Origin: a virus
Taxonomy: Duplodnaviria; Heunggongvirae; Uroviricota; Caudoviricetes
Virus record (IMG/VR): IMGVR_UViG_2541047119_000017
Reading direction: 5' to 3' (one strand)
Length of the DNA stretch: 4,264 bases
The notes beneath the pieces were generated by a model that worked only from the letters and a program-made list of their open reading frames with translations, had not been told where the DNA came from and did no database searches. This document shows positions 1-4,264 of the stretch, one piece after another. The first letter of the stretch is position 1. The number at the start of each line of letters is the position of its first letter. Position numbers and translations under genes: made by a program.

Positions 1-209
1 TATGTAATCATTCTGGCAATGCTTAATGCCGCTGCTTTTTCCAGATTGGTGATATCCTGCTCCAGAGCGGACAGATTTTCAGCCTGCTTAGCCCTGGCTT
101 CATTGGCCCATTTCAGGTCCTGCACCGCCTTAATTTTCTGGTGCATCCACTCATAAAGTTCATCATCGGTATAGTCTGGCGCGATGATGACGGGGTCTCG
201 TTTCTGCAT
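1..209 (-). CDS. Hypothetical protein, N-terminal part only (start codon at 209..207, gene continues past the window start); predicted helical/coiled-coil-like sequence
   Basis: Minus-strand ATG at 209..207 preceded by an AAGGAG Shine-Dalgarno (plus-strand CTCCTT at 215..220, 5-nt spacer). The frame stays open for 69 codons to the window edge (MQKRDPVIIAPDYTDDELYEWMHQKIKAVQDLKWANEARAKQAENLSALEQDITNLEKAAALSIARMIT). All three plus-strand frames in 1..209 are closed by early stops. Not in the supplied ORF track because it runs off the window. Confidence 0.55.
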   Translation of the reverse strand, partial: MQKRDPVIIAPDYTDDELYEWMHQKIKAVQDLKWANEARAKQAENLSALEQDITNLEKAAALSIARMIT

Positions 210-281
210 GTCGGCTCCTTGTGGTTAGCGTTGCCTGCTTTTTAACCACGTCAGGCGAGGTGGTATCCTCTGAGGGGTCTG

Positions 282-581
282 TTACTCGAGAGGAAATTGG
301 TTATGAATACAATCAAGTTTTCTTGCCCAGAATGTGGTGGCTAAGTCTTTGACACATCCTTTAAGCCGCAGGGCTCTGACAGTTTCGCGGGAGCCATCTG
401 CAAAAATTGTGGTCACCTTGTAACTGAAGATGAGTCCTCGCAGTTCGATGACGAAATCGTTGACAATATCTTCGGTGCACTCACCAGAGACTTTCTGAAG
501 TAAAGGCGCATACCGCTTAGTTACCGCTCTGATAACTCTTACCTGTCCGGCAATGGCGCTGATATCAATATAAAGCGCCAT
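282..581 (-). CDS. Hypothetical protein (99 aa), leftward early-operon cargo of unknown function
   Basis: Only uninterrupted ORF over 282..581 in any frame; no long plus-strand ORF competes. It lies downstream of and on the same strand as the repressor gene, where Qin carries the ydfABC-dicF-dicB cassette. Weak points: no convincing Shine-Dalgarno upstream of the ATG (AAAGAAACAGCG), and I do not recognise the protein. Confidence 0.4.
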   Translation of the reverse strand: MALYIDISAIAGQVRVIRAVTKRYAPLLQKVSGECTEDIVNDFVIELRGLIFSYKVTTIFADGSRETVRALRLKGCVKDLATTFWARKLDCIHNQFPLE

Positions 582-716
582 CGCTGTTTCTTTGCTGATC
601 CCTGGACGCCTTCCATTCTGATGTTTGACTCGCCCACTGAGAAATCCTCTGCTTCCCCTTAACGCCGGGTAGCGGAACTGTTTGCTGAGAACACCGTGCG
701 GTGTCTTGATGAGTAG

Positions 717-746
717 AATTTAGAATAGCCTAAGAGTTATGGTCAA
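717..746 (-). promoter_or_regulatory. Putative pL-like leftward promoter with overlapping operator (OL-like)
   Basis: Minus strand: -35 TTGACC (plus 741..746), 18-bp spacer, -10 TAAATT (plus 717..722). The spacer contains TTAG-aatagc-CTAA (720..733), the same TTAG-N6-CTAA motif seen three times between the repressor and cro-like genes. A second, imperfect copy gTAG-aaaaac-CTAA lies at 756..769. Confidence 0.3.
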
Positions 747-781
747 GCTTTTTGTGTAGAAAAACCTAAGCTTCTTGATGT

Positions 782-810
782 AAAAAACACAAGTATTTGA
801 AAGTTTGTGC
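782..810 (-). terminator. Weak candidate intrinsic terminator downstream of the repressor gene
   Basis: Minus-strand RNA would read gCACAA-acuuucaaauac-UUGUG-UUUUUU: a 5-bp stem (plus one G-U pair), a 12-nt loop and a 6-U tract, about 35 nt after the repressor stop. The stem is short and AT-rich, so this is tentative. Confidence 0.2.
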
Positions 811-844
811 TTTTTATTACAGAGAGTTGCGAAAAAAAGGGGGG

Positions 845-1252
845 TTATTTATTTGCGCTTCTTTTGCGAGCTTTGAGTAGTTCTTCAAAAAGTTTGTTGA
901 AATTCTCAACTCGAGCACGCATCTCTGACAACAGAGCCTTTTGCTCTGACTCAGGCAGTGCGTCGAACAGTTGAAGCAACTCTTTTTGATCTTCTGTCAG
1001 ATTGACTGGCTGATTATCTGGGATCGGTTCGCCTGGTTGCTTATCTTCATCTCCAAAAAGAAGCCAAGTCGGCGAGCACTGAAGCGCCTGGCTCAGTGCG
1101 AATAATCTCTTCCCCGCTGGCTGTGTTTCATCTCTTTCCCATTGAGAAATTGTTACGTGAGCCACTTTGACCAGCTTACCTAATGCGGCCTGAGACAGTT
1201 TTAATTTTTTTCGCCTGTATAAGAGGCGAGCACCGAAGGTTTCGTTTTTCAT
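845..1252 (-). CDS. dicA: DicA-like HTH (XRE/cI-type) prophage repressor, 135 aa
   Basis: ORF 845..1252 (minus). N-terminal HTH signature (LSQAALGKLVKVAHVTISQWERDETQPAGKRLFALSQALQCSPTWLLFGDE) and C-terminal segment (LPESEQ...EMRARVENFNKLFEELLKARKR) closely match my recollection of E. coli Qin DicA (135 aa). Divergent from a cro-like gene across an operator region. No Shine-Dalgarno upstream of the ATG; see the finding on a leaderless transcript. Confidence 0.9.
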   Translation of the reverse strand: MKNETFGARLLYRRKKLKLSQAALGKLVKVAHVTISQWERDETQPAGKRLFALSQALQCSPTWLLFGDEDKQPGEPIPDNQPVNLTEDQKELLQLFDALPESEQKALLSEMRARVENFNKLFEELLKARKRSANK

Positions 1253-1328
1253 ATTAGGTAATTCTAATTTTTCTTGACTTAGGTTTCTCTACGATCTAGT
1301 TTCCTTAGGAAAATCTAAGGGTTTCGAT
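1253..1328. promoter_or_regulatory. Divergent operator/promoter region of the immunity switch (three TTAG-N6-CTAA operator-like sites)
   Basis: O1 aTTAG-gtaatt-CTAAt (1253..1268), O2 cTTAG-gtttct-CTAc (1278..1292, one mismatch), O3 CCTTAG-gaaaat-CTAAGG (1303..1320), centre-to-centre spacing 25 to 26 bp. Plus-strand -35 TTGACT at 1274..1279 with a weak -10 TAGTTT at 1297..1302 for the cro-like gene. Minus-strand -10 TAGAAT (plus 1261..1266) inside O1, immediately upstream of the repressor ATG. Confidence 0.6.
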
Positions 1329-1556
1329 ATGTTGAAAATTGATGCTATAGCGTTTTTTGGCAGCAAAACAAAGCTTGCCAATGTCGCAGGAGTTAGGCTG
1401 GCAAGCGTTGCTGCATGGGGGGAACTGGTTCCTGAAGGTCGCGCGATGCGCCTGCAAGAGGCATCCGGCGGGGAACTTCAGTACGACCCCAAAGTTTATG
1501 ACGAATATCGTAAGGCAAAGCGGGCGGGGCGGTTGAACAATGAAAATCACCACTGA
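1329..1556 (+). CDS. dicC: DicC/Cro-like small DNA-binding regulator, 75 aa
   Basis: ORF 1329..1556 with AAGGG Shine-Dalgarno (1317..1321), 7-nt spacer. Divergent from the DicA-like repressor across the operator region, which is the cro position. Its size and position match DicC of Qin and YdaS-type Cro analogues. The family call is from context and recollection, not an alignment. Confidence 0.8.
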   Translation: MLKIDAIAFFGSKTKLANVAGVRLASVAAWGELVPEGRAMRLQEASGGELQYDPKVYDEYRKAKRAGRLNNENHH

Positions 1557-2091
1557 ACAGGTTTGTGAGGCTCTGGATACCTGGGTATGCCGACCAGGAA
1601 TGACACAGGAGCAGGCGACGATATTAATCACGGAAGCATTCTGGGCTCTGAAAGAACGCCCGAACATCGATGTTCAACGCGTCACGTTTAATGATGGCGA
1701 GGTTGATCAACGGGCGCTGGGCGTTAACCGGGTGAAGATATTCGAACGCTGGAAAGCTATCGACACCAGAGATAAGCGTGACAAATTCACGGCGCTGATT
1801 CCGGCAATTATGGAGGCTATCCGGATCAGCGATTTCAGATTGTATTGTGAAATTACTGACGGAAAAAGCATTACGTACATGATCGCCGGGTTAAACAAAG
1901 AATATGGCGATGTGGTGGAGTCCGGGCTGCTTTTTGCGGATCCAGTTGTTGTGGAACGTGAGACTGACGAGCTTATAGAAAAAGCTATTGCTTTCAAGCA
2001 CGCGTATCGTCAGCAATACCAATATTACTTTGCAGATAAACAAATGTCTGCCAGGGGGGCGTATGAGTATCGATGCACTACGATGGGCTAA
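1540..2091 (+). CDS. ydaT: YdaT-like protein (proposed functional analogue of CII in Rac/CP-933P-type prophages), 183 aa
   Basis: ORF 1540..2091, ATG overlapping the end of the cro-like gene by 17 nt, with a G-rich ribosome-binding region (GGGGCGG, 1523..1533). It occupies the cII position. The N-terminal MKI..E motif and the internal KFTALIPAIMEAI segment resemble what I recall of E. coli YdaT (MKI..., KIQKLIPAILAIL). Tentative family assignment. Confidence 0.65.
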   Translation: MKITTEQVCEALDTWVCRPGMTQEQATILITEAFWALKERPNIDVQRVTFNDGEVDQRALGVNRVKIFERWKAIDTRDKRDKFTALIPAIMEAIRISDFRLYCEITDGKSITYMIAGLNKEYGDVVESGLLFADPVVVERETDELIEKAIAFKHAYRQQYQYYFADKQMSARGAYEYRCTTMG

Positions 2092-3103
2092 AAAGGTGAA
2101 AACCGGCAGTTCATCCAGTAAGTCAGTATTGACCTGGCTTGCTGATATGTGCGGTGCCGATTTGTGTGCATACCCGTCTGTATCTGCACTGGCAGAAGTA
2201 ACGGAACTGAACAAAAAGACTGTGCAGGACAGCTTACGACACCTGATGGAGATTGGGTTAATTGTTGATACCGGTGAGAGAAAAGGCAGAACAAAGCAAA
2301 TTGTGGTGTACCGACTTATCGGTGTAGAAGAAAGTGTTGCCGAGCCTGAATACACCCAAAAACGGGAGTCTTTAAAGGTGGGTAAAATTGGTGCTGTTAA
2401 TAAAAACAGTACCGAAAATGGTTATGTTTCAGCACAAAACAGACCCAAAAACAGAACTCTTAGCTGCATGGAAAATAACCAAAGACACCCAAATTTTCCA
2501 TCAAAGACACCCAAAAACGGATCACGGAACCCAAAGGAACCCAAAGATCTAAACCCCACACATAACGCACGCGAGAGTGCTCCGACCAGTGAGCAGGAAG
2601 TTTTGTCGTTACAGGCAGCCCCCCCTGTATTCCTGTATGGCCTGAGCGAACCCATCGGAAAATTCCCGATGAGCGATAGCTGGTATCCGTCACGGGATTT
2701 TCGACGACGGGCTGCGTTGTGGGGGATGGCTTTGCCGGAGACAGAATTTACACCTGCTGAACTTGCCGCCTTCCGGGACTACTGGGCAGCGGAGGGGAAA
2801 GTGTTTACGCAGATTCAGTGGGAGCAGAAATTCGCCCGTCACGTAAATCACGTCAGGGCGCAGGTTAAACCAGTCAGCAAAGGGGTAAACCATGCAGCAG
2901 CACCAGGTGGCACCGCATCACGGGCAGTTCAGGAAATTCGGGCAGCACGTGAGCAGTGGGAACGTGAAAACGGATTTATCAGCAACGGAAACGGCCTGGA
3001 AGCTGTGGGAGCTCATGGGGGAGGTGTATTCGAACCGCTGGACTCAGAAGAACGGGGCCGCACCTTCGAAGCTCTGGATTGCCCAGATTGGTGCGATGAC
3101 TGA
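2063..3103 (+). CDS. Phage replication initiation protein (lambda O-like replisome organiser): N-terminal HTH domain plus C-terminal DnaT-like domain
   Basis: Long ORF 1988..3103; start preferred at ATG 2063 (MSIDALRWAKK...), which has an AGGGGGG Shine-Dalgarno at 2053..2059. The N-terminus (LRWAKKVKTGSSSSKSVLTWLADMCGADLCAYPSVSALAEVTELNKKTVQDSLRHLMEIGLI) is typical of phage replication-initiator HTH domains. The C-terminal region (WYPSRDFRRRAALWGMALPETEFTPAELAAFRDYWAAEGKVFTQIQWEQKFARHV) resembles the DnaT-type DNA-binding domain found in many enterobacterial prophage replication proteins. The two are joined by a low-complexity Pro/Lys/Asn-rich linker. Confidence 0.85.
   Translation: MSIDALRWAKKVKTGSSSSKSVLTWLADMCGADLCAYPSVSALAEVTELNKKTVQDSLRHLMEIGLIVDTGERKGRTKQIVVYRLIGVEESVAEPEYTQKRESLKVGKIGAVNKNSTENGYVSAQNRPKNRTLSCMENNQRHPNFPSKTPKNGSRNPKEPKDLNPTHNARESAPTSEQEVLSLQAAPPVFLYGLSEPIGKFPMSDSWYPSRDFRRRAALWGMALPETEFTPAELAAFRDYWAAEGKVFTQIQWEQKFARHVNHVRAQVKPVSKGVNHAAAPGGTASRAVQEIRAAREQWERENGFISNGNGLEAVGAHGGGVFEPLDSEERGRTFEALDCPDWCDD
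2436..2546. repeat. Iteron-like direct repeats inside the initiator gene (candidate origin of replication)
   Basis: CAAAGACACCCAAA occurs at 2480..2493 and 2502..2515 (22-bp period). A related AAAACAGACCCAAAAAC is at 2436..2452. A tandem 10-bp unit GAACCCAAAG is at 2527..2536 and 2537..2546. The CCCAAA core begins at 2444, 2488, 2510, 2530 and 2540, i.e. at multiples of roughly 10 to 11 bp. An AT-rich stretch lies just upstream (about 2391..2440). In lambda the ori iterons also lie in the middle of gene O. Confidence 0.5.
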
Positions 3104-3557
3104 ACAGCAAATCCGGCAGGTCTGCCGTCAGTGCATGGACCGCTGCCGGGCGGGTGAAACGTGGCCTCCGGACCTGGCTGAGTTTGTTGCGCTGATTTCG
3201 GAGAGTGGGGCAAATCCATTTGGTCTTACGGTGGATGCCGTGATGGAAGAGTACCGGCGCTGGCGCAATGAATCCTGGCGATACGACGGGAGTGATAAAT
3301 ACCCGTGGCCACAGCCGGTGCTGTACCACATTTGCCTCGAGATGCGTGACAGAGGGATTGAGCGGCAGATGACGGAAGGTGAGTTAAAACGACTTGCAGA
3401 ACGGCAACTGACGAAATGGGCAAAGCAAGTTGGTAACGGGATGAGTATTCCCCCGATCCGGAGACAACTCGCATCGCCGAAGTGCCCGCAAGGGCCAACG
3501 CCAATTGAATTACTGAAACAGGAATACGAGCGCCGGAAGGCGGCTGGTTTTGTTTGA
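2892..3557 (+). CDS. Lambda P-like replication protein (helicase loader), 221 aa
   Basis: ORF 2892..3557 with AAGGGG Shine-Dalgarno at 2880..2885 (6-nt spacer). Segments YPWPQPVLYHICLEMRDRGIERQMTEGELKRLAERQL and WPPDLAEFVALISESGANPFGL align by eye with lambda P (YPWKSNAHYWLVTNLYQNMRANALTDAELRRKAADEL and PSPGQFVAWCREEASVTAGLP). With this start the gene overlaps the initiator gene by 212 nt in another frame. Alternative in-frame starts at 3015 or 3096 would shorten the N-terminus. Confidence 0.8.
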   Translation: MQQHQVAPHHGQFRKFGQHVSSGNVKTDLSATETAWKLWELMGEVYSNRWTQKNGAAPSKLWIAQIGAMTEQQIRQVCRQCMDRCRAGETWPPDLAEFVALISESGANPFGLTVDAVMEEYRRWRNESWRYDGSDKYPWPQPVLYHICLEMRDRGIERQMTEGELKRLAERQLTKWAKQVGNGMSIPPIRRQLASPKCPQGPTPIELLKQEYERRKAAGFV

Positions 3558-3590
3558 ATCTGAGAAACGATTTTGTCGGAGGAAATTTTA

Positions 3591-4264
3591 ATGGAAACCG
3601 TATCTGACGCACTGAAAGCACTGAAAAAAGCCTCTTCACATGTGGTGGCAGCTCGCCTTGGAATCAGTCGTGAAGAGGCTGTCAACGAACTGTGGAAACT
3701 GAAGCGCCGTGGAGAAGCGGATAACAAGGGGGCGATATGGTGGCTGACTCAGGCTGGTGAAAGTGAACCGGTGTCACCGGTACCGAAAGTGACGGCGCAA
3801 ATGCTGACAGAGGCGATTGAACAACATGGCCCACAAACGGCGGATGAACTGGCATTGATGTTCGGAATTACCTCCCGCCGGGCGAATTCATCGCTGGCAA
3901 TGGCAATCAGCAAAGGGCGTCTGATTCGCGTGAATCAGGGCGGTAAATTTCGGTACTGCATACCGGGCGCTGATTTACCGGCAGAGCCGAAAGCCGCATC
4001 CATAACGGAAACGGATGGTAAAGCCTTTCCTCAGCCAGCAGGTGTTGCGTTACCAGTCGGGGAAGCGGAAACACAGGAAGAAATAAAAACGGAAAGTGTG
4101 GCGGTCACAGTGCAGTCACAGCCGTCGTTCACCAGAAAGCATCCGGATGGTCTGATTTTACCATCGCTGCATGTGGCTAACCGCGAGCTGCGCCGGGCAA
4201 AAGGTCAGGTTCAGAAGTGGGAGCGAGTCTGCGCCGCGCTGCGGGAAATTAATAAGCATCGTGA
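3591..4264 (+). CDS. Hypothetical prophage protein with two winged-helix-like modules (possibly DUF1627-type), N-terminal 224 codons; continues past the window end
   Basis: ATG at 3591 preceded by GGAGGAAA (3578..3585). The frame is open to the window end ([56 protein letters not shown]...[56 protein letters not shown]...). Not in the supplied ORF track because no stop lies inside the window. The family name is from memory of similarly placed prophage genes and is uncertain. Confidence 0.7.

Follow-up and report, generated by a model that had tools for sequence, protein, structure and literature searches.

In phages, lambda cII/OOP and other antisense RNAs control early genes. In bacteria and phages, a long antisense overlap of two protein-coding genes is a rarity and a matter of dispute; the cases described in E. 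coli O157:H7 are reportedly, for the most part, young and taxonomically restricted ORFs lying inside long host genes. They include ano/ECs2385 (PMC5960689), asa (PMC6294744) and three overlapping genes (OLGs) of EDL933 (PMC9927249); they concern ORFs embedded antisense in EHEC ORFs, in frames discarded by annotation pipelines, and reportedly rest mainly on RNA-seq and Ribo-seq. The head of the Qin dicBF operon is formed by dicBp, a promoter repressed by DicA (bioRxiv 10.1101/2023.04.14.536235), and by ydfA, ydfB and ydfC. The ECs_2282 family (NF047912) groups putative zinc-binding proteins, and none of its records annotates an opposite-strand gene simultaneously; literature searches for ECs2282 and ECs_2282 found nothing.

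The locus that we describe lies in a stretch of 4,264 nucleotides, hereafter the window (IMG/VR record IMGVR_UViG_2541047119_000017), and comprises an ORF that belongs by homology to the phrog_21318 family and, nested antisense within it, a zinc-ribbon gene of the ECs_2282 family; we call this pair the module. As at the head of the Qin operon, a first ORF follows a promoter of the DicA-repressed type and precedes ydfC and dicB, but the slot of ydfA/ydfB holds another gene with a nested antisense partner. As with cII/OOP, a transcript converging on an early-operon gene, and complementary to it, would arise beside the immunity region, and the module of some relatives stands exactly in the cII position, after cro; unlike OOP, the predicted antisense transcript would include a conserved gene that codes for a protein, with about two thirds of the partner covered. 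The module shares with the O157:H7 OLGs an ORF embedded antisense in an EHEC ORF and a frame that annotation pipelines discard. It differs from these cases in being a conserved mobile pair found across genera, with comparative evidence of constraint on both frames and translation signals for both, and in being recognised by sequence comparison. The available texts of PMC9927249 and of bioRxiv 2020.11.18.388249 contain no mention of ydfC or dicA and no relevant match for zinc.

The explanation that best accounts for the observations is that the window carries, in degraded form, a probably genuine pair of antisense genes, one fully nested in the other, that would head a repressor-controlled early operon. 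We put the probability of this reading at about 0.6.

Two overlapping reading frames in an O157:H7 prophage

The window is 100% identical to a lambdoid prophage of E. coli O157:H7 (e.g. NZ_CP033605) and 99.8% identical to records of ompW-integrated phages named PPompW; 519 genomes, including O157:H7, O55:H7 and O111, match it with at least 99% identity. Along the minus strand, the DicA-like repressor gene is followed by a 264-nt gap, by the ORF at 282..581 and by ydfC, from 209 leftwards, and the source genome continues downstream of ydfC with two ORFs, dicB, a DUF1482 (YdfD-like) gene and an exonuclease gene. The preliminary description had placed the ORF in the position of the dicB division-inhibition cassette; the cassette is present and has not been replaced, since ydfC abuts the ORF directly downstream and dicB follows about 1.2 kb beyond it. 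The same O157:H7 genome contains the module a second time, at about 97% identity (NZ_CP033605.1 2153954-2154353), and PGAP annotates this copy as an ECs_2282-family gene, so that its plus-strand ORF reads as intact; most genomes of O157:H7 type show these two places of the module. The features of the module and its neighbours are as follows.

845..1252, minus strand: DicA-like HTH repressor gene, upstream of the 99-codon ORF on the same strand
282..581, minus strand: ORF of 99 codons, from the ATG at 581..579 to the stop at 284..282; annotated by PGAP as WP_001240336.1, hypothetical protein
504..581, minus strand: region B, the 26 N-terminal codons of that ORF, outside the zinc-ribbon gene and the cleanest test of minus-strand coding
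303..503, plus strand: zinc-ribbon gene of the ECs_2282 family, 66 codons (CPEC...CKNCGH), a pseudogene here with TAA at codon 14
288..295, plus strand: Shine-Dalgarno (SD) sequence of the zinc-ribbon gene (GAGAGGAA), 7-8 nt before its ATG; all clades retain a purine-rich SD
1..209, minus strand: 5' portion of ydfC, which comes next in the operon, with SD AGGAG at 219..215

The minus-strand ORF is real in the mechanical ORF list, with 99 codons and an ATG start as first described, and the label of an unrecognised orphan does not fit it. Its residues 1-99 match positions 1-99 of the 99 positions of the phrog_21318 profile with an E value of 4.6e-67, and its relatives form about 30 protein clusters from several genera (Escherichia, Klebsiella, Citrobacter). 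By this homology, the ORF is a 5'-truncated copy of a gene of the phrog_21318 family, whose members encode 93-118 aa. Scans of the 99-aa and 118-aa products against Pfam, NCBIfam and PADLOC gave no meaningful match, and neither product matched the YdfA or YdfB families of Pfam and NCBIfam. AlphaFold2 models the long protein with a pLDDT of 72 as alpha-alpha-beta-beta-alpha (helix, helix, beta-hairpin, helix); fold searches with it gave no significant match, and the best E value of profile searches against PDB sequences was not below 0.2. Profile searches and structure prediction, both advised earlier for this product, have in sum supplied a family and no fold match. The C-terminal part of the minus-protein profile also matches P0043 (231 aa, about four tandem repeats of ~53 aa) weakly and in four stretches (E 6.5e-4), a match that is probably spurious. 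In two Citrobacter copies (L016/L017, 2995-3555, minus strand), the minus frame is open for 186 codons and gene callers give a 174-aa product, a doubtful form, with a conserved SD and ATG at the usual internal position.

On the opposite strand, 303..503 reads MNTIKFSCPECGG*VFDTSF...AICKNCGHLVTEDE...K and scores 57.3 bits against NF047912 (cutoff 37; E 1e-15) when codon 14 is read as Glu, as in the relatives. The window copy has the two CxxC knuckles, CPEC and CKNCGH, and their four cysteines are invariant across the aligned homologues. Its likeness to the ECs_2282 family lies in the score above cutoff, both knuckles and the length of 66 aa, and its difference in being a pseudogene: phage 640R1 and most of the E. 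coli relatives have GAA at codon 14, where the window has TAA (342..344). An independent nonsense allele, with its stop at codon 44, occurs in the E. coli-type copy L110 (IMGVR_UViG_2778261572_000003), so the zinc-ribbon gene has been inactivated on at least two occasions. Beyond its own family, the protein shows only generic zinc-ribbon similarities in family and profile scans: it reaches 15.7 bits with Lar-type restriction alleviation (TIGR03655), below the cutoff of 39.6, an E value of only 0.0098 with the Lar-like PHROGs family phrog_6422, and weak matches only in PADLOC (E 0.002-0.009). Its AlphaFold2 model is poor (pLDDT 52), and a profile search of genome contigs with the zinc-ribbon alignment returned only two unrelated CxxC proteins (Rhizobium, Bacteroidota MAG). 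A match to a known family on the opposite strand had been named beforehand as speaking against the minus-strand ORF; such a match is present, in NF047912 at 303..503, yet the comparative data below indicate that the minus frame is coding in the wider family.

Damage to the copy in the window

Three further features bear on the 5' end of the minus-strand ORF.

635..649, minus strand: GTG (637..635) and SD GAGGA (649..645), the start of the 118-aa form of the relatives
about 630: 1-nt deletion (T), found in the O157:H7 haplotype alone, which puts the GTG start and the remainder of the ORF into different frames
548..597, plus strand: hairpin at 548-586 (-19.2 kcal/mol, z -3.0), then a T-rich tail at 585-597

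The first observations made on this part of the ORF stand. The bases before the ATG are AAAGAAACAGCG and hold no GGAGG-like motif, which agrees with the reported lack of an SD, and the start-less stretch upstream, first estimated at about 45 codons, is 46 codons long on recomputation; over it the frame is open without ATG, GTG or TTG, so that the open stretch totals 145 codons. The suggestion that a longer gene had degraded to this remnant was well founded, for the relatives encode 118 aa from the GTG with its SD and the window has lost one nucleotide. This deletion was found in one of 20 E. coli-clade haplotypes, the window's own; all relatives have the additional T. Because of it, the GTG and its SD open only a 32-codon ORF (539..637, minus strand), which overlaps the ATG of the 99-codon ORF out of frame, and the open frame upstream of that ATG is left without a start. 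What remains is a 99-codon ORF with an SD-less ATG inside the -19.2 kcal/mol hairpin, since in the minus-strand RNA the same 548-586 structure encloses the ATG at 579-581.

The partner gene has fared no better: its TAA at codon 14 is carried by three of the 33 E-clade haplotypes, the other 30 having GAA. Read against its relatives, the window's copy is one in which both partners are damaged, by one predicted disabling mutation each. The 99-codon ORF is, as a damaged copy, an unpromising toxin candidate, and may be a relic, whether translated or untranslated.

Selection on the two frames

The comparative sample comprises about 55 distinct homologues, namely 33 haplotypes from 99 loci in an E. 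coli-type clade (E clade) and 21 other haplotypes, which make up a Klebsiella/Citrobacter/Enterobacter-type set (the K clade and more distant copies). Both ORFs are intact in 30 of the 33 E-clade haplotypes and in all 21 others, and, apart from two zinc-ribbon nonsense alleles, neither frame is interrupted at any divergence sampled.

Judged by its substitutions, the zinc-ribbon frame is clearly under purifying selection everywhere it was sampled. The variable columns of the E clade number 13/8/28 by plus codon position, and its 33 haplotypes show 29 synonymous and 26 nonsynonymous plus-frame changes (N/S 0.24, p 2e-7); pairwise dN/dS in this frame is 0.13-0.25 in all comparisons. Coding on the minus strand only was rejected, as it predicts in simulation a plus-frame dN/dS of ~1.1, the observed values being 0.22-0.28.

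Could the zinc-ribbon gene be the only real one? The minus-strand ORF would then be a shadow of it, called by annotators as a 99-codon frame only when the true gene is broken, a reading that we consider improbable. Several traits of the locus are those expected of a shadow: the codons of the zinc-ribbon gene are the exact reverse complements of those of the 99-codon ORF, a register in which minus-frame stops need the rare plus codons TTA, CTA and TCA; PGAP and RefSeq annotate the plus-strand gene where it is intact and a minus-strand 'hypothetical protein' only where the plus gene is broken, the annotation switching with the intactness of the plus ORF; the minus family is without a Pfam, NCBIfam or PADLOC match; and minus-frame evolution in the E clade is like that expected under neutrality, next to the plus-frame N/S given above. 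The data obtained outside E. coli speak against it. In region B, the minus-frame dN/dS is 0.20 within the K clade and 0.27 between clades, control frames giving 0.5-1.9; pN/pS among L014, L016, L019, L114 and L193 is 0.22-0.54, with synonymous sites nearly saturated; and the variable columns of the K core are distributed 21/10/9 over minus codon positions 3/2/1, a third-position bias in the minus frame. These figures draw on the pairs that align, L031 and part of L033 being unalignable in region B ungapped and those pairs carrying no information there. Part of the conservation of region B could be an effect of the hairpin, which leaves the three-base periodicity unexplained. A shadow would also fail to account for the conserved SD and start codons of the minus ORF: the K-clade copies have strong SD and ATG starts (e.g. 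GGAGAGGAAATGATG), and homology stops just upstream of them.

The overlap itself leads in the same direction. The observed minus-frame dN/dS is 0.45-0.60, on a scale biased for overlapping frames, in which second-position changes are more radical than first-position ones; plus-only simulations matched for divergence and omega, in which the acceptance model is crude and the pairs are not independent, give values of ~1.2-1.5 (median 1.2, 2.5% bound 0.61), and a model in which both frames are selected reproduces the observed values of both. The plus-only simulations also place a minus-frame stop in 73-85% of descendants and none is observed, the chance of an antisense frame staying open being ~0.03-0.2 per lineage. 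An OLGenie-like estimator yields an omega_plus of 0.09-0.17 and an omega_minus of 0.27-0.41, the confidence intervals for the K clade and for comparisons between clades lying below 1. The minus frame is also open in the most distant homologues that the profile search detected (P0038/L033, P0039/L031 and L193), and opposite it each of these three retains an intact 66-codon CxxC...CxxCGH ORF. Finally, in two different contexts the minus ORF always runs along the surrounding early operon. These patterns of substitution show purifying selection on the minus frame, region B included, within the Klebsiella/Citrobacter clade and in comparisons across clades, as the reading of a genuine nested pair would have it.

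The E. coli clade presents another picture. Its minus frame has an N/S of 1.10 in the overlap and of 0.64 (p 0.24) in region B; codon-phase bias is absent from region B and from the 19-codon N-terminal extension, and the frame looks neutral in its substitutions, with no detectable amino-acid constraint. The start codon (GTG; ATG in L020) persists together with its GAGGA SD in 19 of 20 haplotypes, and zero minus-frame stops are found where 3-4 are expected under neutrality (P 0.02-0.06). The long ORF of E. coli prophages may be translated with a drifting sequence, or may be on its way out. The first of these states would be explained if translation mattered and the protein did not: the E. coli long ORF would shield the ydfC-dicF-dicB leader from Rho-dependent polarity, or couple translation, and its sequence would be free to drift because only translation matters. 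This account agrees with the conservation of start, SD and open frame at an N/S of ~1 without codon-phase bias, and with the long ORF filling most of the gap between promoter and ydfC. It leaves the amino-acid constraint of the Klebsiella/Citrobacter clade unexplained, and the evidence that the open frame is retained is marginal at the P values given; we hold it to be highly improbable. The least probable reading, that the window's 99-aa product is a functional repressor-controlled effector of host killing, division inhibition or superinfection exclusion, as the preliminary description had proposed, can appeal to a first ORF behind a DicA-type promoter and upstream of ydfC-dicB, open in all haplotypes, but finds no support in Pfam, NCBIfam, PADLOC or fold searches, which gave no similarity to a toxin, defence or division family, and meets a window copy without an SD-bearing start, whose SD-less ATG lies inside a stable hairpin, and an E. 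coli clade without amino-acid constraint.

Control region and possible alternation of the two genes

The reading of a nested gene pair heading an early operon brings in the following control elements.

746..717, minus strand: dicBp/pL-like promoter, sigma-70-like by sequence match (TTGACC-18-TAAATT)
717-733 and 756-770, minus strand: two operator-like sequences flanking this promoter, repeated in the dicA/dicC-like intergenic region
241..269, plus strand: promoter-like element of the zinc-ribbon gene (TTTAAC-17-TATCCT), with TG at 261-262 (extended -10)

The promoter at 746..717 agrees with the leader of about 130 nt predicted for the ORF. The two operator-like sequences, of 15-17 nt, are reverse-complement copies (82% and 93%) of 1254-1270 and 1278-1292, and probably serve, like their counterparts there, as operators of the DicA-like repressor. 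Promoter and repeats together fit a DicA-repressed control of the dicBp type for the 99-codon ORF; the repressor control supposed in the preliminary description is in keeping with this arrangement, the ORF being the first behind a DicA-type promoter with operator-like repeats.

For the zinc-ribbon gene, we infer an extended -10 promoter (TGgTATCCT) in the element at 241-269. This element overlaps the palindrome CCAC-N10-GTGG (246-263) and the repeat GCCTG...CAGGC, and occurs once in the window, against 0.06 expected by chance. It is conserved in the E clade, L016, L019 and L033, and in L031 with compensatory changes in both inverted repeats; its core of ~30 nt, TTTAACCAC-N-TCAGGC-NN-GGTGGTAT (241-266 in the window), is kept in clades whose flanking genes differ. 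Another plus-strand promoter match, at 286..313, was set aside as it overlaps the gene's own start. At the other end of the gene, the hairpin at 548-586 and its T-run could be the zinc-ribbon terminator, situated inside the 5' end of the long ORF. An Rfam scan of the entire window at E <= 1 gave zero matches, by which a known RNA element is ruled out as an explanation.

The long ORF (93-118 aa) is the first after the pL/dicBp-like promoter or, in some relatives, the first after cro. On the pL side as on the pR side, its direction is that of the early operon and opposite to that of the zinc-ribbon gene. From this layout, a mechanism can be drawn in which the repressor, by holding the early promoter off, would allow the zinc-ribbon gene to be transcribed from its own promoter. 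Upon derepression, early transcription would run antisense through the zinc-ribbon gene, and the collision of transcription together with the formation of a fully complementary RNA duplex would silence this gene while the long ORF is translated. That the two genes are expressed alternately is a tentative proposal, the odds being somewhat against it; the fuller version, in which the module would be a mobile nested antisense pair with two functional proteins made mutually exclusive by convergent transcription, is more doubtful.

If the products did alternate, the repressed prophage would make the zinc-ribbon protein and a derepressed one the long protein, a new regulatory layout that would add a strand-switch layer to the lambdoid lysogeny/lysis circuit. 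The pair would also be among the few bacterial or phage antisense pairs with selection on both frames across genera, and there would be a case for re-annotating several hundred copies in E. coli and other enterobacterial prophages. Current annotation has no means of representing it: the pipelines allow one gene per locus, and the databases here flip strands on a single nonsense mutation. The pair is a clean test case, being short, conserved across genera and provided with a region outside the overlap as an internal control, and it is placed at a well-understood regulatory node, behind a repressor-controlled promoter and upstream of the toxic dicF/dicB.

Some further observations concern the surroundings of the module. 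In a Klebsiella/Citrobacter subgroup (L014, L015, L027 and L028), it stands after a cro-like gene, on the replication-gene side, in the cII position. Other relatives (L005, L008, L011 and L022-L025) carry toxin-antitoxin pairs (RelE/ParE, PaaA2-ParE, HigB-HigA) between the repressor gene and the module, and their homology to the window ends at ~678-711. In the window itself, the YdaT-family gene at 1540-2091 (plus strand), which PGAP gives as frameshifted in the source genome, is an uninterrupted ORF of 183 codons; it exceeds the 141-aa YdaT of the relatives and overlaps the next gene, whose start is at 2062.

Follow-up and report, generated by a model that had tools for sequence, protein, structure and literature searches.

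In phage lambda, the leftward early promoter lies just past the repressor gene, on the strand of the repressor, under operators that mirror the right-hand ones.

A left-hand promoter with operators like the right-hand ones has also been described in the CP-933P (Sp12) prophage of Escherichia coli O157:H7. The promoter, PL933P, carries the operators OL1-3, which were predicted from the sequence, and in reporter assays it is repressed around 100-fold both by the PaaR2 repressor and by the Cro analogue YdaS (PMC8630535). A second described system is dicBp, the DicA-controlled promoter of the dicB operon in the Qin prophage of E. coli K-12, located upstream of ydfA. Deletion of dicA increases its activity 22-fold and the Rem antirepressor 165-fold; mitomycin C does not induce it, and deletion of dicC leaves it unchanged (PMC10448788). 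DicA is devoid of the Ala-Gly cleavage site and, as relayed in the same work, operators in the K-12 dicA-dicBp spacer were predicted from the sequence by Bejar et al. in 1988 (PMC10448788). The K-12 operator Oc, TTGTTAGTCATAACTAACAA, is bound by DicA in vivo, and a single A-to-C change in its CTAA abolishes the binding (PMC3441716, Yun et al. 2012). Two of the three K-12 right-hand operators predicted from the sequence were without DicA binding in vivo (PMC3441716), so that the motif match alone is no guarantee of occupancy. The DicA site at K-12 dicB is classified as low-evidence, with its location unknown, in a 2020 compilation (PMC7567609). In O157:H7, Pan et al. employed overexpression of DicA and DicC and deletion of dicC; the overexpression of DicA lowered the dicB mRNA, and that of DicC raised the dicB mRNA and lowered the dicA mRNA (PMC6915034).

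The stretch of DNA considered here (the window, 4,264 nucleotides) comes from the same host. Its first 1400 bases match many E. coli O157:H7 chromosomes at 100% in a sequence search and are 99.8% identical to the ‘PPompW’ prophages, which were deposited with Stx2a phages. On the level of sequence, the window represents the dicC-dicA-ydfC region of the prophage located at the ompW site of O157:H7. The region 700..770 is very probably a leftward early promoter, the O157:H7 counterpart of dicBp, held off by the adjoining DicA-family repressor (845..1252). The evidence obtained by computation consists of the operator sites, the promoter hexamers, the homology to dicBp, and the co-variation of the operator with the repressor type. 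The features of the locus are as follows:

1..209, minus strand: ydfC, truncated at the edge of the window (so annotated by RefSeq in the identical O157:H7 region; phrog_1744)
282..581, minus strand: first ORF 3′ of the promoter, 99 aa (ORF list, phrog_21318), replacing the K-12 ydfA-ydfB
303..503, plus strand: antisense ORF with CxxC...CxxC, ‘ECs_2282 family putative zinc-binding protein’ (translation, NCBIfam NF047912)
640..711, minus strand: leader, predicted to be transcribed, near-identical behind all four repressor/operator types
717..722, minus strand: -10 hexamer TAAATT, with an 18-nt spacer to the -35 hexamer (consensus promoter scan)
720..733, minus strand: proximal candidate operator ‘OL1’, an exact TTAG-N6-CTAA, reading TTAGAATAGCCTAA (minus strand TTAGGCTATTCTAA)
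741..746, minus strand: -35 hexamer TTGACC (consensus promoter scan; identical hexamer at the aligned K-12 position)
756..769, minus strand: distal candidate operator ‘OL2’, one mismatch, reading GTAGAAAAACCTAA (minus strand TTAGGTTTTTCTAC)
776..815, minus strand: A/U-rich hairpin with a U-run after it, located 30 nt past the repressor stop; candidate weak dicA terminator
845..1252, minus strand: repressor gene of the DicA family, 135 aa (NCBIfam NF007257, ‘transcriptional repressor DicA’)
1254..1318, plus strand: right-hand operator cluster in the dicA/dicC spacer, with sites at 1254..1267, 1279..1292, and 1305..1318
1329..1556, plus strand: Cro-like gene dicC, 75 aa (NCBIfam NF007282, ‘DicC’; Pfam P22_Cro)

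The repressor matches NF007257 over residues 1-135 of 135 with 241.6 bits (cut-off 101), which makes it a member of the DicA family, and it shares 63% identity with K-12 DicA. The Cro-like protein scores 167.6 bits against NF007282 (cut-off 130). The Pfam scan of the 135-aa repressor returned only the HTH_3 helix-turn-helix and no peptidase S24 domain, a composition which differs from that of the self-cleaving repressors of the lambda type. The matches to the DicA and DicC families, together with the HTH-only repressor, therefore assign the window to a Qin-like lambdoid prophage, as its immunity region.

In RefSeq, the genes annotated leftward from the repressor in the O157:H7 region of identical sequence are a hypothetical gene, ydfC, another hypothetical gene, dicB, and those of a DUF1482 protein and an exonuclease; rightward, the genes of a Cro/CI-family regulator and of a YdaT-family protein precede those for replication. 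Beyond the window, ydfC is followed by a 135-aa ORF, a dicF-like RNA, dicB, and the DUF1482 (ydfD-like) gene. The dicF-like RNA aligns to the K-12 dicF-dicB region; its Rfam score of 43.5 bits is under the gathering score of 48 bits because its 3′ half differs from K-12. The promoter region is thus placed as in Qin, 3′ of dicA, on the same strand, and 5′ of the ydf-dicF-dicB string. The primers used for dicA and dicC in the O157:H7 expression study match the window exactly, and the dicB primer matches the dicB gene located 2 kb leftward, adjoining the window, in L001; the dicB qPCR primers may also amplify other O157 copies of dicB (PMC6915034). The initial annotation of this DNA regarded the downstream minus-strand genes as repressor-controlled. 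Such a description fits the operon, which leads via ydfC and the dicF-like RNA to dicB, but the gene at 282..581 shares its DNA with an antisense ORF.

The motif TTAG-N6-CTAA, whose core is also the core of the K-12 Oc operator, occurs exactly at three places in the window (720, 1254, and 1305), while 0.04 matches are expected; this is an approximately 75-fold excess, and none of 200 shuffles reached three exact matches. When one mismatch is allowed, five matches are found against 1.03 expected, and only 756 and 1279 are added. All five copies are confined to the intergenic regions flanking the repressor gene, either to the dicA/dicC spacer of about 76 bp or to 720..769. The search with two mismatches gives 14 matches against 14.7 expected, which is the level of chance. 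The Oc-type core is found as an inverted repeat overlapping the promoter at 720..733, where both half-sites are perfect. This site, OL1, extends from the 3′ part of the promoter spacer into the -10 box, of which it covers the first three bases. OL2 is separated by 9 nt from the -35 box downstream of it, and the centers of the two sites are 36 bp apart. OL2 differs in a single base from the middle right-hand site (1279..1292, TTAGGTTTCTCTAC), and this identity of 13/14 argues against a chance near-match. Given the unoccupied K-12 sites, the mismatched site at 756 may be weak or dependent on cooperativity.

A narrower pattern, TTAGG-N4-TCTAM, fits all five sites, with the three right-hand ones on the plus strand and the two left-hand ones on the minus strand. 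Each cluster is therefore oriented alike relative to its adjoining outward-facing promoter. The shuffle statistic for this pattern is inflated, because the pattern was refined after the sites had been seen. A third left-hand operator with up to two mismatches was sought in 770..845 and in the leader and was not found, so the set of three operators known from lambda is not reproduced.

The minus-strand promoter around the 720 site, with TTGACC and TAAATT as its hexamers, had been proposed from the letters alone and was returned independently by the consensus scan; the perfect motif at 720..733 and the one-mismatch copy at 756..769 were confirmed as well. The -10 box agrees with the consensus at four of six positions, and this feature and the 18-nt spacer both point against a promoter. 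The scan found three promoter-like sites in the window, compared with 1.7 expected from shuffles. In terms of geometry, the operator at 720..733 lies over the core promoter, covering part of the -10 box (717..722) and of the spacer. A transcription start near A710 (CAUCAAG...) would follow from the geometry of the promoter. The distance from the repressor stop at 845 to the ATG at 581 is 263 bp, in agreement with the gap of 260 bp described earlier, but the gap is not empty: it contains the hairpin, the promoter with its operators, and a conserved leader of about 70 nt. In the PPompW copy LC567818, the -35 box reads TTAACC in place of TTGACC.

The Qin region of MG1655 was retrieved, and the K-12 dicA-ydfA spacer was aligned to the window. 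Judged by position and by sequence similarity, the fragment 700..845 is the counterpart of the K-12 spacer that carries dicBp. The order of the elements in both is dicC, dicA, promoter, leader, ydfC, dicF, and dicB. The -35 hexamer TTGACC is identical, the K-12 site TTAGTCATGGCTAA over the spacer and the -10 box aligns with OL1, and TTAGCTATAGCATA is placed 9 nt upstream of the -35 box, as OL2 is here. The TTAG...CTAA core is shared, and the repressors belong to the same NCBIfam family. The alignment, in which the -35 box and the positions of both operators agree, bears out the likeness to the Qin promoter that had been noticed at the outset. The two loci differ in the spacer and the -10 box (17 nt and TAATCT in K-12, 18 nt and TAAATT here) and in the form of the operator, which is TTAGG-WWWW-TCTAA here and TTAG(T/C)-CAT(A/G)-(A/G)CTAA in K-12. 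The hairpin 3′ of the repressor stop is clearer in the O157 locus, where the ydfA-ydfB genes of K-12 are replaced by another cassette.

The similarity between the window and K-12 is below 55% through the promoter and the operators and changes to near-identity from the predicted +1 onward. The conserved leader stretch of about 60 nt extends from CATCAAGACACCGCACGGTGTTCTCAGCAAACAGTTCCGCTACCC to GCGTTAAGGGGAA, and the near-identity from CATCAA to AAGGGGAA, together with the conserved TTGACC, establishes the homology to a Qin-type dicBp. Across the repressor types, too, the similarity of the leader begins 5-6 nt past the -10 box. With such an onset, the repressor-specific block gives way to the shared block at the predicted start, near A710.

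The shared leader provided the means for a wider comparison. With 26 nt of it as the anchor, 120 viral and eight genome contigs were gathered, from which the loci with a DicA-like gene just upstream of the leader were kept. The resulting 112 loci, which are mostly related E. coli prophages, selected on the leader and not independent of each other, comprise four repressor types (A-D). The identity to the window repressor is 66% for type C and 53% for type D. The -35 box is TTGACC, TTGACG, or TTGCCT, and the spacer has 17-18 nt; types B, C, and D share TAAATT as their -10 box, and that of K-12 reads TAATCT. Left-hand palindromic sites are present in all four types, with centers at -59.5 and at -23.5 or -24.5 from the leader anchor, and the distal one is a perfect palindrome in type C. 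In types B and D there are three right-hand sites, each at a constant distance from the repressor ATG.

The sequence of these sites depends on the type of the repressor. In types A, B, and C, whose recognition helix is (S/A)HV(S/T)(V/I)SQWE, TTAG-N6-CTAA occupies the two left-hand positions and is also found in the right-hand spacer. The repressor of type D has the recognition helix SGSSISLWE; TTAG-N6-CTAA is absent from the type-D loci, and TTGAG-N4-CTCAA, a pattern chosen after inspection of the sequences, is found at three right-hand and two left-hand positions with unchanged offsets. The operator sequence tracks the repressor at both clusters together, and the position is fixed. This is the behavior expected of repressor operators and not of chance matches in A/T-rich DNA.

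The same evidence bears on other explanations of the left-hand sites. The motif copies and hexamers within 717..769 could have arisen by chance in an A/T-rich spacer, the operon being transcribed by read-through or from another promoter. The spacer region is indeed A/T-rich, the hairpin is weak, and the promoter scan exceeds its expectation by little (3 against 1.7). Such an origin is nevertheless extremely improbable in view of the 75-fold excess of the exact motif, its restriction to the two regulatory spacers, and the near-identity of 756..769 to 1279..1292. The invariant positions and co-varying site sequences in the 112 loci, as well as the homology to the experimentally active K-12 dicBp, speak against it likewise. 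The sites could also be used chiefly by the Cro-like DicC, which would shut the leftward operon after the switch, with DicA acting indirectly. Cro-type proteins use the same operators as their repressors, and PL933P is repressed by both YdaS and PaaR2 (PMC8630535). The data from both hosts make this role very unlikely: in K-12, dicBp responds to the deletion of dicA (22-fold up) and not to that of dicC (PMC10448788), in O157 the overexpression of DicC raises, rather than lowers, the dicB mRNA (PMC6915034), and the half-site changes along with the recognition helix of DicA.

The left-hand sites might, alternatively, serve mainly as a distal anchor for a lambda-like loop, tuning the repressor promoter and dicC, and the control of the leftward promoter would then be secondary. 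Octamers are formed by lambda CI and by PaaR2, the O157 CP-933P repressor, which has distant left-hand operators (PMC8630535), and the left and right clusters of the window are mirror images lying about 500 bp apart. This explanation, although less improbable than the preceding two, is still unlikely, given that in each of the four types the proximal site falls precisely on the spacer and the -10 box of a promoter-like element, and that K-12 dicBp is strongly repressed by DicA outside of its native locus (PMC10448788). Looping is also unsupported by the separation of the clusters (461-462 bp for types A and C, 484-487 bp for type D, and 495-502 bp for type B), because it varies even within a type, namely B. 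Helical phasing or a fixed left-right distance was considered as a sign of looping and received no support, as the distances run from 461 to 502 bp.

The comparison with lambda is more distant than that with Qin. The initial annotation had likened the region to pL/OL, and the likeness is valid for the placement of the leftward promoter just beyond the repressor gene and for the operators mirroring the right-hand cluster. It fails in the number of left-hand sites, two here and three in lambda, and in the repressor, which has 135 aa, lacks the RecA-cleavable C-terminal domain, and is therefore non-cleavable; the operator sequences are unrelated. Neither an N gene nor a recognizable nut site was found here (Rfam on the window gave nothing). 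PL933P resembles the present promoter as the left-hand promoter of a lambdoid prophage of the same host, with operators like the right-hand ones. It differs in the PaaR2 repressor family, in the presence of three operators with the repeat consensus GTTTAGTAA, and in the toxin-antitoxin pair, which is located there between the repressor and the left-hand promoter.

In the proposed mechanism, a repressor dimer bound at TTAGGCTATTCTAA (720..733) would exclude the RNA polymerase, because the site overlaps the spacer and the -10 box. A second dimer would occupy the weaker TTAGGTTTTTCTAC (756..769), just 5′ of the -35 box, and probably stabilizes the first one through cooperative contacts. The derepression could be provided by a Rem-type antirepressor or by a flip of the DicA/DicC switch; judging from the K-12 data, cleavage through RecA would not be involved. 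The derepressed transcript would start near A710 and run through the leader into the 99-aa ORF, ydfC, the dicF-like sRNA, and dicB. The earlier expectation that these genes are expressed on induction agrees with the lowering of the dicB mRNA by overexpressed O157 DicA, but the induction is not expected to follow the RecA route of lambda, because the repressor is of the short DicA type without a cleavage domain.

The hairpin downstream of the repressor gene most likely terminates most of the dicA transcripts, and the operon would consequently depend on its own promoter. It consists of an A/U-rich stem of 11 bp, AAAAAGCACAA/UUGUGUUUUUU, a 12-nt loop, and a U6 run after it. The folding energy is -8.0 kcal/mol (z = -3.7 against shuffles), and -11.2 kcal/mol in a context of 75 nt (z = -3.9). 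The stem includes two G-C pairs and one G-U pair, and the U-run is present; the terminator scan made no call at 776..815 because there are only two G-C pairs. The A-run before the hairpin and the T-run after it mean that the structure could act in both directions. The hairpin is found in all type-B variants, and types A and D have comparable hairpins with T-runs; in type C, inspection revealed no evident hairpin at the corresponding place. The type-A variants exhibit compensatory changes in the stem (ATCA/TGAG, GCA/TGC, and ACA/TGT). A weak, possibly bidirectional, dicA terminator is a plausible function of this element. The hairpin with a U-tract that had been placed at 782..810, as a possible insulator of the two transcription units, is real but better positioned at 776..815, and its role as a terminator is only plausible.

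What the locus offers is a new allele of dicBp and the DicA sites that go with it, a promoter-operator already known; it follows textbook lambdoid logic and mostly confirms the published biology of Qin. No new mechanism is implied. The new elements are the base-level coordinates of the predicted DicA sites at a dicB-operon promoter and the tracking of the recognition helix by the operator sequence across four repressor types. Since types B and C share both the helix segment VAHVTISQWERDETQP and the operator TTAGG-N4-TCTAA, they are predicted to cross-repress each other. Such cross-repression is relevant to O157:H7, which carries several prophages bearing dicF/dicB, and the division inhibitors and sRNAs of these prophages affect growth, the viable-but-non-culturable state, and virulence.

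The leader itself has a structural feature at its 5′ end. The hairpin ACACC-GCAC-GGUGU at 691..704 folds and is followed by GUUCCGCUACCCGGCGUUAAGGGGAA. The Rfam search of the whole window, with E up to 1, gave no match; the leader and its hairpin therefore correspond to no described RNA family. A second anchor at the start of ydfA brought in loci with other leaders located directly 3′ of their own -10 boxes. These leaders start with (C/U)AUCAA and continue into a hairpin with unrelated stems (GCAC/GUGC, ACAGC/GCUGU, or AACGA/UCGUU). The occurrence of four different stems in the same place suggests that the 5′ hairpin is functional, and the z-scores of the four classes in single-sequence folding are not significant. 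The pattern suggests a cis-acting RNA element common to the repressor types, such as a stabilizer or a processing or antitermination signal.

A further observation concerns the first gene of the operon. The antisense zinc-ribbon ORF (66 codons) lies exactly codon-for-codon opposite the 99-aa ORF. In the window it is interrupted by a TAA at 342..344, where L079, L061, and L105 have GAA; its intact form scores 57.3 bits against NF047912 (cut-off 37). A tblastn search of the zinc-ribbon protein against the phage collection returned only near-identical copies. The 99-aa ORF has homologues with approximately 55-60% identity in Klebsiella and Citrobacter, and at about 60% identity both antisense frames remain open. 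In homologous loci, the long ORF always runs along the early operon and the zinc-ribbon ORF always against it. In close relatives, five of seven substitutions fall on third codon positions of the plus frame, and the variable columns in the overlap, counted by plus-frame codon position, are 29/13/37, a distribution which does not decide between the frames. The non-overlapped N-terminal part of the minus ORF displays a third-codon-position excess, which favors the minus ORF. The idea that 282..581 is a mere shadow of the zinc-ribbon ORF became less likely in view of this excess and of the divergent homologues open in both frames.

The AlphaFold models are weak for both proteins, with mean pLDDT values of 53.5 (zinc-ribbon ORF) and 61.7 (minus ORF), and a Foldseek search of the minus-ORF model against the PDB gave no match at E ≤0.001. 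In some relatives, one additional T following position 629 joins a GTG located upstream to the 99-aa ORF, extending it to 118 aa; the model of this form has moderate confidence for residues 30-115. The ATG at 581 is the likelier start, because the extension shows poor conservation and is modeled with low confidence. The 99-aa and zinc-ribbon ORFs may be a true sense/antisense overlapping gene pair. That the leader hairpin is a cis-acting element and the two ORFs are a true antisense pair, taken together as something more than routine, is doubtful, if somewhat less so than any of the rival explanations weighed above. If both ORFs are real, the leftward transcription after derepression would collide with a gene expressed in the lysogen.

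The leader of the leftward transcript remains near-identical in sequence downstream of four differing repressor and operator types (types A–D of the DicA repressor, distinguished among the 112 related loci which share this leader):

640..711, minus strand: transcribed leader, with a 5′ hairpin at 691..704

The 5′ end of the leader is formed by CAUCAAG, after which the small hairpin follows. Unrelated stems (GCAC/GUGC, ACAGC/GCUGU and AACGA/UCGUU) are located at the same leader position in other phages of the group, which carry different leaders (loci L137, L143, L145, L173, L182, L201 and L208), and in those phages the hairpin lies directly after each phage's own -10 box. The Rfam search of the window returned no family match to the leader or its hairpin. 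A dicF-like RNA of the window's own prophage is found in L001, which includes the O157:H7 region identical to the window:

L001 2966..3015, minus strand: dicF-like RNA, about 1 kb to the left of the window

It scores 43.5 bits, below the Rfam gathering score of 48 bits; its 3′ half is unlike K-12 dicF, and the flanks are near-identical to K-12.

The right operator cluster (1254..1318) mirrors the left one (720..769). Every site takes the form TTAGG-N4-TCTAM when read along its adjoining outward promoter, and the weaker site of either cluster ends with C, not A. Type D repressors (L009, L010, L023 and others) carry the recognition helix SGSSISLWE, and at the five equivalent positions their operators read TTGAG-N4-CTCAA. 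Between types B and C the recognition-helix segment and the operator form agree, even though the repressors have 66% overall identity, and cross-immunity between the two types is predicted on that basis.

The distance between the clusters is not constant among the type B loci, due to a tract whose length differs between them:

815..840, minus strand: run of C followed by a run of T, CCCCCCTTTTTTT, directly past the repressor stop

This variation alone shifts the left-right distance by up to 7 bp. In the PPompW prophage (LC567818, Stx2_14040; L002), the -35 box reads TTAACC rather than TTGACC (changed base at window 744, G), which may represent a down-mutation of the dicB-operon promoter.

In some relatives, an extra T at window 629/630 brings a GTG further upstream (window 637) into frame with the 99-aa ORF, and the resulting form is 118 aa long (L002 4282..4638). 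This N-terminal extension is probably not coding, because its residues are weakly conserved and modeled with low confidence. The 99-aa ORF itself is overlapped on the opposite strand:

303..503, plus strand: CxxC...CxxC ORF (NCBI 'ECs_2282 family putative zinc-binding protein'), within 282..581 (minus strand)

The two candidate coding frames are exactly antisense, codon for codon. In the window, the zinc-ribbon frame contains a TAA stop at 342..344 in place of the GAA found in relatives, and both frames remain open in Klebsiella and Citrobacter homologues of about 60% identity.

To the right lies a further ORF:

1540..2091, plus strand: CII-like YdaT-family ORF, 183 aa, uninterrupted in the window

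At the 3′ end, this ORF shares sequence with the beginning of the replication gene. Although the frame is open here, RefSeq labels the region of identical sequence (L001 5540..6090) a pseudogene with a frameshift.

Follow-up and report, generated by a model that had tools for sequence, protein, structure and literature searches.

Lysis-lysogeny switches of the lambda-like DicA/DicC kind, in which a repressor gene and a cro-like gene diverge from a shared control region, have already been studied in Escherichia coli K-12 and O157:H7, and the region described here is an ordinary member of this family. It lies in a 4,264-nucleotide stretch of viral DNA, here called the window, by which the whole stretch that was analysed is meant.

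In the Qin prophage of K-12 the operator Oc is a 20 bp site, TTGTTAGTCATAACTAACAA, with a TTAG-N6-CTAA core and experimental support, and a single change in it, from CTAA to CTCA, abolished DicA binding in vivo (PMC3441716). According to the same study, whose names Oa, Om and Oc are followed here, two further sites, Om and Oa, had been named by sequence alone, and neither was bound alone by DicA in vivo. The dicC start, mapped by 5'RACE, falls inside Oc, and the activity of the dicA promoter requires DicA, an effect that the authors credit to DicA at Oc (PMC3441716). The DicC motif recovered by ChIP-seq is palindromic, TT(A/C/T)G...C(G/A/T)AA, and the strongest peaks flank dicA on each side (PMC11430063). 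An independent classification places the K-12 dicA mRNA among the leaderless ones, with a leader of 3 nt (PMC4681348, Table S3). A Reg-Seq study found no active start in its mutagenised window and is therefore uninformative on the K-12 dicA promoter (PMC7567609).

The PaaR2/YdaS/YdaT switch of the CP-933P prophage has the same host, E. coli O157:H7, and the same layout of repressor, intergenic region, cro-like gene and ydaT. Its intergenic region is 97 bp long, OL and PL were identified there too, 5'RACE and N-terminal sequencing showed that its repressor mRNA has no leader, and its YdaT has a CII-like role. Unlike the locus described here, CP-933P has a repressor of another family, which is co-transcribed with a toxin-antitoxin pair, and its control region carries GTTTAGTAA repeats and four inverted repeats.

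The immC region of P22 (c2, cro and OR1-3) has in common with the present locus a C2-like repressor N-terminus, a protein of the P22_Cro family, and an operator shape of two contacted 5-bp halves around four central bases that are not contacted, within an 18-bp site (PMC4267663). Unlike in P22, the repressor found here is 135 aa long, without an S24 domain, and the half-site sequence is different. Phage lambda shares repressor and cro genes that diverge, an OR of three sites spaced by about 25 bp, OL sites at the leftward promoter, a leaderless repressor mRNA and, as far as the analogy with Qin goes, a repressor promoter that would depend on the repressor. The present locus differs from lambda in that its operators have no sequence homology to those of lambda, its repressor lacks an autocleavage domain, and the place of CII is taken by a YdaT-family protein.

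The locus and its proteins

Positions 1-1980 of the window match the genome of E. coli O157:H7 EDL933 (NZ_CP008957.1) with one mismatch, at position 1163, and the matching region is the ompW-adjacent prophage (window coordinates are those of the EDL933 record minus 1848220). The immunity module (845-1556) was detected, at a coverage of at least 80%, in 751 of 5426 complete E. coli genomes (~14%), and was 100% identical in one O157:H7 strain. The preliminary description had taken the prophage to be uncharacterised; however, this exact locus was the subject of a 2019 study of the O157:H7 dicA and dicC genes (PMC6915034), the primers of which match the window exactly, one 50-nt homology arm corresponding to positions 1279-1328. 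In that study, DicC overexpression strongly decreased dicA mRNA and increased dicB, DicA overexpression lowered dicB, and a dicA deletion was unobtainable in O157:H7 (PMC6915034). Three genes of the module and its rightward operon are considered here:

845..1252, minus strand: repressor gene, 135 aa, DicA-like (EDL933_RS09600)
1329..1556, plus strand: cro-like gene, 75 aa, DicC homologue, 83% identical to K-12 DicC
1540..2091, plus strand: YdaT-family gene, identified by Pfam YdaT_toxin and by RefSeq annotation

The repressor is 63% identical to K-12 DicA over 131 aa (E=6e-62), and both repressors have 135 aa. Its Pfam content is HTH_3 only, and a PDB search matched its first ~70 residues to the N-terminal domain of the P22 C2 repressor (E=1e-21). 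Pfam gave no match to a Peptidase_S24 domain in the 135-aa repressor, and therefore RecA-mediated cleavage is not expected. The module works in a lambdoid fashion, yet its repressor is not a full-length repressor of the CI or C2 type. Qin DicA is relieved by the antirepressor Rem (PMC10448788), and by analogy induction of the present prophage would be expected to require an antirepressor as well; a rem homologue is listed within the same EDL933 prophage region.

The cro-like protein belongs to the Pfam family P22_Cro (PF14549), above the curated cut-off. The YdaT-family gene is second in the rightward operon, at the cII position, and further downstream Pfam identified a gene with a DnaT domain, related to replication, and a lambda-P-like gene. 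The downstream ydaT and replication genes are thus still present, unlike in Qin. With the YdaT-family protein as query, PDB gave no sequence match, so the YdaT operator of CP-933P is not simply transferable to this prophage. In the leftward direction are a small hypothetical gene and ydfC, and in an annotated near-identical relative ydfC is followed by dicB and by exonuclease, excisionase and integrase genes beside ompW. The gene order and the leftward dicB-type operon are shared with Qin.

Operators and promoters between the divergent genes

A gap of 76 bp (1253-1328), compared with 83 bp in Qin, separates the repressor ATG (1252..1250, minus strand) from the cro-like ATG (1329, plus strand). 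Reading of the sequence and a pattern search showed that it is filled with TTAG-N6-CTAA sites, at start-to-start distances of 25 and 26 bp. Transcription starts were taken from Supplementary Table S5 of a Cappable-seq study of EDL933 covering eight conditions (PMC10469882), in which the sequence of the region is identical. The features of the intergenic region are the following:

1254-1267: operator Oa, TTAGGTAATTCTAA, a perfect TTAG-N6-CTAA site overlapping the -10 and the +1 of the repressor promoter
1279-1292: operator Om, TTAGGTTTCTCTAC, with one mismatch, its right half being CTAC (7/8 core bases)
1305-1318: operator Oc, TTAGGAAAATCTAA, a perfect site covering the +1 of the cro-side promoter
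1254, minus strand: start of the repressor mRNA (EDL933 gTSS 1849474(-)), detected by Cappable-seq in 8/8 conditions
1266..1261, minus strand: -10 of the repressor (PRM-like) promoter, TAGAAT, at exactly -12..-7 of start 1254
1289..1284, minus strand: -35 of the repressor promoter, GAGAAA, weak (3/6 matches), with a 17-bp spacer, inside Om
1274-1279, plus strand: -35 of the cro-side (PR-like, dicCp) promoter, TTGACT, invariant in 13/13 clade representatives
1297-1302, plus strand: -10 of the cro-side promoter, TAGTTT, at -12..-7 of start 1309, aligned with K-12 TATCTT
1309 and 1310, plus strand: starts of the cro-like/ydaT/replication operon, detected by Cappable-seq in 3/8 conditions

These data support an operator array with divergent promoters and a repressor mRNA that is in effect leaderless. 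An OR-type operator array between DicA-like and P22-Cro-like genes, as first proposed, agrees with the homology, the Pfam assignments and the PDB match. The three TTAG/CTAA sites with a 6-bp spacer at intervals of 25-26 bp were correctly located, and the outer two are perfect, but the right half of the middle one is CTAC. The Oc palindrome extends to CCTTAG/CTAAGG (1303-1320), and Om falls between the -35 and the -10 of the cro-side promoter and at the same time overlies the repressor promoter's -35.

Across the five sites of the window, which include two at the leftward promoter (see below), the fifth position of the half-site is a purine in 10 of 10 cases, and TTAGR-N4-YCTAA is therefore a tighter description that fits all of them, with an A+T-rich centre. 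The resulting 5-4-5 shape fits the uncontacted centre of the P22 repressor site. Five matches with at most one mismatch were found in the window, against 1.03 expected, a count reached in one of 200 shuffles. Markov-1 simulations placed three sites within 70 bp in 0.03% of cases, and among 50,000 shuffled versions of the intergenic region not one contained three sites or two perfect ones.

The repressor mRNA begins with 5'-AUAUG, and its leader of 2 nt is too short for a Shine-Dalgarno sequence. The repressor ATG had been described as having no Shine-Dalgarno and a minus-strand TAGAAT 8 nt upstream, which reading of the sequence confirmed, and the suggestion that this hexamer gives rise to a leaderless mRNA is met by the start mapped 2 nt before the AUG in all eight conditions. 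Because Cappable-seq enriches triphosphate ends, it is unlikely that the end at 1254 arose by processing. The TAG of TAGAAT is supplied by an Oa half-site. The -10 is embedded in Oa in Qin as well, where the K-12 hexamer TAGCAT likewise occupies -12..-7 of the mapped dicA start and the near-leaderless repressor mRNA has a leader of 3 nt, compared with 2 nt here. The -35 was rightly called poor, since GAGAAA agrees with the consensus at three of six positions. Without a ribosome-binding site, the repressor mRNA would have to use the leaderless translation route, like lambda cI mRNA transcribed from PRM.

On the opposite strand, start 1309 corresponds to EDL933 1849529(+), from the exponential M9 condition, and start 1310 to 1849530(+), from the exponential salt and stationary salt conditions. 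The cro-like leader is therefore 19-20 nt long, and a Shine-Dalgarno sequence, AAGGG, is found at 1317-1321. TTGACT and TAGTTT are separated by a 17-bp spacer, an arrangement consistent with the 5'RACE of K-12 dicC. The mapped starts at 1254(-) and 1309/1310(+) establish the divergent promoters that had been predicted, and both OR starts were already available in the published EDL933 Cappable-seq data. Each mapped start, including the leftward one at 710, has a -10-like hexamer at exactly -12..-7.

Relative to the cro-side start 1309 and the repressor start 1254, respectively, the operator centres lie at -48.5 and -6.5 (Oa), -23.5 and -31.5 (Om), and +2.5 and -57.5 (Oc). A distance of 55-56 bp between the two OR starts, and of 5 bp between their -35 hexamers on the two strands, makes joint occupancy of both promoters improbable; we infer that OR is probably not occupied by two polymerases simultaneously. 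The divergent starts of lambda are about 82 bp apart, and with the shorter distance found here the repressor -10 comes to lie within the operator nearest to the repressor gene, and the -35 under the middle site. A consensus promoter and terminator scan of positions 700-1600 flagged neither OR promoter, only the PL-like promoter. Each of the OR promoters has one weak hexamer, which explains this outcome, and their assignment rests on the published mapped starts.

The leftward operators and the relatives of the locus

The set of sites in the preliminary description was incomplete, since the OL/PL half of the switch (710-769) had been missed. Its features are:

720-733: OL1, TTAGAATAGCCTAA, a perfect site that overlaps the spacer and the -10 of the PL-like (dicBp-type) promoter
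756-769: OL2, GTAGAAAAACCTAA, with one mismatch, upstream of the PL-like -35
746..710, minus strand: PL-like promoter, with -35 TTGACC (746..741), an 18-bp spacer and -10 TAAATT (722..717)
710, minus strand: PL-like start (EDL933 gTSS 1848930(-)), detected in 8/8 conditions

The OL sites are placed just past the 3' end of the repressor gene, and two sites occurred by chance in positions 690-800 in 0.3% of shuffles. The PL-like promoter was also picked up by the consensus promoter scan. In Qin, two sites likewise flank the leftward promoter, and in most relatives with TTAG-half-site operators the site at the OL1 position is kept, with a partner site 35-36 bp away, so that the pair flanks the -35 of the leftward promoter. 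The detection of the PL-like start in all eight conditions indicates either that repression through OL is at best partial in the laboratory or that leaky transcription was detected. The conserved PL leader (585-712, minus strand), when folded, scored z=-0.2, showing no sign of a structured RNA, and an Rfam scan of the whole window gave no match at E<=1.

Searches with the repressor returned 99 related loci with 49 distinct intergenic regions, and 13 clade representatives were compared, from Escherichia, Citrobacter, Symbiopectobacterium and Rahnella, with repressor identities ranging from 100% to 51%. The repressor start codon, the half-sites of Oa and Oc, and TTGACT were invariant or nearly so in the 13 representatives, as were the two Oa spacer bases, A and T, that make up the rest of the -10, and the G of the Om left half. 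The spacer of Oc varies freely while its half-sites persist. At Om, the TTAG of the left half abuts the -35 (as TTGACTTAG) in 10 of the 13 clades, and the right half differs among clades (CTAC, TTAA, CGCG or TGAA). Conservation of the half-sites, which had been put forward as a check on the array, is therefore found for Oa and Oc down to ~50% repressor identity, but at Om for the left half only.

In all clades a few bases at most separate the repressor ATG from the first operator; a -10-like hexamer precedes the ATG by 6-9 nt, and a Shine-Dalgarno sequence is missing. As judged from these sequences, a near-leaderless repressor mRNA is a trait of the family. More distant repressors with a recognition helix of the form ...SISLWES (instead of ...ISQWER) have half-sites of the CTCA/TGAG type at the same three positions. 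Repressors with the SLWE helix thus have changed half-sites, indicating that operator and protein co-vary.

The intergenic region of Qin aligns with that of the window site for site, in the order ATG-adjacent Oa, TTGACT, degenerate Om, -10 and Oc, with the TTAG-N6-CTAA core at the same three positions and the same TTGACT -35. Om matches the core at 6/8 bases in Qin and at 7/8 here. The fifth base of the half-site is a pyrimidine in Qin (TTAGY) and a purine here (TTAGR), and the recognition helices are SHVSVSQWER and AHVTISQWER, respectively. Given these differences in half-site and helix, cross-immunity with Qin is not assured.

How the switch may operate

Very probably the region serves as OR in a lambdoid immunity switch of the DicA/DicC type, belonging to an ompW-adjacent prophage. 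Dimers of the 135-aa repressor and of the 75-aa Cro-like protein would recognise TTAGR-N4-YCTAA. Repressor on Oc, perhaps together with repressor on Om, would shut off the cro-like, ydaT and replication genes, while the Cro-like protein, or an excess of repressor, would shut off repressor synthesis by binding to Oa. A block of the repressor promoter by Oa occupancy fits the lowering of dicA by DicC overexpression, an effect observed, like the lowering of dicB by DicA, on identical sequence. OL1 and OL2 bracket the leftward promoter leading into the ydfC...dicB operon.

As in Qin, the weak repressor promoter would need the repressor for its activity, either through a contact made from Oc, at about -57.5, or through removal of the competing strong rightward promoter. 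DicA binding at Oc and DicA-dependent transcription of dicA were shown in the Qin homologue only and are extended to this locus by analogy. How each protein occupies the individual sites here, whether cooperatively, and by what mechanism activation proceeds are matters that we infer.

There is a sizeable, though smaller, chance that OR functions with two operators, Oa and Oc being genuine and Om a half-site or weak relic whose TTAG is fused to the -35 as in the junction given above; Om would then be unoccupied, or filled through cooperativity only. This reading is favoured by the variation of the Om right half between clades, by the near-invariance of only the left half, which overlaps the invariant -35, and by the Om of Qin, TATG-N6-TTAA, which was unbound by DicA in vivo (PMC3441716). 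Against it, Om keeps seven of the eight core bases within the window's own clade while its spacer changes, its half-site variant GTAGA is also present in OL2, and its spacing to both neighbours is fixed at 25-26 bp. Weak middle sites that are filled cooperatively are normal in lambdoid switches.

Positive autoregulation from the middle operator, proposed in the preliminary description, would require the repressor at Om to touch RNA polymerase at the weak -35 and to activate the repressor promoter in the way that OR2 activates PRM in lambda. The weakness of GAGAAA and the resemblance of the three-site layout to lambda OR speak for it. However, the lambda OR2 centre is near -42, whereas Om, with its centre at -31.5 from start 1254, lies across the -35 hexamer (1284-1289) and not beside it. 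The activity of the Qin dicA promoter does need DicA, but there DicA bound Oc alone and its authors credited the activation to Oc (PMC3441716). Om is also the least conserved of the OR sites, with its left half alone conserved, and activation of the lambda OR2 type is accordingly improbable.

That the sites are chance A+T-rich palindromes or mere promoter elements without a protein-binding role is hardly credible, even though the intergenic region is A+T-rich and promoter hexamers share bases with the sites (the TAG of TAGAAT, the final T of TTGACT and the TAA of TAAATT), because chance is rejected by the intergenic shuffles and the rarity of three-site clusters, the half-sites are kept while the spacer varies, even the halves outside any hexamer, and the motif recurs at OL, matches the Qin Oc and the DicC ChIP motif, and co-varies with the recognition helix.

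The DicA/DicC-type switch with operators at OR and OL is already documented, for Qin or for this locus, in its architecture, its operator core, its leaderless repressor mRNA and its antagonism between DicA and DicC, and the map presented here raises no new question. Its base resolution, with five sites, three mapped starts and an mRNA with a 2-nt leader, serves annotation and the design of mutants. The module controls dicB and related cell-division inhibitors, together with the early genes of a prophage present in about one in seven complete E. coli genomes.

Tentatively, two further properties may hold jointly for the family: a logic more compact than that of lambda, with mutually exclusive OR promoters, and separate immunity classes defined by the half-site. 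In the first, the apparent positive autoregulation may come about through Oc, by removal of the rightward competitor or by a contact at about -57, and not in the manner of OR2. In the second, TTAGR as opposed to the TTAGY of Qin, and the change from CTAA to CTCA that accompanies the SLWE helix, may define separate classes, which, if true, would let several DicA-type prophages share one genome without cross-talk.

Leftward transcript and its surroundings

Published Cappable-seq data from EDL933 (PMC10469882) contained the start of the leftward, PL-like transcript (position 710) in all 8 conditions, while the rightward start, at 1309/1310 upstream of the cro-like gene, was found in 3 of 8. Repression thus seems looser at the leftward promoter than at the rightward one, despite the two operator-like sites that flank the former. 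The leader of the PL-like transcript (640-712, read leftward from the start at 710) was near-identical among relatives whose repressors share just 53-66% identity, and it includes a small hairpin:

691-704, leftward transcript, hairpin in the PL-like leader

The leader had no Rfam match and its predicted fold was not significant (z = -0.2).

Further to the left, a putative 66-aa zinc-ribbon protein of the CxxC...CxxC type can be read on the plus strand at 303-503 (MNTIKFSCPECGG*VFDTSFKPQGSDSFAGAICKNCGHLV...), in the same region as an annotated frame of opposite orientation:

342-344, plus strand, in-frame TAA stop interrupting the putative zinc-ribbon frame (sequence reading)
282-581, minus strand, 99-aa ORF on the opposite strand to that frame (RefSeq annotation)

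The codon equivalent to 342-344 is GAA (Glu) in two related viral contigs, for example L063, and TAA in 13. No Pfam match was found for the 99-aa ORF.

Cro-like and ydaT-family genes

The cro-like gene is preceded by the Shine-Dalgarno sequence AAGGGT (1317-1322) in the window and in EDL933, and by AAGGAG in most close relatives; from this comparison, AAGGGT may represent a weakened translation signal on the cro side in this lineage. Downstream, a candidate YdaT site was located:

1533-1550, TTGAAC-N6-AATCAC, across the stop of the cro-like gene and the start of ydaT

It agrees at 9 of 12 bases with TTGATT-N6-AATCAA, the YdaT site of the O157:H7 prophage CP-933P, which occupies the equivalent place in that prophage. 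No sequence match to solved structures was detectable for the YdaT-family protein of the window, and its specificity may therefore differ from that of CP-933P YdaT.

Operator half-sites and repressor recognition helices

In related loci (L009-L013, from Citrobacter braakii, Buttiauxella, Superficieibacter and MAG contigs), the equivalent three positions of the intergenic region upstream of the repressor are occupied by CTCA/TGAG-type half-sites, and the repressor helix reads ...SISLWES as opposed to ...ISQWER. The CTAA to CTCA change, which matches these half-sites, abolished binding of Qin DicA in the laboratory (PMC3441716), and the joint change of half-site and helix looks like a natural specificity switch.

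Half-sites and helix also differ between the window and the K-12 prophage Qin. The base following TTAG is a purine (TTAGR) in all ten window half-sites. In Qin, the sites with TTAG/CTAA halves (Oa, Oc and the operators on the dicBp side) have a pyrimidine there (TTAGY). This difference at the fifth position is accompanied by one in the recognition helix, which is AHVTISQWER in the window and SHVSVSQWER in Qin. Judged from these paired sequence differences, the window prophage and Qin may belong to distinct immunity classes.

What the first reader, a model, noticed from the sequence alone, without database searches (positions are those of the whole stretch)
2436..2546. Iteron-like repeats embedded in the replication initiator gene: candidate ori, with coding low-complexity as a by-product
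Five CCCAAA-cored repeats phased at about 10 to 22 bp (including an exact 14-mer at 22-bp period and a tandem 10-mer) lie in the part of the O-like gene that encodes the Pro/Lys/Asn-rich interdomain linker (...QNRPKNRTLSCMENNQRHPNFPSKTPKNGSRNPKEPKDLNPTH...). This mirrors lambda, where ori iterons sit inside gene O and are bound by the N-terminal domain of O itself. The protein low-complexity is then best explained by DNA-level constraint. An inverted repeat GGAAAAT (2470..2476) / ATTTTCC (2493..2499) flanks the first 14-mer.
Basis: partly seen in the sequence, partly recalled or inferred. Interest (0 to 1): 0.6.

Follow-up and report, generated by a model that had tools for sequence, protein, structure and literature searches.

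The report
Replication-origin repeats inside prophage initiator gene
The repeats are real, are conserved as DNA rather than as protein, and are most likely the binding sites (origin of replication) for the prophage's own initiator protein, as in phage lambda; the result is well supported but expected.

Summary
The window is the immunity/replication region of an E. coli lambdoid prophage of the ompW-site family (Sp9/PPompW). ACCCAAA occurs six times, all on the + strand within 2354-2545 and nowhere else (0.77 expected). The copies lie in the predicted disordered linker between a winged-helix N-terminal domain and a DnaT-like C-terminal domain of the initiator.

Seventy-seven homologous genes from many Proteobacteria carry a repeat array at the same gene position. 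The Enterobacterales/Vibrio motif CCNAAAACGG falls 146 of 147 times in gene nt 250-520. It is read in all three frames, with synonymous codons fixed. Spacings of 17/18 and 22/24 bp recur, and about half of all spacings are not multiples of 3.

The array travels with the N-terminal domain whatever the C-terminal domain is. It is absent from Rac YdaU, which shares only the C-terminal half. The consensus resembles lambda's iteron.

Caveats: only two copies in this allele (2354, 2509) keep the full consensus. No AT-rich tract follows the array here. Binding and origin activity are inferred, not shown.

This is a new member of a known kind, of modest interest.

The parts
2063..3103 (+). Replication initiator gene (346 aa): N-terminal winged helix, disordered linker, DnaT-like ssDNA-binding domain and a C-terminal tail.
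   Evidence: ORF. Pfam gives DnaT E=9e-17 (residues 201-267) and HTH_36 at 20.9 bits, below the 25-bit cut-off. Relatives score 30-52 bits for HTH_36. PHROG 'replication initiation protein' E=9e-91. PGAP annotates the same ORF in EDL933.
2063..2320 (+). N-terminal winged-helix (HTH_36-type) domain, the presumed iteron-binding domain.
   Evidence: AF2 model: helices 3-11, 17-30, 40-47 and 51-64, then a beta-hairpin at 67-85. Weak fold matches to wHTH regulators and to staphylococcal plasmid Rep N-terminal domains. It hits PHROG 678 and 345 on the same profile region as the lambda O N-terminus.
2324..2647 (+). Region encoding the predicted disordered linker (residues 88-195), which contains the whole repeat array.
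   Evidence: pLDDT is about 25 across residues 88-195. This is the most variable part of the protein alignments.
2354..2365 (+). Iteron copy 1, full consensus ACCCAAAAACGG, read as T-Q-K-R.
   Evidence: Present at the same gene position (nt 291-296) in the Edwardsiella and Serratia relatives, and in modified form in the Enterobacter/Kluyvera relatives. T98, Q99 and R101 are invariant in protein alignment A2.
2371..2430 (+). AT-rich patch (about 32% GC), the only coding stretch this AT-rich in the window. A candidate unwinding region lying inside the array.
2411..2421 (+). Degenerate iteron ACCGAAAATGG. Other E. coli alleles have C at 2419, which gives the full CCGAAAACGG.
2443..2454 (+). Iteron copy ACCCAAAAACAG. 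The A at 2453 is a minority allele; most relatives have G, which gives the full consensus.
   Evidence: 11 of 69 close relatives share A; the commonest protein cluster reads RPKNG.
2468..2501 (.). 9-nt inverted repeat ATGGAAAAT/ATTTTCCAT flanking the first 14-mer. Significance is doubtful.
   Evidence: The shuffle test gives P of about 0.06. Enterobacter and Kluyvera relatives carry an inverted half-iteron, CCGTTTTT(T)CC, at the equivalent place.
2487..2499 (+). Variant copy ACCCAAATTTTCC: left arm kept, right arm replaced by a T-tract.
   Evidence: Edwardsiella relatives have ACCCAATTTTGG at the equivalent place.
2509..2520 (+). Iteron copy, full consensus ACCCAAAAACGG, read as P-K-N-G.
   Evidence: P150, K151, N152 and G153 are invariant in alignment A2. 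The last CCCAAAAACGG is present in every Enterobacterales relative examined.
2526..2546 (+). Tandem 10-mer GGAACCCAAA x2. It carries left-arm half sites only and is prone to slippage.
   Evidence: It aligns with GGAATCTACCAAAGGAACCTAAAGATC in relatives. One-copy and three-copy alleles exist in E. coli and shift the reading frame.
2663..2863 (+). DnaT-like ssDNA-binding domain (residues 201-267).
   Evidence: Pfam PF17948 E=9e-17. Foldseek matches DnaT structures 4ou6 and 6aeq with target-normalised TM 0.84-0.92 and 49-58% identity.
2892..3557 (+). Lambda-P-like helicase loader gene. The long form overlaps the initiator's last 212 nt in another frame; public annotation starts it at 3096.
   Evidence: Pfam Phage_lambda_P E=1.6e-16. 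PHROG 109 'P-like helicase loader' scores 215 bits for the long form against 188 for the short form. The overlap is conserved in relatives.

Best explanation
The repeats are iterons, that is, cognate binding sites for the N-terminal winged-helix domain of the protein whose gene contains them. Together with nearby easily melted DNA they form the prophage's origin of replication.

Proposed sequence of events:
1. After derepression, the rightward operon (cro, ydaT-like gene, initiator, P-like gene) is transcribed.
2. Initiator molecules bind the array at 2354-2545. The two full sites, ACCCAAAAACGG at 2354 and 2509, are probably the strongest. The mutated or half sites would be weaker or bound cooperatively.
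3. The resulting nucleoprotein complex destabilises adjacent DNA.
4. The C-terminal DnaT-like ssDNA-binding domain and tail engage the opened strand and/or the P-like loader, which delivers host DnaB.

Because the sites lie in a stretch that encodes a disordered linker, the DNA sequence is dictated by binding. The Pro/Lys/Asn/Gln-rich peptide is a tolerated by-product.

Shown here: DNA-level, frame-independent conservation; a fixed position and orientation; linkage to the N-terminal domain; the disordered linker; the P-like loader gene downstream.

Inferred, not shown: binding by the N-terminal domain; origin firing at this site; the roles of the DnaT-like domain and of the AT-rich patch.
For: 1. 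The enrichment is real and strand-specific.

2. Homologues carry an array at the same place. Seventy-three of the 77 full-length homologous genes (80 genome loci, three annotated phages and this window), from Enterobacterales, Acinetobacter, Vibrio, Marinomonas, Pseudoalteromonas and Desulfovibrionaceae, have 4 or more repeat copies at about gene nt 270-480.

3. The constraint is on the DNA.
- CCNAAAACGG occurs 147 times in these genes, 146 of them within nt 250-520. It occurs once on the opposite strand and 4 times in 330 kb of flanks.
- It is read in three frames (110/32/5), for example as PKNG or as TQKR.
- 20 of the 27 genes with 3 or more copies use 2 or more frames.
- Within [PT][KE]NG peptides, Asn is AAC 108:8 against 348:458 elsewhere (Fisher P=8e-27). 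Lys is AAA 75:0 against 671:342. Pro is CCC 91:0 against 114 of 611.
- Synonymous resampling of this window's linker gives 0.51 ACCCAAA, with 6 observed.

4. The geometry is conserved regardless of frame. Spacings of 17, 18, 22 and 24 bp dominate, and 149 of 317 spacings are not multiples of 3.

5. Natural domain swaps link the array to the N-terminal domain.
- Edwardsiella phage EPP-1 has the same N-terminal domain and the same iteron, AAAGACACCCAAAAACGG, but a Phg_2220_C C-terminus.
- Vibrio H20 has no recognised C-terminal domain.
- Rac-SA53 YdaU shares the DnaT half (89% nt identity from window position 2543 onward) but has a DUF1376 N-terminus and no such repeats.
- Iteron similarity rises with N-terminal identity (Mantel r=0.28, P=5e-4).

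6. The array lies in a linker with pLDDT about 25, between a winged helix and a DnaT domain.

7. There is a link to lambda.
- Lambda's annotated iterons read ATCCCTCAAAACGAGGGA and sit at gene nt 349-433 of O.
- The family consensus reads (A/G)TCCCAAAAACGGGA(T/C), with flank complementarity of 44-47% against 25% by chance.
- Both N-terminal domains hit PHROG 678 and 345 on the same profile region.

8. Across the family, GC drops by 12 points about 40 nt 3' of the array, as in lambda.

9. A P-like loader gene follows.

10. Sakai prophage Sp9 is 97% identical over window 1-3703. The O157:H7 genomes listed match 2300-2620 at 100%. Sp9 was scored positive for circularisation, replication and packaging (PMC2669165).

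11. Deletions that end exactly in iterons occur in natural alleles.
Against: - No experiment shows binding or origin activity for this family. I found no paper describing it.
- In this allele only two copies carry the full consensus. Two carry point changes in the CGG arm (T at 2419; A at 2453, a minority allele in 11 of 69 relatives). Three keep only ACCCAAA. The origin could therefore be weakened.
- The AT-rich tract seen 3' of the array in the family is absent here: GC is 54-55% at 2540-2620. The only AT-rich patch, 2371-2430, lies inside the array.
- There are no DnaA boxes and no internal promoter-like site.
- Homology of the N-terminal domain to lambda O is only indirect. BLASTP finds nothing, hhalign gives 3.5% probability, and Pfam Phage_rep_O gives E=0.049.
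- The loci are not phylogenetically independent, and repeat units also spread by duplication. Both inflate the count statistics.
Confidence: 0.75

Rival explanations
1. The sites bind the initiator but are regulatory rather than the point of initiation. They might serve autoregulation, initiator titration or handcuffing, or act as an incompatibility/exclusion determinant, with strand opening elsewhere.
For: This allele has no AT-rich tract directly 3' of the array. Several copies are half sites. Arrays of initiator sites serve copy control in iteron plasmids (general knowledge, e.g. PMC3401445).
Against: Across the family an AT-rich dip follows the array. The position, orientation and geometry mirror lambda, where the same arrangement is the origin (PMC7466680). 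No second array of the motif exists in the window or in the flanks of homologues: 4 hits in 330 kb.
Confidence: 0.12
2. The repeats act at the protein level. A repeated P-K-N-G-like peptide motif in the linker is the selected feature, and the DNA repeats are its by-product.
For: In some relatives (phiV10, Vibrio H20) the period is 24 bp and the peptide repeats exactly, as PKNGMLND and ENGTLNRP.
Against: The same DNA motif is read in three frames, as PKNG, TQKR or PQKRD. Spacings of 17 and 22 bp rotate the frame. Synonymous codons are fixed. The exact 14-mer in this window encodes QRHPN in one copy and SKTPK in the other. The linker is predicted to be disordered.
Confidence: 0.04
3. The repeats are neutral low-complexity DNA. 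They arose by slippage or duplication in a tolerant linker and have no function as DNA or as protein.
For: The tandem 10-mer varies in copy number (1, 2 or 3), and deletions between repeats occur among E. coli alleles, some of them causing frameshifts.
Against: Neutral repeats would not keep one core motif, one orientation, one gene position and a 17/18-22/24 bp spacing across different bacterial orders while synonymous sites in the adjacent domain vary freely (major-codon fraction mostly 0.36-0.82 at invariant residues).
Confidence: 0.04
4. The array is a decaying remnant. It was the origin, but this prophage allele has lost function.
For: Two arm mutations are specific to this allele or a minority of alleles. 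Related prophages carry frameshifted initiator genes. Sp9 has defects in other modules (PMC2669165).
Against: The initiator ORF is intact here. Two full iterons remain. In lambda, two iterons plus the AT-rich region suffice for unwinding in vitro (as summarised in PMC7466680). Sp9 was scored positive for replication.
Confidence: 0.15

Closest known systems
Phage lambda ori-lambda: four O-binding iterons plus an AT-rich tract inside gene O, with P as the DnaB loader
   Same: - The iteron array lies inside the initiator gene, directly after the N-terminal DNA-binding domain (lambda gene nt 349-433; here 291-483).
- The repeats are direct, about 20 bp apart and in mixed reading frames, and encode a Pro/Lys/Asn/Gln/Gly-rich linker (lambda: IPQNEGKSPKTRDKTSLKLGDCYPSKQGD).
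- The core resembles lambda's: TCCC, an A-tract ending in C, then GGGA.
- A lambda-P-family loader gene lies downstream.
- The N-terminal domain plus iterons behave as one specificity module, and the recombination boundary with Rac-SA53 falls at the 3' end of the array.
   Different: - The N-terminal domain is HTH_36-type. It does not meet Pfam Phage_rep_O (E=0.049) and is linked to lambda O only through shared PHROG profiles.
- The C-terminal half is a DnaT-like ssDNA-binding domain, not lambda O's C-terminal domain.
- The iteron arms are shorter, and in this allele mostly asymmetric.
- The family geometry is 17/18 then 22/24 bp.
- No AT-rich tract lies 3' of the array in this allele.
- The P gene overlaps the initiator's tail by 212 nt.
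RepA_N-family plasmid replicons of Gram-positive bacteria (e.g. staphylococcal pSK41/pTZ2162 Rep)
   Same: The origin repeats lie in the central part of the rep gene, between an N-terminal winged-helix DNA-binding domain and a C-terminal host-interaction domain (my own knowledge of that family). The N-terminal model here gives weak Foldseek matches to these Rep N-terminal domains: 5kbj, 4pql, 4pt7 and 4pta, E 0.015-0.045.
   Different: The structural matches are weak and there is no sequence relationship. The hosts and replicon type differ, and those plasmids have no P-like loader.
Rac prophage YdaU (DUF1376 + DnaT)
   Same: The C-terminal DnaT domain and tail are about 89% identical at the nucleotide level from window position 2543 onward. 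The same downstream P-like ORF and the same 212-nt overlap are present.
   Different: The N-terminal domain is different (DUF1376), and there are no CCCAAA/CCNAAAACGG repeats in the gene. Its origin specificity must therefore differ.
Iteron plasmids (pPS10, R6K, F, P1 and similar)
   Same: Direct repeats are bound by a winged-helix initiator, and iteron sequence co-varies with the initiator.
   Different: In those plasmids the iterons lie outside the rep gene, usually with DnaA boxes and a separate AT-rich unwinding element. No DnaA box is present here.

Membership tests
Lambda-type phage origin (iterons inside the initiator gene) | An array of three or more direct repeats inside the initiator ORF, immediately downstream of its DNA-binding domain | tested here: met
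   There are six ACCCAAA copies plus one degenerate copy at gene nt 291-483, after the winged helix at residues 3-85. Lambda's iterons are at gene nt 349-433.
Lambda-type phage origin (iterons inside the initiator gene) | The repeats are constrained as DNA, independently of the reading frame | tested here: met
   Three frames are used, synonymous codons are fixed, and spacings are often not multiples of 3.
Lambda-type phage origin (iterons inside the initiator gene) | Iterons with internal dyad symmetry around an A-tract | tested here: inconclusive
   At family level this holds: flank complementarity is 44-47% against 25% by chance, and many copies are palindromic, such as GTCCCAAAAACGGGAC. 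In this window copy 1 has arms CACCC/GGGAG (4 of 5 complementary), and the other copies have little symmetry.
Lambda-type phage origin (iterons inside the initiator gene) | An AT-rich unwinding tract adjacent to the iterons | tested here: inconclusive
   Across the family, GC drops by 12 points at +40 nt after the array. In this window the 3' side is 54-55% GC, and the only AT-rich patch (32% GC, 2371-2430) lies inside the array.
Lambda-type phage origin (iterons inside the initiator gene) | A cognate P-type helicase loader encoded downstream | tested here: met
   Pfam Phage_lambda_P E=1.6e-16 and PHROG 109 'P-like helicase loader'.
Lambda-type phage origin (iterons inside the initiator gene) | The initiator binds the repeats, and replication starts there | not testable with these tools
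   This needs EMSA or footprinting and origin-cloning or mapping experiments.
Lambda O protein family (Pfam Phage_rep_O, PF04492) | The N-terminal domain matches the family model above its threshold | tested here: not met
   E=0.049, 14.6 bits against a cut-off of 28.7. BLASTP finds nothing and hhalign gives 3.5% probability. Remote relatedness is suggested only by shared PHROG 678 and 345 profile regions.
HTH_36-type replication initiators (Pfam PF13730) | The N-terminal winged-helix domain matches the model | tested here: inconclusive
   This protein scores 20.9-23.5 bits, below the 25-bit cut-off. It aligns along the whole domain (38-76% identity) with relatives that score 30-52 bits.
DnaT-like ssDNA-binding domain proteins (PF17948) | The C-terminal domain matches the DnaT DNA-binding domain in sequence and fold | tested here: met
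   Pfam E=9e-17. Foldseek matches 4ou6 and 6aeq with target-normalised TM 0.84-0.92 and 49-58% identity.
Iteron plasmid origins | DnaA box(es) next to iterons that lie outside the rep gene | tested here: not met
   TTWTNCACA is absent from the window, and the repeats are intragenic.

The most novel reading that the evidence does not exclude
The winged-helix domain plus its own binding-site array may be an ancient, mobile specificity cassette shared by lambda O and the whole HTH_36-type initiator family of proteobacterial phages. On this reading the origin always lies in the DNA encoding the disordered linker, keeps a fixed geometry (two or three sites 17-18 bp apart, then sites 22-24 bp apart) and a lambda-like core (TCCC, A-tract, GGGA). 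It recombines as a unit with unrelated C-terminal helicase-recruiting domains (DnaT-like, Phg_2220_C, lambda-O-type). If so, phage origins of this class could be predicted from sequence alone in thousands of prophages. Their initiator linkers would also be a clear case of a protein sequence dictated by a cis-acting DNA element.
Probability: 0.45. Interest if true: 0.5.

Novelty: new member of a known kind. Interest (0 to 1): 0.4.

Why it matters
It assigns a likely replication origin to a prophage family present in 907 of 5426 complete E. coli genomes. These include O157:H7 Sp9 and the PPompW prophages that host Stx2a phages.

It also gives a simple sequence rule for locating origins in HTH_36-type phage replication modules: look for the repeat array directly after the N-terminal winged helix.

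It shows that the odd Pro/Lys/Asn-rich segment of these "DnaT-like" proteins should not be read as a protein feature.

It explains recurrent frameshifted or shortened alleles as products of recombination or slippage between origin repeats.

Conceptually it is an extension of the lambda paradigm, not a new mechanism.

Tried and rejected
- DnaA boxes: none found.
- Internal promoter or terminator: no promoter-like site, and one terminator-like site on the minus strand, no more than expected by chance.
- GATC clustering: 11 sites against 14 expected in the window, and only two near the array. Not pursued.
- Direct homology to lambda O: BLASTP found nothing, hhalign was insignificant, and Pfam Phage_rep_O was sub-threshold. 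Only the indirect PHROG link held.
- PDB sequence searches with N-terminal profiles gave only weak generic wHTH hits.
- A codon alignment across 11 Enterobacterales relatives, meant to compare synonymous conservation inside and outside the iterons, failed inside the linker because frame changes break the protein alignment. I replaced it with motif-anchored codon counts.
- Distribution of substitutions among close E. coli alleles: 3 of 24 variable sites fall in ACCCAAA cores against 4.5 expected (my count). This is uninformative.
- The inverted repeat as a distinct element: P of about 0.06 and not conserved as such.
- Literature searches for a prior description of iterons in HTH_36/DnaT-type phage initiators found none in the searchable library. 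This is not proof of absence.
Full report
**Context.** The window is the immunity/replication region of a lambdoid E. coli prophage.
- Genes: a cI-like repressor (845-1252, minus strand; HTH_3 only), a P22-Cro-like gene (1329-1556), a YdaT-like gene (1540-2091), the initiator (2063-3103), a lambda-P-like loader and a DUF1627 gene.
- The initiator gene is 99.3% identical to "PPompW" prophages of STEC O145:H28.
- Window positions 1-3703 are 97.2% identical to prophage Sp9 of O157:H7 Sakai and to the ompW-site prophage of EDL933.
- The segment 2300-2620 matches 907 of 5426 complete E. coli genomes at 90% identity or more, and is 100% identical in many O157:H7 strains.

**Observation.**
- The exact 14-mer lies at 2480 and 2502, and the tandem 10-mer at 2526-2546.
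- The inverted repeat is in fact 9 nt: 2468-2476 / 2493-2501.
- ACCCAAA occurs six times in the window, all on the + strand, at 2354, 2443, 2487, 2509, 2529 and 2539. The expectation is 0.77, and no shuffle out of 200 reached six.
- The array therefore starts about 80 nt upstream of the stated coordinates. A degenerate copy, ACCGAAAATGG, lies at 2411.
- With the peptide held fixed and synonymous codons resampled, 0.51 copies are expected and the maximum in 5000 trials was 4. Six are observed.
- The 9-nt inverted repeat alone is only marginally unusual, with P of about 0.06.

**Where the repeats sit in the protein.** An AlphaFold2 model built on 32 homologues shows four parts:
- a winged helix at residues 3-85;
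- a disordered stretch at residues 88-195, with pLDDT about 25;
- a confident domain over residues 200-267;
- a low-confidence tail.

The confident domain superposes on the DnaT ssDNA-binding domain (4ou6, 6aeq; target-normalised TM 0.84-0.92; 49-58% identity). Pfam agrees. All repeat copies (residues 98-161) fall in the disordered linker.

**Comparative evidence that the constraint is on DNA.**
- tblastn and pattern scans recovered the same N-terminal domain in annotated phages: Edwardsiella EPP-1, E. coli phiV10, Vibrio H20-like phages, Acinetobacter phages and Burkholderia Bcep176. They also recovered it in 80 genome loci from many proteobacterial genera.
- In 73 of 77 full-length genes there is a repeat family with four or more copies at gene nt about 270-480.
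- In Enterobacterales and Vibrio the unit is CCNAAAACGG, often AAAGACACCCAAAAACGG as in this window.
- In Acinetobacter clades it is AACAGTNCCAACAATGG or GTACCAAAAGTGGTAC. In Desulfovibrionaceae it is CGCCCCCGAA.
- CCNAAAACGG occurs 147 times in the genes, 146 of them in nt 250-520. It occurs once on the antisense strand and four times in 330 kb of flanking DNA.
- It is read in all three frames (110/32/5), as PKNG, TQKR(E/D) or PQKRD. Of the 27 genes with three or more copies, 20 use more than one frame.
- I selected sites by peptide ([PT][KE]NG) and then counted codons. Asn is AAC 108:8 (elsewhere 348:458; P=8e-27). Lys is AAA 75:0 (elsewhere 671:342). Pro is CCC 91:0 (elsewhere 114 of 611).
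- Synonymous sites at invariant residues of the adjacent N-terminal domain vary freely among the same taxa.
- Spacings cluster at 17, 18, 22 and 24 bp, typically two or three short spacings followed by longer ones. Of 317 spacings, 149 are not multiples of three.
- In this window the two identical 14-mers encode QRHPN and SKTPK. The three full or near-full sites are read as TQKR, PKNR and PKNG.

These facts exclude a peptide-level repeat. They also argue strongly against neutral low complexity.

**Linkage to the N-terminal domain.**
- The array accompanies the HTH_36-type domain whatever follows it. That can be DnaT (this window, phiV10), Phg_2220_C (EPP-1, which has the same iteron as this window at 72% N-terminal identity) or no recognised domain (Vibrio H20, Acinetobacter, Desulfovibrionaceae).
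- Conversely, Rac-SA53 YdaU shares the DnaT half and downstream genes at about 89% nucleotide identity. That homology begins at window position 2543, the 3' edge of the array. Upstream, YdaU has a DUF1376 domain and no such repeats.
- Iteron similarity increases with N-terminal identity (Mantel r=0.28, P=5e-4). Shared ancestry contributes to this correlation.

**Relation to lambda.**
- Lambda's four annotated iterons read ATCCCTCAAAACGAGGGA, ATCCCCTAAAACGAGGGA, ATCCCTCAAATTGGGGGA and ATCCCTCAAAACAGGGGG. They lie at gene nt 349-433 of O, 20-24 bp apart, and are followed by an A-rich, AT-rich tract. They encode IPQNEGKSPKTRDKTSLKLGDCYPSKQGD.
- The family consensus here is (A/G)(T/A)CCC(A/G)AAAACGG(G/T)A(C/T). 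It has significant flank complementarity and many perfectly palindromic copies, such as GATCCCAAAAACGGGATC and GTCCCAAAAACGGGAC.
- Direct sequence comparison of the two N-terminal domains is not significant. Both, however, match the same regions of PHROG 678 and PHROG 345, "replication initiation O-like".
- Across the family, GC falls by 12 points about 40 nt after the last repeat.

**What is atypical in this allele.**
- Only the copies at 2354 and 2509 keep the full ACCCAAAAACGG.
- The 2411 copy has T for C at 2419. The 2443 copy has A for G at 2453. Of 69 close relatives, 58 have G at 2453, and others have C at 2419, giving three or four full sites.
- The copy at 2487 replaces the right arm by a T-tract. 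Edwardsiella has ACCCAATTTTGG at the equivalent place, and Enterobacter and Kluyvera have an inverted CCGTTTTT(T)CC.
- The tandem 10-mers align with a conserved, non-repetitive GGAATCTACCAAAGGAACCTAAAGATC in relatives. They are probably not canonical iterons. They occupy the position where other clades have AT-rich DNA or a second repeat type.
- The window has no AT-rich tract 3' of the array, where GC is 54-55%, although the top strand there is strongly A-rich (AT skew 0.6-0.7). The only AT-rich coding patch, 2371-2430, lies between copies 1 and 3.
- No DnaA box is present.

**Natural variation.**
- Some E. coli alleles lack 66 bp between the 2443 and 2509 copies. This is in frame and removes 22 residues.
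- Another lacks 89 bp between the 2354 and 2443 copies, which shifts the frame.
- Others carry one or three copies of the 10-mer, which also shifts the frame and splits the gene into HTH and DnaT ORFs.

The repeats are thus recombinogenic. Part of the prophage population has an inactivated initiator.

**Function.**
- Sp9 was scored positive for circularisation, replication and packaging in Sakai, and was not inducible by mitomycin C because its repressor lacks a peptidase domain (PMC2669165). This is consistent with the 135-aa repressor encoded here.
- That is indirect support for an active replication module. It does not map the origin.
- The lambda paradigm is documented in PMC7466680: the origin lies in the middle of O, is made of iterons plus an AT-rich tract, and extra iterons add residues to O.

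**Conclusion.** The repeats are best explained as the initiator's own binding sites forming the prophage origin, with the peptide as a by-product (confidence about 0.75).
- Remaining alternatives are a regulatory role for the same binding sites, or a partly decayed origin in this allele.
- Peptide-level or neutral explanations are essentially excluded.
- I found no prior description for this initiator family in the searchable literature. The principle is textbook, so this is a new member of a known kind.

Noticed in passing
window 2892-3103 (and L085-L088, L004): The lambda-P-like loader ORF is open from ATG 2892, which has a Shine-Dalgarno-like AAAGGGG upstream. It overlaps the last 212 nt of the initiator gene in another frame. 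PGAP and GenBank start P at 3096 or later. Homology to P-like loaders extends upstream of 3096: PHROG 109 scores 215 bits against 188, and the Pfam match starts at residue 56 of the long form. The 212-215 nt overlap, with a conserved P-frame peptide, is kept in Scandinavium, Enterobacter and Kluyvera relatives and in Rac-SA53. P is likely mis-annotated as truncated, and this is a long conserved dual-coding overlap.
   Followed up: partly
window 2526-2546; L168, L084: The tandem 10-mer GGAACCCAAA varies in copy number among E. coli prophages (1, 2 or 3 copies). One or three copies shift the frame and split the initiator into separate HTH and DnaT ORFs.
   Followed up: partly
window 2354-2520; L167; proteins P0006/P0007: Deletions with both ends in iterons occur in natural alleles. 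One removes 89 bp between the 2354 and 2443 copies (frameshift, annotated as a pseudogene). Another removes 66 bp between the 2443 and 2509 copies (in frame, 22 aa shorter).
   Followed up: yes
window 1254-1266 and 1305-1317; 721-734 and 757-770: TTAGG(T/A)AA(T/A)TCTA occurs twice in the repressor-cro intergenic region. The related motif TAGAA(T/A)A(G/A)CCTAAG occurs twice in the AT-rich region left of the repressor gene, which also holds a 23-bp tandem repeat at 745-788. These are likely OR-like and OL-like operator sets.
   Followed up: no
window 845-1252 (-): The repressor is only 135 aa, with an HTH_3 domain and no S24 peptidase domain. This matches the published description of Sp9 as not inducible by mitomycin C.
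   Followed up: partly
L002 about 2905-2950 (phiV10); L146, L121, L152, L003: In phiV10-type and Vibrio relatives the iteron array is followed directly by a second, AT-rich repeat. It reads AACCAGTCATAT x3 in phiV10 (peptide NQSYNQSYNQSF), with CAGAAYCAGTCA conserved across genera. It is a candidate unwinding element or second binding site, and is absent from this window.
   Followed up: no
window 3703-4264: Identity to Sakai Sp9 and to the EDL933 prophage drops from 97% to 81%, with a gap at 3704-3813, inside the DUF1627 gene. This is a mosaic boundary just downstream of the replication module.
   Followed up: no
window 1540-1556 and 2063-2091: The rightward operon is tightly packed. The Cro and YdaT-like ORFs overlap by 17 nt, and the YdaT-like and initiator ORFs by 29 nt.
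   Followed up: no

Follow-up and report, generated by a model that had tools for sequence, protein, structure and literature searches.

A 212-nt out-of-frame overlap between the initiator and helicase-loader genes of a phage replication module is conserved across enterobacteria and probably translated in both frames

The window, the whole 4,264-nucleotide stretch of Caudoviricetes DNA analyzed here, carries two consecutive replication genes whose reading frames run across each other for 212 nt. Thus, the question is whether both frames are translated over this distance or whether one of them is only an apparent extension. The initiator ("O-like") gene lies at 2063..3103 (like all features below, on the + strand), with ATG 2063 as the best start and TGA 3101-3103 as the end, which confirmed the open frame proposed in a sequence-only reading of the locus. 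It encodes 346 aa, in which HTH_36 is followed by a linker with iteron-like repeats, then by a DnaT-like domain and finally by a C-terminal tail, and the same 1041-nt CDS was annotated by PGAP and DDBJ in relatives. The helicase-loader ("P-like") gene in its long form extends over 2892..3557, from ATG 2892 to TGA 3557 (221 aa). The out-of-frame overlap was exactly 2892-3103, so that the last 70 initiator codons and the first 70 loader codons lie on the same DNA, where the loader wobble position coincides with the first codon position of the initiator. The sequence-only reading had considered this segment to be genuinely dual-coding, or the result of a later loader start at 3015 or 3096, or the product of an indel.

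Both genes were assigned through Pfam. In the initiator, HTH_36 was a weak match (nt 2168-2263), and a DnaT-like ssDNA-binding domain was predicted at 2663..2863, where residues 201-267 matched PF17948 DnaT with 61 bits (cut-off 25). No PF04492 Phage_rep_O match was found in the window's initiator. Therefore, the label "O-like" holds for the role of the protein and not for its descent, as a protein with HTH_36 and a DnaT-like domain in place of Phage_rep_O is not a lambda O homologue. The loader matched PF06992 with 60.9 bits (cut-off 26) over residues 56-188, a match that begins upstream of Met69.

The arrangement was compared in about 35 loci from >15 enterobacterial genera; the quantitative tests excluded L029-L031, in which a long loader phase is open upstream, and L037 and L041, which carry frameshifts or are pseudogenes. 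The arrangement recurred, with its relative frame unchanged, in 1,253/5,426 complete E. coli genomes (about a quarter), in 84 close relatives from phage records and viral contigs and in some 30 further species of enterobacteria, and the sole indel of the overlap among the close relatives was a 3-nt deletion near the start. An indel by sequencing or mutation that extended one frame in this window would account for the unusual overlap length and nothing else, and such conservation across hundreds of genomes effectively excludes it, leaving a negligible probability. On aligning the homologous gene pairs, a check that the sequence-only reading had recommended, both frames were open throughout the loci. 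In every initiator-bearing locus, the initiator frame was open for 149-263 nt past the loader ATG with a constant relative frame, and no initiator-linked locus had a stop before about 3063-3065. Homologues with an initiator ending near 2890, which had been named as evidence against the overlap, were absent from the set. Similarly, at the stop-creating sites of the second part of the overlap (part B, 2991..3103), no T occurred in initiator-linked loci before alignment index 23 (about nt 3063). The only earlier T at such a site was found in Erwinia L039, an orphan loader gene without an initiator, which carries initiator-phase stops in the overlap-equivalent region.

The openness of both frames exceeded chance. 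Where 35 loci code for the loader alone, a loader-silent T that makes an initiator-phase stop occurred at 277/979 sites (28%), while it occurred at 0/401 sites inside the overlap of the same loci, counting loci as independent although their ancestry is shared. The window alone has 11 such sites; thus, at the observed rate, the chance of its initiator frame staying open was about 0.03. One example is loader codon 47, whose wobble base was G in 30/34 loci though the residue varied among S, A, T, and G. In the opposite direction, with the same counting of related loci as independent, loader-phase stops in the initiator-only part amounted to 0.042 per codon and occupied 366/960 possible sites (38%), compared with 0/187 possible sites inside the overlap. 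The view that both frames are real across 2892..3103 was borne out in this respect, and these comparative data favor the dual-coding option. On such sequence grounds, we infer that both frames of the overlap are translated.

The position of the loader start determines how long the overlap is. A Shine-Dalgarno sequence (SD), AAAGGGG, at 2879..2885 lies six bases upstream of ATG 2892 with an anti-SD duplex of −7.9 kcal/mol, in agreement with the good SD noted before, and a loader-phase TAA (2886-2888) lies between the SD and the ATG. Across about 35 loci, the loader-phase ORF opened only 0-16 codons upstream of the 2892-equivalent ATG, which was the only universal loader start. This ATG was present in all 28 loci scored for SD energy, with a mean of −8.8 kcal/mol, against −5.4 for Met42, −4.05 for Met69, and −3.0 for the background, related loci again being counted as independent. 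The in-frame ATGs at 3015, 3096, and 3135 are later candidate starts.

If the loader started at ATG 3015 (3015..3017, Met42), the protein would have about 180 aa, the overlap would be 89 nt, and the loader-frame ORF upstream would be an untranslated by-product. This is the PGAP start in Citrobacter, Klebsiella, and Salmonella relatives, and many database proteins of 177-181 aa use it. Met42 is also nearly invariant, TGGGAG lies three bases upstream of its codon, and the loader frame in 2895-2990 was near neutral (pN/pS 0.88). However, Met42 is replaced by CTG (Leu) in L024 and L028, falls in the middle of a predicted helix (residues 26-46), and follows the conserved W36 and W39. The 2892-type ATG is universal, has a far stronger SD, and stands just after the point where the loader phase opens; the absence of loader-phase stops from the overlap and the lowered initiator-silent diversity in 2894-2989 also speak against this start. 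Even then, an 89-nt out-of-frame overlap would persist. Accordingly, a start at 3015 was considered unlikely, and Met42 is probably internal. Its near-invariance and the GGGAG upstream nevertheless leave room for a second, shorter loader isoform.

A start at ATG 3096 (3096..3098, Met69), as annotated by PGAP and RefSeq in E. coli (153 aa), or at 3135, as annotated by DDBJ in PPompW phages (140 aa), would leave no meaningful overlap, and the start would be coupled to initiator termination (3101-3103) at ATGACTGA. This junction had been described as of the ATGA type, which was incorrect, as ATGACTGA forms an 8-nt overlap and not a 4-nt ATGA. Beyond the existing annotations, the retention of the ATG/TGA junction within the Escherichia-Klebsiella-Citrobacter clade speaks for this start. 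However, Met69 is replaced by Leu or Cys in L025, L033, L035, L038, and L040, where the position of the initiator stop varies as well, and the SD energy at Met69 amounts to no SD when compared with the background. Starting there would cost six invariant residues (W50, K53, N54, G55, P58, and W62) and three domain-II helices. The Pfam P-domain match begins at residue 56, and strong purifying selection acts on the loader frame in 2991-3101. Thus, a start at 3096 or 3135 was judged very improbable and Met69 is probably internal as well, while a minor internal isoform may be made. Both later starts of the sequence-only reading fail, since neither Met codon is conserved among distant relatives and invariant residues and predicted helices lie upstream of 3096.

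The predicted structure of the loader agreed with translation from ATG 2892. The AF2 model had a mean pLDDT of 76.5, with helices at residues 26-46, 48-54, and 60-67 (pLDDT about 84), whereas residues 1-27 were below 50 and the leader (1-33) was predicted to be disordered. The top Foldseek matches of this model were the lambda P chains 9oa1_Z, V, and Y (probability 1.0, 197-215 columns, TM about 0.5), of which full-length lambda P 9oa1_Z was the best (215 columns, E 1.8e-6). The loader is therefore predicted by AF2 and Foldseek to have the fold of lambda P domains II-IV. Domain II of lambda P comprises residues about 30-119 (PMC12661323). At the sequence level, the loader-family profile matched lambda P chains 8v9t and 8v9s at E 4e-6, and hhalign gave a probability of 92% for the loader family against lambda P; however, neither hmmsearch nor hhalign detected homology to lambda P for loader residues 1-68, and similarity appeared only from about 69-85. 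Accordingly, the argument for residues 1-68 rests on the predicted structure and Foldseek. The earlier proposal that these 68 residues are needed to match the length of lambda P was right only roughly, as 68 residues precede the T(M)EQ segment here and 80 precede it in lambda P.

Selection across the overlap was asymmetric: one frame dominates each half, and the other is kept open and evolves almost freely. Near 2985, the loader frame took over dominance from the initiator frame, with a sharp switch in conservation at about 2982-2990. In part A (2892..2990), the dominant initiator frame encodes the conserved tail segment TASRAVQEIRAAREQWERENG and the other frame encodes the loader leader (residues 1-33), which is poorly conserved. 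Phase diversity was 0.27/0.40/0.32, pN/pS from pairwise counts was 0.58 in the initiator frame compared with the 0.88 of the loader frame, and initiator-frame pS (2894-2989; pairwise counts) was lowered to 0.466 vs 0.669 (p<5e-5); polymorphisms among close relatives were initiator-silent in 15 cases and loader-silent in 6. In part B, the dominant loader frame specifies the helices that open loader domain II (AWKLWELMGEVYSNRWTQKNGAAPSKLWIAQIG), and the last 37 initiator residues belong to the other frame. There, phase diversity was 0.135/0.10/0.37, and pN/pS (2991-3101; pairwise counts) was 0.20 in the loader frame, similar to the rest of the loader gene (0.21), vs 1.96 in the initiator frame. 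Loader-frame pS, from the same kind of counts, was lowered to 0.533 vs 0.662 (p=0.0004), and 16 polymorphisms among close relatives were loader-silent vs 5 initiator-silent.

Synonymous change was thus reduced in each frame, a pattern for which other causes of synonymous constraint are possible. No RNA family was found in the window with Rfam, and promoter and terminator scans gave nothing exceeding the shuffled expectation; no alternative non-coding element accounts for the constraint in these searches. Purifying selection in both frames at the same sites was not observed, as only one frame in each half had pN/pS clearly below 1. The expectation that the overlap constrains the evolution of both proteins holds with a refinement: pS was lowered in each half, but the passenger frame was nearly free. 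Close relatives are polymorphic for radical passenger-frame changes (R>W, R>C, and F>S), which together with the weak selection suggest that the loader leader and the last ~35 initiator residues may have little sequence-specific function. The distal-tail motifs EPLD.EERG and LD..DW were considered as independently conserved elements and rejected because, by the codon table, conserved loader codons force most of them. For example, the alternation of W and R in the initiator is due to silent changes of Ile codons in the loader.

The sharp exchange of frames at about 2982-2990 would also be expected if a programmed ribosomal frameshift near 2985 joined loader domains II-IV to an initiator that extends as far as the end of its conserved tail segment, and two sequences in the databases, P0107 and Leclercia L037, have the appearance of such fusions. 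However, P0107 has a second, C-terminal frameshift and L037 was assembled from long reads; each therefore resembles an error or a pseudogene. The fusion would need a +1 (or −2) shift, the site has no conserved slippery sequence or in-frame stop, and its local sequence differs between clades. Moreover, the conserved SD and ATG 31 codons upstream and the 37 open initiator codons downstream would be left unexplained. For lack of a conserved shift site and on account of these unexplained features, the fusion was rejected as the main reading and is extremely improbable.

The C-terminal tail of the initiator (2882..3100, residues 274-346: GVNHAAAPGGTASRAVQEIRAAREQWERENG...EPLDSEERG...LDCPDWCDD) begins where the loader SD lies, and only its first 3-4 residues are encoded outside the loader ORF. 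The body/tail junction was placed at about nt 2881 by comparison with TL-2011b gp12. The tail followed the loader type and not the initiator body, and at least five different bodies carry the same tail: HTH_36 with DnaT, DnaT with other N-termini, Phage_rep_O, DUF1376 without DnaT, HTH_36 with a lambda-O C-domain, and bodies with no Pfam match. In L023, the initiator that partners a relative of the loader is a genuine Phage_rep_O protein. Conversely, the TL-2011b initiator has a DnaT body 71% identical to residues 157-273 of the window's initiator, where the similarity ends at 273 and a lambda-O-type tail, LDWNNTDWIEGV, follows (compare LDLTNTDWIYGV of lambda), and its loader is a lambda-type P with 39% identity to lambda P. 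A DnaT body with a lambda-type tail and a lambda-type P indicates that the tail goes with the loader. A search of the protein database with the 80-aa tail alone returned only eight short E. coli fragments, from which the distribution could not be read. According to classical lambda genetics, the C-terminal part of lambda O contacts P; in the open-access literature, no sentence was found that names the contacting parts of lambda O and P. By this co-variation and the analogy with lambda, we infer that the initiator tail is a loader-specific docking element that travels with the loader.

Altogether, the most probable reading, held with good though not full confidence, combines a loader from ATG 2892, an initiator that ends at TGA 3103, asymmetric constraint, and a putative docking tail. 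The helicase loader would most likely be translated from ATG 2892 as a protein of 221 aa, and translation of the initiator would continue to TGA 3103 and give 346 aa; therefore, seventy codons of each would be read from the same DNA. From 2892 to about 2985, selection acts mainly on the initiator frame, that is, on a conserved and probably helical tail segment, while the first ~30 loader residues are a freely evolving leader, predicted to be disordered, whose position matches the disordered domain I of lambda P. From about 2985 to 3103, selection acts mainly on the loader frame, which encodes the predicted first three helices of domain II, and the last ~35 initiator residues evolve freely but are kept stop-free to at least about nt 3065. 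In its role, the tail would parallel the C-terminal region of lambda O. A loader cassette would carry its matching tail, since the coding sequence of that tail lies within the loader gene, and recombination just upstream of the loader SD could join the cassette behind unrelated origin-binding bodies. More tentatively, the specificity between initiator and loader may be hard-wired by the overlap as an evolved device, in which the loader cassette brings its own adaptor and is pluggable behind such bodies, and the segments of the two proteins that share DNA may contact each other; this is possible but somewhat less probable than its opposite.

The locus resembles lambda O-P in the order of initiator and helicase loader, in a PF06992 loader with a predicted fold matching lambda P, in origin-like, putative iterons inside the initiator gene, and in a C-terminal initiator segment that co-varies with the loader. 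In contrast, the lambda genes overlap by 4 nt (ATGA) and not by 212 nt, the window's initiator has HTH_36 and a DnaT-like domain instead of Phage_rep_O, similarity of the loader to the lambda P sequence begins only at residue about 69-85, and the tail of about 70 aa is unrelated in sequence to the 15-aa LDLTNTDWIYGVDL end of lambda O. TL-2011b gp12/gp13 shares the DnaT-like body and a PF06992 loader immediately downstream but differs in its short lambda-O-type tail, 29-nt overlap, and lambda-type loader. Lambda Rz/Rz1, phiX174 A/B/K/E, and the MS2 lysis gene are established long same-strand overlapping or embedded phage genes. As in these, one strand is read in different frames over tens of codons under asymmetric constraint; here, however, the genes are consecutive members of one pathway and the dominant frame switches mid-overlap, which makes the locus a clean test case for overlapping-gene detection methods.

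Most of the long co-directional overlaps (>60 bp) annotated in prokaryotes are mispredictions (PMC2478687). A conserved example is thus unusual, and a well-supported co-directional overlap of 70 codons is a rare case in a bacterial or phage genome. In a limited search of records and literature, the overlap was not described as such. Rac-SA53 ydaU/ydaV, the PPompW prophages, and RefSeq pairs of DnaT-like protein and "replication protein P" are the same genes with 88-95% nucleotide identity, but their loader is annotated with 153 or 140 aa and without the long overlap; other records of the loader family annotate about 180 (177-181) or 221-223 aa. Most RefSeq annotations shorten the overlap away, and the commonest RefSeq form of the loader probably lacks 68 residues, including the six invariant ones and half of domain II. 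The helicase loader of the E. coli genomes counted above and of many other Enterobacterales has three or four differing annotated N-termini. The arrangement also suggests where initiator-loader specificity may reside and how mosaic prophage replication modules may stay matched through recombination. The sequence allows the direct design of mutations silent in one frame.

Outside the overlap, the initiator gene contains 6-7 copies of iteron-like direct repeats with an ACCCAAA core at 2349..2545, which are a probable, putative origin; for ACCCAAANNNNG, 3 exact matches were found vs 0.17 expected.

The overlap between the initiator gene (O-like, window 2063–3103, 346 aa) and the loader gene (P-like, lambda-P family PF06992, 2892–3557, 221 aa) was rechecked in the sequence, and the coordinates proposed by the sequence-only reading, 212 out-of-frame nucleotides at 2892–3103, were exact. 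AAAGGGG (2879–2885) and then a loader-phase TAA (2886–2888) precede the ATG at 2892, the initiator frame continues to a TGA at 3101–3103, and further in-frame loader ATGs are found at 3015 (Met42), 3096 (Met69; junction ATGACTGA) and 3135. Annotations of the loader start disagree: PGAP and the Rac-SA53 record use the equivalent of 3096 (153 aa), the DDBJ PPompW records use 3135 (140 aa), PGAP in other genera uses the equivalent of 3015 (about 180 aa), and still other records give 221–223 aa. An indel artefact as the source of the overlap was excluded.

The loader start was evaluated in 34 loci from one-genome-per-species contigs, together with phage and E. coli records. In essentially all loci collected, the loader-phase ORF opened only 0–16 codons 5' of the 2892-equivalent ATG. 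A GGAGG-type Shine-Dalgarno (SD) sequence precedes this ATG, with a mean anti-SD duplex energy of −8.8 kcal/mol, compared with −5.4 at the Met42 position and −4.05 at the Met69 position; the background over all codon positions had a mean of −3.0 and a 5th percentile of −7.0 kcal/mol. A start at 3096 or 3135, the former being an option left by the sequence-only reading, was contradicted by this strong SD, by the replacement of Met69 with Leu or Cys in several lineages, and by six invariant residues 5' of Met69 (W50, K53, N54, G55, P58 and W62; alignments of 57–69 relatives). A start at 3015, raised in the same reading, may give rise to a second isoform but cannot be universal, as the Met42 codon is CTG in two loci (L024 and L028).

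In the AlphaFold2 model of the 221-aa loader, residues 1–27 were disordered and confident helices were predicted at 26–46, 48–54, 60–67 and 71–86. The best structural match was full-length lambda P in the DnaB–lambda P complex (9oa1 chain Z; 215 aligned columns, E 1.8e-6). Lambda P comprises a disordered domain I (1–29), domain II (about 30–119), domain III and domain IV (PMC12661323), and a loader begun at 3096 would lose half of domain II. The earlier argument that the first 68 residues are needed to match the length of lambda P was only roughly right, because homology by sequence methods alone begins at residue about 69–85.

Aligned initiator/loader pairs confirmed that both frames stay open over the overlap in relatives with an initiator. 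In every locus with an upstream initiator, the initiator frame was open for 149–263 nt beyond the loader ATG and the relative frame of the two genes was identical. Initiator-phase stop-creating sites were defined as a loader-silent T before AA, AG or GA. T occupied 277 of 979 such sites outside the overlap (28%) and 0 of 401 inside. In the half dominated by the loader (2991–3103), these sites varied among G, C and A, and none carried T 5' of alignment index 23 (about nt 3063) in the initiator-linked loci, the sole earlier T being in the orphan L039. At loader codon 47, the wobble base was G in 30 of 34 loci, even where the residue varied among S, A, T and G. Loader-phase stops occurred at 0.042 per codon in the initiator bodies (38% of possible sites) and at none of the 187 possible sites inside the overlap.

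Two P-family loader genes in Erwinia spp. (L032:2492-3118 and L039:2474-3043) lie in a chromosomal setting, with no initiator and no other prophage genes nearby; the neighbors of L032, read from ORF translations, are presumably ttcA- and dbpA-like genes. These orphans, which may be remnants or domesticated copies, provided a natural control for constraint on the initiator frame. Both kept the loader N-terminal motif, one of the two had initiator-phase stops in this stretch, and codon-47 G was absent from both. Separately, one close relative on an IMG/VR contig (L067), possibly a defective prophage, has a premature initiator-frame stop at the equivalent of 2867–2869, just 5' of the initiator tail, and an intact loader ORF.

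Diversity by codon phase was determined from a gap-consistent alignment of 23 sequences, in which loader position 2 is the initiator wobble and loader position 3 the initiator first position. For loader positions 1, 2 and 3, diversity was 0.24, 0.50 and 0.25 upstream of the overlap (initiator periodicity), 0.27, 0.40 and 0.32 at 2895–2990 (initiator periodicity, weaker), 0.135, 0.10 and 0.37 at 2991–3100 (loader periodicity), and 0.17, 0.11 and 0.50 downstream (loader periodicity), the dominant periodicity changing at about 2985. From Nei–Gojobori counts, pN/pS of the initiator frame was 0.35 in its own region only, 0.58 in part A (2892–2990) and 1.96 in part B (2991–3103), and that of the loader frame was 0.21, 0.88 and 0.20, respectively. 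In the half that each frame dominates, synonymous diversity fell from 0.669 to 0.466 for the initiator (p<5e-5) and from 0.662 to 0.533 for the loader (p=0.0004; both by codon resampling). Among 53 close-relative haplotypes, part A had 15 initiator-silent versus 6 loader-silent changes, part B had 16 loader-silent versus 5 initiator-silent changes, and the passenger frame showed radical changes. Therefore, both frames are kept open, with one dominant per half. Substitutions are constrained in both frames in that each frame somewhat limits the other, but at the residue level one frame rules each half. Loader codons impose much of the conservation of motifs in the distal tail.

A +1 frameshift yielding an initiator–loader fusion was considered as a rival; it lacks any conserved shift site and leaves the conserved SD and ATG unexplained. 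Leclercia NCTC13032 (L037:2438-3147) and the database protein P0107 read, within the overlap, as frameshifts or fusions of initiator tail and loader, and P0107 is frameshifted a second time at its C-terminus. For both, an assembly error or a pseudogene is the most likely explanation.

The initiator tail (residues 274–346) begins at the loader SD and lies almost entirely within the loader ORF, and the body/tail junction coincides with the loader gene start. It is common to initiators whose bodies contain HTH_36 and DnaT, DnaT behind other N-termini, Phage_rep_O, DUF1376 but no DnaT, HTH_36 plus a lambda-O C-terminal domain (50% identity to lambda O residues 159–268), or no Pfam match. Conversely, the DnaT body of phage TL-2011b is 71% identical to the window's initiator up to residue 273, past which it carries a lambda-O-type end (LDWNNTDWIEGV; lambda counterpart LDLTNTDWIYGV), followed by a lambda-type P with a 29-nt overlap. 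Thus, tail type tracks loader type. As classical lambda genetics places the P contact in the C-terminal part of O, we infer that the tail is a loader-docking element, which the overlap would keep linked to its own loader. LD(W/L)xNTDWIxGV ends both TL-2011b gp12 (L043:1236-2060) and lambda O (L042:187-1086), whose bodies are unrelated (DnaT-type and Phage_rep_O-type) and which both precede a lambda-type P; this shared ending is a candidate for the minimal element that docks P, the lambda-type loader.

The components belong to known families (PF06992 loader, DnaT-like initiator) in an O–P-type arrangement, and long phage gene overlaps are known in principle. Limited literature searches and annotations gave no description of a conserved 70-codon co-directional initiator/loader overlap, a mid-overlap hand-over of selection, or a loader-specific initiator tail encoded within the loader gene. 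In prokaryotic annotations, a long co-directional overlap is as a rule a misprediction (PMC2478687), so a well-supported one is a useful case.

The window comes from a lambdoid (Rac/PPompW-like) enterobacterial prophage, of which it is the immunity and replication region. It encodes a DicA-like repressor (845–1252, minus strand), a Cro/DicC-like gene (1329–1556), a YdaT-like gene (1540–2091), the initiator (weak HTH_36 match and DnaT-like domain), the loader, and a DUF1627 gene from 3591 onwards. The rightward operon is tightly packed throughout with out-of-frame junctions, including overlaps of 17 nt (cro-like/ydaT-like, 1540–1556) and 29 nt (ydaT-like/initiator, 2063–2091). The nearest phage records were PPompW and Stx2a phages (95% identical) and Rac-SA53 (88–89%), and 1,253 of 5,426 complete E. 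coli genomes contained DNA similar to the window. 'Actinobacillus phage vB_Apl-pPE4' (PP818812.1, L003) is 89–91% identical to E. coli Rac-like prophage DNA over this region, which is unexpected for its recorded Pasteurellaceae host, Actinobacillus pleuropneumoniae, and points to contamination or to a host that was mis-assigned.

The initiator gene also contains six or seven iteron-like direct repeats that share an ACCCAAA core (2349–2545), in the low-complexity linker between its HTH and DnaT domains (ACCCAAANNNNG, 3 observed versus 0.17 expected). These are probably the phage origin; the lambda ori likewise lies inside O. A small zinc-ribbon ORF on the plus strand (303–503, MNTIKFSCPECGG*VFDTSFKPQGSDSFAGAICKNCGHLV...) is broken by an in-frame TAA at 342–344; it may have acquired a nonsense mutation or be a candidate for read-through.
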